This document shows positions 1 to 64,000 of a stretch of 64,000 nucleotides of DNA, in pieces. The translations under genes and the position numbers were made by a program. The DNA is taken from the NCBI RefSeq assembly GCF_055900595.2, contig NZ_CM148325.1; one strand, written 5' to 3'. Every line of letters begins with the position of its first letter. Positions within the stretch are counted from its first letter, which is position 1. The notes under the pieces are model-generated. The model did not search any database, had not been told where the DNA came from, and worked only from the letters and a program-made list of their open reading frames with translations.

Positions 1-80
1 ATTTGTTTCCCCATCTACACGTTTATCGTCATATTTTTGTATAGCTATTCTCAGCATTCGTGGGTAGATTATTTTTTTTC

Positions 81-200
81 CAACCGCAGCGCATCCACAT
101 ACCGCCCCTCGCTGTTCTGCTGCCACAACCAGCCCAGCCCCTGCTGCGCCTGCGTTAACATTTTTGCTAGCCAGCACGGTCACGGCAGGCAATTCTATGA
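81..200 (-). pseudogene. Degenerate non-coding duplicate of the 3' end of the tagF-like gene
   Basis: About 110 bp (84-190) aligns colinearly with 1183-1290, the 3' coding end of the 1163-1933 gene, with about 13 mismatches counted by eye; similarity decays beyond. No intact minus-strand ORF covers it. Confidence 0.5.
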
Positions 201-206
201 CAGGTA

Positions 207-680
207 CTACTCATCCGTACAACCCAGCCCCCGGCGCTGAACCACTTCACTGGCAAACGTAGCTCCGGTTTTTTTCATTATTCCTTTTTGTATTTTTTGC
301 AGCGCGGGAAATGAGATTCTCCTGCATGAATCCTCTTCCCATATATCACCAGTTACAGGGCTAACTGAAAATAGTCCCCACACATCTGTCGCTCCGGCGG
401 AAGGAGAATCATAACCTACCCCAAAACTAAAATACCCAGGATGATACAGGTTACCTTTTTTATCTTTCAGAGAACCGTCAAGAAAAAACCCAGACAATTC
501 CACATTATATTTTTCATTTTTTAGTGAAAAAACCAATAATGCCTGCGCCTGTATTTCAGTAAGACCTGACTGGTTAACAGTCGTTAGATCAAACCGCGGC
601 ACATTCCTGATAAGAATTTCAGCACAACAATTCACGGACACGACCATGAAAAGCAATACTGATATTAATTTACAGGACAT
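207..680 (-). CDS. Putative T6SS immunity protein (N-terminal signal peptide or membrane anchor), cognate to the upstream effector candidate
   Basis: 157-aa ORF whose start overlaps the stop of the 665-1135 ORF by 16 nt. N-terminal hydrophobic stretch LISVLLFMVVSVNCCA. AT-rich relative to the flanking T6SS core. No recognisable catalytic motif. Confidence 0.45.
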   Translation of the reverse strand: MSCKLISVLLFMVVSVNCCAEILIRNVPRFDLTTVNQSGLTEIQAQALLVFSLKNEKYNVELSGFFLDGSLKDKKGNLYHPGYFSFGVGYDSPSAGATDVWGLFSVSPVTGDIWEEDSCRRISFPALQKIQKGIMKKTGATFASEVVQRRGLGCTDE

Positions 681-1135
681 GTTATTCTCCGCTTAACCAT
701 ATTAATCACCCCCACTAACTCACTAGCATAACCGGTATGGCCGCCATTACTGTTTTTACCTGAATTAAAACCAGAATCAATCAATGCCTGCGCAAATTGC
801 TCCGGAGATTTTTTATTTCTGACCGCATTACCAAATCGGATTGCAAAGGACTTTCCGCTAGTTGAAAAAGAGGTATAAGTGGCAACCCACACTTGATTAC
901 TCCCCAGCGGGTGAACCTGTCCTGACTGTAAAGGTGCCGGACCATGCATGGAAAAGTAGTTATTGTATTCTGTCGCGATTCTACCCTGCCCGTAAAAGGA
1001 CTCCTTTGCAGCAAGCCCCAGGATATTTTCCACAGGCACATCAAGTTGCTTAGCGATTAATTCACATTCTTTCAGATATTGCTGTACAAACCTGACTGCA
1101 CCAGTGTTATTACAGGCTTTATCATAAGACCCCAT
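665..1135 (-). CDS. Putative T6SS peptidoglycan hydrolase effector with FlgJ-like N-acetylglucosaminidase (GH73-like) domain
   Basis: 156-aa ORF with no signal peptide. LGLAAKESFYGQG resembles the AQAALESGWG motif of the FlgJ glucosaminidase domain, and YTSF...FAQALIDSGF resembles the downstream conserved block. Sits directly after tagF-like at the 3' end of the T6SS operon. Confidence 0.5.
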   Translation of the reverse strand: MGSYDKACNNTGAVRFVQQYLKECELIAKQLDVPVENILGLAAKESFYGQGRIATEYNNYFSMHGPAPLQSGQVHPLGSNQVWVATYTSFSTSGKSFAIRFGNAVRNKKSPEQFAQALIDSGFNSGKNSNGGHTGYASELVGVINMVKRRITCPVN

Positions 1136-1162
1136 GATTCACTACTCCTTGTCTGATTATTT

Positions 1163-1933
1163 TTAATGCGGCCGGATATCCAGCCGCAACGCATCCACAT
1201 ACCGCCCCTCGCTGTTCTGCTGCCAGAACCAGCCCTGCCCCTGCTGCGCCTGCGTCAGCATTTTGTCCGGCCAGCCCGGCCACGGCAGGTGGCGCACACC
1301 GGGCAGTTCCACTACCGGCACGTCCGGCAGGCCGGTGAGTTCCCGGCTACGCTGCGGTACACGTCGTAAGCCGCGTAGCCACTGCGCCCAGCGCGGCCCC
1401 GGTCGCCACATCGCCCAGAGCTGGTCTGTCTGCTCCGCCAGTCGACCGCAGCGTTCTGTCTGTGGTGAGACATGAGCTGCCGTCAACTGCGCCAGCCAGT
1501 ACAGCCAGCCCTGTGTGTCATCCAGGCTCTCTTCCAGCCATTCCCGCCCGACACGCTGGTAAATCACCAGTGGCCACGGCCTGCCCGTACTGTCACGCGA
1601 GGCGGTCAGCACCCCGGTCAGCCACTCATCGCGCCCGCCAATGGGGAGAAATCCCGGCGACAGCACAAAACTCCACGGCAATGGGTGGTGCTCCGGTAGT
1701 GCCGTTTTCTCACGTGGTGACAGGTGCATCCAGCCGTCATTTGTTCCGGCCTTCTCGGCATCCGCGCCGTCCGGCACCACGATATGCCGCCCCTGTCCCA
1801 GCCACGTCTGCTGGTTCAGCCACGCCTGCCACACCTGCCCTTCGTTCGCGCTCACCCGCCAGCGCACGTAGTCCCGCTGGTCCGGCAGTCTGCCGAACAT
1901 CGCCGGAGCCGATACCTCTGCCCGGCGCATCAC
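1163..1933 (-). CDS. tagF: T6SS-associated protein, TagF-like (ImpM/DUF2094 type; position equivalent to SciT of Salmonella SPI-6)
   Basis: 256-aa ORF; start overlaps the tssM stop (translational coupling). Call rests on gene order after tssM and on size; family assignment is from memory, not motif-verified. Confidence 0.5.
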   Translation of the reverse strand: MMRRAEVSAPAMFGRLPDQRDYVRWRVSANEGQVWQAWLNQQTWLGQGRHIVVPDGADAEKAGTNDGWMHLSPREKTALPEHHPLPWSFVLSPGFLPIGGRDEWLTGVLTASRDSTGRPWPLVIYQRVGREWLEESLDDTQGWLYWLAQLTAAHVSPQTERCGRLAEQTDQLWAMWRPGPRWAQWLRGLRRVPQRSRELTGLPDVPVVELPGVRHLPWPGWPDKMLTQAQQGQGWFWQQNSEGRYVDALRLDIRPH

Positions 1934-4900
1934 AGCGCTCGCTCCGGGCAGGCGAAGCGTTGCAATAGCCCGCGGTTCACCGGGTCAAAATCCCGTCCGG
2001 CGGTGATTTCCAGCACCACCCGCCGCCCGTCAAAACTGTACTCCACCTGCTGTGTTCCCCGTACCACCGTCTCCTGCGCGTTACCCGCATCCAGCAGGTG
2101 AAACAGCGCCCATGGCCCGTTAGTCAGCAACGTCGAGGTGTCCTGGCGGATGCGCGGGCTGGCGGTGATTTCCGCCATTGAGCCGTTGCGCGGCCCCGGC
2201 CAGTTCACTTTCAGCGGCCTGACCGGGCCGTGAGCGTAGCGAAGCACCTGGCCGTCAATGTCAATCACCAGTTCGGTGATGGCAGGGTCCATATCCACCA
2301 CCCGCACCTGCATCGCCCAGGAAAACTTTTTCCCGCCTTCCCCATTAAAAAAAACGCTGCGGATCTGTTTCGCCTCCTGAAACGGTGTCAGGTCCGGCCC
2401 AAGCAACGTCATGTTGCCTTCGGTCGGTTTGTAGCGCCACGGGTTGCTGGCGGTGTCCGCCAGTGGGGCCAGTTGCTTCGTCCAGAACGCATCCAGCACG
2501 CCGCCGCTGGCAAAGATATGGTTAAAATCGTCCGCGCTGACTTCCTGCGGGCTGTCGGTGAAGGGGTAGCGCCCGTCGATGGCGTCGCGGCACTCATCAC
2601 CGATCACCGCTTCCATCTGCGCGTTCAGCACTTCACCGGTGCCGGCGTTGATTTTTCGCGTTCCCTGCTGCGTGAGATCCAGCAGAATATTTTTCAGTGG
2701 CGCGGGCAGTTTTGCCGCCTCCAATTGCAGTTTATCCGCCGCAGAAATGCGGCCAGGTAATGTGCTCGCTGCCAGTGCACTATCAGCGATGGTGAGCTGG
2801 GTGTAATACTCATTGAGCATCGTCAGCAGCGAATTTAACTGCGGCGCGCCGCCGCCCTGCCCGCTGTCTGTCCGCCCGGAAACCACTTCCCGCAAGGCGG
2901 CGAAACGGTCATCCACCAGTGATTTCTCTAGCCGCTCTTCCGGGTGGATGTCCTGCAATAGCTTTGCCGTCTGCACTGCTTTTCCCACATTGCCGGAGAG
3001 CCGGTCCTGCGTGCGCTGGGCCATCTGCTTTTGTCTGGCCTGCGCATCCAGCGGCGGCACCAGCGTGGTCTGCTCCACCACCGCTTTACTCAGGCGCATC
3101 AGCGGGGAATCCGGCGAGGCCAGGGTACGCAGCACCTGAAGGTCATACGCCAGCCCGGGACTGCCGTCTTCCCCGGCACTGTTGATGCTGTGAATACTGG
3201 CCAGAAAATCCTGCCAGCGGCGGGCATATTCAGCCAGGTACAGGCGGCGTACCTCACGGGTAACCGGGAGTTCCTGCCCCGGCAACTGGCTCATCACAAT
3301 ATCCGTCGTTTTTTTTTGCGTGTTTTCCCGGCCCATCACCCAGGCGTCGTCCGCTGATGCGGCTGCGACAAACTCCGACAGCCGTTTGTCGAACAGTTCC
3401 CGGTAGCCTTCGCGAGTGAAGATGCCGGGCACGCCCCGATCCAGCGGCGCGCCATCCGTGCGGACAAAAACCGTTCCCGCATCCGCGCCCACAGCGCGAA
3501 CCAGCGAAAACTCCTGCGGTGCTTCGCTCTCCATGGAAGCCAGGGCTCGAGTGTAGATACGCTCGGTGCTGGTATGGCCGTCAAGGAAAGCTCGCGCCTG
3601 GCGGATCAGCCCCTCATCTTTTTCCCAGGGCAAATGCACCACGCGGCTGCCGTCAAACAGGGCATCGATATGCTCCAGCACGGCGGCGCGACCGCCGAAC
3701 TCCGCCACGCTGTCGCGGTTGCCCAGGTCGTTCAGCACCCAGGCGTGGATCTCCGCCGCGTTGTATTTATCCTCGTGGTCCTTATCGAGGTTCAGCAACA
3801 GATAAACATGCAGGGCGTCATAGGCGGCTTTGCTGTCCTGACGCGCAATCGCATCCGAAAGCACGTATTCCATGCGTTTCACCAGCGGTGGCAGCAGTAA
3901 CTGGTCCAGCAGACGGTCATACAGGGATGCGACGCTCTCCATCACCGGCGGAACGCTGTAAAGACCATAACACCAGGCCAGCGGCGGCGAGTCCGGGTCC
4001 AGTCCCGGCCATGCAGAGAGCGCCCGTGCCTGGTTCAGCAGGGCCGGAACAGGCTGCATAGCAGGTTTTCCGGTATAGGCTTTGACATCACCATCCAGTT
4101 GGGTCGTCCGGCTGGCGATTTCATTCAGATAACCGCTGTTCCCCTGCTGGCTACCCTGCATGCCCTGCCACAACCAGAAAGCCAGCGCCAGTACCAGCAG
4201 ATGCCCGCCAGTACGCAGCAGGCGATAACGCCAGGCCCATTGAAGATTCGGCTCCACCAGGTGCGCTTCGCGGAAGATAAACTGCGTCAGTAGATCGTGC
4301 AGGAAATAGCTGCGGTTGCCGTCCGGCAGGGTATGGGATGGGGAATCAGCCTTCCCTTTGATCGCCCGGACAAAACGCTGCCAGATGCCCGACTGGTCAG
4401 CCACGGCGTCTGCCTGCGCCTGCGCGGCGCTGGTAAAAAATACGCCGCGCAGGGTGTTGTTAAGCTGGGTGGCGTCAAATTTTGAGTCGAGGAAAATCTG
4501 CTCAATGGCTTCCAGCAGCGGCGCACCCAGCGCGGCAAATTCACGCGGGAAGCGGTAGAGCCGCTGGCGGCTTTGAAGGTCGTACTCTTCCTGCAACCGG
4601 GTATCCAGCCCCTGATCCAGCCGCAGCGTCAGGTTTGCCAGTTCCCGGCCACAGAGCGCATGCAGCGACTGCGGATCGCTGGCGTGACGCCTGCGGCTGT
4701 AAGGCAGGGTGAAGCCCCAAACCTGGGCGCGCAGGTGGCTGGTCAGCCCGTGGAAATACTCCGTAAAGCCCGGCAGCAGATCCATTTTGGTGACGACCAG
4801 ATAGACCGGAAAACGAATACCCAGCGTCTCCCGCAGTTCCGCCAGCCGCGCACGCAGGGCCGCACAGGCAGCCAGTCGTTCCGCCGGGGACTGCGCGGTC

Positions 4901-5796
4901 AGATCCGCCACGTTCAGCGTCAGGATCACACCGTTGAGCGGTGCGCCAGGGCGGTGCTTACGCAGCAGCCCAAGAAACCCCTGCCACTCCCCGGCGTTAC
5001 GCTGAGTCGCGCTGATTTCGCCGCCGTCATCGTGGCGGGCATAGCGCCCGGCGGTATCGATGAGTACAGCCTCGTTGGTGAACCACCAGTCACAGTGCAG
5101 CGTGCCGCCGCCCGGCACGGTGAGGATATGCGCGGTCTGCTCCATCTGCTCCGCCAGCGGAAACTGTAGCCCGGTGTTAAGTAGCGCGGTGGTTTTGCCA
5201 TCGCCGGGGCTGCCGATAACCATAAACCACGGCAGTTCGTACAGGAAGCGCTTCCCTTCCAGGACCTTACGCCAGCCGGGCAGGTCCACCCGCAGTTGTT
5301 TCAGTTGCCGGATGGCACGGGTGACAATATGGCTGACCGTGCGCAGGTCGGCTTTAATTTCCCCGGCCACCGGCACGTCTTCCCCGCGCGGATGCAGGAA
5401 ACGGCGCAGCAGTTGTTCATCCAGGCGCAGCGCCCGCCACAGTCGGTACAGGCCATAAAGCGCATAAGTCAGCAGGATCAGGCCGATAAGCGTCAGACGC
5501 AGCCACAGCGGCGCAAACGGGCGAACGTCACCGAAGGCCAGCAGGGGTGAAACAAAACCGATGACCAGGCACAGAACCGTTACGCCAATGATGCTCATCG
5601 ACCAGTTCACCAGCCACAGGGCGAGGAACATCAGTAACAGAACGATGGTGACTACCCGGCTCCCCACAGATGCCAGCGGATGCAGGGTATCAAACGCCAC
5701 CAGCGGCCCGATAAACCAGACCAGCAACGCCAGCATCACCACGCCGACAACGGCCAGCGCGCGGCGGGAAAACAGCATACTGAGAAATTTTTGCAT
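1930..5796 (-). CDS. tssM: T6SS membrane complex protein TssM (IcmF family)
   Basis: 1288-aa ORF with N-terminal transmembrane helices, Walker A motif GSPGDGKTT, and a large C-terminal periplasmic region. Coupled to the upstream and downstream genes. Confidence 0.9.
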   Translation of the reverse strand: MQKFLSMLFSRRALAVVGVVMLALLVWFIGPLVAFDTLHPLASVGSRVVTIVLLLMFLALWLVNWSMSIIGVTVLCLVIGFVSPLLAFGDVRPFAPLWLRLTLIGLILLTYALYGLYRLWRALRLDEQLLRRFLHPRGEDVPVAGEIKADLRTVSHIVTRAIRQLKQLRVDLPGWRKVLEGKRFLYELPWFMVIGSPGDGKTTALLNTGLQFPLAEQMEQTAHILTVPGGGTLHCDWWFTNEAVLIDTAGRYARHDDGGEISATQRNAGEWQGFLGLLRKHRPGAPLNGVILTLNVADLTAQSPAERLAACAALRARLAELRETLGIRFPVYLVVTKMDLLPGFTEYFHGLTSHLRAQVWGFTLPYSRRRHASDPQSLHALCGRELANLTLRLDQGLDTRLQEEYDLQSRQRLYRFPREFAALGAPLLEAIEQIFLDSKFDATQLNNTLRGVFFTSAAQAQADAVADQSGIWQRFVRAIKGKADSPSHTLPDGNRSYFLHDLLTQFIFREAHLVEPNLQWAWRYRLLRTGGHLLVLALAFWLWQGMQGSQQGNSGYLNEIASRTTQLDGDVKAYTGKPAMQPVPALLNQARALSAWPGLDPDSPPLAWCYGLYSVPPVMESVASLYDRLLDQLLLPPLVKRMEYVLSDAIARQDSKAAYDALHVYLLLNLDKDHEDKYNAAEIHAWVLNDLGNRDSVAEFGGRAAVLEHIDALFDGSRVVHLPWEKDEGLIRQARAFLDGHTSTERIYTRALASMESEAPQEFSLVRAVGADAGTVFVRTDGAPLDRGVPGIFTREGYRELFDKRLSEFVAAASADDAWVMGRENTQKKTTDIVMSQLPGQELPVTREVRRLYLAEYARRWQDFLASIHSINSAGEDGSPGLAYDLQVLRTLASPDSPLMRLSKAVVEQTTLVPPLDAQARQKQMAQRTQDRLSGNVGKAVQTAKLLQDIHPEERLEKSLVDDRFAALREVVSGRTDSGQGGGAPQLNSLLTMLNEYYTQLTIADSALAASTLPGRISAADKLQLEAAKLPAPLKNILLDLTQQGTRKINAGTGEVLNAQMEAVIGDECRDAIDGRYPFTDSPQEVSADDFNHIFASGGVLDAFWTKQLAPLADTASNPWRYKPTEGNMTLLGPDLTPFQEAKQIRSVFFNGEGGKKFSWAMQVRVVDMDPAITELVIDIDGQVLRYAHGPVRPLKVNWPGPRNGSMAEITASPRIRQDTSTLLTNGPWALFHLLDAGNAQETVVRGTQQVEYSFDGRRVVLEITAGRDFDPVNRGLLQRFACPERAL

Positions 5797-6083
5797 TATT
5801 GTTCAGAACTCCATGCGAGAATCAGTAATAGCAAAATGCCGCAAGCTGAAAAAATCCTTCCAGTACGGGCTACTGAAAGAAAATAAAGAGCAATCTGAAC
5901 AATTATCAAAATAAAATAAATCAACATTTTGATTATTTCTCTGTTCCCATTTCCCTGAGGCAACGTTGTCATTGAAGGATCCATATCCTGCATCCATTGA
6001 TACTCATTCCCGGAAAAAAGCATGATGATGATCAGACCCATAATGAATAACAACCATCCTGATATCTGAATTATTCTTCTCAC
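5796..6083 (-). CDS. Small predicted 3-TM inner-membrane protein of unknown function (SciR-position gene)
   Basis: 95-aa ORF with three hydrophobic segments (IIQISGWLLFIMGLIIIMLF, MLIYFILIIVQIALYFL, IFSACGILLLLILAW). Its stop overlaps the tssM start. Strongly AT-rich. Confidence 0.45.
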   Translation of the reverse strand: MRRIIQISGWLLFIMGLIIIMLFSGNEYQWMQDMDPSMTTLPQGNGNREIIKMLIYFILIIVQIALYFLSVARTGRIFSACGILLLLILAWSSEQ

Positions 6084-6091
6084 GAAGACTC

Positions 6092-6766
6092 CTAATGGGC
6101 GATGAGTAAATTAGAGAAATGCAACCAGTTGTTGACAATAAAATTGCCATAGCTGGTATCTTCCTTTATTTTCTCCAGAGTAAGCGACATACCCCGGTTA
6201 TAACGGGCACCAATAATTCTTATCTGCTCTTTCGTCAGGTGTGGTAAGGAGGACTGAAATTCATCTCTTTCAGCTAATTGATAAAGATGTCTGGCCACAA
6301 GTTGAATATTAAAAATATCATGCTGGAGGCAATTTGCCAGTTCACGCAATTGAGAGGTATCCATTTTTGACTCATCAAGCCCAAGCGTTCTGGCTGCGGT
6401 TCGCAATTGCATACTCACTGCACCAAAAGATGTTTTTTCTGGTCTCGAAGTTATTGTGATATGTTCATCAATCCACTCAGGCCCACTCCAGTCAATAGTC
6501 CGAGCATCAAATGCCAGCATATCTACAATACTGGGATCCCCCCCGACTTCTATCCAACACACACCTGCCAGTAAAGGTGCTGGCAAATTATATGTATTGG
6601 CAGCCGATGTTATCAGAAGATGGTTATGTTTTACCCAGCCATCTTTGAAATAACGCCCAAACGGTACACCACCGCCCCATTTTTTTGGCGCTAATTTCCA
6701 GAAAAGAAATTCGGTCACGCCCCATACCGGTGAATGATTCGATGCATTGCAGTCCAGATTATTCAT
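6092..6766 (-). CDS. Hypothetical protein with lysozyme/lytic-transglycosylase-like motifs (SciQ-position gene); candidate peptidoglycan-active accessory or effector
   Basis: ORF 6092-6775. ATG at 6766 has GGAG 8 nt upstream; an alternative GTG at 6775 overlaps the tssL stop. Motif series WIEVGG ... GAVSMQL ... GARYNRG is reminiscent of SLT-domain E / GLMQ / AYNxG motifs but with atypical spacing. No signal peptide. AT-rich. Confidence 0.4.
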   Translation of the reverse strand: MNNLDCNASNHSPVWGVTEFLFWKLAPKKWGGGVPFGRYFKDGWVKHNHLLITSAANTYNLPAPLLAGVCWIEVGGDPSIVDMLAFDARTIDWSGPEWIDEHITITSRPEKTSFGAVSMQLRTAARTLGLDESKMDTSQLRELANCLQHDIFNIQLVARHLYQLAERDEFQSSLPHLTKEQIRIIGARYNRGMSLTLEKIKEDTSYGNFIVNNWLHFSNLLIAH

Positions 6767-6771
6767 TTTTC

Positions 6772-8088
6772 TCACTCCACCACCAGAATTTCCACCCGAC
6801 GGTTCTGCGCCCGTCCGGTTTTAGTGCTGTTATCGGCCACCGGTACGGTATCTCCTTTCCCGACGACCCGAATCCGGCTGACCGGAACACCACCGGACGT
6901 CAGCAGTGAAGCCACTTCCGTCGCCCGTTTTTCCGACAACACCTGGTTGGAGGGGAATTCAGCGGAGTGGATCGGCTGACTGTCGGTGTGTCCGGTCACC
7001 GTCACCGCGCCGCCCACACGCGCAATCTCTCGCGCGGCCTTATCAATCACCGGGCTTAGCGCATCATTCACGGTTTTCTGCCCTGGTATAAACATCGTAT
7101 CGCCACGAAAGATTACACGGCTGTGATGGTCATCTTCCTCCACCGTCAGCAGGCCACGGGCGATTTCGTTCGCCAGCAGGATTTTCAGCCGCAGTTTATG
7201 CACTGGAACGGGTGGCGGCGGTAGATTTTTACCAATGGCGTCGATACGCTGTTGTACGGTTTCGATAGCGAGGTTCATCCGGTGGCTGTAAAGGCCAAAC
7301 AGCGTCAGCATCACCAGCAGGGCGATTCCGGCACTCAGCCAGACCGGCACGCGGCGCATCCGTCGCATTCGCCCACTGACGGCACCGGCAAAACCCGGCG
7401 AGAGCGTCGGCGTGATCGGATCGCGACGCTGGACCAGTTGAGTCAGCAGTTGCTGACGAATATCGTCCAGTTGTTTACGTCCGTCAGGCCGTACACTGTA
7501 GCGGCCTTCAAAACCCAGCCCCAGAATGTGGTAAATGATCTCCAGTACATCGTTGTGCTCCTGGAAGCTTGCGGCCAGACGCCCAATTATCTGAAACAGC
7601 TTGATGCCGCCTTCACTTTCGCCATGAAAAGTGACCAGCAGGCTTTTTCCAGCCCAGACACCGCGCCGCCCCCAGGTGGTGTTGTTGGCGGCTTCGTCCA
7701 GCGAAGTGCATAGGCAATAACGCACAGCCAGCACATGTTCGCGGCGAAGGTTTGCCTGATCGCATAACGTCTGATATCGACGAACTTCACGCTCCAGTAG
7801 GGCACGATAATGTTCGACAAAACCAGGGGATAGTTCACGGGGCATTTGCGCCAGCGCGCACAGCAGAGGGCTTGCCGCCGCTAAAAGGGGATTCACGGCA
7901 GCGGTGATTTCAGCCAGCCGGATCTTCACATCCGGGCCGTCTTCAACCACCACCTTTATATCTTCCCTGCGAAGGTTGTCCTGTATTGCCGTATCGTAAC
8001 CGTCACTGTCGGGCAGTTTTACTCCCCCGGCTGATGGCTGGAAGGGCAGGGTATTCGCCGCAGGCGGCGTCAGGATCTCATCGGTCAT
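6772..8088 (-). CDS. tssL: T6SS membrane protein TssL (DotU-like) with C-terminal OmpA/MotB-like peptidoglycan-binding domain
   Basis: 438-aa ORF with a DotU-like N-terminal region, one TM segment (VWLSAGIALLVMLTLFGLY), and a C-terminal OmpA-like region (TVTGHTDSQP...SEKRA...NRRVEI). Overlaps the tssK stop. Confidence 0.85.
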   Translation of the reverse strand: MTDEILTPPAANTLPFQPSAGGVKLPDSDGYDTAIQDNLRREDIKVVVEDGPDVKIRLAEITAAVNPLLAAASPLLCALAQMPRELSPGFVEHYRALLEREVRRYQTLCDQANLRREHVLAVRYCLCTSLDEAANNTTWGRRGVWAGKSLLVTFHGESEGGIKLFQIIGRLAASFQEHNDVLEIIYHILGLGFEGRYSVRPDGRKQLDDIRQQLLTQLVQRRDPITPTLSPGFAGAVSGRMRRMRRVPVWLSAGIALLVMLTLFGLYSHRMNLAIETVQQRIDAIGKNLPPPPVPVHKLRLKILLANEIARGLLTVEEDDHHSRVIFRGDTMFIPGQKTVNDALSPVIDKAAREIARVGGAVTVTGHTDSQPIHSAEFPSNQVLSEKRATEVASLLTSGGVPVSRIRVVGKGDTVPVADNSTKTGRAQNRRVEILVVE

Positions 8089-9428
8089 TTATCGCGAACT
8101 CCCCACAGCTCCAGCTCCAGCCCTGGAAACTCTCCGGCGGTATGCATTGCCATACCACCATAGCGGGCGATATGTTCCCACAACACGCCGTCGCGGCGGA
8201 TGTCGTAATAGATGTAACCGGACTGGAACGGGATCTGACGCGGCGGCACCGGCAATACCTGTAAAGCAAGACCCGGCAGGTGCGAGCGAATCAGTTCCGG
8301 CAGGCGTTCTGACGGCCCTATTTTGGTCTGAGCCGAAAAATGTTGTAGTAAGGTGTCGGCGGACATCTGTGCCTTCACCGCCAATACTAACGAGCTGAAA
8401 TCTGACAGTTCGGTAGGTTCAACCACCGCATTGAGAATACCGTAAATTCCCTCTTCCAGAGGGATTCGCTGCGCCCCACGTATTAGCACAGCATTCAGCA
8501 GATACTGAACCTCGTCCACCACCGATTTCAGCCCGGCATAGGGCGTCAAATGCTTATATTCTTTATATTCTTCCGGACGGCGTGTTTGCGGGCGCACGTA
8601 GGTAGAGAGTTCTCCGGCAAGTGCGCAGAGGTTACGATACAGCACCTCAGGCGACAGCGGTGTTTTCGACATATGGATCAGTAAGGGGCCGAAACGATTA
8701 AGAACTTGCAGAAGCAGGTAATCAGACACTTCCGCCGCTTCATGACCGTGTTTGTCGCTCCCCGTCAATCGTTCCGCCAGTGAATTTGCACGCATTTTTA
8801 TCAGATCGTTAATCCACGATAGCCAGGTACATATCAGCGTACTGGCCTGGTAGTTCGCTACTGGCGGGATCAACTCTTTGTCTATATCGACCCGACCATC
8901 GGGATGCAGCGCCGTGATGCGTGTCAGCGGCAGGCCGATCCACGCGTCTGTCACCGCCTTTTCAGGTAACAGTCGCAAGCGCAGGTGGCTAAGTTGCAGT
9001 AGTTGCGCGCCTCGCCCCAGCGAATTGGCATCACGGATTTCACTTTCATGTACCGAAAAACGTGCCAGTGATTCAGGGTTATTGTCGAAACTGGTTTCTT
9101 CACTGTTCGGCGTGCGTATTGGCACAGCCAGATAAATCAACTGGTTAAGATGCTCAGGAAGGATGGTCAGAGGCGGCGGGAGTGGTGTGTGCCCCGGCGC
9201 ATTAAAAGGTGTACCGTCAGCAAATACCCCGGAAGCCTTCGTTAGTACCAGCTTTCCGATGTTCAGCGCCTCACTACCAATACCATACTCATTGAAGCCC
9301 CAGAAAAAAGGTGAAAGAGGCAAACTGCGATAATGAATGACATGTTCCAGATAGCGTTCCTGCTGCTGAAACATCTGTGGCAGCAAAAATTGTCCTTCAC
9401 TCCAGACCACCCGGTTATTCCAACTCAT
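8085..9428 (-). CDS. tssK: T6SS baseplate protein TssK
   Basis: 447-aa ORF, translationally coupled to tssJ upstream and tssL downstream; size and position typical of TssK. Confidence 0.8.
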   Translation of the reverse strand: MSWNNRVVWSEGQFLLPQMFQQQERYLEHVIHYRSLPLSPFFWGFNEYGIGSEALNIGKLVLTKASGVFADGTPFNAPGHTPLPPPLTILPEHLNQLIYLAVPIRTPNSEETSFDNNPESLARFSVHESEIRDANSLGRGAQLLQLSHLRLRLLPEKAVTDAWIGLPLTRITALHPDGRVDIDKELIPPVANYQASTLICTWLSWINDLIKMRANSLAERLTGSDKHGHEAAEVSDYLLLQVLNRFGPLLIHMSKTPLSPEVLYRNLCALAGELSTYVRPQTRRPEEYKEYKHLTPYAGLKSVVDEVQYLLNAVLIRGAQRIPLEEGIYGILNAVVEPTELSDFSSLVLAVKAQMSADTLLQHFSAQTKIGPSERLPELIRSHLPGLALQVLPVPPRQIPFQSGYIYYDIRRDGVLWEHIARYGGMAMHTAGEFPGLELELWGVRDK

Positions 9429-9431
9429 AAT

Positions 9432-9965
9432 TTACTCATCCCGTTCTTTAATCACTATGGCGCTTTGCTCTATGCCTGCATCCAGTTCGACTTTTTTCTT
9501 TGGCATAAAGCGGCTGTACCAACTTTTTTCCGGTGGATCAGGAATTTTATATGTAGCCCGCCAGACCGATTTTCCCAGATTGCGGTATCCGGCGAGGATC
9601 CCCAGCGTGGTGGTTTCCTTATTGAGGGAGCGGCGCAATTTTTTCTCCTCGCCCGGACGCAGAATAAAGCTGTCGCGGTGGAGTAAATCATCAGCAAGAA
9701 CAGCCTTGTCATTGTCCTGAAGGGACCACCAGTCCGCCGCCGTGAAAGCTGCATCATTTTTCAGTTCATAAACGCGTATCTCTATGGGCGCGGCTTTTTT
9801 CTGATTGTCAGGATTCACCTTATCGGAAGCCTTCATCACCAGATCGAGTCTTTGTGACATCAGGTCCGGCACGTCGTCGCTGTCAATGCTGCACCCGGAA
9901 AGCAGGCAGACAAAAGACAAAGCTACCGCACATAACCACCCACCGGGGTTACGCCATTTATTCAC
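9432..9965 (-). CDS. tssJ: T6SS outer-membrane lipoprotein TssJ
   Basis: Long ORF 9432-10091 trimmed to a GTG at 9965 that has an AAGGA Shine-Dalgarno upstream. This gives a lipoprotein signal peptide ending in the lipobox LLSGC. 4 nt before tssK. Confidence 0.7.
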   Translation of the reverse strand: MNKWRNPGGWLCAVALSFVCLLSGCSIDSDDVPDLMSQRLDLVMKASDKVNPDNQKKAAPIEIRVYELKNDAAFTAADWWSLQDNDKAVLADDLLHRDSFILRPGEEKKLRRSLNKETTTLGILAGYRNLGKSVWRATYKIPDPPEKSWYSRFMPKKKVELDAGIEQSAIVIKERDE

Positions 9966-9991
9966 TGTAATTTCCTTTAAAATCAAATGAT

Positions 9992-10021
9992 AAAAACCGG
10001 CCTGGCTATTTGCCGGGCCGG
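9992..10021 (-). terminator. Intrinsic terminator/attenuator hairpin immediately downstream of hcp
   Basis: Minus-strand reading gives CCGGCCCGGCAAATAGCCAGGCCGG followed by TTTTTATCATTT, i.e. a GC-rich stem then a U-tract, between the hcp stop and the tssJ start. Confidence 0.6.
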
Positions 10022-10032
10022 AAAAGTACCGC

Positions 10033-10518
10033 TTAAATTTCTTTATTGGCCTTGAAGTCGTAGCCTGCGGTGATGGTGCCGCCGCTGCCACCTTGCTGGT
10101 TTTGCACCACGTATTCCTGCTTCACGGTGCTGAAAGAGAGTTCGACTGTTTCACGGGAGGCAATTTCACCTTCTTTACTGCCGCTGGGCGATACAACCGC
10201 CACAATCAGGTCAGTGAAGGTATATTTGAGATATTCCAGCGGATTGCCGCCTGCTTTACGCATGGTCAGCACAGCTTTCGGAATGTGTTTGCCAGAGGCG
10301 CAGTACTTGAACAGGTTCGGACTGGCGCGATCGATATAGTGGTCAAAGTCCAGGTTAGTCACGGAGACTTTACCGGATCCCAGACCGCTGCCCGCGTGCA
10401 TGGTGGATTCCTGGTGGATATTCCAGCGCCAGCTCAGCACCTCAATTTCATTTTTATGTTTGTCATCCATTGACTCGCCGTCAATACCGTCAATTTTCAG
10501 AAAAATGTCATAAGCCAT
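10033..10518 (-). CDS. hcp: T6SS tube protein Hcp
   Basis: ORF 10033-10524; the second ATG (10518) has better Shine-Dalgarno spacing and gives MAYDIFLKIDGIDG..., about 161 aa, typical Hcp size and sequence character. Confidence 0.9.
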   Translation of the reverse strand: MAYDIFLKIDGIDGESMDDKHKNEIEVLSWRWNIHQESTMHAGSGLGSGKVSVTNLDFDHYIDRASPNLFKYCASGKHIPKAVLTMRKAGGNPLEYLKYTFTDLIVAVVSPSGSKEGEIASRETVELSFSTVKQEYVVQNQQGGSGGTITAGYDFKANKEI

Positions 10519-10753
10519 TTTCATTTCCTTATTTAGAATTACTTAAAAATAACCTCTGATTTATCTGTACATCTGGATACAGGTAAACCATTGCCGTACA
10601 GAACCCCCTCTCCTTAATTTCAGAAGAACAGAAGGCTGTATAATTTCCGGTACTGAAATACCGGGAAGATATTTATTTACCTTATAAATAAATCATCAAA
10701 ACAATAATTTTAGCCCTGCGTTTCTCACTCAATATATTCACAAAATAAATAAA

Positions 10754-12268
10754 TTAGGCATTACCCTGTTTTACTGACGGCAGTTTTGTGACCAGGCGCA
10801 GCGACCCCGTTAATCCCTCAAGCTGAAAATGCGGGCGCAGGAAGAATTTGGCATCGTAATAACCCGGATTACCTTCCACCTCTTCCACCACCACTTCGGC
10901 AGCTGCTAGTGGGCGACGAGCTTTGGTTTCCTGTGAGGAGTTCACCGGATCGGCATCGACGTAGTTCATGATCCACTCATTGAGCCAGCGCTGCATATCT
11001 TCGCGCTCTTTGAACGAGCCGATCTTGTCGCGCACGATGCATTTGAGGAAGTGTGCAAATCTTGAACAGGCGAACAAATAGGGCAACCGGGCGGAGAGAT
11101 TGGCGTTGGCCGTGGCGTCCGGATCGTAATAATCCTGCGGTTTTTGCAGCGACTGTGCGCCAATAAAGGCGGCATAATCAGAGTTTTTGCGGTGGATCAG
11201 CGGGATAAAACCGTTTTTGGCCAGTTCAGCTTCACGGCGATCAGAGATGGCAATTTCCGTCGGGCATTTCATGTCCACGCCGCCGTCATCGGTCGGGAAG
11301 GTATGACAGGGCAGATTTTCCACCGCGCCACCAGATTCCACACCACGGATCAACGTACACCAACCATAATGTTTGAAAGAACGGTTGATATTTACACCCA
11401 TCGCATAGGCGGCATTGCTCCAGACATATTTGCTGTGATCTGCGCCATCCGCATCTTCTTCAAAATCAAACTCATCGACAGGGTTTGTTTTCGCACCATA
11501 AGGCAAACGGGAGAGAAAACGTGGCATCGTCAGGCCAATGTAGCGAGAATCCTCACTTTTTCGCAGCGAGTTCCACGGTGCGTATTCGAGGTTTTGGGTC
11601 ACGATTTTGGTCAAATCACGCGGGTTAGCCAGTTCCTGCCAGGAGTCCATCTGCAACACTGACGGAGAGGCACCGGCAATAAACGGCGCATGGGCTGAGG
11701 CTGCTACTTTGGCAATGGAACCGAGCAGATCCACATCCGGTGGCGTGTGATCAAAATAATAATCCGCAATAATACAACCGTAAGGTTCTCCACCTAACTG
11801 TCCATATTCAGCTTCATACAGCTTTTTGAACATGGGGCTTTGATCCCAGGCTATCCCTTTGTAACGTTTCATATTTTTCCGCAATTCATCCTTCGAAAGG
11901 TTCATAAAGCGGATTTTTAATTTTTCATCGGTTTCAGTGTTGTAAACCAAATGTTCCATCCCACGCCAGGAGGACTCCAGTTTCTGAAATTCCGGATGAC
12001 TCAGGATGAGTTTGATCTGCTCGGTTAATTTGAAATCAATCTGCTCAATAATCGCAGCAATACTTTTATAAGCGTCGTCACTGACGGTGACGGTATTTGT
12101 CAGAGCCTGTTGGGCCAGCGTCTGAACTGCTGCCTCAACAGCCTTTGCTGCCTGAGGTGTCTTGGGACGGAAGGCTTTATCCAGGAGCGAATCAAATTCA
12201 GTGTCCTGATAGGCAGTGGTTTGCGCAGCAGAGAGATCGCCAGTCGCCAGAAGAGTATCGTTTACCAT
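10754..12268 (-). CDS. tssC: T6SS contractile sheath large subunit TssC
   Basis: 504-aa ORF immediately downstream of tssB; size and position of TssC (VipB). Confidence 0.9.
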   Translation of the reverse strand: MVNDTLLATGDLSAAQTTAYQDTEFDSLLDKAFRPKTPQAAKAVEAAVQTLAQQALTNTVTVSDDAYKSIAAIIEQIDFKLTEQIKLILSHPEFQKLESSWRGMEHLVYNTETDEKLKIRFMNLSKDELRKNMKRYKGIAWDQSPMFKKLYEAEYGQLGGEPYGCIIADYYFDHTPPDVDLLGSIAKVAASAHAPFIAGASPSVLQMDSWQELANPRDLTKIVTQNLEYAPWNSLRKSEDSRYIGLTMPRFLSRLPYGAKTNPVDEFDFEEDADGADHSKYVWSNAAYAMGVNINRSFKHYGWCTLIRGVESGGAVENLPCHTFPTDDGGVDMKCPTEIAISDRREAELAKNGFIPLIHRKNSDYAAFIGAQSLQKPQDYYDPDATANANLSARLPYLFACSRFAHFLKCIVRDKIGSFKEREDMQRWLNEWIMNYVDADPVNSSQETKARRPLAAAEVVVEEVEGNPGYYDAKFFLRPHFQLEGLTGSLRLVTKLPSVKQGNA

Positions 12269-12292
12269 GAAAGTTCCTTAATAAAATCGCAG

Positions 12293-12838
12293 TTAGTCTG
12301 CTGTTCCTGTTTCACCTGATAAGACACTTTCCTGTTGAGCGACAGGTTTTGGCGCACTGGCCAGAGCTTTCAGTAACGTAGGGTCTTGTAATAGTTTGTT
12401 GATAAGATTTTCTGCTCCCGCTTTACCATCCATATACGTTTGTAGGTTGGCAAGCTGAGTACGCGCTTCCAGCAGCTGGTTCAGGGCATCCACCTTACGG
12501 GCAATTTGCGCAGGCGAAAAATCGTCCATATTCTCCAGCGTGATATCGACCATTAACTGCCCTTCGCCCGTCAGCGTATTGGGGACAGCAAACGCCACGC
12601 GCGGCGCAATGGCTTTCATCCGCTCGTTGAAGTTATCGATATCAATATCAAGGAATTTACGATCGGTGACCGGTGGCAGCTCTTCGCGTGGTTTACCGGC
12701 CAGATCGGCCAGCACTGCCATGACAAACGGTAGTTCGATTTTTTTCTCGGAGCCATAAATCTCAACGTCATACTCAATCTGCACGCGGGGCGCGCGGTTG
12801 CGGGCAATAAACTTCTGCGCGCTGTTGTTGATAGCCAT
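12293..12838 (-). CDS. tssB: T6SS contractile sheath small subunit TssB
   Basis: 181-aa ORF directly upstream of tssC; size and position of TssB (VipA). Confidence 0.9.
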   Translation of the reverse strand: MAINNSAQKFIARNRAPRVQIEYDVEIYGSEKKIELPFVMAVLADLAGKPREELPPVTDRKFLDIDIDNFNERMKAIAPRVAFAVPNTLTGEGQLMVDITLENMDDFSPAQIARKVDALNQLLEARTQLANLQTYMDGKAGAENLINKLLQDPTLLKALASAPKPVAQQESVLSGETGTAD

Positions 12839-12899
12839 AATCCTTCATTTCCTTATCAGTGAGCCGACGACCACCAGGGGAGCGGTTCGACGGTACAGT

Positions 12900-13190
12900 T
12901 TAAAAATCATACGCAGAGAGTATTTTTATAATCTCTTTGTTTTCTTTGTACTTTTCCCGCAGCACAGGGAGTGATTTCTTCGCTGGAGGACACCAGGTAT
13001 CAACCCCCTTTTCGATGTCTCTTTTATCCTTCTCTGGTAAAGAACTGTCCCATTCACCAGCAAGATGCTGGCACATTTCCGCATTACTCAGAAAATGCTG
13101 CACATCCTGTGGTAAAGACGGTTCCCCCTGAACACTGAAAGCGAACATCATTAACAGGAATGTCCACAACACCGGATAACGAAATGTCAT
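12900..13190 (-). CDS. Hypothetical small secreted protein (signal peptide) between clpV and tssB
   Basis: 96-aa ORF with N-terminal signal-peptide-like segment MTFRYPVLWTFLLMMFAFSVQG followed by a charged C-terminal region. AT-rich. No known family recognised. Confidence 0.35.
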   Translation of the reverse strand: MTFRYPVLWTFLLMMFAFSVQGEPSLPQDVQHFLSNAEMCQHLAGEWDSSLPEKDKRDIEKGVDTWCPPAKKSLPVLREKYKENKEIIKILSAYDF

Positions 13191-13408
13191 ACTTAATGTC
13201 CATCAATTGACCAGTGCATGAGATATGCTCTGGCGGGAGGGCGATATGTTGCAGAGATACTGCCCCTTGCACGCGCATTACCAAGCGCGCGCAAAAAATT
13301 TTCTACCGATGCACGAAAAGTCCCCTGCAAATCATTAGTGGAAGAACTTACAGGAAAGCGACTGACCCACATTGCGCCACTTAATTCTTTTGCCATAAGG
13401 ATGCTCCA

Positions 13409-16042
13409 TTAATCCGTTTCAAAAATAATCTGTTCATCCTCATCAACACGAATGCGGATTTGCGTGATGGCCGTTTTCTCTGTCATCGCCTGCAACCAAT
13501 AACGGGACAGTTGTGGGAGGATATGTTGTTCGATATAGCCGATGAGCAAACGAGCGCCGGTTTCGTGCATCGGGCAGCGCGACACAATATGCGTAATCAG
13601 TTCATCGCCATACACCAGTGAAACGCCATGCTGCTCCGCCATCCGAGCCATCAATCTGCCAAGATGCAGGCGGGCAATAACACCACGCGCGGTCTCATCC
13701 AGCGGTAAATAAGGAATAACCGTCACACGCCCCAGGAAAGCCGCCGGGAAGTGTTTACGTAACTCCGGCATTAACGCCTCTTTTAGTCCTGCCGAATCAG
13801 GCATCAGCGCCGGATCCTCACAGAGCTGGCTGATAAGTTCCGCCCCCGCGTTAGTAGTCAACAACAGCGTGGTATTTTTGAAATCGATGTGGACACCTTC
13901 GCCGTCCTCCATCGCGCCTTTATCGAATACCTGGTAGAACAACTCGTGGACGTCGTGATGGGCTTTTTCAATTTCATCCAACAGCACTACACTCCAGGGG
14001 TGACGGCGTACGGCTTCCGTCAACACACCGCCTTCGCCATAGCCGACGTAGCCGGGCGGCGCGCCTTTCAGCGTGGAGACGGTGTGAGACTCCTGAAACT
14101 CGCTCATGTTGATGGTGATCAGGTTCTGCTCACCGCCGTAAATAGATTCCGCCAGCGCCAGCGCGGTCTCGGTCTTGCCGACACCGGACGGCCCGGCCAG
14201 CAGAAAGACGCCCATCGGTTTACGCGGGTCGCCTAACCCCGCCCGCGCGGTCTGAATACGCTCGCCAATCTGCGCCAGCGCATCCATCTGCCCGGTAACA
14301 CGCTGCGCCAAACGGGTGGGCAATTCCAGTATCTGACTGGCTTCATCTTTCACCATCCGTCCGGCGGGAATACCGGTCCAGTCAGAGACAATCTCTGCCA
14401 CCACGGTTGCACTGACTTCCGGGTACACGACGGGGTTTTCACCCTGCCAGCCTCTTAATGCCGTTTCTGCCTGTTGTAGAGTGATTTCGTCGCGCTCGCC
14501 AGGCGCTGCGCCGCGTTGCTCCTGTAAACTGCGAACCAACTCCAGTTCCTGCTGCCACCGCGCTTCGGTGTCAGAAAGATCGGCATTAAGCGATATAATC
14601 CGCGCCGTCAGTACATCGCCCCGCTCCGAGCGGATACCCATTTTTTCCTGCTTTAATAACAACTCCTGCTCCAGTTCGGCAGCGTTGAGCTGCTGGCGCA
14701 GATACTGGACTCTCGCAGGCGGGGTATGCAGCGACAGCGCTACACGGGCCGCCGCCGTATCCAGCAGGCTGATGGCCTTATCCGGTAGTTGCCGGGCCGG
14801 AATGTAACGGTGAGAAAGCTGTACGGCGGCACGCACGGCCTCATCAAGGATCAGCACGTCATGGTGTTTTTCAAGCGTGGTGACTAACCCGCGTACCATC
14901 TCAACAGCCGCAACCTCTTCCGGCTCAGCAACCTGCAATACCTGAAAACGCCGGGTCAGCGCCGGATCCTTTTCGATATGGCGTTTGTACTCGCTCCAGG
15001 TGGTTGCGCCGATGGTGCGCAGGGTGCCACGCGCCAGCGCCGGTTTCAGCAGGTTGGCAGCATCCCCCGTACCGGATGTACCACCAGCGCCCACCAGCGT
15101 GTGAACTTCATCAACAAAAAGGATCACCGGCTGCGGCGAGCGCGCGGCCTCTTCCAGCAACGCTTTCAGGCGGGATTCAAATTCACCCTTCATGGAGGCC
15201 CCAGCCAGCAGCGCTCCAACATCCAGTGACAGCAATCGCACGTTACGCAGTGACGGCGGTACTTCCCCCCCGGCAATCGCCAGCGCGAATCCTTCCACCA
15301 CTGCCGTTTTCCCGACCCCCGCTTCGCCGGTCAGTAGCGGGTTGTTCTGGCGACGGCGCAGCAGAATATCCGTCATAGTACGGATCTCGTGTTCGCGACC
15401 GGTGACCGGATCGATATTGCCTTCACGGGCCAGCGCAGTCATGTCCTGGCAGTATTTCGCCAGCGCGGATTTGCTTCCGGTTGATTCGCCGGCAAAGACC
15501 TGGCTAGCTTCCCCCGGTACTGCAGAATTTAAATCCGAGCCGTCATAAGGCATTTCTGTTAATTCAGGAGATGAAGTGATTAAAGACGGAAGAATATCTA
15601 ATAGTTCATCTACCGGTAGCTCTGCCAATGGCGCACAAATATTTTTTAACACCCGACACAATTCTGGCGTGGTTAACCAGGCAAGTAATAACCATCCACT
15701 ACGAATTTTTTGATCGCCAAAGCGGATACTTGCTAACATCCAGGCTTTTTCAACTGAAAGATCGATATGATGGGAAAAATCGTTAATTACACTCGCTCCG
15801 GCAGGCAATATATTCAATTGCTGAATTAACGCCTTCTCAACATCAGCAGATGTTATTTGATAATGTCGAAGCACATTGTGAATGTCATTCTCTGGTTGTT
15901 GTATTAACTGATGCAACCAATGCGTCAGTTCGACATAAGGGTTAGCGCGTAATTTACAGAACGTCGTCGCAGATTCCAAAGATCTAAACAAAGATTTGGT
16001 TAGCTTTCCATACAGTGCACTGCGCGAAACAGGAGTGTCCAT
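13409..16042 (-). CDS. clpV: T6SS AAA+ ATPase ClpV (TssH)
   Basis: 877-aa ORF with two AAA+ modules: Walker A GEAGVGKTA and GPSGVGKTE, Walker B DEVH and DEIEKAH; ClpB-like but located in the T6SS cluster. Confidence 0.93.
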   Translation of the reverse strand: MDTPVSRSALYGKLTKSLFRSLESATTFCKLRANPYVELTHWLHQLIQQPENDIHNVLRHYQITSADVEKALIQQLNILPAGASVINDFSHHIDLSVEKAWMLASIRFGDQKIRSGWLLLAWLTTPELCRVLKNICAPLAELPVDELLDILPSLITSSPELTEMPYDGSDLNSAVPGEASQVFAGESTGSKSALAKYCQDMTALAREGNIDPVTGREHEIRTMTDILLRRRQNNPLLTGEAGVGKTAVVEGFALAIAGGEVPPSLRNVRLLSLDVGALLAGASMKGEFESRLKALLEEAARSPQPVILFVDEVHTLVGAGGTSGTGDAANLLKPALARGTLRTIGATTWSEYKRHIEKDPALTRRFQVLQVAEPEEVAAVEMVRGLVTTLEKHHDVLILDEAVRAAVQLSHRYIPARQLPDKAISLLDTAAARVALSLHTPPARVQYLRQQLNAAELEQELLLKQEKMGIRSERGDVLTARIISLNADLSDTEARWQQELELVRSLQEQRGAAPGERDEITLQQAETALRGWQGENPVVYPEVSATVVAEIVSDWTGIPAGRMVKDEASQILELPTRLAQRVTGQMDALAQIGERIQTARAGLGDPRKPMGVFLLAGPSGVGKTETALALAESIYGGEQNLITINMSEFQESHTVSTLKGAPPGYVGYGEGGVLTEAVRRHPWSVVLLDEIEKAHHDVHELFYQVFDKGAMEDGEGVHIDFKNTTLLLTTNAGAELISQLCEDPALMPDSAGLKEALMPELRKHFPAAFLGRVTVIPYLPLDETARGVIARLHLGRLMARMAEQHGVSLVYGDELITHIVSRCPMHETGARLLIGYIEQHILPQLSRYWLQAMTEKTAITQIRIRVDEDEQIIFETD

Positions 16043-16374
16043 CTGTTACACCTAATGATGTAATAACATATAAATGATACATAAAAATAACTGTATCGAT
16101 TAAAACTTCTAATTAATAGAATTATCAAAAAGGCAGAATAAAACAATGATGCATATCACAGAACACAATGTAATATAGCAGGTAGTATCTTTTTCATGGT
16201 GATATTCAATAGAGCAAGCCAATTTCATACGCACCGTGAATATATTAAATTGTAAATCGCCACTATATATTTCCGTGAAAACTTATATTGATAAAGTAAA
16301 TTGATCAGCTTTGCTTATCTAAAAATTTAGAAAACTTATTCTTTTGAAAGAAACACTCTACACAGTGATACGCA
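16043..16374. promoter_or_regulatory. AT-rich divergent control region between the clpV operon and the fha-like/tssE-F-G-A operon
   Basis: About 330 bp of strongly AT-rich non-coding sequence flanked by divergently oriented start codons. Individual promoter elements not resolved. Confidence 0.5.
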
Positions 16375-17286
16375 ATGAAACCAAATATTACGTGGGAACT
16401 CCAAAAAATACAGGCGCATGGGATCGCCGATAACACAATTTACGCGACTGAAGGAACACAAATTATCTTCACCGTTACCTCTCCCTGGATTCCTGTTTTT
16501 GATGTGAATGATGATGTAAAGATTGCGCTCAGACTGACCCGCCACGAAGAAGCATGGTGGATTATCAATCAGTCTACCGAATATTGCTGTACGGTAAACG
16601 ACCAGATTGTGGAACCTCATCACCGTATGCGTCTGAATGAAGGCGACCTGATAGAATGGGGATTATCTTCATGGTGCCTTGTGCATGGCAATCCATCATC
16701 TCCGAACCTAAGCGCAGTAAAGACATCGCAGACTGCCACCACGTCGGAAACAATAACCGAATATCTGGATCTGGATTGGTTCAGGCAGCAGCATCTGACA
16801 TCACAAAATCCATTCGATATCATTCCTGTTCATGGAGCCTCCTCCACCGGAGAAGATGCGGAAAAAGAAAATGCCCTGACCCGACTTTATCAGGAATACC
16901 GCGAAGCGTTGTTATCTCCCGAACAAGATCTTCATCGCCATGCTGATCCTTTTCCCTTTAACGAAGAACCCTCCTCGCAGGATCTGGATTCATTGCGTGA
17001 CCTGGTCACCGAAGCCGAGACATTGCAGGATATGGTCACTGGCGGGTTAAGCATTGACGCTATTCTCAATGTACTGGATGCCACCGGCGAAGATGAAACT
17101 ATCTGGCCTGTCGAAAACACTCCCCCTGACATCCTGCATTTACTTTCCCCGGAATACGCCCCGGAAACAGCGCATAACACCGTTCTGCCCGACCTGACAC
17201 GCAAAGAGCATCGCATCATTGGCATTGACAGCCATTACCGGATAAACCCGGCACAACACGGAGATACCTCTCATGATAAACAATAA
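16375..17286 (+). CDS. T6SS-associated hypothetical protein, possibly degenerate FHA-domain (TagH/Fha-like); SciA position
   Basis: 303-aa ORF, first gene of the plus operon. N-terminal region has weak FHA-like character (RLNEGDLIEWG); acidic/proline-rich C-terminal half. Assignment is weak. Confidence 0.3.
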   Translation: MKPNITWELQKIQAHGIADNTIYATEGTQIIFTVTSPWIPVFDVNDDVKIALRLTRHEEAWWIINQSTEYCCTVNDQIVEPHHRMRLNEGDLIEWGLSSWCLVHGNPSSPNLSAVKTSQTATTSETITEYLDLDWFRQQHLTSQNPFDIIPVHGASSTGEDAEKENALTRLYQEYREALLSPEQDLHRHADPFPFNEEPSSQDLDSLRDLVTEAETLQDMVTGGLSIDAILNVLDATGEDETIWPVENTPPDILHLLSPEYAPETAHNTVLPDLTRKEHRIIGIDSHYRINPAQHGDTSHDKQ

Positions 17287-18103
17287 CGAGCTACCGGCTA
17301 CCCTGTCGGCGCTGCTGCGGGATTATTCCGTGGCGGAAGGCATTCAGATGGCCGAGCAGCAGGTCAGGATGCTCCCAGCGCAGACCTTCCGCCGCCACAG
17401 TCTATTTCAGTTATTGTGCGTGGCAGGCGACTGGTCGCGGGCACTGCAACAGATCCAGCTATGCGCCCGGATGGACGCAAATTATACCCGCGAAGCGCAG
17501 GTATTTGGCGAGCTGATCCGCTGTGAGATATACCGCCACGCCTGCTTTCAGGGAGAACAACGGCCCGATTTTATTCTTCCGCCGCCCGCCTGGATGGAGG
17601 ATCTGCTGACCGCCCTCGCCTGTAACGCCCGTGGTGAAGCGCAGGAAGCTGACGCCCACCGCAGCCGCGCACTTGAGGCCATAACAGATACTGCAGGGCA
17701 GTGGAATGGCGGCGCATTTGACTGGATTAGCGACAGCGACTCCCGTATCGGTCCGGTACTCGAACTGATCGCGGGCGGGGTATATATCTGGCTGCCGTTT
17801 TCACAAATCTGTTCGCTGAAATCGCCGCGGCCTGCGCATCTGACCGATTTGCTCTGGAAACCCGTCAACGTCACCCTGCACAACGGTGACACGCACAGCG
17901 CCTGGCTGTTTCCCCGCTACAGCGGCTCTGAAAAGGCCGCCGATACCCTGCGTCTGTGCCGGGAAACGGTCTGGCAGGACGGGCCGGGAGAGACGCTGGT
18001 ACAGGCGCAGGGTCAGAGGGTGTGGCTCACCAGCCAGGGCGATATCAGCCTGCTGGATTTGTCCACCTGTACCTTTAATACCTCCGAAGGAAGCGACGCG
18101 TGA
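17273..18103 (+). CDS. tagJ: T6SS accessory protein TagJ (ImpE family)
   Basis: 276-aa ORF, overlaps the preceding and following genes; size and position match ImpE/TagJ (SciB position in SPI-6-type clusters). Confidence 0.55.
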   Translation: MINNNELPATLSALLRDYSVAEGIQMAEQQVRMLPAQTFRRHSLFQLLCVAGDWSRALQQIQLCARMDANYTREAQVFGELIRCEIYRHACFQGEQRPDFILPPPAWMEDLLTALACNARGEAQEADAHRSRALEAITDTAGQWNGGAFDWISDSDSRIGPVLELIAGGVYIWLPFSQICSLKSPRPAHLTDLLWKPVNVTLHNGDTHSAWLFPRYSGSEKAADTLRLCRETVWQDGPGETLVQAQGQRVWLTSQGDISLLDLSTCTFNTSEGSDA

Positions 18104-18594
18104 GCACCTCCCGCCAGCGTCCGGGCAGCCACCTGCTGCCCACACTGTTTGACCGCCTGTGCGATGACGCCCCAGACCAGAAGCGCGACCACGATATCAG
18201 CGTCAGCCCGGTTCAGCTTAAGGAGATCATCCGCCGGGATTTGTCGTTTCTGCTCAACACCGTCAGCCATGAAGATGATATTGATGCCGCACGTTACCCA
18301 CACGCGGCGGCATCCGTACTGAACTATGGCCTGCCGCCACTGGCGGGCAGCTTTCTGTACGAACACAAATGGGACGATATTCGCAGGGCCATTTTGCGTA
18401 CCATCATCCGGTTTGAACCCCGGCTGCAAGCGTCCACCCTGCAAATCATCCCACTTCAGGATGAGCGCCACCAGAGCGGCCATAACACATTACAGTTTGA
18501 AATTCGCGGCGAGATCCTCACGCAGCCCTACCCGATGGCATTCCGGGTACGCAGCGCGCTGGATATGGAACAGAGCCGCATTACGTTTTTTTAA
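18100..18594 (+). CDS. tssE: T6SS baseplate protein TssE (gp25-like)
   Basis: 164-aa ORF directly upstream of tssF with ATGA overlap to tagJ; size and position of TssE. Confidence 0.75.
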   Translation: MSTSRQRPGSHLLPTLFDRLCDDAPDQKRDHDISVSPVQLKEIIRRDLSFLLNTVSHEDDIDAARYPHAAASVLNYGLPPLAGSFLYEHKWDDIRRAILRTIIRFEPRLQASTLQIIPLQDERHQSGHNTLQFEIRGEILTQPYPMAFRVRSALDMEQSRITFF

Positions 18595-18609
18595 TTCAGA
18601 GAGAAACCG

Positions 18610-20493
18610 ATGGATCCACGGCTACTGGAATACTACAACCGCGAACTGAGCTATCTGCGGGAAACGGGAGCCGAATTTGCCGCCCGTCATCCTAAAGTCG
18701 CCGCCAGACTGGGTATGCAGGGAACGGATATTGCCGATCCGTATGTGGAGCGTATGGTCGAAGCCTTTAGCTTCCTGACCGCCCGCACGCAGCTAAAAAT
18801 TGACGCTGAATTCCCCCGTTTCACCCAGCGCCTGCTGGAAGTAGTCAGCCCCAATTACGTCACCCCCACGCCCTCAATGAGCGTGGCGCAGCTCCATCCC
18901 GACCCGGAAGAAGGCGATCTGGCGAAGGGATTTACCGTCCCGCGCGACACGGCCTTTTTTTCCGCCATTCCGGAAGGCGAAAGTACCGCCTGTCAGTTTC
19001 GCAGCAGCCAGGATGTAACGCTGTGGCCGCTCGCCATCGAAGAGGTGCGACTGACCGCCGCACCGCCGGATATGCCTGCCCTGCACCGCTCTCTGCCAGC
19101 CAACATTCACGTCGCTGGTGCGCTGCGTATTACCCTGCGCACCTTTGGTGAACTGACATTCAGTCAGCTTGCAGGGCTGGACAGGCTTCCGTTTTATCTC
19201 TGTGGCGAGGAGCGCACGGCCTCACACCTGTTCGAACTGCTACATACCAGCGCCATCGCGACCCTGGCTGGCATTCCGGGGCATTTTGACGGTGCGCTGG
19301 ATGTGAATCTGCAACATCCCGTTATGTACGAAGGCCTGGAGCTGGATCAGGGGCTGCTGCCGCTGGCGTGGAACGTGTTTCACGGTCATAACCTGCTGCA
19401 TGAATATTTTGCCTGTCCAGAACGCTTTTATTTTTTCACCCCGACAGGCCTGTCTGCCGGGTTACAGAAAATTGACGGTGGCGTGGCGGAGATTGTTATC
19501 CTGCTGAACCGCCTGCCGCCGGACTGGCTGATCCACCAGACAAACGCGGCACAGTTCAGCCTGTTCTGTACCCCGATTATCAACCTGTTTCCCCGCGTCA
19601 CCGCACGGATCGATGTCACGCACAGCACGACGGAACAGCATCTGGTGGTAGACAGAACCCATCCACTGGATTATGAGGTGTTCTCGGTCCAGGAAGTGGA
19701 AGGGCTGGAAACCGACACCACACGGAAGATGGCCTTTCGCCCGCTCTACCACACCCGCAATAATGATGAAGGCAATCACGGACGTTATTTTTCCCTGCGC
19801 CGGGAGCCCCGCCGCTTATCAGAAAACGCCCGCCGTTACGGCACCCGTACCCCCTATACGGGCTCGGAAGTGTTCCTGTCGCTGGTTGACCAATATGAAG
19901 CGCCGTACCCAGAAAATCTGCGCCACATCACCATCACGGCCATGGTCACTAACCGCGATCTGCCCTGTCTTATTGCACGTAATGGCCGGGACGATCTAAC
20001 CGTGGATGCGGCAATCCCAGTGGCGGGCGTAGGGCTTATCCGCCCGCCGCGCTCGCCGCAGCCCCCGCTGGCTGAACGTGAGATGGCCTGGCGTTTGATC
20101 CGCCAGTTATCCTTTAATTATCTGCCGCTGGCCGATCTGGATCACCGTACCGGCGGCCAGGCGCTGCGCGATCTGCTTAACCTGTTTATTCCGGCGCATG
20201 ACAGCCCACAGTCGCGCCAGGTACGCAGTCTGATTGGCTGCAACACCACCCCGGTCACCCGCCGTCTGCCCGGTACCGGGCTGCTGGTCTATGGACGCGG
20301 CGTCAGTTGTGAACTGACGGTGGATGAGGAAGGGTTCTCCGGTATCAGTCCGTATCTGTTCGGCCTGGTGCTGGAGCACTATATCGCCCGTCATGTTTCC
20401 ATTAATACCTTCTCGCAGATGACGCTGCACAGCATGCAGCGCGGCAAAATTATGACCTGGCCTGTCAGGGCGGGACAGCGGGGAAGCGTATGA
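18610..20493 (+). CDS. tssF: T6SS baseplate protein TssF
   Basis: 627-aa ORF between tssE and tssG, overlapping the tssG start; size and position of TssF. Confidence 0.85.
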   Translation: MDPRLLEYYNRELSYLRETGAEFAARHPKVAARLGMQGTDIADPYVERMVEAFSFLTARTQLKIDAEFPRFTQRLLEVVSPNYVTPTPSMSVAQLHPDPEEGDLAKGFTVPRDTAFFSAIPEGESTACQFRSSQDVTLWPLAIEEVRLTAAPPDMPALHRSLPANIHVAGALRITLRTFGELTFSQLAGLDRLPFYLCGEERTASHLFELLHTSAIATLAGIPGHFDGALDVNLQHPVMYEGLELDQGLLPLAWNVFHGHNLLHEYFACPERFYFFTPTGLSAGLQKIDGGVAEIVILLNRLPPDWLIHQTNAAQFSLFCTPIINLFPRVTARIDVTHSTTEQHLVVDRTHPLDYEVFSVQEVEGLETDTTRKMAFRPLYHTRNNDEGNHGRYFSLRREPRRLSENARRYGTRTPYTGSEVFLSLVDQYEAPYPENLRHITITAMVTNRDLPCLIARNGRDDLTVDAAIPVAGVGLIRPPRSPQPPLAEREMAWRLIRQLSFNYLPLADLDHRTGGQALRDLLNLFIPAHDSPQSRQVRSLIGCNTTPVTRRLPGTGLLVYGRGVSCELTVDEEGFSGISPYLFGLVLEHYIARHVSINTFSQMTLHSMQRGKIMTWPVRAGQRGSV

Positions 20494-21485
20494 GCGACGA
20501 TTTCACTCAGGCGCAGGAAACCCCATGGCGTTACGGTTTTCTGAACCTGATGCGCCGCGTGGATGTGCAGTTGTGTACCGTTCTGGCGGGCAACACCTGG
20601 CAACCACGGATGGAAAAATTTCGCCTCGGACAAACGCCCACGCTGACCTTTGCGCCACGGGAAATCGCCAGTGTGAGCTGGCAGGAAGGACGCCTGCACA
20701 TCAGCCTGTACAGTCTCGGGCTGTGGGGGCCGAACGGCCCGCTGCCGCTGCACTACACCGAACTGGCGCGTAACCGGACCGAAAGCCGCCGCGATCCGAC
20801 GCTGACCCGTTTTTCCGATCTTTTTCATCACCGCTGGCTGACGCAGTTTTACCAGGCCTGGCGCAGCGCCCAGTCCGCCGGAGGCGGTCTGGATAAACCG
20901 CAACATGACCGCTTTGCCTTTTATGTCGCCAGCCTCAGCGGGCAGGATTTGCGGGAGAGCGCCGACAGCCCGCTGCCGGATCACGTTCGCCTGGCAGCAT
21001 CGGCGCATCTGGTGCGTGAGTCCCGCAACCCCGACGGGCTGGCCGCCACGCTGGCTCACTATTTCGGCGTGCCTTTCCGGATACAAGAGTATGTCCTGCA
21101 CTGGATAGCCGTGGCGGACGATGAGATCACCCGGCTGGGGATGCCTGCTTCCTCTTCCGTTATTGGCAATGGCGCACTCATCGGCCAGGCGGTGCCGGAT
21201 ATGCAGTATAAATTCCGGCTGGTGATTGGCCCGCTGACGCTGGCCGATTATCAGCGTTTTCTGCCTGGCGGCAATAACCTGCCAGTCCTGACGGAACTGG
21301 TTCGCGCTTTCACCGGTTTTGAATACTGCTGGGAAATTGAGCTACAGCTTAAACCACATGCTGCCCCTCCGGCTGTTACCGGTGGCCCATACCAGCTTGG
21401 CTGGACCGCCTGGGCCGGTAAAGCCATGCACGACAACCCGGTGACGGGCATGATTTTCGAACCTGAACACTATCTGGCGCACTGA
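20490..21485 (+). CDS. tssG: T6SS baseplate protein TssG
   Basis: 331-aa ORF coupled to tssF; size and position of TssG. Confidence 0.85.
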   Translation: MSDDFTQAQETPWRYGFLNLMRRVDVQLCTVLAGNTWQPRMEKFRLGQTPTLTFAPREIASVSWQEGRLHISLYSLGLWGPNGPLPLHYTELARNRTESRRDPTLTRFSDLFHHRWLTQFYQAWRSAQSAGGGLDKPQHDRFAFYVASLSGQDLRESADSPLPDHVRLAASAHLVRESRNPDGLAATLAHYFGVPFRIQEYVLHWIAVADDEITRLGMPASSSVIGNGALIGQAVPDMQYKFRLVIGPLTLADYQRFLPGGNNLPVLTELVRAFTGFEYCWEIELQLKPHAAPPAVTGGPYQLGWTAWAGKAMHDNPVTGMIFEPEHYLAH

Positions 21486-21495
21486 GGATAATTTT

Positions 21496-22542
21496 ATGGA
21501 TACATCCCTGTCTGACCCTGTTTCGGCGGAATGCCCCTGCGGCCCGGATCTGGAGTACGATCCCGAGTACCTGCTGCTGTTCACCCGCGCCGCACCGCGT
21601 GAAGAAGCGCAATATGGCGATTTTGTCAGTACGCCGGAAATCATTAACTGGGCGGAGCTTGAGCGGGATGCCCGCCGCCTGCTGACGCGCAGTAAAGATA
21701 TCCGTATTCTGGTTGTCCTGCTGCGCTGCCGTATCCAGCAGGCCGGTGCCAGGGGACTGGCGGAGGTACTCACGCTGCTGGAAACGTTGTGCGCCACGTA
21801 CCCGGACGCCATCCACCCGCAACTGCTCGCGACTGAAGATATCACCGCCGAAGAGGCGGCTGTGGCACGCAGTAACGCGCTGGCGGCGTTGCTGGACCAC
21901 GAAGGCGTAATGGCGGATATCCGGGGTATCACGCTGTCAAATAATGTCGCCATGCGCCTTCAGGTACGGGATGTGGAGCGTTCGCTGTCTGCATCACGCC
22001 CGGCGGATGCGCTGGCACCGGAATCGGTACGCCAGCAACTGGCCGACCTGGAAGCGCGCGGCGCACTGCCACTTGACGCCTTTCGCCAGGCCGCAGAGAC
22101 CACTGAGCGGCTGCAACGCCATGCGCGTGAAACGCTGAATGAACAGGCACCGAACCTATCCCGTCTGACACAATTGCTGGCTCTGTTGCCGGGAGCGATA
22201 CGGACCACCACGCCGGAGATCCTGCCACAACCAGTGGTTGAACAGCCGGAGAGCACCGCCATCGTTCATACTGAACAGATATCGTCAGAGCAGATTGCGC
22301 TACCGGTGCATATCGCGGAGGAAATATCACCGATGTCCGGCGCAGAACCCAGGCAGATCCGCGACCGGAACGACGCGCTGGAACGCCTGCGTGTCATCCG
22401 TCGCTGGTTTGAGCACAGCGAACCGAGCAGCCCGACCATTCCTTTGCTGCGCCAGGCAGAGCGCCTGGTCGGAAAACGCTTCTCGGAGGTTATAAATGAA
22501 ATTCCAGTAGAACTGCTGGAAAAATGGGATGCGCTGGAGTAA
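21496..22542 (+). CDS. tssA: T6SS protein TssA (ImpA N-terminal domain), short form
   Basis: 348-aa ORF with an ImpA_N-like signature at the N-terminus (CPCGPDLEYDPEY...EAQYGDF...INWAELERDARRLLTRSKDIRILVVLL). Confidence 0.8.
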   Translation: MDTSLSDPVSAECPCGPDLEYDPEYLLLFTRAAPREEAQYGDFVSTPEIINWAELERDARRLLTRSKDIRILVVLLRCRIQQAGARGLAEVLTLLETLCATYPDAIHPQLLATEDITAEEAAVARSNALAALLDHEGVMADIRGITLSNNVAMRLQVRDVERSLSASRPADALAPESVRQQLADLEARGALPLDAFRQAAETTERLQRHARETLNEQAPNLSRLTQLLALLPGAIRTTTPEILPQPVVEQPESTAIVHTEQISSEQIALPVHIAEEISPMSGAEPRQIRDRNDALERLRVIRRWFEHSEPSSPTIPLLRQAERLVGKRFSEVINEIPVELLEKWDALE

Positions 22543-22548
22543 CAGAAG

Positions 22549-22580
22549 TGGCCAGAATTTATAATGTCTGGCCATTTTTT
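22549..22580 (+). terminator. Intrinsic terminator after tssA
   Basis: Stem TGGCCAGA...TCTGGCCA followed by TTTTTT, 7 nt after the tssA stop codon. Confidence 0.7.
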
Positions 22581-22638
22581 AAATCATATTCGTTTTACTT
22601 CCTGAGTGAAAAAATTCTCGCTTCACCAAAACGACGAA

Positions 22639-22665
22639 AGCCCGAATCATTACTGATTCGGGCTT
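22639..22665 (-). terminator. Hairpin downstream of aspV (putative terminator)
   Basis: Inverted repeat AAGCCCGAATC...GATTCGGGCTT just 3' of the tRNA on the minus strand; the U-tract is interrupted. Confidence 0.4.
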
Positions 22666-22674
22666 TCTGAATAT

Positions 22675-22751
22675 TGGCGGAACGGACGGGACTCGAACCC
22701 GCGACCCCCTGCGTGACAGGCAGGTATTCTAACCGACTGAACTACCGCTCC
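22675..22751 (-). tRNA. aspV: tRNA-Asp (GUC)
   Basis: 77-nt sequence; reverse complement matches E. coli tRNA-Asp as recalled (GGAGCGGTAGTTCAGTCGGTTAGAATACCTGCCTGTCACGCAGGGGGTCGCGGGTTCGAGTCCCGTCCGTTCCGCCA). Confidence 0.97.
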
Positions 22752-22883
22752 GCGTTGTGTTCCGTTGGGAACGAGGCGAATATTACGGATTGCCTCACCC
22801 TTCGTCAACGGTTTTTCTCATCTTTTGAATCGTTTGCTGCAAAAATCGCCCAAGTCGCTATTTTTAGCGCCTTTTACAGGTAT

Positions 22884-23615
22884 TTATGCCCGCCAGAGGC
22901 AGCTTCCGCCCTTTTTCTGCACCAGATCGAGACGGGCTTCATGTGCCGCAAGCTCTTCATCTGTCGCAAAAACAACGCGTAACTTACTTGCCTGACGCAC
23001 AATGCGCTGAATTGTTGTTTCACCTTGTTGCTGCTGTGTCTCTCCTTCCATCGCAAAAGCCATCGACGTTTGACCACCGGTCATCGCCAGATAAACTTCC
23101 GCAAGGATCTGGGCATCGAGTAATGCCCCGTGCAGCGTTCGTTTACTGTTATCTATTTCGTAGCGGGCACATAACGCATCGAGGCTGTTACGTTTACCGG
23201 GAAACATTTTCCTCGCCACCGCAAGGCTATCGGTGACCTTACAGAAGGTATTGGTCTTCGGAATATCGCGCTTAAGTAACGAGAACTCGTAGTCCATAAA
23301 GCCGATATCGAACGCTGCGTTATGGATCACCAACTCAGCGCCGCGAATATAGTCCATGAACTCATCGGCTACCTCGGCAAACGTGGGCTTATCGAGCAAA
23401 AACTCATCGGCAATACCATGTACGCCAAAGGCTTCAGGATCCACCAGCCGATCGGGTTTGAGATAAACATGGAAGTTATTGCCCGTCAGACGACGGTTCA
23501 CTACTTCAACGGCACCAATCTCAATGATCTTGTGGCCTTCATAGTGCGCACCAATCTGGTTCATGCCGGTGGTTTCGGTATCGAGAACGATCTGGCGTGT
23601 AATTGCAGTGCTCAT
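22884..23615 (-). CDS. dnaQ: DNA polymerase III epsilon subunit (3'-5' proofreading exonuclease)
   Basis: ORF 22884-23624 trimmed to the internal ATG giving [20 protein letters not shown]... (243 aa), recognised as E. coli DnaQ. Confidence 0.95.
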
Positions 23616-23679
23616 AGCGGTCATTTATGTCAGACTTGTCGTTTTACAGTTCGATTCAATTACAGGAAGTCTACCAGAG

Positions 23680-24147
23680 ATGCTTAAACAGGTAGAAATT
23701 TTCACCGATGGTTCGTGTCTGGGTAATCCTGGACCTGGTGGTTACGGCGCTATTTTACGCTATCGCGGACGCGAGAAAACCTTTAGCGCTGGCTACACCC
23801 GCACCACCAACAACCGTATGGAGTTGATGGCCGCTATTGTCGCGCTGGAGGCGTTAAAAGAACATTGCGAAGTCATTTTGAGTACCGACAGCCAGTATGT
23901 CCGCCAGGGTATCACCCAGTGGATCCATAACTGGAAAAAACGTGGCTGGAAAACAGCAGACAAAAAACCAGTAAAAAATGTCGATCTCTGGCAACGTCTT
24001 GATGCTGCATTGGGGCAGCATCAAATCAAATGGGAATGGGTTAAAGGCCATGCCGGACACCCGGAAAACGAACGCTGTGATGAACTGGCTCGTGCTGCGG
24101 CGATGAATCCCACACTGGAAGATACAGGCTATCAAGTCGAAGTTTAA
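23680..24147 (+). CDS. rnhA: Ribonuclease HI
   Basis: Internal start gives [23 protein letters not shown]... (155 aa), recognised as E. coli RNase HI; divergent from dnaQ as in E. coli. Confidence 0.95.
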
Positions 24148-24866
24148 GCCTGTGGTTTACGACATTGCCGGGTGGCACCAACCGCCTGGCGAATTCGTGG
24201 CTTGTTTTTACTCTGTTTCATCGGATTTAGCGTTAAAGGAATAGTCCGTTTCCGGGCAACGATAAGTTGTAAGCAACCAAGCGCAGGAATATGCGCATTC
24301 AATAGTTTTCCACCGTGTTTGTTCCACGGGAGAACGTGGAAACGGCTGGCGTGCAGCACTTCAAAATTCAACAAAGAGAGCCAGTCCAGTTGCCGCATCA
24401 GAGTAAACATCCGGCTGTTATAGGGCGAGTTTTTTCGCAATACCGGCACAAGTTTGCGTAATCCCATTAAACTGATGGGATTGAAGCCGCTAATGACCAA
24501 CCAACCATCATCAATCAATACCCGATCGGCTTCACGTAATAAACGATGCGGATCGGTGCACCACGGCAATGTATGTGCCAATAGACAAACATCAACGGAT
24601 TTATCGGCAAAAGGAAGATGAAGTGGGTCCGCCTGTACCTGGACGGGCATTCCTTGCGCAGAAACATTCACTTGATGAGAAACCGCGCACGCTTCGCAAT
24701 TGATTTCTGCGCTTAAATTGCCAATCTTAAGCAGATGAAAACCATACATTTTAGTGAACCACGGGTTGAGCTGGCGCTCCAGCGCTTTGCGATAAAGCTC
24801 TCCCCAGGGCAAATCGCCCCAGCGATCAGGAGCCACGACAGTTTGAGGGACTCTTGCCGGTTTCAT
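24144..24866 (-). CDS. yafS: Putative SAM-dependent methyltransferase YafS
   Basis: ORF 24144-24884 trimmed to [14 protein letters not shown]... (240 aa); convergent with rnhA, overlapping stops. Confidence 0.85.
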
Positions 24867-24896
24867 CACAACCTTCCGTTTCACACTGAGAGGTAA

Positions 24897-25655
<759 letters not shown>

Positions 25656-25726
25656 TAAAACTTTCTTGTCATCGGCTCCGTTCGCCGTTATGATCGGTCG
25701 TCTTTTAAGCAACTATTGACACACAC

Positions 25727-27085
25727 ATGAAGGCAAAAGCGATATTACTCGCCTCTGTCCTGCTCGTGGGTTGCCAGAGTACCGGCAACGTTCAACAGCA
25801 CGCACAGAGCCTTTCTGCAGCTGGTCAAGGGGAAGCAGCAAAGTTTACAAGTCAGGCACGATGGATGGACGATGGGACGTCTATCGCGCCAGATGGTGAC
25901 TTGTGGGCTTTCATTGGCGACGAGCTAAAGATGGGAATTCCGGAAAATGACCGGATTCGCGAACAGAAACAGAAATATTTACGCAATAAGAGCTATCTCC
26001 ACGATGTAACTTTACGGGCAGAGCCGTATATGTACTGGATAGCCGGGCAAGTTAAAAAACGTAACATGCCTATGGAACTGGTACTACTACCCATAGTGGA
26101 GAGCGCTTTTGATCCTCACGCAACGTCTGGCGCCAATGCCGCAGGCATCTGGCAGATCATTCCGAGCACGGGGCGCAATTATGGTTTGAAACAGACCCGT
26201 AATTATGACGCGCGTCGCGATGTTGTTGCTTCAACAACTGCCGCGCTGAACATGATGCAGCGTCTGAACAAGATGTTTGACGGCGACTGGCTTCTGACCG
26301 TAGCGGCTTATAACAGCGGCGAAGGTCGGGTCATGAAGGCAATTAAAACGAACAAAGCGCGTGGGAAATCCACGGACTTCTGGTCATTACCATTGCCGCA
26401 GGAAACGAAGCAATACGTGCCTAAAATGCTGGCATTGAGTGATATTCTCAAAAACAGCAAGCGTTATGGTGTACGTCTGCCAACGACTGATGAAAGCCGT
26501 GCTCTGGCGCGTGTGCACCTGAGCAGCCCGGTTGAAATGGCGAAGGTTGCAGATATGGCGGGGATTTCCGTCAGCAAGCTGAAGACATTCAACGCTGGCG
26601 TGAAAGGCTCCACGCTGGGCGCAAGTGGCCCGCAGTACGTGATGGTGCCAAAGAAGCATGCAGATCAACTGCGTGAATCTCTGGCTTCTGGCGAAATTGC
26701 TGCCGTACAGTCGACACTGGTTGCCGACAATACGCCGCTTAACAGCCGTGTTTACACCGTACGCTCTGGCGACACGCTTTCAAGCATCGCTTCACGTCTC
26801 GGCGTAAGCACCAAAGATTTGCAGCAGTGGAACAAACTGCGGGGATCTAAGCTGAAAGCAGGCCAAAGTTTGACGATTGGCGCAGGTAGTAGCGCACAGC
26901 GGTTGGCAAACAACAGCGATAGCATTACGTATCGTGTACGCAAAGGCGATTCGCTTTCAAGCATTGCTAAACGCCACGGCGTGAACATCAAAGATGTGAT
27001 GCGCTGGAACAGCGACACTGCGAATCTGCAACCAGGCGATAAGCTGACGTTGTTTGTGAAAAACAACAACATGCCAGATTCCTGA
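25727..27085 (+). CDS. mltD: Membrane-bound lytic murein transglycosylase D (lipoprotein, LysM repeats)
   Basis: 452-aa ORF with lipoprotein signal peptide ending LLVGC and two C-terminal LysM-like repeats (YTVRSGDTLSSIASRLGV, YRVRKGDSLSSIAKRHGV). Confidence 0.93.
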   Translation: MKAKAILLASVLLVGCQSTGNVQQHAQSLSAAGQGEAAKFTSQARWMDDGTSIAPDGDLWAFIGDELKMGIPENDRIREQKQKYLRNKSYLHDVTLRAEPYMYWIAGQVKKRNMPMELVLLPIVESAFDPHATSGANAAGIWQIIPSTGRNYGLKQTRNYDARRDVVASTTAALNMMQRLNKMFDGDWLLTVAAYNSGEGRVMKAIKTNKARGKSTDFWSLPLPQETKQYVPKMLALSDILKNSKRYGVRLPTTDESRALARVHLSSPVEMAKVADMAGISVSKLKTFNAGVKGSTLGASGPQYVMVPKKHADQLRESLASGEIAAVQSTLVADNTPLNSRVYTVRSGDTLSSIASRLGVSTKDLQQWNKLRGSKLKAGQSLTIGAGSSAQRLANNSDSITYRVRKGDSLSSIAKRHGVNIKDVMRWNSDTANLQPGDKLTLFVKNNNMPDS

Positions 27086-27095
27086 CAAACCAGAT

Positions 27096-27131
27096 AATAA
27101 AAAGGCACCGATTCCCCCGGTGCCTTTTTTA
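27096..27131. terminator. Bidirectional intrinsic terminator between convergent mltD and yafE
   Basis: AAAAAGGCACCG...CGGTGCCTTTTTT: a stem flanked by an A-tract and a T-tract. Confidence 0.75.
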
Positions 27132-27132
27132 T

Positions 27133-27903
27133 TTATGCTGCTTTATGTGCTTCTACCATGATGATATCACTGGTGAAAGAGCCATCATTCTGCAAGGCAA
27201 AATACGTTTTCACCTCTGTCGATGCGCTCTGTTGGTAAACGCGAATAGCGTCTACTAACGTTTCTGGCGTACGCATTCTCGCGACCCATGAAGAAAATTC
27301 CAGCGGTAACTTATCTGTAATTAAATTATCAACTATCAGATTGGCTTCATTGATTAACGCCAACCACTCACCGCAGGCGTAATTACGCACATGTGATGTA
27401 TCGCGTAACGCTTCTACCGTCTGTAACCAGATATCACGTACCGGATGTCCTGGCGACATGACGTCCATCACAATCAGCTTACCGCCAGGTTTCAATATCC
27501 GATTCACTTCACGCAGTGCTGCACCAACATCATGCCAGTGATGGGCAGAATAACGGCTGATAACAATATCAAATGCGTTATCGGCAAATGGCAGACTTTC
27601 GGCATATCCCTGGCGGGTGGTGATATTTTTCAGTTGCCGGGCTTCGGCAGCTTGTGCCACGACATCCAGCATATGGGCAGATAAGTCATACGCCACCACC
27701 GTGCTCACGTTTTGCGCAGCGACAAAGCTGGCATGCCCTGCTCCGCAGCCCATATCAAGTACACTTGCATCAGGATAATCAGCCAGACGCTCCGCCAGGC
27801 GCTGTAAATCTCGTCCGGATGCATGTACGGTACTGGTCAGATATTCGCTGGCTTGAGAGCTAAACTGCTTTTCTACGTGGTCATGGTGGGATTGTGTTGT
27901 CAT
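27133..27903 (-). CDS. yafE: Putative SAM-dependent methyltransferase (YafE-like)
   Basis: 256-aa ORF with methyltransferase motif I (VLDMGCGAGH); conserved neighbourhood. Annotated start in reference genomes may differ. Confidence 0.8.
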   Translation of the reverse strand: MTTQSHHDHVEKQFSSQASEYLTSTVHASGRDLQRLAERLADYPDASVLDMGCGAGHASFVAAQNVSTVVAYDLSAHMLDVVAQAAEARQLKNITTRQGYAESLPFADNAFDIVISRYSAHHWHDVGAALREVNRILKPGGKLIVMDVMSPGHPVRDIWLQTVEALRDTSHVRNYACGEWLALINEANLIVDNLITDKLPLEFSSWVARMRTPETLVDAIRVYQQSASTEVKTYFALQNDGSFTSDIIMVEAHKAA

Positions 27904-27980
27904 TGCGCTGTCCTTTTGTTATTTGAGTATAAAAGGGCAGCGCCAAACGTTGGTCTGCCCTGTGGCAGACCTGACATACC

Positions 27981-28832
<852 letters not shown>

Positions 28833-29021
28833 CTACTGTTATAGGGATTTTAGCTCACTCTTTCAACGAGCAATTGTATATTGTTATGTAAGCAAGTGCT
28901 TACACCGGTCAGAAATTTGCTCATTATTGAGAACATTAAATCGGATGACATATCACGCATCCCGATGGTTTAATGACAAATAAATTCAAAATATCTCATC
29001 TATTTTGCAACAGGAGCAAAA

Positions 29022-29936
29022 ATGAAAGCCACGTCGGAAGAACTCGCCATTTTTGTTTCGGTCGTCGAAAGCGGCAGCTTTAGCCGGGCAGCGGAACAAT
29101 TAGGGCAAGCAAACTCAGCGGTAAGCCGGGCGGTGAAAAAGCTGGAGATGAAACTTGGCGTTAGCCTGCTTAATCGGACCACGCGGCAACTTAGCCTGAC
29201 GGAAGAAGGCGAGCGTTATTTTCGTCGCGTACAGTCAATTTTGCAGGAGATGGCAGCGGCAGAATCAGAAATTATGGAGACGCGTAATACGCCGCGTGGA
29301 CTGTTACGGATCGATGCTGCAACCCCTGTGGTGCTGCACTTCCTGATGCCGTTGATTAAGCCTTTCCGTGAACGCTATCCGGAAGTCACTTTATCGCTAG
29401 TCTCCTCCGAAACGATTATTAATTTGATTGAACGAAAAGTGGATGTCGCGATTCGCGCTGGTACGTTAACAGATTCCAGCTTACGAGCCAGGCCATTGTT
29501 TAACAGTTATCGAAAAATTATCGCCTCCCCCGATTATATTTCCCGCTACGGGAAGCCAGAAACGATCGACGATTTAAAGCAACATGTTTGCCTGGGATTC
29601 ACTGAACCCGCTTCCCTCAATACCTGGCCGATAGCCTGTAGTGATGGACAATTACATGAGGTAAAGTACGGTTTGTCATCCAATAGTGGGGAAACACTGA
29701 AACAGCTTTGCCTGAGTGGCAACGGGATTGCGTGTTTGTCCGACTACATGATCGACAGAGAAATCGCTCGCGGAGAATTGGTGGAGTTAATGGCAGATAA
29801 AGTGTTGCCAGTGGAAATGCCATTCAGTGCAGTCTATTACAGCGACCGTGCGGTAAGTACGCGCATCCGGGCTTTTATCGATTTCCTTAGCGAGCATGTA
29901 AAAACAGCTCCCAGAGGAGCTGTCAGAGAGGCTTAA
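29022..29936 (+). CDS. yafC: LysR-family transcriptional regulator YafC
   Basis: 304-aa ORF with an N-terminal helix-turn-helix typical of LysR regulators ([36 protein letters not shown]). Confidence 0.9.
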
Positions 29937-30736
29937 TCCCATTCAGGAGCCAGACCTGCCGGGCTAACCAGGCGGTCGTTGCAATCCAGTGCGGCGATCG
30001 CTTTTTTATCTTCGGCATCAAACTGTAAATTTTGTGCCTTAAGATTACTCTCCAGGTTTTCACGTTTAGTAGAAGAAGGAATTACTGAGTAACCTTCCCC
30101 CATAGCCCACGCCAGAATCACTTGTGCCGGAGTCGCATTGTGTTTAGCTGCGATACGAGCAATAACCTCATTTTTCAGTGCATTACCATAAGCCAGCGTC
30201 ATATAGGAAGTAATATGGATGCCGTGCTGTTTAGCCCAATCAACCACTTTACGGTTTTGCAGATAAGGAGAGAGTTCAATCTGGTTAGTAGCGATGTTTT
30301 CAGCGCCAACAGCAGCAATCGCTTTTTCCATCAATGGGATCGTGAAGTTGGAAATACCGATCTCACGCGTCAGACCTTGTTTTTTCGCTTCCAGCAGCGC
30401 CTGCATAAACTCTTCAACAGAGACTTCATCGTTTGGTGACGGCCAGTGGATTAGCGTCAGATCAACATAATCGGTACGCAATTTTTGCAGGCTCTCTTTC
30501 AGACTTGGGGTCAATTTATCTTTGCTGAGATTTTCAATCCAGATTTTAGTGGTGATGTAGAGTTCATTACGTGGCACGCCACTTTCTGCAATCGCCTGAC
30601 CTACTGCGGCTTCGTTATCATAGATTTGTGCGGTATCAATTGCGCGATAACCAAGTTCAAGCGCCGTTTTCACAGATGAAATAACAACGTCGTCTTTCAG
30701 ACGAAAAGTACCTAAACCAAATGCAGGAATAGCCAT
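29933..30736 (-). CDS. dkgB: 2,5-diketo-D-gluconate reductase B (aldo-keto reductase)
   Basis: 267-aa ORF recognised as E. coli DkgB ([42 protein letters not shown]...); convergent with yafC. Confidence 0.95.
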
Positions 30737-30859
30737 AATATGCCTCTTTTAATGCTATGTTCGTTAACTGAGATGATTATGGACTTTAGACTGTTGCGGA
30801 AAAAGGGCATAAAATGCAGAGGATTTTTGCAATTATGGCAACAATAAACATACAGACGA

Positions 30860-31567
30860 AAATAAATATCCTCCGGCATAGCCGGAGGTTTTTCAAATGC
30901 GCCTGTAAGGCTCTGTTACCAGCCGCGCCCTAACAGGCGCATACGATCTGACATTTGCATTCAACTTCGTTACTTACGGCCCGTAAACGGGCTGCCCGGA
31001 TATGGAATCGATAACTGCTCCCCCATTTTATCCTCTTCAAGCTGGTGCTTTATGTAGTCCTGTATCTTCGCCGTGTTCTTACCCACCGTATCGACATAGT
31101 ACCCTCGGCACCAGAACTCCCTGTTTCTGTATTTGAATTTCAAATCCCCAAACTGCTCGTAAAGCATCAGACTGCTTTTCCCTTTCAGATATCCCATAAA
31201 GCCGGATACGCTCATTTTGGGTGGGATTTCCACAAGCATATGGATATGATCTGCGCAGCACTCTGCTTCCAGAATCCGTACGCTTTTCCACTCACACAGC
31301 TTTCTCAAAATACTGCCTATCGCCCTACGCTTCTCTCCGTAAAACGCCAGTCTTCGGTATTTCGGCGCAAAAACTATGTGATATTTACAGTTCCAGCGGG
31401 TGTGCGCTAAGCTCTTTTCGTCCCCCATTGGGACCCCCTTTTGATTTCTTGTTTGACACTTGCAGTTGCCAGACCGCAAGGTGTTTTAACAAATCAAAAG
31501 GGGTTTTAATAACTGGCTCAAAGCTGAAAGCTTTCCGGAACCCCCAGCCTAGCCGGGGGTTTTCTGT
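30860..31567 (-). mobile_element. IS200-type insertion sequence (IS200/IS605 family); boundaries approximate
   Basis: Contains an intact IS200-like tnpA; hairpin AACCCCCAGCCTAGCCGGGGGTT near 31541-31563 and palindromes at 30870-30945 flank it. Exact ends not determinable by eye. Confidence 0.6.
30970..31428 (-). CDS. tnpA: IS200 transposase TnpA (Y1 HuH tyrosine transposase)
   Basis: ORF 30970-31479 trimmed to MGDEKSLAHTRWNCKYHIVFAPKYRR... (152 aa); HuH motif HIHML and catalytic Tyr region YYVDTVG. Confidence 0.9.
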   Translation of the reverse strand: MGDEKSLAHTRWNCKYHIVFAPKYRRLAFYGEKRRAIGSILRKLCEWKSVRILEAECCADHIHMLVEIPPKMSVSGFMGYLKGKSSLMLYEQFGDLKFKYRNREFWCRGYYVDTVGKNTAKIQDYIKHQLEEDKMGEQLSIPYPGSPFTGRK

Positions 31568-31571
31568 GCAC

Positions 31572-31598
31572 AAAAAAACCTCGAGCGTTAACTCGAGG
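31572..31598 (-). terminator. rrnH operon terminator downstream of aspU
   Basis: CCTCGAGCGTTAACTCGAGG hairpin with a U-tract on the minus strand (AAAAAAA on plus), directly 3' of tRNA-Asp. Confidence 0.8.
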
Positions 31599-31610
31599 CT
31601 TCTTAATAAG

Positions 31611-31687
31611 TGGCGGAACGGACGGGACTCGAACCCGCGACCCCCTGCGTGACAGGCAGGTATTCTAACCGACTGAACTACCGCTCC
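31611..31687 (-). tRNA. aspU: tRNA-Asp (GUC), distal gene of rrnH operon
   Basis: 77 nt, identical to the 22675-22751 copy. Confidence 0.97.
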
Positions 31688-31739
31688 ACCGAATTCTTTT
31701 ACAACCACCGGTTTTATGACCGGCTTACTGCTTAATTTG

Positions 31740-31859
31740 ATGCCTGGCAGTTCCCTACTCTCGCATGGGGAGACCCCACACTACCATCGGCGCTACGGCG
31801 TTTCACTTCTGAGTTCGGCATGGGGTCAGGTGGGACCACCGCGCTAAGGCCGCCAGGCA
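31740..31859 (-). rRNA. rrfH: 5S ribosomal RNA
   Basis: 120 nt; reverse complement matches E. coli 5S rRNA (TGCCTGGCGGC...GGAACTGCCAGGCAT) apart from about one position relative to my recollection of rrfB. Confidence 0.95.
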
Positions 31860-31952
31860 AATTCTGTTTCATCAGACCGCTTCTGCGTTCTGATTTAATC
31901 TGTATCAGGCTGAAAATCTTCTCTCAATCCGCCAAAACATCTTCGGCGTTGT

Positions 31953-34857
<2,905 letters not shown>

Positions 34858-35030
34858 TCACAACCCGAAGATGTTTCACTTCTGATTGCGAAAATTTGAG
34901 AGACTCACGAACAACTTTCGTTGTTCAGTGTTTCAATTTTCAGCTTGATCCAGATTTTTAAAGAGCAAAACTTCGCAGTGAACCTTTGCAGGTACACTCT
35001 GAAGTATTTTTTATTTAATCACTACAGAGA

Positions 35031-35106
35031 TGGTGGAGCTATGCGGGATCGAACCGCAGACCTCCTGCGTGCAAAGCAGGCGCTCTCCCAGCTGAGCTAT
35101 AGCCCC
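35031..35106 (-). tRNA. alaV: tRNA-Ala (UGC), spacer tRNA
   Basis: 76 nt; reverse complement GGGGCTATAGCTCAGCTGGGAGAGCGCCTGCTTTGCACGCAGGAGGTCTGCGGTTCGATCCCGCATAGCTCCACCA. Confidence 0.97.
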
Positions 35107-35148
35107 ATAACATGTAGTTAAAACCTCTTCAAATTTGCGGTGCAAATT

Positions 35149-35225
<77 letters not shown>

Positions 35226-35293
35226 GTAGAGGTTTTACTGCTCATTTTCATCAGACAATCTGTGTGAGCACTGCAAAGCACAGTTCTTTCAGG

Positions 35294-36835
<1,542 letters not shown>

Positions 36836-36966
36836 AAAAGTTTGATGCTCAAAGAATTAAACTTCGTAATGAATTACGTGTTCACTCTTGAGACTTGGTA
36901 TTCATTTTTCGTCTTGCGACGTTAAGAATCCGTATCTTCGAGTGCCCACACAGATTGTCTGATAAA

Positions 36967-36978
36967 TTGTTAAAGAGC
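36967..36978 (-). promoter_or_regulatory. rrn leader boxA antitermination element
   Basis: Minus-strand GCTCTTTAACAA in the rrnH leader between the promoters and 16S. Confidence 0.7.
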
Positions 36979-37019
36979 AGTTGCGACGCGGCTTTCAGCT
37001 CACTGTCGCGAGGTGGCGT

Positions 37020-37047
37020 ATATTACGCTTTCCTCTTTCAGAGTCAA
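37020..37047 (-). promoter_or_regulatory. rrnH P2 promoter
   Basis: Minus strand: -35 TTGACT, 16-bp spacer, -10 TAATAT, GC-rich discriminator (CGCCACC). Confidence 0.7.
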
Positions 37048-37129
37048 CCCTGAATTTCAGGATTTTTCTCTTCAACCGAACCGGCTGTTTGTGTGAAGTG
37101 ATTCACATCCGCCGTGTCGATGGAGGCGC

Positions 37130-37185
37130 ATTATAGGGAGTCGTTTCAGGAAGACAAGCGGAAAAATGCATTTTTATTTCAACCG
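37130..37185 (-). promoter_or_regulatory. rrnH P1 promoter with upstream AT-rich UP element
   Basis: Minus strand: -35 TTGTCT, 16-bp spacer, -10 TATAAT, discriminator GCGCC; AT-rich UP-like sequence (AAATAAAAATGCATTTTTC) just upstream. Confidence 0.75.
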
Positions 37186-37200
37186 CTCATCTTTTAATCA

Positions 37201-37773
37201 TTACGCCGGTTTTTGCTGCTTTTTTATCGCTTGCGGCAGGTCTGCCAGGCTATTTAACACCCAATCCGCCGCGTTTTCTGCTTCAGGCGTAATAGGTTTT
37301 CCCGTACGCACCAGCACTTTTGTTCCCACGTTCGCCGCAGCCGCTGCCTGCATATCTTCTAATTTATCGCCCACCATATAAGAAGCGGCCATATCAATAT
37401 GCAAATAATCGCGTGCTGACAAAAGCATCCCCGGATGTGGTTTGCGGCAGTCGCAGACCTGGCGAAACTCTTCAACACTACCCTGCGGATGATGCGGGCA
37501 ATAATAGATACCATCCAGATCGACATCGCGGTCCGCCAGCGACCAGTCCATCCACTCGGTCAGCGTTTCAAACTGTGCTTCAGTAAATTTACCGCGAGCA
37601 ATGCCAGACTGGTTGGTTACTACCACCAGCGCAAAGCCCATTTTTTTTAGCTCGCGCATGGCGTCAATGACACCGTCGATAAATTCAAAGTTGTCGATCT
37701 CATGGACATAGCCGTGATCGACATTAATGGTGCCATCACGGTCAAGAAAAATTGCGGGTACGCTCTTCGCCAC
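37201..37773 (-). CDS. gmhB: D-glycero-beta-D-manno-heptose-1,7-bisphosphate 7-phosphatase
   Basis: 190-aa ORF with HAD phosphatase motif FLDRDGT and CxxC...C zinc-binding pattern; recognised as E. coli GmhB, upstream of rrnH. Confidence 0.93.
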
Positions 37774-37862
37774 CTTTTATAGCTCCTTAATAAGGCATGT
37801 GACGCTAGTATCGCATGTTTCGACCTGCAAGAAAGTGTTCTTCGCATAAACCTGATTGATTT

Positions 37863-37870
37863 AGACGTCT
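37863..37870 (+). promoter_or_regulatory. MetJ operator (met box) in metN promoter region
   Basis: Exact AGACGTCT consensus octamer about 95 bp upstream of the metN start; adjacent octamers are degenerate. Confidence 0.55.
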
Positions 37871-37960
37871 GGATGCCTTAACATCCATTTCATTGACGGC
37901 TTTGACCGTTTCAGGCATTCGAAATGCCACGACTAACTTAATGACGATAATAAATAATCA

Positions 37961-38992
37961 ATGATAAAACTTTCGAATATCACCAAAGTGTTCCACCAGG
38001 GCACCCGCACCATCCAGGCGTTGAACAACGTCAGCCTGCATGTGCCAGCTGGACAAATTTATGGCGTTATCGGTGCCTCAGGCGCGGGTAAAAGTACGCT
38101 TATCCGTTGTGTAAACCTGCTGGAGCGCCCAACCGAGGGTAGCGTGCTGGTCGATGGTCAGGAACTTACCACGCTGTCAGAATCCGAGTTGACCAAAGCT
38201 CGCCGCCAGATTGGTATGATTTTCCAGCATTTTAACCTGCTCTCTTCGCGCACTGTTTTTGGCAACGTGGCACTGCCGCTGGAGCTGGACAACACGCCGA
38301 AAGACGAGATTAAACGTCGCGTGACAGAATTACTGTCATTGGTTGGTCTTGGCGATAAGCATGATAGTTACCCGTCTAACCTTTCCGGTGGGCAGAAACA
38401 ACGTGTGGCGATTGCCCGTGCGTTAGCCAGCAATCCCAAAGTATTGCTGTGTGATGAGGCCACCAGCGCGCTGGACCCGGCAACAACACGTTCTATTCTC
38501 GAACTGCTGAAAGACATCAATCGTCGTCTGGGTTTGACGATTCTGTTGATCACCCACGAAATGGACGTTGTGAAGCGCATTTGTGATTGCGTGGCGGTGA
38601 TCAGTAATGGCGAGTTGATCGAGCAGGACACGGTAAGTGAAGTGTTCTCGCATCCGAAAACGCCGCTAGCGCAGAAGTTTATTCAGTCGACCCTGCATCT
38701 GGATATCCCGGAAGACTATCAGGAACGACTGCAAGCGGAACCATTCGCTGACTGCGTGCCGATGCTGCGTCTGGAGTTTACCGGTCAATCGGTCGATGCC
38801 CCGCTGCTTTCTGAAACCGCGCGTCGTTTCAACGTCAATAACAACATTATTAGCGCGCAGATGGATTACGCCGGTGGCGTTAAGTTCGGCATCATGCTGA
38901 CTGAAATGCACGGCACACAACAAGATACGCAAGCCGCCATTGCCTGGCTGCAGGAACACCATGTAAAAGTAGAGGTACTGGGTTATGTCTGA
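37961..38992 (+). CDS. metN: D/L-methionine ABC transporter ATP-binding protein
   Basis: 343-aa ORF with Walker [13 protein letters not shown] signature LSGGQKQR and Walker [13 protein letters not shown]-terminal regulatory domain. Confidence 0.95.
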
Positions 38993-39638
38993 GCCGATGA
39001 TGTGGCTGCTGGTTCGTGGCGTATGGGAAACGCTGGCAATGACCTTCGTATCCGGTTTTTTTGGTTTTGTGATTGGCCTGCCGGTTGGCGTCCTGCTTTA
39101 TGTCACGCGTCCGGGGCAAATTATTGCTAACGCGAAGCTGTATCGTACCGTTTCTGCGATTGTGAACATTTTCCGATCCATCCCGTTCATTATCTTGCTG
39201 GTATGGATGATTCCGTTTACTCGCGTTATTGTCGGTACATCGATTGGTTTGCAAGCAGCGATTGTTCCGCTGACAGTTGGTGCAGCACCGTTTATTGCCC
39301 GTATGGTCGAGAACGCTCTGCTGGAGATCCCAACCGGGTTAATTGAAGCTTCCCGCGCAATGGGTGCTACGCCGATGCAGATCGTTCGCAAAGTGCTGTT
39401 ACCGGAGGCGTTGCCAGGTCTGGTGAATGCAGCAACTATCACCCTGATTACTCTGGTCGGTTATTCCGCAATGGGTGGCGCAGTCGGTGCCGGTGGTTTG
39501 GGTCAGATTGGCTATCAGTATGGCTACATCGGTTACAACGCGACGGTGATGAATACGGTACTGGTATTGCTGGTCATTCTGGTTTATTTAATTCAGTTCG
39601 CAGGCGACCGCATCGTCCGGGCTGTCACTCGCAAATAA
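38985..39638 (+). CDS. metI: D/L-methionine ABC transporter permease
   Basis: 217-aa multi-TM ORF overlapping the metN stop; ABC permease fold. Confidence 0.93.
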
Positions 39639-39677
39639 CGTTCAACACAACATAAATAATTGAAGAAGGAATAAGGT

Positions 39678-40493
39678 ATGGCGTTCAAATTCAAAACCTT
39701 TGCGGCAGTGGGAGCCCTGATTGGATCACTGGCACTGGTAGGCTGCGGTCAGGATGAAAAAGATCCAAACCACATTAAAGTCGGCGTGATTGTTGGTGCC
39801 GAACAGCAGGTTGCAGAAGTCGCGCAGAAAGTCGCGAAAGACAAATATGGCCTGGACGTTGAGCTGGTCACCTTCAACGACTATGTTCTGCCAAACGAAG
39901 CATTGAGCAAAGGCGATATCGACGCCAACGCCTTCCAGCATAAACCGTACCTTGATCAGCAACTGAAAGATCGTGGCTACAAACTGGTCGCAGTAGGCAA
40001 CACGTTTGTGTATCCGATTGCCGGTTACTCCAAGAAAATCAAATCGCTGGATGAACTGCAGGATGGTTCGCAGGTTGCCGTGCCAAACGACCCGACTAAC
40101 CTTGGTCGTTCACTGCTGCTGCTGCAAAAAGTGGGCTTGATCAAACTGAAAGATGGCGTTGGCCTGTTGCCAACAGTTCTTGATGTTGTAGAGAACCCAA
40201 AAAACCTGAAAATTGTTGAGCTGGAAGCACCGCAGCTGCCGCGCTCTCTGGACGATGCGCAAATCGCTCTGGCGGTTATCAACACCACCTATGCCAGCCA
40301 GATTGGCCTGACTCCGGCGAAAGACGGTATCTTTGTCGAAGATAAAGACTCCCCGTACGTAAACCTGATCGTAACGCGTGAAGATAACAAAGACGCTGAG
40401 AACGTGAAGAAATTCGTCCAGGCTTATCAGTCTGACGAAGTTTACGAAGCAGCAAACAAAGTGTTTAACGGAGGCGCTGTTAAAGGCTGGTAA
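39678..40493 (+). CDS. metQ: D/L-methionine-binding lipoprotein
   Basis: 271-aa ORF with lipoprotein signal peptide ending LVGC; NlpA-family substrate-binding protein. Confidence 0.93.
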   Translation: MAFKFKTFAAVGALIGSLALVGCGQDEKDPNHIKVGVIVGAEQQVAEVAQKVAKDKYGLDVELVTFNDYVLPNEALSKGDIDANAFQHKPYLDQQLKDRGYKLVAVGNTFVYPIAGYSKKIKSLDELQDGSQVAVPNDPTNLGRSLLLLQKVGLIKLKDGVGLLPTVLDVVENPKNLKIVELEAPQLPRSLDDAQIALAVINTTYASQIGLTPAKDGIFVEDKDSPYVNLIVTREDNKDAENVKKFVQAYQSDEVYEAANKVFNGGAVKGW

Positions 40494-40530
40494 TTTTTAG
40501 GCTGTTTCCACAATTTGTAATATCATTCAG

Positions 40531-40559
40531 GACGGGCGCTTGCCCGTCTTGTCATTTTT
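40531..40559 (+). terminator. Intrinsic terminator after metQ
   Basis: GACGGGCGCTTGCCCGTC hairpin followed by a T-rich tract. Confidence 0.75.
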
Positions 40560-40610
40560 ACAAGCTCCTGATTCAATATTGACGTTTTGATCATACATTG
40601 AGGAAATACT

Positions 40611-41015
40611 ATGCGTGCTTTACCGATCTGTTTAGTAGCACTCATGCTAAGCGGCTGTTCCATGTTAAGCAGATCCCCTGTCGAACCCGTTCAAAGCACT
40701 GCACCCCAGCCGAAAGCGGAGCCTGCAAAACCGAAAGCACCGCGCGCCGCGCCGGTCCGAATTTATACCAATGCAGAAGAATTAGTCGGCAAACCATTCC
40801 GCGATCTCGGTGAAGTCAGTGGCGATTCTTGCCAGGCCTCTAATCAGGACTCTCCGCCGAGCATTCCAACCGCGCGTAAGCGGATGCAAATCAATGCCTC
40901 TAAAATGAAAGCCAATGCGGTATTACTGCATAGCTGCGAAGTTACCAGCGGTACGCCAGGCTGTTATCGTCAGGCTGTATGTATCGGTTCTGCGCTTAAC
41001 ATTACGGCGAAATGA
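40611..41015 (+). CDS. rcsF: Outer-membrane lipoprotein RcsF (Rcs phosphorelay sensor)
   Basis: 134-aa ORF with lipobox LSGC, proline/lysine-rich linker and four conserved cysteines; recognised as RcsF. Confidence 0.93.
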   Translation: MRALPICLVALMLSGCSMLSRSPVEPVQSTAPQPKAEPAKPKAPRAAPVRIYTNAEELVGKPFRDLGEVSGDSCQASNQDSPPSIPTARKRMQINASKMKANAVLLHSCEVTSGTPGCYRQAVCIGSALNITAK

Positions 41016-41719
41016 GCAGTTTCCAGTTCGAGCAAATAGGCGTTATTCACTCGCCCTATAAAGAAAAATTCGCCGTTCCGCGCCAGCCAGGTCTGGTAAA
41101 AAGCGCCAACGGTGAACTGCATCTCATTGCTCCCTACAACCAGGCCGACGCCGTTCGCGGCCTGGAAGCGTTTAGCCATTTATGGATCCTTTTTGTCTTT
41201 CATCAAACAATGGAAGGCGGCTGGCGTCCGACAGTGCGTCCACCGCGCCTCGGCGGTAACGCCAGAATGGGCGTTTTCGCCACACGCTCTACTTTCCGCC
41301 CTAACCCGATTGGTATGTCGCTGGTAGAGCTGAAGGAAGTTATTTGTCATAAAGATAGCGTGATTCTGAAGCTCGGCAGTCTGGATCTGGTCGATGGTAC
41401 GCCGGTGGTAGATATCAAACCGTATCTTCCCTTTGCCGAATCGCTTCCTGATGCCAGTGCCAGCTATGCGCAAAGTGCACCAGCGGCAGAGATGGCGGTG
41501 AGTTTTACCTTAGAGGTCGAAAAGCAGCTTTTGACATTGGAGAAGCGCTATCCGCAGTTAACGCTGTTTATCCGCGAAGTACTGGCGCAGGACCCGCGTC
41601 CAGCCTATCGTAAAGGTGAGGAAACGGGCAAAACCTATGCCGTCTGGCTACATAATTTTAACGTTCGCTGGCGCGTCACCGACGCTGGTTTTGAAGTCTT
41701 TGCGCTGGAACCGCGTTAA
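41012..41719 (+). CDS. tsaA: tRNA (adenine37-N6)-methyltransferase TsaA (YaeB)
   Basis: 235-aa ORF overlapping the rcsF stop; conserved position upstream of proS. Confidence 0.88.
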   Translation: MSSFQFEQIGVIHSPYKEKFAVPRQPGLVKSANGELHLIAPYNQADAVRGLEAFSHLWILFVFHQTMEGGWRPTVRPPRLGGNARMGVFATRSTFRPNPIGMSLVELKEVICHKDSVILKLGSLDLVDGTPVVDIKPYLPFAESLPDASASYAQSAPAAEMAVSFTLEVEKQLLTLEKRYPQLTLFIREVLAQDPRPAYRKGEETGKTYAVWLHNFNVRWRVTDAGFEVFALEPR

Positions 41720-41829
41720 ATTCGCGCCCTTCTCTTTTGACATTTCTTTTGCACTGGTAAACTAAATCACTTTTTTTGTCCCAGGCTCGCCTTGAGCCTG
41801 CTCTACCTTCCAACTGGAACCGTAACAAC

Positions 41830-43548
41830 ATGCGTACTAGCCAATACCTGCTCTCCACTCTTAAGGAGACACCTGCCGACGCCGAGGTGATCAGCCATCA
41901 GCTGATGTTGCGCGCCGGGATGATCCGCAAGCTGGCCTCCGGGTTATACACCTGGCTGCCGACCGGCGTGCGCGTTCTGAAAAAAGTCGAAAACATCGTG
42001 CGTGAAGAGATGAACAACGCCGGTGCGATCGAGGTGTTAATGCCGGTGGTTCAGCCATCTGAACTGTGGCAAGAGAGTGGTCGTTGGGAACAGTATGGCC
42101 CGGAATTGCTGCGTATTGCTGACCGTGGTGACCGTCCGTTCGTACTCGGCCCAACTCATGAAGAAGTGATTACCGACCTGATTCGTAACGAGCTGAGCTC
42201 TTACAAACAGCTGCCGCTGAACTTCTATCAGATCCAGACCAAGTTCCGTGATGAAGTGCGCCCGCGTTTCGGCGTCATGCGTTCCCGCGAATTCCTGATG
42301 AAAGATGCTTACTCTTTCCATACCTCTCAGGAATCCCTGCAGGAAACCTACGATGCAATGTATGCGGCCTACAGCAAAATCTTCAGCCGCATGGGGCTGG
42401 ATTTCCGCGCCGTACAGGCCGACACCGGTTCTATCGGCGGCAGCGCCTCTCACGAATTCCAGGTGCTGGCGCAGAGCGGTGAAGACGATGTGGTCTTCTC
42501 CGACACCTCTGACTATGCAGCGAACATTGAGCTGGCAGAAGCTATCGCGCCGAAAGAACCGCGCGCTGCTGCTACCCAGGAAATGACGCTGGTTGATACG
42601 CCGAACGCGAAAACCATCGCTGAACTGGTAGAACAATTCAATCTGCCGATTGAAAAAACGGTTAAGACTCTGCTGGTTAAAGCCGTTGAAGGCAGTAGCT
42701 TCCCGCTGGTTGCGCTGCTGGTTCGCGGTGACCACGAGCTGAACGAAGTTAAAGCTGAGAAACTGCCGCAGGTTGCAAGCCCGCTGACTTTCGCGACTGA
42801 AGAAGAAATTCGTGCCGTGGTTAAAGCCGGTCCGGGTTCACTGGGTCCGGTAAACATGCCGATTCCGGTAGTAATTGACCGTACTGTTGCGGCGATGAGT
42901 GATTTTGCTGCTGGTGCTAACATCGATGGCAAACACTACTTCGGTATCAACTGGGATCGCGATGTCGCAACCCCGGAAGTTGCGGATATCCGTAACGTAG
43001 TGGCTGGCGATCCAAGCCCGGATGGACAGGGTACGCTGCTGATCAAACGTGGTATCGAAGTCGGTCACATCTTCCAGCTGGGTACTAAGTACTCCGAAGC
43101 ACTTAAAGCCTCCGTTCAGGGTGAAGATGGCCGTAATCAGATCCTGACTATGGGTTGCTACGGTATCGGCGTAACGCGCGTAGTAGCTGCGGCAATTGAG
43201 CAGAACCACGACGAACGCGGCATCGTATGGCCTGACGCTATCGCACCTTTCCAGGTGGCGATTCTGCCGATGAACATGCACAAATCCTTCCGCGTACAGG
43301 AGCTGGCTGAGAAACTGTATAGCGAACTGCGCGCACAGGGTATCGAAGTGCTGCTGGATGACCGCAAACAACGTCCGGGCGTGATGTTTGCTGATATGGA
43401 ACTGATCGGTATTCCGCACACTATCGTGTTGGGCGACCGTAACCTCGACAACGACGATATCGAATACAAATACCGTCGTAACGGTGAGAAACAGTTAATT
43501 AAGACCGGTGACATCGTCGATTATCTGGTGAAACAGATTAAAGGCTGA
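41830..43548 (+). CDS. proS: Prolyl-tRNA synthetase
   Basis: ORF 41776-43548 trimmed to the internal ATG giving [20 protein letters not shown]... (572 aa); class II aaRS motifs. Confidence 0.95.
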
Positions 43549-43554
43549 TGCCAG

Positions 43555-43585
43555 AAAGGGTCCTGAATTTCAGGACCCTTTTTTA
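43555..43585 (+). terminator. Intrinsic terminator after proS
   Basis: GGGTCCTGAATTTCAGGACCC hairpin followed by TTTTTT. Confidence 0.8.
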
Positions 43586-43591
43586 CATGGA

Positions 43592-44425
43592 TTGTATAAA
43601 ATGGATAAACCAAAGGCGTACTGCTGCCTGCTTCTCCCCTGCTTTCTTTTACTTTCGGCCTGTACCGTTGATATCAGCCAACCAGACTCATCAGCCACAG
43701 CGGTAGATGCCAAGGCAAAAACATGGGCAGTCAAATTCCAGCATCAAAGCTCTTTCACCGAACAATCAATAAAAGAAATAACAGAACCTGATCTCAAACC
43801 CGGCGATTTACTGTTCTCCTCAAGCCTCGGGGTAACCTCATTTGGTATCCGCGTCTTCAGCACTTCCTCAGTGAGCCACGTTGCAATCTTTTTGGGAGAT
43901 AATAACGTTGCAGAAGCGACAGGAGATGGCATCCAGATTGTTTCCCTTAAAAAAGCGATGAAGCATAGTGATAAGCTTTTCGTCTTACGAGTCCCGGATC
44001 TTACCCCGCAACAAGCCACAGAAATTACCGCGTTTGCCAATAAAATCAAAGATAGCGGTTATAACTATCGCGGCATTGTCGAATTTATTCCATTTATGGT
44101 GACTCGCCAGATGTGCTCACTGAATCCGTTCTCCGAGGATTTTCGCCAACAGTGCGTCAGCGGCCTGGCGAAAGCGCAGTTAAGCAGTGTGAGCGAAGGA
44201 GACAAAAAGTCGTGGTTTTGTTCGGAATTTGTCACTGATGCATTTGCCAAAGCCGGACATCCGCTTACGCTGGCACAGTCTGGCTGGATTAGCCCTGCCG
44301 ATCTGATGCATATGCGTACTGGCGATGTCTCTGCGTTTAAGCCAGAAACGCAGTTACATTATGTTGGGCACCTGAAGCCAGGAATTTATATTAAAGCGAG
44401 TCGCTTTGTTGGACTGACTCAGTGA
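43592..44425 (+). CDS. yaeF: Putative lipoprotein YaeF (NlpC/P60-like)
   Basis: 277-aa ORF with lipoprotein signal peptide (lipobox LLSAC); conserved position. Exact start uncertain (alternative ATG 3 codons in). Confidence 0.8.
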   Translation: MYKMDKPKAYCCLLLPCFLLLSACTVDISQPDSSATAVDAKAKTWAVKFQHQSSFTEQSIKEITEPDLKPGDLLFSSSLGVTSFGIRVFSTSSVSHVAIFLGDNNVAEATGDGIQIVSLKKAMKHSDKLFVLRVPDLTPQQATEITAFANKIKDSGYNYRGIVEFIPFMVTRQMCSLNPFSEDFRQQCVSGLAKAQLSSVSEGDKKSWFCSEFVTDAFAKAGHPLTLAQSGWISPADLMHMRTGDVSAFKPETQLHYVGHLKPGIYIKASRFVGLTQ

Positions 44426-44429
44426 TAAA

Positions 44430-44545
44430 AGCCTGCCTCGTGCACAAAATGCCGGATGCGGCGTGAGCGCCTTACCCGGCCTACAAAATCTTGCTAATAC
44501 AAAATGTTGCATTATTGGCTGTAGGCCTGATAAGCGCTGCGCATC
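44430..44545. repeat. REP/BIME extragenic palindromic repeat cluster
   Basis: GCCGGATGCGGCGTGAGCGCCTTACCCGGCCTACA and inverted partner ...TGTAGGCCTGATAAGCGCTGCGCATCAGGC in the convergent yaeF-nlpE gap. Confidence 0.8.
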
Positions 44546-44580
44546 AGGCAATTTTTCGTTTGTTTCTGTCTCACGATGGC

Positions 44581-45291
44581 TTACTGCCCCAAACTACTGC
44601 AATCCTGGTGCGGGTAAAATTTACCTGCCGTATCGGGCGCAAATACTTTGGTCGGCGCACCAGTATCCGGATTAGCCTCAAGCGTAAAGTGACCTTCTAC
44701 TGACAGTAACACTGGTTTCTCGCTGTTGCCGCGGGCAGCCAAATAGCCCCGTTCCAGCTCAGCGTTATTCGCTACCATGAAACGTTTTCCGGTCGCACAA
44801 TCAGTAAAGGTTGCCGCATCAGCCATATAAAAATACATGCCGCGTAGAGTCATCGGCGTCACTGGCAGGCTGGATTTTGCCGGTTCCAGTGTATAGTTGA
44901 ACTGCGATTCGATCGGATTGCCTTCACGATCGAGCATCTCCAGCGCATCTCCTTTCGCCCGATAATATGACTTTTCACCTTTACTGTCGGTTAATACCAG
45001 TTTGTCAGCGGTTCGCGCCCATGTACCGTAGGAGGCGAAAGAGGAAGGTTCTTCACGAGCCCCCAGATAACGCTCATTCATCACCCAGGTTCCATCTTTT
45101 TCGAGGAACAGAGAGGTTTCGATGCCTTCGCAATCAGCACACGGCAGCACGCCGCGCCAGCTTTGCGGCATCGGCTTCAGTTCAGCGGCCTGCGCCGGAG
45201 AAAGCGTATCGACTTCGGCTCGATTATTACATCCCATCAGAGTAAAGAGGCTGATTACAGCCATCGCTGTCACTATCGCTTTTTTCACCAT
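44581..45291 (-). CDS. nlpE: Envelope stress sensor lipoprotein NlpE (CutF)
   Basis: 236-aa ORF with lipoprotein signal peptide (LMGC) and CxxC motif; recognised as NlpE. Confidence 0.92.
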   Translation of the reverse strand: MVKKAIVTAMAVISLFTLMGCNNRAEVDTLSPAQAAELKPMPQSWRGVLPCADCEGIETSLFLEKDGTWVMNERYLGAREEPSSFASYGTWARTADKLVLTDSKGEKSYYRAKGDALEMLDREGNPIESQFNYTLEPAKSSLPVTPMTLRGMYFYMADAATFTDCATGKRFMVANNAELERGYLAARGNSEKPVLLSVEGHFTLEANPDTGAPTKVFAPDTAGKFYPHQDCSSLGQ

Positions 45292-45304
45292 CCATTCCTT
45301 CTTT

Positions 45305-45727
45305 TTATTCCCGACCGCCGCGCACTTTGCCGCGCAACGCCTTCACGCTTGATTTTTGTGCTTTCGATACCAGCCTGCGCTCTTTTGATGCGCGGGTAGG
45401 TCGTGTCGGTCGTCGGGCTTTTTGTTCTGTTGTTAATTCTTTAATCACTGCCACCAGCCGAGCCAGCGCCGCTTCGCGGTTCAGTTCCTGGCTGCGGTAT
45501 TCCTGTGCCTTGATGACTATCACTCCATCGCTGCTAATCAGATGATGGCTGGCAGCGAGCAGGCGCTCTTTGTAATACTCTGGCAGGCTGGACGCTCGAA
45601 TGTCAAAACGCAGATGAATAGCCGTTGAGGTCTTATTCACATGCTGTCCGCCCGCGCCCTGTGCACGAATAGCAGTGATCTCAAACTCACCATCGGGGAT
45701 AGCAACATGTCGGGAAATCATAATCAT
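45305..45727 (-). CDS. arfB: Peptidyl-tRNA hydrolase ArfB (YaeJ), ribosome rescue factor
   Basis: 140-aa ORF with GGQ motif ([12 protein letters not shown]) and basic C-terminal tail. Confidence 0.93.
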
Positions 45728-46269
45728 GAAGGTTGTTGCCAGGCGATTAAGTTTACTTCCAGATTATTCTTATCATCCGATAACCAAATCACCCCATCCT
45801 GAATCGTTGCCTGCAGCGTCATGGTACGATCGGCAAAGGCGCTCACTTTTGCCAGTTGCTCGTCGTCCAGATACCAGACAGAAAGATTGGCAAACTGCGC
45901 ACATTTGCTCTGATTTTGCTGCCACCAGATTTGCGCCGCCCGACTATTATAGGCAAACAGCGCCACTTCTGCGGCCTGGGTGCAGGCTTTCTTAATCCGC
46001 CGCTCATCCGGCAATCCCAGTTCAATCCACAAATCAATGCCCAGATGATCATTACGCAGCCACGCTTCCGGCTCATCATCGGCACACAAACCTCGGGTAA
46101 ATTGCAGACGTTCATCAGCATATTTCAGCCACGCCAGCAAGCGCAGCATCATGCGCTCCTGGGTTTCTGAAGGATGGCGCGCCAGCGTCAGAGAGGCATC
46201 GAGAAACTGGTTGCGGTCGAGATCGGCCACATTAACCGTCGCTTTATAAATTGTCGCTTTAAGCGCCAT
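45724..46269 (-). CDS. yaeQ: YaeQ family protein
   Basis: 181-aa ORF overlapping the arfB start; conserved neighbourhood. Confidence 0.88.
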
Positions 46270-46434
46270 AAGAAAACTCCTTTCGAATCAGGAGGCCATT
46301 GTAACGGAATACGTGCAGTTGCGACGCTGATATTGCAGAAATGAGTGTGGTATAGTCACCTTGCGAAACAGAGTTTATCTTCGTAGGCTTAGACTTGCAT
46401 CCACGGTTAAGTCAGAGTGCTGACAGGAGGGCAT

Positions 46435-46635
46435 GTGGAAAAATATTGTGAGTTAATACGCAAGCGGTACGCGGAAATCGCCAGCGGAGACTTAGGATAC
46501 GTTCCGGACGCGCTGGGCTGCGTTTTGAAAGTGCTGAATGAAATGGCTGCCGACGATGCCCTTTCTGAGGCTGTCAGGGAAAAAGCAGCATACGCTGCGG
46601 CAAACTTACTGGTGAGCGATTATGTCAATGAATGA
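46435..46635 (+). CDS. yaeP: UPF0253 protein YaeP
   Basis: GTG start preceded by AGGAGG, giving (M)[21 protein letters not shown]..., 66 aa; overlaps the rof start. Confidence 0.8.
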
Positions 46636-46882
46636 TACGTATCAACCAATCAATTGTGATGATTACGATAATCTTGAGCTCGCCTGCCAGCATCATTTAA
46701 TGCTGACACTTGAGCTGAAAGATGGCGAAAAACTGCAGGGGAAGGCCAGCGATTTAGTCTCCCGCAAAAATGTGGAATATCTGGTCGTTGAAGCTGCTGG
46801 CGAAACACGCGAGCTACGCCTGGATAAAATTACCAGCTTTAGCCACCCGGAAATTGGTACGGTGGTGGTGAGCGAGTCCTGA
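46628..46882 (+). CDS. rof: Rho-binding antiterminator Rof (YaeO)
   Basis: Internal ATG gives [23 protein letters not shown]... (84 aa), recognised as Rof. Confidence 0.88.
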
Positions 46883-46934
46883 TTGACTTTCGCCGGATGC
46901 GACGTTTGATGCGTCTTATCCGGCTTTCACTTAA

Positions 46935-48230
46935 CTAAGTGTTTCGCCGCCAGACAAAACTTACGCCATTCTCACCTTCAGCCACACCTTCTTGCGTCAC
47001 AAATACCTCTGCCGCTGCAATCAGCGTTTCGCCATAAAACAGCAGTGGCGTGGTGTCACGCAACCACGGCGGTACGCCCAGTTCCTGCCAGATTTTCTTT
47101 AACTTACGCCCACCATTGCGCCCGACAATATGCAGCAATCCTGGCGCTTTGAAACGCACGCTGACCGCTTCGTCTGCACGCGGAGGGCGAATATCGCCTC
47201 CCGCAGTAAGCTGTACACTTCCCAGCGCCGCCGGTAATTCCAGCGGTTGTAACCACGTCTGCCACGGCACAATGGTTTCGCTTTGCCCAGTGACGGATTT
47301 AATCCACCACAGTTGCGATTGATAGCGGCGGATTTCAAACGCCCCCAAACGTAAACAGGGGGAAGCATCTTCTCGCGCCAGCGCCACTTCCTGCCAGATC
47401 CTCACCAACGCGTCGCGGGAAGGCATCGGTGCATTCTGCCCTGCCAGCCAGCGGCGGATAATCGCCGCGCGACGGGCATCACTCATCGCCAGCATTGGCG
47501 CAATCTGCAGCGTCCCCTGCGGCGTTTGACAGTGTGCTAAATCATCTGCCAGCAGTTCATCCAGCAGGCTCTCTTGCTCAGCACAAAGTGCGGCGCTGCG
47601 GGCCGTTGCTTCGGCAAAATGCGGCCAACGCTGCTGCAATAACGGCACTACGCGTAGGCGCAGGAAGTTACGATCGTATGAGTCGTCCTGATTACTTTCG
47701 TCTTCAATCCAACGTAAACCATGCGCCAACGCCCACTGCTCCAGTTCTCCCCGTGTGCGGGCGAGCAACGGTCGGATCAGCCGCGTTCCGGCAAACTCCG
47801 AGACTTCCGCCATAGCCGAAAGCCCTGCAGGGCCGCTACCACGTTTTAACGCCAGCAGAAACGTTTCACATTGATCGTCGAGATGTTGCGCTGTAACCAG
47901 CACTTCACCAGGTAACAGGGTACGAGCAAATGCCTGATAACGTGCCTGCCGCGCCTGAGCCTCAATACCTAGCCCCTCTTGCGCAAGTTGCACACGCTCA
48001 ACCACCAGCGGCACCTGCCACTGGTGGCAGATGTTCTCGCAATGCATAACCCAGGCATCGGCATTGGCACTTAAACCGTGATGCACATGAATCGCGCGCA
48101 GGGTGACGCCCGGATTTTCCGTCCGCCACTGCACCAACTGATGCAGCAGAACGGTGGAGTCAAGCCCGCCGCTAAAGGCCACCAGAATCTGGCGTGAGAT
48201 GAGAAGTTGTCTATTGAGAGTGAGTGTCAT
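46935..48230 (-). CDS. tilS: tRNA(Ile)-lysidine synthetase
   Basis: 431-aa ORF with PP-loop motif SGGLDS near the N-terminus. Confidence 0.93.
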
Positions 48231-48294
48231 GATGGTGCGATTTTACAGTAGCAATGCCCGGCACGTTACCGGGCAAATATGGCGATGACAAGCC

Positions 48295-48684
48295 TTACTG
48301 CTCATACAGTTCCAACGGCAGTCCGTCCGGATCGTTAAAGAATGTGAAGCGCTTTTGCGTGTAGGGATCGACACGTATGGCTTCACATTTCACGTTATGG
48401 CTTTCAAGGTGCGCCACTGCCGCATCGATATCATCAACGCTAAAAGCCAGATGACGCAGGCCGCAAGCTTCCGGTCGGCTGGGGCGCTCCGGCGGGAACG
48501 GAAATGAGAAAAGCTCAATCACATATTGCCCATTAAGCGCCAAATCCCCTTTCCACGAATCGCGCGCTTCGCGATAGACTTCGCTTTGCAGCGTGAAACC
48601 GAGAATATCGCAGTAGAAAGCTTTGCTCACCGCATAATCCGTCGCAATAATCGCAATATGATGAACTTGTTTTAAACCCAGCAT
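48295..48684 (-). CDS. yaeR: Glyoxalase/VOC-family protein YaeR
   Basis: ORF 48295-48711 trimmed to MLGLKQVHHIAIIATDY... (129 aa). Confidence 0.85.
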   Translation of the reverse strand: MLGLKQVHHIAIIATDYAVSKAFYCDILGFTLQSEVYREARDSWKGDLALNGQYVIELFSFPFPPERPSRPEACGLRHLAFSVDDIDAAVAHLESHNVKCEAIRVDPYTQKRFTFFNDPDGLPLELYEQ

Positions 48685-48740
48685 AACGTCTCCTTTATTT
48701 GTTAACAGCACGTTACTCGCCCGGAAGCCGCTCTGGCAAG

Positions 48741-50882
48741 TTATCCCGCCATTTTTAGGACTCGTACGCGGTAAACGCCATCTTCGTCCTGTTTCGCGCC
48801 GTGAATATCCGTTTCCAAGCCGGGGTAGCGCTGGCCCACTGAACAGAGCATCAGCAGAAAATCGAGTACCGTGCGGCTCTTCTCGGTCAGCATTTCTCCT
48901 GGCATCAGTAGCGGTACGCCAGGCGGATAAGGCAGGATCATATTTGCCGATACTCTACCGACCAGTTGTTCCAGCGCAATGGTTTCTACTTCACCTTTAA
49001 TCTGTCGTTGCCAGGCCTGATGTGGCGTCATGATCATCTCCGGCAAAGTATCAAATGCCCGCAACATCAAACCGGGAAGATCGTGTTTACGAATCAGCTT
49101 ATGTATCCCTTGCGCGAGATCCTGAATACGCATATTGCGATAAAAATCGGGATCTTCTGCATAGAGATCGGGCAGCATATTTTTGATCCGCAGGTTGAGA
49201 TCGTAAGAGCGCTTAAATTCCGTCAACCCACGCAATAATCCCATTGCTTTGGTTTTATCGATGCCAATACTAAAGAGAAACAGCAGGTTATAAGGGCCGG
49301 TTTTCTCTACTACGATCCCACGTTCGTCGAGGAATTTTGCCACCAGCGCCGCCGGGATCCCCTCATCGCTCATATTGCCCTGCTCGTCCATCCCCGGTGT
49401 CAAAATAGTGACTTTAACCGGATCGAGAAACATATGATCGGCATCCGCATCGTTAAAGCCGTGCCACTTTTCGCCAGGCGCAACGGGCCAGCATTCGGCT
49501 TCATCCACCTGCGGCGGTTGCCAGATATCGAAAAACCAGCCGTCAGACTCTTCCCGCAGCCGCTGGACCTCTTTGCGAAAATGCAGCGCTCGTTCTACTG
49601 AACGGTTAATCAGCCGTTTGCCCGGATTACCACGCAGCATCGCCGCCGCTGTCTCAACCGAAGCAACAATGGGATAACTGGGCGAAGTGGTGGTATGCAT
49701 CATAAAGGCTTCATTAAACGCCTCTTCGTCGTACTCACCTTTAATGTGGATCAGTGATGCCTGCGACAACGCCGCCAGCATTTTGTGGGTCGATTGCGTT
49801 TCGAAGAAAACTTTTCCTGCCACCCGATCGCCACTCATACCACTTTTGCCCTGATAGATCGGATGAAAATGAGTATACGGGACCCAGGCGGAATCGAAGT
49901 GGATCGAGGGGACATCCAGCGTCTGTTTGATCCAGTCGGTGTTGTAGAGCAAGCCATCATAGGTTGAGTTGGTGATCACCGCATGAACCGGCCATTGTGC
50001 CTGCGTGGTAGCAGCGACTTTCTCTTCGATACTGTCGCGGGTAAATTCTCGTCGCGGGATCCCACCCAGAATCCCCAACGCATTACGTGTTGGTTTTAGC
50101 CAGACCGGCACTACATCGTTCATCATCAACAGATGCGCCAGCGATTTATGACAATTGCGGTCAATTAACAGCGTACTGCCGGATGGCGCGGCGTACATAC
50201 CCACAATTTTGTTCGACGTCGATGTTCCGTTGGTGACAATATAACTCTGTTCCGCGCCGAAAGTCCGTGCGATGTACTCTTCCGCTTCCAGATGTGGCCC
50301 GGTGTGGTCGAGCAACGAACCTAGCTCGGTGACCGAAATAGAGACGTCAGCCTTGAGGGTATTCCCGCCGAAAAAATCATAAAACAGACAGCCAACCGGG
50401 CTTTTTTGATAGGCGGTGCCGCCCATATGCCCCGGCGTACAAAAGGTGTACTTCCGCTCTTTGACATAAGTAAACAAGGCTTTAGTGAATGGCGGGGTAA
50501 TGTTATCGAGATATTCGTTGGTGTACTGACGAATACGAATGGCGATATCTTCTGCCTGCCCCAGCGCATATTCAAAGAACCAGAGCGCCATCCGCATATC
50601 CTGCACGCTGACATCCATCGTCGAGTGAGTATTGATGAAGGCATAAAGCGGGAGATATTCATTAAGTTGATTGATATCGCTACATAAATCGAGACTGTAT
50701 TCATCCCAGTCAAAAATCACGCCGCATATTCGTGGGTTGTGTTCGATAAATTTCAGCAAATCAACGCTGTTTTGTGGCCAGATAATCTGAAAACCTTGCG
50801 CCACCAGCGCCGACTCCAGTTCTTTGATGGGCTCATCTTTATAAAAGACGCCATGCGGTCCCATAATGGCAATGATATTCAT
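48741..50882 (-). CDS. ldcC: Lysine decarboxylase, constitutive
   Basis: 713-aa ORF of the Orn/Lys/Arg decarboxylase family (PLP-lysine region FETQSTHKMLAALSQAS); chromosomal context next to accA identifies ldcC rather than cadA. Confidence 0.93.
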   Translation of the reverse strand: MNIIAIMGPHGVFYKDEPIKELESALVAQGFQIIWPQNSVDLLKFIEHNPRICGVIFDWDEYSLDLCSDINQLNEYLPLYAFINTHSTMDVSVQDMRMALWFFEYALGQAEDIAIRIRQYTNEYLDNITPPFTKALFTYVKERKYTFCTPGHMGGTAYQKSPVGCLFYDFFGGNTLKADVSISVTELGSLLDHTGPHLEAEEYIARTFGAEQSYIVTNGTSTSNKIVGMYAAPSGSTLLIDRNCHKSLAHLLMMNDVVPVWLKPTRNALGILGGIPRREFTRDSIEEKVAATTQAQWPVHAVITNSTYDGLLYNTDWIKQTLDVPSIHFDSAWVPYTHFHPIYQGKSGMSGDRVAGKVFFETQSTHKMLAALSQASLIHIKGEYDEEAFNEAFMMHTTTSPSYPIVASVETAAAMLRGNPGKRLINRSVERALHFRKEVQRLREESDGWFFDIWQPPQVDEAECWPVAPGEKWHGFNDADADHMFLDPVKVTILTPGMDEQGNMSDEGIPAALVAKFLDERGIVVEKTGPYNLLFLFSIGIDKTKAMGLLRGLTEFKRSYDLNLRIKNMLPDLYAEDPDFYRNMRIQDLAQGIHKLIRKHDLPGLMLRAFDTLPEMIMTPHQAWQRQIKGEVETIALEQLVGRVSANMILPYPPGVPLLMPGEMLTEKSRTVLDFLLMLCSVGQRYPGLETDIHGAKQDEDGVYRVRVLKMAG

Positions 50883-50979
50883 GTGTTCCTCCTGGAAAAT
50901 CCTTCCTTAATCATAGCCCGCTCAAACCATGGCGATAAAAAAGGGCCACCGAAGTGACCCTTTTCAGAACATTTGCTGA

Positions 50980-51939
50980 TTACGCGTAGCCGTAGCTCAT
51001 CAGGCGCTGATAACGACGATTTTTTAAATCTTCAGTGCTTAACACGTCGAGATCGGCCAGATCCGCCAGCAGTTGCGCTTTCAGAGACGCCGCCATCGCT
51101 TCCGGGTTACGGTGAGCGCCGCCCAGCGGTTCCGGGATGATGGAGTCGATCAGTTTCAGTTCTTTCAAACGCGGAGCGATGATCCCCATCGCTTCAGCCG
51201 CCAGCGGTGCTTTGTCGGCGCTCTTCCACAGAATGGACGCGCAACCTTCCGGCGAAATAACGGAATAGGTGCTGTATTGCAGCATATTCACTTTATCGCC
51301 CACGCCAATCGCCAGTGCGCCGCCAGAACCACCTTCACCGATAACGGTGCAAATAGTCGGTACGCTAAGGCGAGACATTTCACGCAGGTTGCGTGCAATG
51401 GCTTCAGACTGACCGCGTTCTTCTGCGCCCACGCCCGGATAAGCCCCCGGGGTGTCGATAAAGGTGATGATTGGCATCTTAAAGCGTTCAGCCATTTGCA
51501 TCAGACGCAGTGCTTTGCGGTAACCTTCTGGCGCTGGCATACCAAAGTTACGGCGAATTTTTTCTTTGGTTTCACGACCTTTTTGATGACCAATGATCAT
51601 CACCGGACGACCATCGAGACGGGCGATACCACCGACGATAGCTTTATCGTCTGCATACGCGCGGTCGCCAGCCAGTTCGTCAAATTCATCAAAGGCCAGG
51701 CGAACGTAATCCAGGGTATAAGGACGCTGTGGATGGCGTGCCAGTTGCGCAATCTGCCATGCACCGAGATCGGCGAAGATTTTACGCGTCAGTTCTACGC
51801 TTTTTTCACGCAGACGATGCACTTCTTCATCGATGTTAATATCCAGTTTCTCATCCTGGCGGCTAACCGCAGTCAGAGAATCGATTTTCGCTTCCAGCTC
51901 TGCAATCGGCTGTTCAAAATCAAGGAAATTCAGACTCAT
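50980..51939 (-). CDS. accA: Acetyl-CoA carboxylase carboxyltransferase alpha subunit
   Basis: 319-aa ORF recognised as AccA ([22 protein letters not shown]...). Confidence 0.96.
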
Positions 51940-51951
51940 AGTATTCCTGTA

Positions 51952-54900
51952 TTAGTCAAACTCCAGTTCCACCTGCTCCGAACCAATGAGGCCACGGAGA
52001 TCGTTTAATAAACGATCGCTCGGAGAAACACGCCACGTCGCGCCAAAACGCAACCGCGCGCGTGCATCCGCCCTCTGATAGTAGAGATGTACTGGAATTG
52101 TCCCAGAGCGGTGGGGTTCCAGAGACTGACGGAGTCGGTTTAAAAGCTGGTCATCAATTTGCCTGTCCGTCAGCGAGATAGCAAGCCCGCGAGCATATTT
52201 TTCCCGGGCTTCGTCAATATCCATCACTTCGCGAGCGGTCATTTTAAGCCCACCGCTGAAGTCATCAAAGCTGACCTGTCCGCTGACGATAAGTATGCGG
52301 TCTTTTTCCAGCAATTGCTGGTATTTATCCAGGGCGTCAGTAAACAACATCACTTCCAGCCGCCCGGAACGGTCATCCAGCGTGCAGATACCGATACGAT
52401 TGCCGCGCTTGGTGACCATAACCCGCGCAGCAACAACGAGCCCCGCAGCCGTGGTGACTTTACCACGTTCTGTCGGGTGCATGTCTTTCAGCCTTACGCC
52501 TCCGACATAACGCTCAATCTCTTTTAAATACTGGTTGATAGGGTGTCCCGTCAGATACAGACCTAACGTTTCACGTTCCCCATCTAACACCACCTGCTCC
52601 GGCCACGGTTGGCAACTGGCGTAGGATTGTTCAATTTGTTCCGGCTCTTCTGCCAGCACGCCGAACATATCAGCCTGACCGATGGCTTCTGCTTTCGCGT
52701 GTTGATCAGCCGCCTTTAACGCATCGCCCAGCGAGTTCATCAGCGCCGCGCGGTGTGGCCCAAGACGGTCAAACGCCCCGGACATGATCAGTTTTTCCAG
52801 CACTCGCCGGTTTAACTTTTTGGTGTCTGTACGGGCGCAGAGATCAAACAGTTCACGGAAATAGCCGCCTTTATTACGGGCTTCGATGATCGCCTCAATC
52901 GGACCTTCACCTACCCCTTTGATCGCGCCAATACCATACACGATTTCGCCGTCGTCGTTGACGTGGAAATGGTAAAGACCGGAGTTTATATCTGGTGGCA
53001 GGATTTTCAGCCCCATCCGCCAGCACTCATCCACCAGGCCTACCACCTTCTCGGTGTTGTCCATATCTGCGGTCATTACTGCCGCCATAAACTCCGCTGG
53101 ATAGTGCGCTTTCAGCCATAACGTTTGATATGAAACCAAAGCATAGGCCGCGGAGTGCGATTTGTTAAATCCGTACCCAGCGAATTTCTCCACCAGGTCG
53201 AAGATTTTCATCGCCAGTTCGGCGTTGATCCCGTTCTTTTCTGCGCCTTCAGCAAATACAGAACGCTGCTTGGCCATCTCTTCCGGCTTTTTCTTACCCA
53301 TCGCACGACGCAGCATATCCGCGCCACCGAGGGTATAACCAGAAAGCACCTGGGCAATCTGCATGACCTGTTCCTGATACAGGATGATGCCGTAGGTTGG
53401 CTCCAGTACCGGTTTCAGGCTTTCATGCTGCCACTGCACATCCGGATAGGAGATCTCTTCGCGACCATGTTTACGGTCGATAAAGTTATCCACCATCCCT
53501 GATTGCAACGGACCAGGGCGGAACAGTGCCACCAGTGCGATCATATCTTCGAAGCAGTCAGGTTGCAGACGCTTGATCAGGTCCTTCATGCCGCGCGATT
53601 CAAGCTGGAATACCGCAGTGGTTTCCGAGCGTTGCAGCATGTCGAAGCTTTTCTTGTCATCCAGCGGGATCGCGGCGATATCCAGCGGCGGCTCGCCATT
53701 CTTCGCCCGCCGCTTGTTGATCATCTCCAGCGCCCAGTTGATGATGGTGAGCGTACGCAAACCAAGGAAGTCGAACTTCACCAGTCCGGCGTATTCAACG
53801 TCGCTTTTATCAAACTGGGTGACCGGATGTTTGCCCTCTTCATCGCAGTAAAGCGGCGCAAAATCAGTAATTTTGGTCGGCGCGATAACCACCCCACCGG
53901 CGTGCTTACCGGCGTTACGGGTGACCCCTTCAAGTTTGCGCGCCATGTCGATCAGCGCCTTAACTTCTTCGTCCGCTTCGTAGATTTCCGGCAGTTGCGG
54001 CTCGGCTTCAAACGCTTTCGCCAGCGTCATCCCCGGATCTGGCGGGATCAGTTTCGAGATACGATCGACAAAGCCGTACGGATGCCCCAGCACACGGCCT
54101 ACGTCGCGGATCACCGCTTTTGCCGCCATTGTACCGAAGGTGATGATCTGCGATACCGCATCACGGCCGTACATATCTGCCACGTGTTCGATAACCTGGT
54201 CGCGTTTTTCCATACAGAAGTCAACGTCGAAGTCAGGCATGGAGACACGTTCCGGGTTAAGGAAACGTTCGAACAGCAGGTCAAATTCCAACGGATCGAG
54301 GTCGGTGATTTTTAACGCGTAAGCCACCAGTGACCCTGCACCAGAACCACGGCCTGGCCCTACCGGTACGCCGTTATCTTTCGACCACTGGATAAATTCC
54401 ATAACGATGAGGAAGTAACCCGGGAAGCCCATCTGGTTGATAACCTGAAGTTCAGTATCCAGACGTTCGTCATACTCCGGGCGACGCTTAAGACGTTCTT
54501 CCTCGTCAGGGAATAAAAACGCCAGACGCTCTTCCAGGCCTTCTTTTGCACGCTTGACCAGATAATCTTCGGTGCTCATGTCCCCGGTCGGGAACTGCGG
54601 CAGGAAGTATTCACCGAGACGCACAGTCACGTTACAGCGTTTGGCGATCTCAACAGTGTTGGCAAGGGCTTCGGGGATGTCGGCAAACAGCTCGCACATC
54701 TCCTCTTCGCTGCGCATATATTGCTGCGGCGAATAATTACGCGGGCGTTTGGGATCGTCGAGAGTAAAGCCGTCATGGATCGCGACACGGATTTCGTGCG
54801 CGTCAAAGTCGCTGCTGTCGATAAAGCGCACGTCATTGGTCGCCACGACGGGCAAACCGCGCGCTTCCGCCAGCTCCACTGCCGCGTGCAGATAACTTTC

Positions 54901-55434
54901 TTCGTCCGGCCTGCCGGTGCGGATCAGCTCGAGAAAATAGCGATCCGGGAAGTGCTCTTCATAAAACGCAACGCACTCATCTACCAGCGCGCTGTTACCA
55001 CGCAAAAGACTGCGCCCGACGTCGCCCATGCGCCCGCCGGAAAGGAGGATCAGCCCTTCGTTTAATTCGATAAGCCAGTCGCGATCGATGATAGGCCCAG
55101 CGGCACCGTACCCGCGCTGATACGCTTTTGAGATCAGCAACGTCAGATTCTGATAGCCGGTATTGTTCGCCGCCAGCACCGTCAGGTGGGTTAACTCATC
55201 ACCCAGCAGGTCGCACTGGACATTAAAATCTGCCCCGACGATGGGCTTAATCCCTGCGCCATGTCCCGCTCCGTAGAACTTCACCAGACCGCAAAGGTTG
55301 GTGAAATCGGTGATCGCCAGTGCTGGCATACCCAACGCCGCCGCCTTTTTTACCAGCGGCGCGGTTTTGGCCAGGCCATCGATCATCGAGTAGTCGCTGT
55401 GCACCCGCAGGTGTACGAAACGTGGTTCAGACAT
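51952..55434 (-). CDS. dnaE: DNA polymerase III alpha subunit
   Basis: 1160-aa ORF with N-terminal PHP domain ([14 protein letters not shown]...) and polymerase core. Confidence 0.97.
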
Positions 55435-55470
55435 CTTCAGATTCCGGTTTACTTAATCTCGACACAAGAA

Positions 55471-56067
55471 TCAGGACGCAAGTCCCAGTGCGCGTTTGAC
55501 AGGCCCAAAGCTGCGACGATGATGTTCAGTCGCGCCATATTCAGCCAGTTTTTCCAGATGAAAAGCGGTTGGATACCCTTTGTGCTGGGCAAAACCATAT
55601 TGCGGGAAAACAATATCCAGCGCCGCCATTTCAGCGTCGCGCGTCACTTTCGCCAGGATAGACGCAGCACTGATTTCCGGCACACGACTGTCGCCTTTCA
55701 CCACTGCCATCGCAGGCATCGGTAATTTTGGGCAGCGGTTACCATCAATCAACACATATTCTGGCGCAATATGCAGCCCCGCGACGGCGCGCTGCATCGC
55801 CAGCATGGTCGCATGAAGAATGTTCAGTTCGTCGATTTCGTGGGGTTCCGCGCGGCCCAGACTCCAGCTCAACGCTTTCTCTTTGATCTCTTCACAGAGC
55901 GCCAGACGGCGTTTTTCGCTCAGCTTTTTGGAATCATTCAGCCCGGCAATTGGGCGCGCCGGGTCAAGGATCACCGCAGCGGTAACCACCGCGCCAACTA
56001 ACGGCCCGCGTCCGACTTCATCCACACCCGCAACCAGATGCGTGTGCGGATAAACAAATTCGATCAT
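55471..56067 (-). CDS. rnhB: Ribonuclease HII
   Basis: 198-aa ORF with motif [12 protein letters not shown]; overlaps the lpxB stop. Confidence 0.95.
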
Positions 56068-57212
56068 TGTGTTAACTCCAGAACGGCTTGTGCCGCCTGC
56101 TCATCGGCATTGCAGCGGATCTGCTGATGCAGTTCACGGAAGGTATCGTGCATCGCGTGACTGGTTTTCCCATTCGCCAACAGCGGTAACAGCGCCGCAG
56201 CCAGTTTTTGCGGCTCACACTCTTCCTGCAATAACTCTTTGACTAACTCTCTGCCCGCCAGCAAATTTGGCAGCGAGACATACTCGGTTTTCACCAGCCG
56301 CTTCGCCAGCCAGAAGGTAAAAGGCTTCATGCGATATCCCACCACCATCGGGCATTTCGCCAGCATGCACTCCAGGGCTGCCGTACCCGACGCCAGTAGC
56401 GCCGCATCACTGGCGACCATCGCCTCACGGCCCCTCCCATCCAGCAGATGAACAGCAAGGTCCGGTGCGACTTCAGCTTTGATACGCTCAAACTGCTCGC
56501 GGCGTTTGGCATTCACCAGCGGCACCACGATCTCGAGATCGGGATATGTCTGACGCAAAAGCTGAGCCGTTTTCAGGAAATCGGCACTAAGCATCTCCAC
56601 TTCCGCACCACGGCTTCCCGGCAGCAATGCAAGACAGTGAGCATCGTGAGGGATCCCCAGCACATCACGCGCGGCGTTTTTATCTGGATCTAACGGCATG
56701 GCATCAGCCATGGTGTGACCGATAAAACGGCACGGCACGTTGTATTTGTCATAAAACGCTTTTTCGAAAGGCAGAAATGCGAGCACCAGATCGGTGGCTC
56801 TGCCTATTTTGAAAACGCGTTTCTGTCGCCACGCCCAGACGGACGGACTGACGTAATGAATGGTTTTGATACCCTGCTTTTTAAGATTACCTTCGAGGGT
56901 AATATTGAAGTCAGGTGCATCAATGCCGACAAAAACATCTGGCTTCAGTTCGCCAAAACGCTTTGTCAGATCGGCACGAATATGCAGTAAGCGACGCAGA
57001 CGCCCGAGCACTTCAACAATGCCCATCACCGCCAGCTCTTCCATTTCGTACCAGGCTTCGCAGCCTTCAGCCTGCATTCGTGGCCCGGCAACACCAACAA
57101 AGCGGGCGTTGGGCACACGTTCTTTCAGAGCGCGGATTAAACCGGCCCCCAGGATATCGCCGGAGGTTTCTCCGGCGACCAGGGCAATCGTTAATGGACG
57201 CTGTTCAGTCAT
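56064..57212 (-). CDS. lpxB: Lipid-A-disaccharide synthase
   Basis: 382-aa ORF recognised as LpxB; coupled to lpxA. Confidence 0.95.
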
Positions 57213-58000
57213 TAACGAATCAGACCGCGCGTTGAGCGTGCAAAGAAATCGGTAAAGGCTTTCACTTCCGGATATGTTTCCGCCAGTTCAGCAATTTCCG
57301 GTTTCACTTCATCGAGCGTTTTACCGCTACGATAAATCAGCTTATACGCATTGCGGATAGCGGTAATCGCCTCACGGCTGAATCCGCGGCGCTTCAGCCC
57401 TTCGATATTGACACCGAACGGCGTTGCGTGGTTACCCTGCGCAATGACATAAGGAGGGACGTCCTGCGCCACACCGGAGCAGCCGCCAACCATCACATGC
57501 GCACCAATGATGCAGAACTGATGGACTGCGGTCATGCCGCCGATGATCGCGAAGTCGTCAACCGATACGTGACCCGCCAGCGTTGCGTTGTTGGCGAGGA
57601 TGCAGCGGTTACCTACCGTACAATCGTGCGCAATGTGCGCGTTGATCATCAGTAAGTTGTCGCTGCCCACCTTCGTCAATCCACCGCCCTGGACTGTGCC
57701 ACGATGAATGGTGACGCTTTCGCGAATGCGGTTACGATCGCCGATTTCCACACGGGTCGGTTCGCCAGCATATTTAAGATCCTGGTTGACTTCGCCGATG
57801 GAGGCGAACTGATAAATCTCATTGTCGCGGCCAATTTTAGTATGACCATTCACGACAACGTGAGATTTCAGTACGGTACCCTCACCAATTTCGACATGGG
57901 GTCCAACGATACAAAAAGGACCAATGTGAGCATTGGCGGCAATCGATGCGCCCTCTTCCACAATGGCGGTTGGATGCACAAAGGCGGATTTATCAATCAC
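57212..58000 (-). CDS. lpxA: UDP-N-acetylglucosamine O-acyltransferase
   Basis: 262-aa ORF with left-handed beta-helix hexapeptide repeats; starts [18 protein letters not shown]. Confidence 0.96.
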
Positions 58001-58003
58001 GTA

Positions 58004-58459
58004 TCAGGCCTCCCGGCTACGAGCACACATCATCGTTGCTTCGCAAACTACTTTACCGTCGACCAGAGCAACCCCTTTAAAACGGGTCAGGCCGCGGCGC
58101 GTTTTTTCGAAAGTGACTTCCATGATCATTTGATCGCCTGGCACGACCGGGCGCTTGAAGCGCGCTTCGTCAATACCGGCGAAGTAGTACAGCTCGCCCG
58201 GTTCCAGTTTTCCTACGCTCTTAAACGCCAGAATACCTGTTGCCTGTGCCATTGCTTCCAGAATAAGCACACCCGGGAAAATCGGTTTTCCAGGAAAATG
58301 GCCCTGGAAGAATGGCTCATTGACAGAGACATTTTTTACTGCGCGCAGAAAACGACCTTCTTCAAAATCCAGCACGCGATCTACCAGTAAGAACGGGAAA
58401 CGGTGCGGCAGAAGTTCTAAAATCTCTTCAATCTGCAGAGTATGAGTGTTAGTAGTCAA
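58004..58459 (-). CDS. fabZ: 3-hydroxyacyl-ACP dehydratase FabZ
   Basis: ORF 58004-58552 trimmed to a non-ATG (TTG) start, giving (M)[31 protein letters not shown]... (151 aa), as in E. coli. Confidence 0.9.
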
Positions 58460-58563
58460 GATACTCTTCCTGTCAAAATATAAGAAACGACAATAATAAC
58501 ACGGCCTGCCGCAATCGTAAGAATGAGACAGGCCGTAAAGTTTGGCGAACAAAAGATGGAACG

Positions 58564-59589
58564 TTAGTCTTGTTGATTAACCTTGCGCTCAAGCGATTTC
58601 AAACGCTTGCTCATGTCATCAATGTTCATCACCAGTGCAGCGGTTTTGCGCCAGACTTTGTTGGGTTGCAGCGGAATGCCTGAGGAATAGACGCCTGGTT
58701 CAGTGATGGGACGCATCACCATACCCATGCCCGTAACCGTCACTTTGTCGCATATTTCCATATGCCCATTGATTACGCTGGCTCCGCCGATCATGCAGTA
58801 ACGACCAATTTTCAGGCTTCCCGCCATAATGACGCCACCGGCAACCGCCGTATTGTCGCCAATCACGACGTTATGTGCAATCTGGCACTGGTTATCAATG
58901 ATCACGCCATTGCCAATAACGGTGTCATCCAGCGCACCGCGATCGATAGTAGTACAGGCACCGATCTCCACGCGATCGCCAATAATTACGCGACCAATCT
59001 GCGGGATCTTCACCCAGTTACCCCGATCGTTGGCATAACCAAAGCCGTCTGCGCCTACCACTGTTCCGGACTGGATCAGGCAATTCTGACCGATCTGGAT
59101 CTCATGGTAAATGGTTACGTTCGCCCAGAGACGCGAACCTGCACCTATTTTGCTGTTTTTACCTACGAAGCAACCGGCACCGATAATCACGTTATCGCCC
59201 AGTTCAACGCCGGACTCAATCACCGCGTTAGCGCCAATCGATACGTTGTTACCCAGCTTCGCCGTCGCGTCGATCACCGCACTGGGTGCAATGTTCTGCG
59301 CGGGCTGCGGCGTGGTATCTAAAATTTGCGCCATGCGCGCGTAAGTCAGGTAGGGGTTCTTCACTACCAGCGCGGCACTTTTCGCGAAAGGAAGATCGTC
59401 CTGGGTCATGACAACCGCGGACGCCTGGCACAAGCCTAAATGCTCACGGTATTTTGGGTTAACCATGAACGTGATGTGACCTGTTTGTGCAGATTGCATG
59501 GACGCAACGCCGGTGATGACGATATCGCCATCACCGTGTAGTTCTGCATCCAACTGCTGCGCTAAATCAGCCAGTCGAATTGAAGGCAT
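58564..59589 (-). CDS. lpxD: UDP-3-O-(3-hydroxymyristoyl)glucosamine N-acyltransferase
   Basis: 341-aa ORF with hexapeptide repeats; [22 protein letters not shown]. Confidence 0.96.
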
Positions 59590-59592
59590 TAC

Positions 59593-60078
59593 TTATTTAA
59601 CCTGTTTCAGTACGTCAGCAGTGATGTCTTTTACATCGCTGCTGTTGTAAGCAACGGCGTTTGCATCAACAACCAGATCGATATCCTGGCTGTTGGCAAC
59701 GGATTTCACAGCAGTCTGGATACGAGTAACCAGTTTGCCGCGTTCTTCGTTGGAACGACGAGCGCGATCCTGCTCAAAAGCCTGCGCTTTCTGAGCAAAA
59801 GTCTGGCGCTGAGCCATCACGTCTTTTTCCAGTTTGGTACGATCGCTGCCCGCTTTCATGGACTGCAGCTTTTTCATTTTAGCCTGCAGATCGGTTTCCA
59901 TACGCTGCAGTTCGCTGGCACGGCCTTTGAACTCATTTTCCAGCGTGTTAGAAACACCGGTTTTCTGCGCTACCTGCTGGAACAGGCTGCCCATATTGAC
60001 GATTGCAATTTTGTCAGCCGCCTGAGCAGAAGTTGCCAGTGCTAAACCGAGACCTGCAGCTAATAACCACTTTTTCAC
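59593..60078 (-). CDS. skp: Periplasmic chaperone Skp
   Basis: 161-aa ORF with signal peptide and basic coiled-coil body; [20 protein letters not shown]. Confidence 0.96.
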
Positions 60079-60199
60079 AATAAACTCCTTACCATCCCAT
60101 TTGCACCGGAGGGTGCAGTTCTTTGCGTGGCCCGGCGATCTTATATTGATCGCCTAAAGTCATCGCTACACTACCACTACATTCCTTTGTGGAGAACAC

Positions 60200-62650
<2,451 letters not shown>

Positions 62651-62661
62651 CTAACTAACTC

Positions 62662-64000
62662 TCATAACCGAGAGAAATCATTGAAAAGTGCAAGCCCCAT
62701 TAACAGCACCAGCAGAATCGAGCCAATGCGATAACAAAAGTCTTGAACCCGCTCGGATACCGGTCCGCCCTTGATCTTTTCGATCGCAAGGAACAGCAGA
62801 TGCCCCCCATCAAGTACGGGCAACGGAAACAGGTTAATTATCCCTAAGTTCACGCTAATGAGCGCAAGAAACGGCAGGTAATAAACAACCCCGAGTTCCG
62901 CTGTCATCCCAGCCCCCTTGGCGATAGAGATCGGCCCACTGAGGTTGTTCAGTTTCACATCACCGGTGATCAATTTTCCCAGCATACTGACCGTCAGCTT
63001 CATCAGCTGCCACGTTTTGTCCGTGGCTTCGACGATAGCGTTGAACGGCCCATACTGGCGTACAACTTTATACTCATCTGGCAAAGGAATGACTTTCTGC
63101 TCAATACCGACAAAACCAATCGCCTTACCATTACCCGGTTTACTCTCCGGGATTAATGTCAAAGACAAGGGACTCCCCTGTCTTTCGATTTCTAACGCTA
63201 AGGATTTACCCGGGTTATCCCGGACAAGCATCACAAAGGTCACCCACTGCGTTAAGGACTGACCATCGACTTTAACGATCCTGTCGCCTGCTTGCAAACC
63301 TGCCTTGCTTGCGGCCGAGTTTGGCTGCACATTTTCCAGTACAGGTTCAATTTGCGGGCCACGAGGACGAATCCCCAGCGAAGATACCGGATCTTCTTTA
63401 TCAGGCTCAAACGCCCAGTGACGTAAATCGAGCTTTACATCCCGTCGTTGGTCGCTGCCAAATGGCGCTACCGTAATGGTGGTGCTTTCATCGCCAATTT
63501 TATCGACCAACTGCAAACGCACGGCATCCCAATCAGGCGTTTCGATACCATCTACGGCTTTTAGTTCCGTACCTGGTGCAATTTGTGCTTCCGCAGCTAT
63601 CGAATTGGCTGCTATTTCGCCAACCACCGGACGTACGCCAGGTACACCAATAATAAAAACCAGCCAGTAGGCAAAGATAGCAAAAATGAAGTTTGCAACC
63701 GGACCTGCGGCAATAATCGCCGCACGTTGGCCGACAGATTTATTATTGAAGGCATGGTGGCGGAGTTCCGGAACAACCGGTTCTGCGCGCTCATCCAGCA
63801 TTTTGACATAACCGCCCAACGGGATCAGGGCGATGACATATTCGGTGCCTAGCTTATCAGTTCGGCGCCAGAGCGCCTTGCCAAAACCTATTGAGAAACG
63901 CTCAACACGAACACCACAACGCCGGGCAACCCAGAAATGACCAAATTCATGCACGGTGATAAGTACACCCAGTGCAACGATGAACGAAGCCAAATCCCAG
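62662..64000 (-). CDS. rseP: Regulator of sigma-E protease RseP (site-2 protease), 5' end truncated by window edge
   Basis: ORF runs to the window end; HEFGHF zinc-metalloprotease motif and PDZ region present. The first few codons lie beyond position 64000. Confidence 0.93.

What the first reader, a model, noticed from the sequence alone, without database searches (positions are those of the whole stretch)
30860..31600. IS200-type element with intact tnpA inserted between the rrnH terminator/aspU and dkgB
An apparently intact 152-aa IS200 transposase gene lies in the normally short spacer between aspU and dkgB, directly abutting the rrnH terminator hairpin. IS200 is absent from K-12 at this position, so this is a strain-specific insertion. 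It separates dkgB from its native upstream region and may alter dkgB expression.
Basis: partly seen in the sequence, partly recalled or inferred. Interest (0 to 1): 0.5.

Follow-up and report, generated by a model that had tools for sequence, protein, structure and literature searches.

The report
IS200 copy in a terminator T-tract
This is an ordinary, intact copy of the small mobile element IS200 that sits in the run of T's of the transcription terminator after the rrnH/aspU genes, which is the kind of site IS200-type elements almost always occupy, and it probably has little effect on the neighbouring gene dkgB.

Summary
A 711-bp (±2) IS200-group element lies at window 30861-31571 on the minus strand. 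It has an intact 152-aa Y1/HUH transposase gene (30970-31428) and the published IS200 left-end anatomy.

It sits inside the T-tract of the aspU/rrnH terminator: GAGG-T7 | IS | TT-CGTCTG, where K-12 and a near-identical relative have an uninterrupted T8.

The insertion is rare. Only 10 of 5,426 complete E. coli genomes carry an IS here. Eight hold this subtype at 100% identity. Two hold IS200C, which differs at 28 of 709 positions, at the same junction, so the site was hit independently.

The abutment to the terminator is not a coincidence. All 21 distinct E. coli sites I sampled, and about 80-95% of 116 sites from other species, have the left end directly 3' of a GC-rich hairpin plus a T-rich tail. 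The background rate is 3-6%. The element's top strand is the lagging-strand template, as expected for single-strand transposition.

All 122 nt between the T-tract and the dkgB start stay attached to dkgB. The host terminator keeps 7 T's, and the element adds hairpins at both of its ends.

Verdict: an already known kind of element, already annotated in RefSeq. Interest is low.

The parts
30861..31571 (-). IS200-group insertion sequence, 711 bp: GTGCACAG...GGAGGATATTTATT. The ends are uncertain by about 2 nt because both junctions lie in T runs.
   Evidence: It is absent from the K-12 and EC42405 empty sites. The 709+TT length comes from the K-12 yccU/hspQ empty site compared with the occupied L024. 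It differs at 0-2 of 709 positions from nine of the ten copies of this subtype sampled at other loci, and at 7 from the tenth, L015.
30970..31428 (-). tnpA, a 152-aa Y1 (HUH) transposase. The HUH motif is H61-I62-H63, and the putative catalytic Tyr is Y125 in QDYIKHQ.
   Evidence: NF033573 at 144 bits. Pfam Y1_Tnp is on record for the identical protein. PDB relatives include 2ec2, 2a6m (IS608) and 2xm3 (ISDra2). It is 148/152 identical to IS200C TnpA.
31539..31561 (-). Left-end hairpin (element nt 11-33), AACCCCCGGCTAGGCTGGGGGTT. This corresponds to the published IS200 bidirectional terminator (nt 12-34) and is the presumed TnpA binding hairpin. It is preceded by GAAAA (31562-31566), the putative guide.
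   Evidence: Folds. Rfam STnc490 model positions 1-23. Published anatomy in PMC4513863.
31435..31503 (-). [quoted passage not shown] This region is also the template of the antisense RNA art200.
   Evidence: RNA fold of -61.6 kcal/mol, z = -4.55. The Rfam RF01405 STnc490 hit spans 31438-31561, full length, 143.9 bits against a gathering score of 56. The published range is nt 69-138.
30870..30888 (-). Right-end hairpin CCTCCGGCTATGCCGGAGG, preceded by GAAAAA and followed by ATATTTATT, which is the element's 3' end. It looks like a terminator on both strands.
   Evidence: It is conserved with compensatory changes (CCTCCGG/CCGGAGG, CCACCGG/CCGGTGG, CCCCCAGG/CCGGGGG) in other genera.
31572..31601 (-). 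Host aspU/rrnH intrinsic terminator: stem-loop CCTCGAG-TTAACG-CTCGAGG plus the 7 T's that stayed on the left side of the insertion. This is the target structure.
   Evidence: Identical in K-12, where it carries T8. ssDNA fold.
30859..30860 (-). The remaining T's of the split T-tract on the right side of the element. There is one more T than a T8 ancestor would give.
   Evidence: The window has T7 + 709 + T4, against T8 in the empty site. NMBU-W10C18 has T7 + 709 + T3.
30737..30858 (-). The 122-nt native dkgB upstream spacer, uninterrupted and still adjacent to dkgB.
   Evidence: Alignment to K-12 and EC42405.
31611..31687 (-). aspU (tRNA-Asp GUC), the distal gene of rrnH.
   Evidence: ARAGORN and Rfam. 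Synteny with K-12 rrlH-rrfH-aspU-dkgB-yafC.
29933..30736 (-). dkgB (267 aa), intact, downstream of tnpA and in the same orientation.

Best explanation
The feature is an intact IS200-group insertion sequence of the IS200/IS605 family, an isoform about 96% identical to IS200C. It inserted, without a target duplication, into the T-tract of the intrinsic terminator that ends rrnH/aspU.

It carries only tnpA, a Y1 HUH single-strand transposase, and subterminal hairpins. These are a left-end hairpin that doubles as a terminator, an SD-sequestering 5'UTR stem-loop with the art200 region, and a right-end hairpin.

The proposed mechanism has four steps:
1. The element moves as single-stranded DNA ('peel and paste').
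2. Its top strand is integrated into the lagging-strand template.
3. Integration occurs 3' of a ...TT that lies about 5-8 nt after a GC-rich hairpin, which is the shape of an intrinsic terminator on that strand.
4. The A-run immediately 5' of the left-end hairpin probably acts as the guide that pairs with the T-tract. The hairpin is probably part of what is recognised.

Shown here: the element's identity, intactness, exact position and strand, and the recurrence of terminator-type sites. Inferred by analogy with IS608/ISDra2: the single-strand pathway, guide pairing and hairpin recognition.

The consequence for the host is probably near-neutral. The aspU terminator keeps 7 T's, dkgB keeps its whole 122-nt upstream spacer, and the element is bracketed by hairpins that limit transcription in and out.
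For: Identity:
- NF033573 at 144 bits.
- PDB TnpA relatives with the HUH and Tyr regions aligned.
- Rfam STnc490 full length at 143.9 bits.
- Folds reproduce the published nt 12-34 and 69-138 structures.
- PGAP annotates the identical locus as an IS200/IS605 transposase.

Position:
- The empty sites in K-12 and in EC42405, which has 1 mismatch in 789 nt of flank, read GAGG-T8-CGTCTG.
- No duplication beyond the T ambiguity was seen. The K-12 yccU/hspQ site reads ATTTGTT|CAGGG, against ATTTGTT[709]TTCAGGG when occupied.

Target rule:
- All 21 distinct E. coli sites have a hairpin plus a T-rich tail ending in TT next to the left end.
- A strict perfect-stem detector scores 17 of 22 observed sites. 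The background in this window is 1.3% of TT positions, 2.3% of T4 positions and 6% of T6 positions.
- Across other genera, 92 of 116 distinct flanks pass the strict detector, against 4.7% and 2.7% in the background.
- (G/T)AAA(A) lies 5' of the left-end hairpin in essentially all of about 120 copies listed, while the preceding 8-10 nt vary by lineage. GAAAAA also precedes the right-end hairpin in the enterobacterial and Vibrio copies.

Hot spot:
- Two subtypes that differ at 28 of 709 positions each occupy this same T-tract, in strains with different flank alleles.
- The window's copy differs at 0-2 positions from nine of ten copies of its subtype elsewhere. The NMBU-W10C18 copy differs at 0-5 positions from IS200C copies elsewhere.
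- L006 and L010 sit in one terminator with junctions 1 T apart.
- IS200C also follows the trpT and aspV terminators.

Strand:
- GC skew of the + strand is negative across the whole window, so the minus strand, which is the element's top strand, is the lagging-strand template.
- Seven copies in one genome flip orientation between 2.06 and 2.46 Mb of the assembly. Going by my own knowledge of the K-12 gene map, this fits the two replichores.
- The family's lagging-strand preference is stated in PMC5027513.
Against: - No transposition, cleavage or transcript data exist for this copy.
- The exact ends cannot be fixed to better than about 2 nt because both junctions are T runs. The window has one more T than T8 plus the element's TT would predict.
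- The association with hairpins could arise from T-run targeting followed by loss of harmful insertions, rather than from recognition of the hairpin.
- My background rates include coding DNA, where insertions would not survive, so the enrichment is overstated to an unknown degree.
- The sites came from exact-protein look-ups and an exact left-end pattern, not from a census.
- Many cross-species hits are MAG contigs whose binning I did not verify.
- IS200 is known to transpose very rarely (PMC4513863).
Confidence: 0.85

Rival explanations
1. The element targets only a short T-rich sequence, through guide pairing as in IS608. The constant neighbouring hairpin is then a survivorship effect. Insertions just after terminators are harmless and shielded from read-through, so only they persist.
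For: - A conserved A-run lies 5' of the left-end hairpin in all lineages and 5' of the right-end hairpin in the enterobacterial and Vibrio copies.
- Every E. coli junction is preceded by TT.
- A preprint reads terminator enrichment upstream of IS200/IS605 elements as a persistence niche (10.1101/2025.07.22.666184).
- IS608 needs no hairpin in its target (family mechanism, PMC3201880 abstract).
Against: - Only 2.7-6% of T-rich positions in the background have such a hairpin, against 77-100% of insertion sites.
- No E. coli copy in 21 sites sits at a non-terminator intergenic T-run.
- In the E. coli sites the junction lies close to the stem end even when the tail is not a pure T-run, for example GGACATTATT| and GGGGATTTGTT|. 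In the cross-species set, 88 of 92 detected stems end 0-7 nt before the junction.
Confidence: 0.3
2. There was a single ancient insertion at aspU-dkgB that was inherited vertically or moved by recombination. On this view the two subtypes seen at this site diverged in place, and the site is not a hot spot.
For: The left junction is the same in all 10 occupied genomes.
Against: - The window's copy differs at 0-2 of 709 positions from nine of the ten copies of its own subtype sampled at unrelated loci. The NMBU-W10C18 copy differs at 0-5 positions from IS200C copies elsewhere. The two subtypes differ from each other at 28 positions.
- The right junctions differ (T4 against T3).
- The flanks belong to different alleles.
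- A genome with the window's rare flank allele has an empty T8 site.
- 5,416 of 5,426 genomes are empty at this site.
Confidence: 0.05
3. The insertion matters for regulation. Either it changes dkgB expression, by read-out from tnpA or by blocking rrnH read-through, or it supplies IS200-derived regulatory RNAs (art200, or the tnpA 5'UTR sRNA) that act on host genes.
For: - tnpA and dkgB have the same orientation, 124 nt apart.
- In Salmonella the tnpA 5'UTR is processed into an sRNA that affects host gene expression (PMC5435999).
- The corresponding region is fully conserved here.
Against: - The full native dkgB spacer is retained.
- The right-end hairpin with its T-rich tail looks like a terminator.
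- The tnpA promoter is reported to be intrinsically weak.
- The closest genome carries 17 matches to the element, so this one copy adds little to any trans-acting RNA pool.
- No promoter-like site was found on the minus strand in 30600-31750.
Confidence: 0.1

Closest known systems
IS200C / IS200 of E. coli and Salmonella (IS200/IS605 family, IS200 group)
   Same: - About 710 bp, with tnpA as the only gene.
- 148/152 aa and 681/709 nt identical to copies that PGAP names IS200C.
- The left-end terminator hairpin, the SD-sequestering stem-loop and the art200/STnc490 region are at the published positions.
   Different: It is a minority subtype. Only 207 of 2,980 matching records have a best match at 99% identity or more, against 1,720 in the 95-99% band, the band where the listed IS200C copies fall. 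PGAP gives it only the family name. There is no structural difference.
IS1541 of Yersinia pestis/pseudotuberculosis
   Same: It is a close IS200 relative that also expresses STnc490 (PMC4513863). From my memory of Odaert et al. 1998 (J Bacteriol 180:178; cited but not readable here), 8 of 14 IS1541 sites carried stem-loops resembling rho-independent terminators, and these were proposed as hot spots. An IS1541 copy also disrupts the pheL-pheA attenuator region (PMC3082878).
   Different: It has a different host and a much higher copy number. The association seen here is tighter (21 of 21 sites) and is resolved to the nucleotide: the junction follows ...TT in the T-tract.
IS608 (H. pylori) and ISDra2 (D. 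radiodurans), the mechanistic models of the family
   Same: - A homologous Y1 HUH TnpA (E 3e-19 and 5e-16).
- Subterminal hairpins at both ends and no inverted repeats.
- Insertion with the left end next to a fixed short sequence and no duplication.
- A preference for the lagging-strand template.
   Different: - IS608 and ISDra2 also carry tnpB. This element does not.
- Their targets are plain tetra- or pentanucleotides (TTAC, TTGAT) with no known need for a hairpin. Here the target is a T-run placed just after a hairpin.
- The cleavage sites of IS200 have not, to my knowledge, been mapped biochemically.
Bacterial class C group II introns
   Same: From my own knowledge, these mobile elements home to positions just after intrinsic-terminator stem-loops.
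   Different: They are unrelated in mechanism: a ribozyme with a reverse transcriptase, against a HUH single-strand DNA transposase.
RayT / REP-associated tyrosine transposases
   Same: They are distant homologues of TnpA (NF047646 at 30 bits, below its cutoff of 80) that act on extragenic hairpins.
   Different: They are domesticated single-copy genes flanked by REP sequences. This protein fails the RayT model cutoff.

Membership tests
IS200/IS605 family, IS200 group | Encodes a Y1 (single-tyrosine) HUH transposase, TnpA | tested here: met
   NF033573 at 144.4 bits against a cutoff of 55. Pfam PF01797 is on record for the identical protein. PDB TnpA relatives were found.
IS200/IS605 family, IS200 group | HUH motif and catalytic tyrosine are present and the ORF is uninterrupted | tested here: met
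   H61-I-H63 aligns with DHIH of 2ec2/2f4f, and Y125 (QDYIKHQ) aligns with KKYIEEQ. The ORF is 152 aa with no frameshift. Catalytic activity itself was not tested.
IS200/IS605 family, IS200 group | tnpA is the only gene, with no tnpB, and the element is about 700-710 bp | tested here: met
   The element is 711 bp between the empty-site junctions and holds one real ORF. The published length of IS200 is 707 bp.
IS200/IS605 family, IS200 group | No terminal inverted repeats; different subterminal hairpins at the left and right ends | tested here: met
   The left-end hairpin is at 31539-31561 and the right-end hairpin at 30870-30888, with different sequences. The right-end stem shows compensatory changes across genera.
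IS200/IS605 family, IS200 group | Inserts without a target-site duplication, with the left end 3' of a short fixed sequence | tested here: inconclusive
   The data fit no duplication if the element ends in ...ATT. A 2-bp TT duplication cannot be excluded because every junction is ...TT|...TT. All 21 E. coli junctions follow TT.
IS200/IS605 family, IS200 group | The active (top) strand lies on the lagging-strand template | tested here: met
   The + strand has negative GC skew throughout. tnpA has the same orientation as rrnH. Seven of seven copies in one assembly follow the replichores, an inference that uses my own knowledge of the K-12 map.
IS200 proper (regulatory anatomy) | Left-end terminator hairpin (nt 12-34), SD-sequestering stem-loop (nt 69-138) and the art200/STnc490 region | tested here: met
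   Rfam RF01405 matches full length at 143.9 bits. The fold gives nt 11-33 and 69-137, which agree with PMC4513863. The Rfam hit is on the tnpA-sense strand, so it shows that the region is conserved, not which strand is transcribed.
IS200C isoform (ISfinder convention of at least 95% nucleotide identity) | At least 95% nucleotide identity to the reference IS200C | tested here: inconclusive
   It is 96.1% identical to copies that PGAP labels IS200C. The ISfinder reference sequence itself was not available.
IS200/IS605 family, IS200 group | Excision and integration through a single-stranded circular intermediate | not testable with these tools
   This needs biochemical or genetic assays.

The most novel reading that the evidence does not exclude
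IS200-group transposases may choose their targets by structure. On this reading they recognise an intrinsic-terminator hairpin plus its T-tract on the lagging-strand template. That shape mimics the element's own right end, which is a hairpin followed by ATATTTATT. The conserved A-run beside the left-end hairpin would act as the guide.

This would be a targeting mode beyond the plain tetra- or pentanucleotide pairing established for IS608 and ISDra2. It would explain how a nearly silent element spreads through many bacterial groups without damaging genes.
Probability: 0.45. Interest if true: 0.45.

Novelty: already known. Interest (0 to 1): 0.2.

Why it matters
For this window it matters little. 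It is one more copy of a well-characterised, nearly dormant insertion sequence, at a site that leaves the neighbouring genes and the host terminator intact. It is already annotated in eight RefSeq genomes. Its practical value is as a lineage marker, since it is present in 8 of 5,426 complete genomes.

The wider pattern that came out of checking it is that the left end always lies directly after a terminator hairpin and T-tract, in E. coli and in many other genera. This is a clean, testable target rule for the IS200 group. It has been noted only partially in the literature, and it could be settled with simple oligonucleotide assays.

Tried and rejected
1. The MAFFT three-way alignment misplaced the gap across the T-tract. 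I fixed the junctions by direct string comparison instead.
2. I considered that the upstream hairpin might be part of the mobile element. I rejected this because the hairpin differs at every site and stays behind in the empty sites (K-12 aspU and yccU terminators).
3. I considered that the recurrence next to tRNA-Asp genes (aspU, aspT-trpT, aspV) means tRNA-Asp targeting. I rejected this as an artefact of ascertainment, because my query contained tRNA-Asp. Sites found through the protein follow many unrelated genes.
4. I looked for a sequence motif in the right flanks. Three flanks resemble GYGYCTG, and in the window the flank CGTCTGTA can pair with the internal TACAGGCG. There is no consensus across 21 sites, so I treat this as chance.
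5. Literature searches for an explicit description of IS200 insertion into terminator T-tracts found only a statistical note in a preprint and indirect mentions. Odaert et al. 1998 and Siguier et al. 2014 were not held.
6. I assumed that genome Z0117EC0005, which is 100% identical over 1.2 kb, was the source strain. This was wrong. It matches the window only from 21799 to 30140 and differs beyond aspV.
7. The weak Rfam hit Ysr202 (31.9 bits against a gathering score of 315) over the right end, and the Xist hit, were ignored as being below threshold.
Full report
**1. What is in the sequence**

On the minus strand the window reads: 23S rRNA, 5S rRNA (31742-31857), tRNA-Asp (31611-31687), a stem-loop CCTCGAG-TTAACG-CTCGAGG (31579-31598), seven T's (31572-31578), then GTGCACAGAAAACCCCCGGCTAGGCTGGGGG....

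A 152-aa ORF starts at the ATG at 31428 and stops at 30970.

After the ORF comes CCTCCGGCTATGCCGGAGG-ATATTTATTTT. Then follow CGTCTG... and, 124 nt further on, the ATG of dkgB (29933-30736).

The synteny rrlH-rrfH-aspU-dkgB-yafC is that of K-12, so the operon is rrnH. The only correction is that 31572-31600 is host terminator, not part of the element.

**2. Identity**

- The protein scores 144 bits on NCBIfam NF033573, IS200/IS605 family transposase, against a cutoff of 55.
- The identical protein has Pfam Y1_Tnp on record.
- It matches solved TnpA structures, including IS608 (2a6m/2vhg) and ISDra2 (2xm3), at E 1e-16 to 1e-23.
- In those alignments H61-I-H63 aligns with the HUH motif and Y125 (QDYIKHQ) aligns with the tyrosine helix.
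- It is 148/152 identical to the protein that PGAP names IS200C transposase.

The untranslated left end matches Rfam RF01405 (STnc490) over the full model at 143.9 bits, against a gathering score of 56. Folding gives a hairpin at element nt 11-33 and a long stem-loop at nt 69-137 that buries the Shine-Dalgarno sequence.

These agree with the published IS200 anatomy: a terminator at nt 12-34, a stem-loop at nt 69-138, and art200 antisense to the 5'UTR (PMC4513863). The Rfam hit lies on the tnpA-sense strand, so it shows that the region is conserved and says nothing about which strand is transcribed here.

**3. Exact insertion point**

K-12 MG1655 reads ...CTCGAGG-T8-CGTCTGTAT... with nothing in between.

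I rebuilt the empty site from the window's own flanks and searched 5,426 complete E. coli genomes. Strain EC42405 matched in one piece with a single mismatch in 789 nt. It shares the window's rare flank allele and also reads GAGG-T8-CGTCTG.

The window reads GAGG-T7 | 709 nt | T4-CGTCTG.

The T's make the ends ambiguous, so I used a site without a pure T-run. The K-12 yccU/hspQ spacer reads GGGGATTTGTT-CAGGG. The occupied version reads GGGGATTTGTT[709]TT-CAGGG.

The element is therefore the 709-nt core plus TT, 711 bp in all (GTGCAC...ATTTATT), with no duplication. A 2-bp TT duplication cannot formally be excluded.

In window coordinates this gives 30861-31571. The window has one more T than T8+TT predicts, which I put down to homopolymer length variation.

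**4. How common and how old**

Only 10 of 5,426 genomes carry any insert between aspU and dkgB. Eight are 100% identical to the window over 1,201 nt. Two (NMBU-W10C18 and CFSAN018748) carry IS200C at 95.8-95.9% identity.

- The two subtypes differ at 28 of 709 positions.
- The window's copy differs at only 0-2 positions from nine of the ten copies of its own subtype sampled at other loci, and at 7 from the tenth (L015).
- The NMBU copy differs at 0-5 positions from IS200C copies elsewhere.
- The flanks belong to different alleles, and the right junctions differ (T4 against T3).

The same T-tract was therefore hit at least twice independently.

IS200-type DNA is present in 2,644 of 5,426 genomes. 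Only 207 of the 2,980 matching records have a best match at 99% identity or more, which marks the window's subtype. The nearest genome carries 17 matches.

The near-identity of dispersed copies, together with the empty site in a near-identical background, argues for recent movement. Precise excision in EC42405 cannot be excluded.

**5. Why it abuts a terminator**

I collected further copies in two ways: by exact-protein look-up for both subtypes and from the hits.

All 21 distinct upstream flanks end in a GC-rich hairpin (-13 to -26 kcal/mol over 45 nt) followed by a T-rich tail that ends in TT at the junction. In nearly every case the upstream gene has the same orientation and ends 40-90 nt before the element.

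A deliberately strict detector, requiring a perfect stem of at least 6 bp, scores 17 of 22 of these sites. The background in this window is 1.3% of TT positions, 2.3% of T4 positions and 6.0% of T6 positions.

The hairpins differ at every site and stay behind in the empty sites, so they are host terminators and not part of the element.

In one terminator (fdnI/yddM) two genomes have junctions one T apart, T8|TT against T7|TTT. This again points to repeated use of the same site.

The apparent preference for tRNA-Asp terminators (aspU, trpT after aspT, aspV) arises because my first query contained tRNA-Asp.

**6. Generality**

The hits included:
- Citrobacter, Brenneria, Dickeya, Serratia, Yersinia, Xenorhabdus, Vibrio, Shewanella and Oxalobacter;
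- MAGs labelled Mailhella/Desulfovibrio, Elusimicrobiales, Saccharibacteria and Bacillota. I did not verify the binning of these MAGs.

Of 116 distinct flanks, 92 pass a detector requiring a perfect stem of at least 5 bp. The background is 4.7% of TT[GA] positions and 2.7% of T-rich ones. Most of the misses I looked at show imperfect stems, though a few (for example L113) show none.

The first 8-10 nt of the element vary by lineage, but (G/T)AAA(A) lies immediately 5' of the left-end hairpin in essentially all copies. In the enterobacterial and Vibrio copies the right end is GAAAAA, then hairpin, then ATAYTTWTT. Its stem shows compensatory changes across genera.

**7. Mechanism**

In IS608 and ISDra2, TnpA binds the subterminal hairpins. 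A short guide 5' of each hairpin pairs with the cleavage site. The target equals the left cleavage site, and the element moves as a single-stranded circle into the lagging-strand template (abstracts and text).

By analogy, the A-run 5' of the IS200 left-end hairpin would pair with the T-tract. The right end, a hairpin followed by a 9-nt T-rich tail and then the cut, has the same shape as the target, which is a terminator hairpin followed by a 5-8-nt T-tail and then the cut.

The strand prediction holds here. GC skew of the + strand is negative across the whole window, so the minus strand is the lagging-strand template. That strand carries the element's top strand and the terminator in its hairpin-then-T-run form.

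In assembly GCA_011751345.1 the seven copies switch orientation between 2.06 and 2.46 Mb. Using my own knowledge of the K-12 gene map, this corresponds to the two replichores.

What I could not separate is whether the hairpin itself is recognised, or whether only T-runs are targeted and harmful insertions are lost. My background includes coding DNA, so the enrichment is overstated to an unknown degree.

**8. Consequences for the neighbours**

- The aspU/rrnH terminator keeps its stem and seven T's.
- All 122 nt between the T-tract and the dkgB ATG stay attached to dkgB.
- The left-end hairpin is reported to terminate about 85% of incoming transcripts, and the tnpA promoter is reported to be weak (PMC5435999 and PMC4513863).
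- The right-end hairpin with its T-rich tail looks like a terminator on both strands.
- No promoter-like site was found on the minus strand in 30600-31750.

The claim that dkgB is cut off from its native upstream region is therefore not correct. An effect on dkgB is possible but not expected.

**9. Comparison and novelty**

This is IS200, a minority subtype about 96% identical to IS200C, in a typical IS200 site. The same insertion is already annotated in eight RefSeq genomes.

Terminator-like stem-loops as hot spots were proposed for the Yersinia relative IS1541. I recall this from Odaert et al. 1998, which is cited but was not readable here. A recent preprint reports that terminator-like sequences are most over-represented upstream of IS200/IS605 elements.

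What this check adds is nucleotide resolution (the junction follows ...TT, at the 3' end of the T-tract in the E. coli sites), near-universality across genera, and the conserved A-run that could be the guide.

The finding as given is ordinary. The target rule is a tidy and testable side result.

Noticed in passing
window 1-22542, next to tRNA-Asp aspV at 22675-22751 (-): A type VI secretion gene cluster (TssM, TssL, TssK, TssC, TssB, ClpV/TssH, TagK, TssF, TssG, TssA by NCBIfam) fills the region beyond aspV. The genome that is 100% identical around the IS (Z0117EC0005) matches the window only from 21799 to 30140 and has just a truncated ImpA-family remnant there. The aspV island is therefore variable within this lineage.
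   Followed up: partly
window 20276-20369 (+): ARAGORN calls a 94-nt 'tRNA-His' here. It lies inside the tssF ORF (18610-20493) and Rfam finds no tRNA, so it is most likely a false positive.
   Followed up: partly
L029-L148 (genome-contig scan): The exact 21-nt IS200 left-end hairpin occurs in genomes far outside Enterobacterales (Vibrio, Shewanella, Oxalobacter). It also occurs on many contigs of MAGs labelled Mailhella/Desulfovibrio, Elusimicrobiales, Saccharibacteria and Bacillota. Each lineage has its own 8-10-nt left tip. This reflects either very wide horizontal spread with an invariant hairpin, or mis-binned contigs. I did not check which.
   Followed up: partly
L034, L035, L037, L043, L051, L084, L085, L142: In these loci the left-end hairpin is not followed by a recognisable IS200 right end 620-740 nt downstream. 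They may be longer relatives, rearranged copies, or solo or miniature derivatives.
   Followed up: no
L006 versus L010 (fdnI/yddM terminator, E. coli): The same terminator is occupied in two genomes with junctions one T apart (T8|TT against T7|TTT, same total). This suggests two separate insertion events, or excision followed by re-insertion.
   Followed up: partly
L004 (rrnC: aspT-trpT terminator) and L005 (aspV terminator): IS200C sits in the T-tract of these two other tRNA-linked terminators in other E. coli strains, in the same orientation as the tRNA. In the window, no second copy of the element's left-end hairpin was found anywhere, so the aspV terminator carries no IS200.
   Followed up: partly
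window 30850-30925 (-): As single-stranded DNA, the element-internal TACAGGCG pairs with the host flank CGTCTGTA (8 bp, one G-T pair), enclosing the right-end hairpin. Two other sites have loosely similar flanks (GTGTCTGTA, GTGCCTGCA), but there is no consensus over 21 sites. This is probably chance.
   Followed up: partly
window 34865-34963 (-): Rfam StyR-44 matches (109.9 bits) immediately upstream of the 23S rRNA gene in the rrnH spacer. This is an ordinary feature of enterobacterial rrn operons.
   Followed up: no
L028 17464-17961 (Z0117EC0005, beyond its aspV): That genome encodes RayT, a domesticated relative of the IS200 transposase, about 18 kb from its copy of this IS. The corresponding part of the window is replaced by the T6SS cluster, so I did not see rayT in the window itself.
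   Followed up: no
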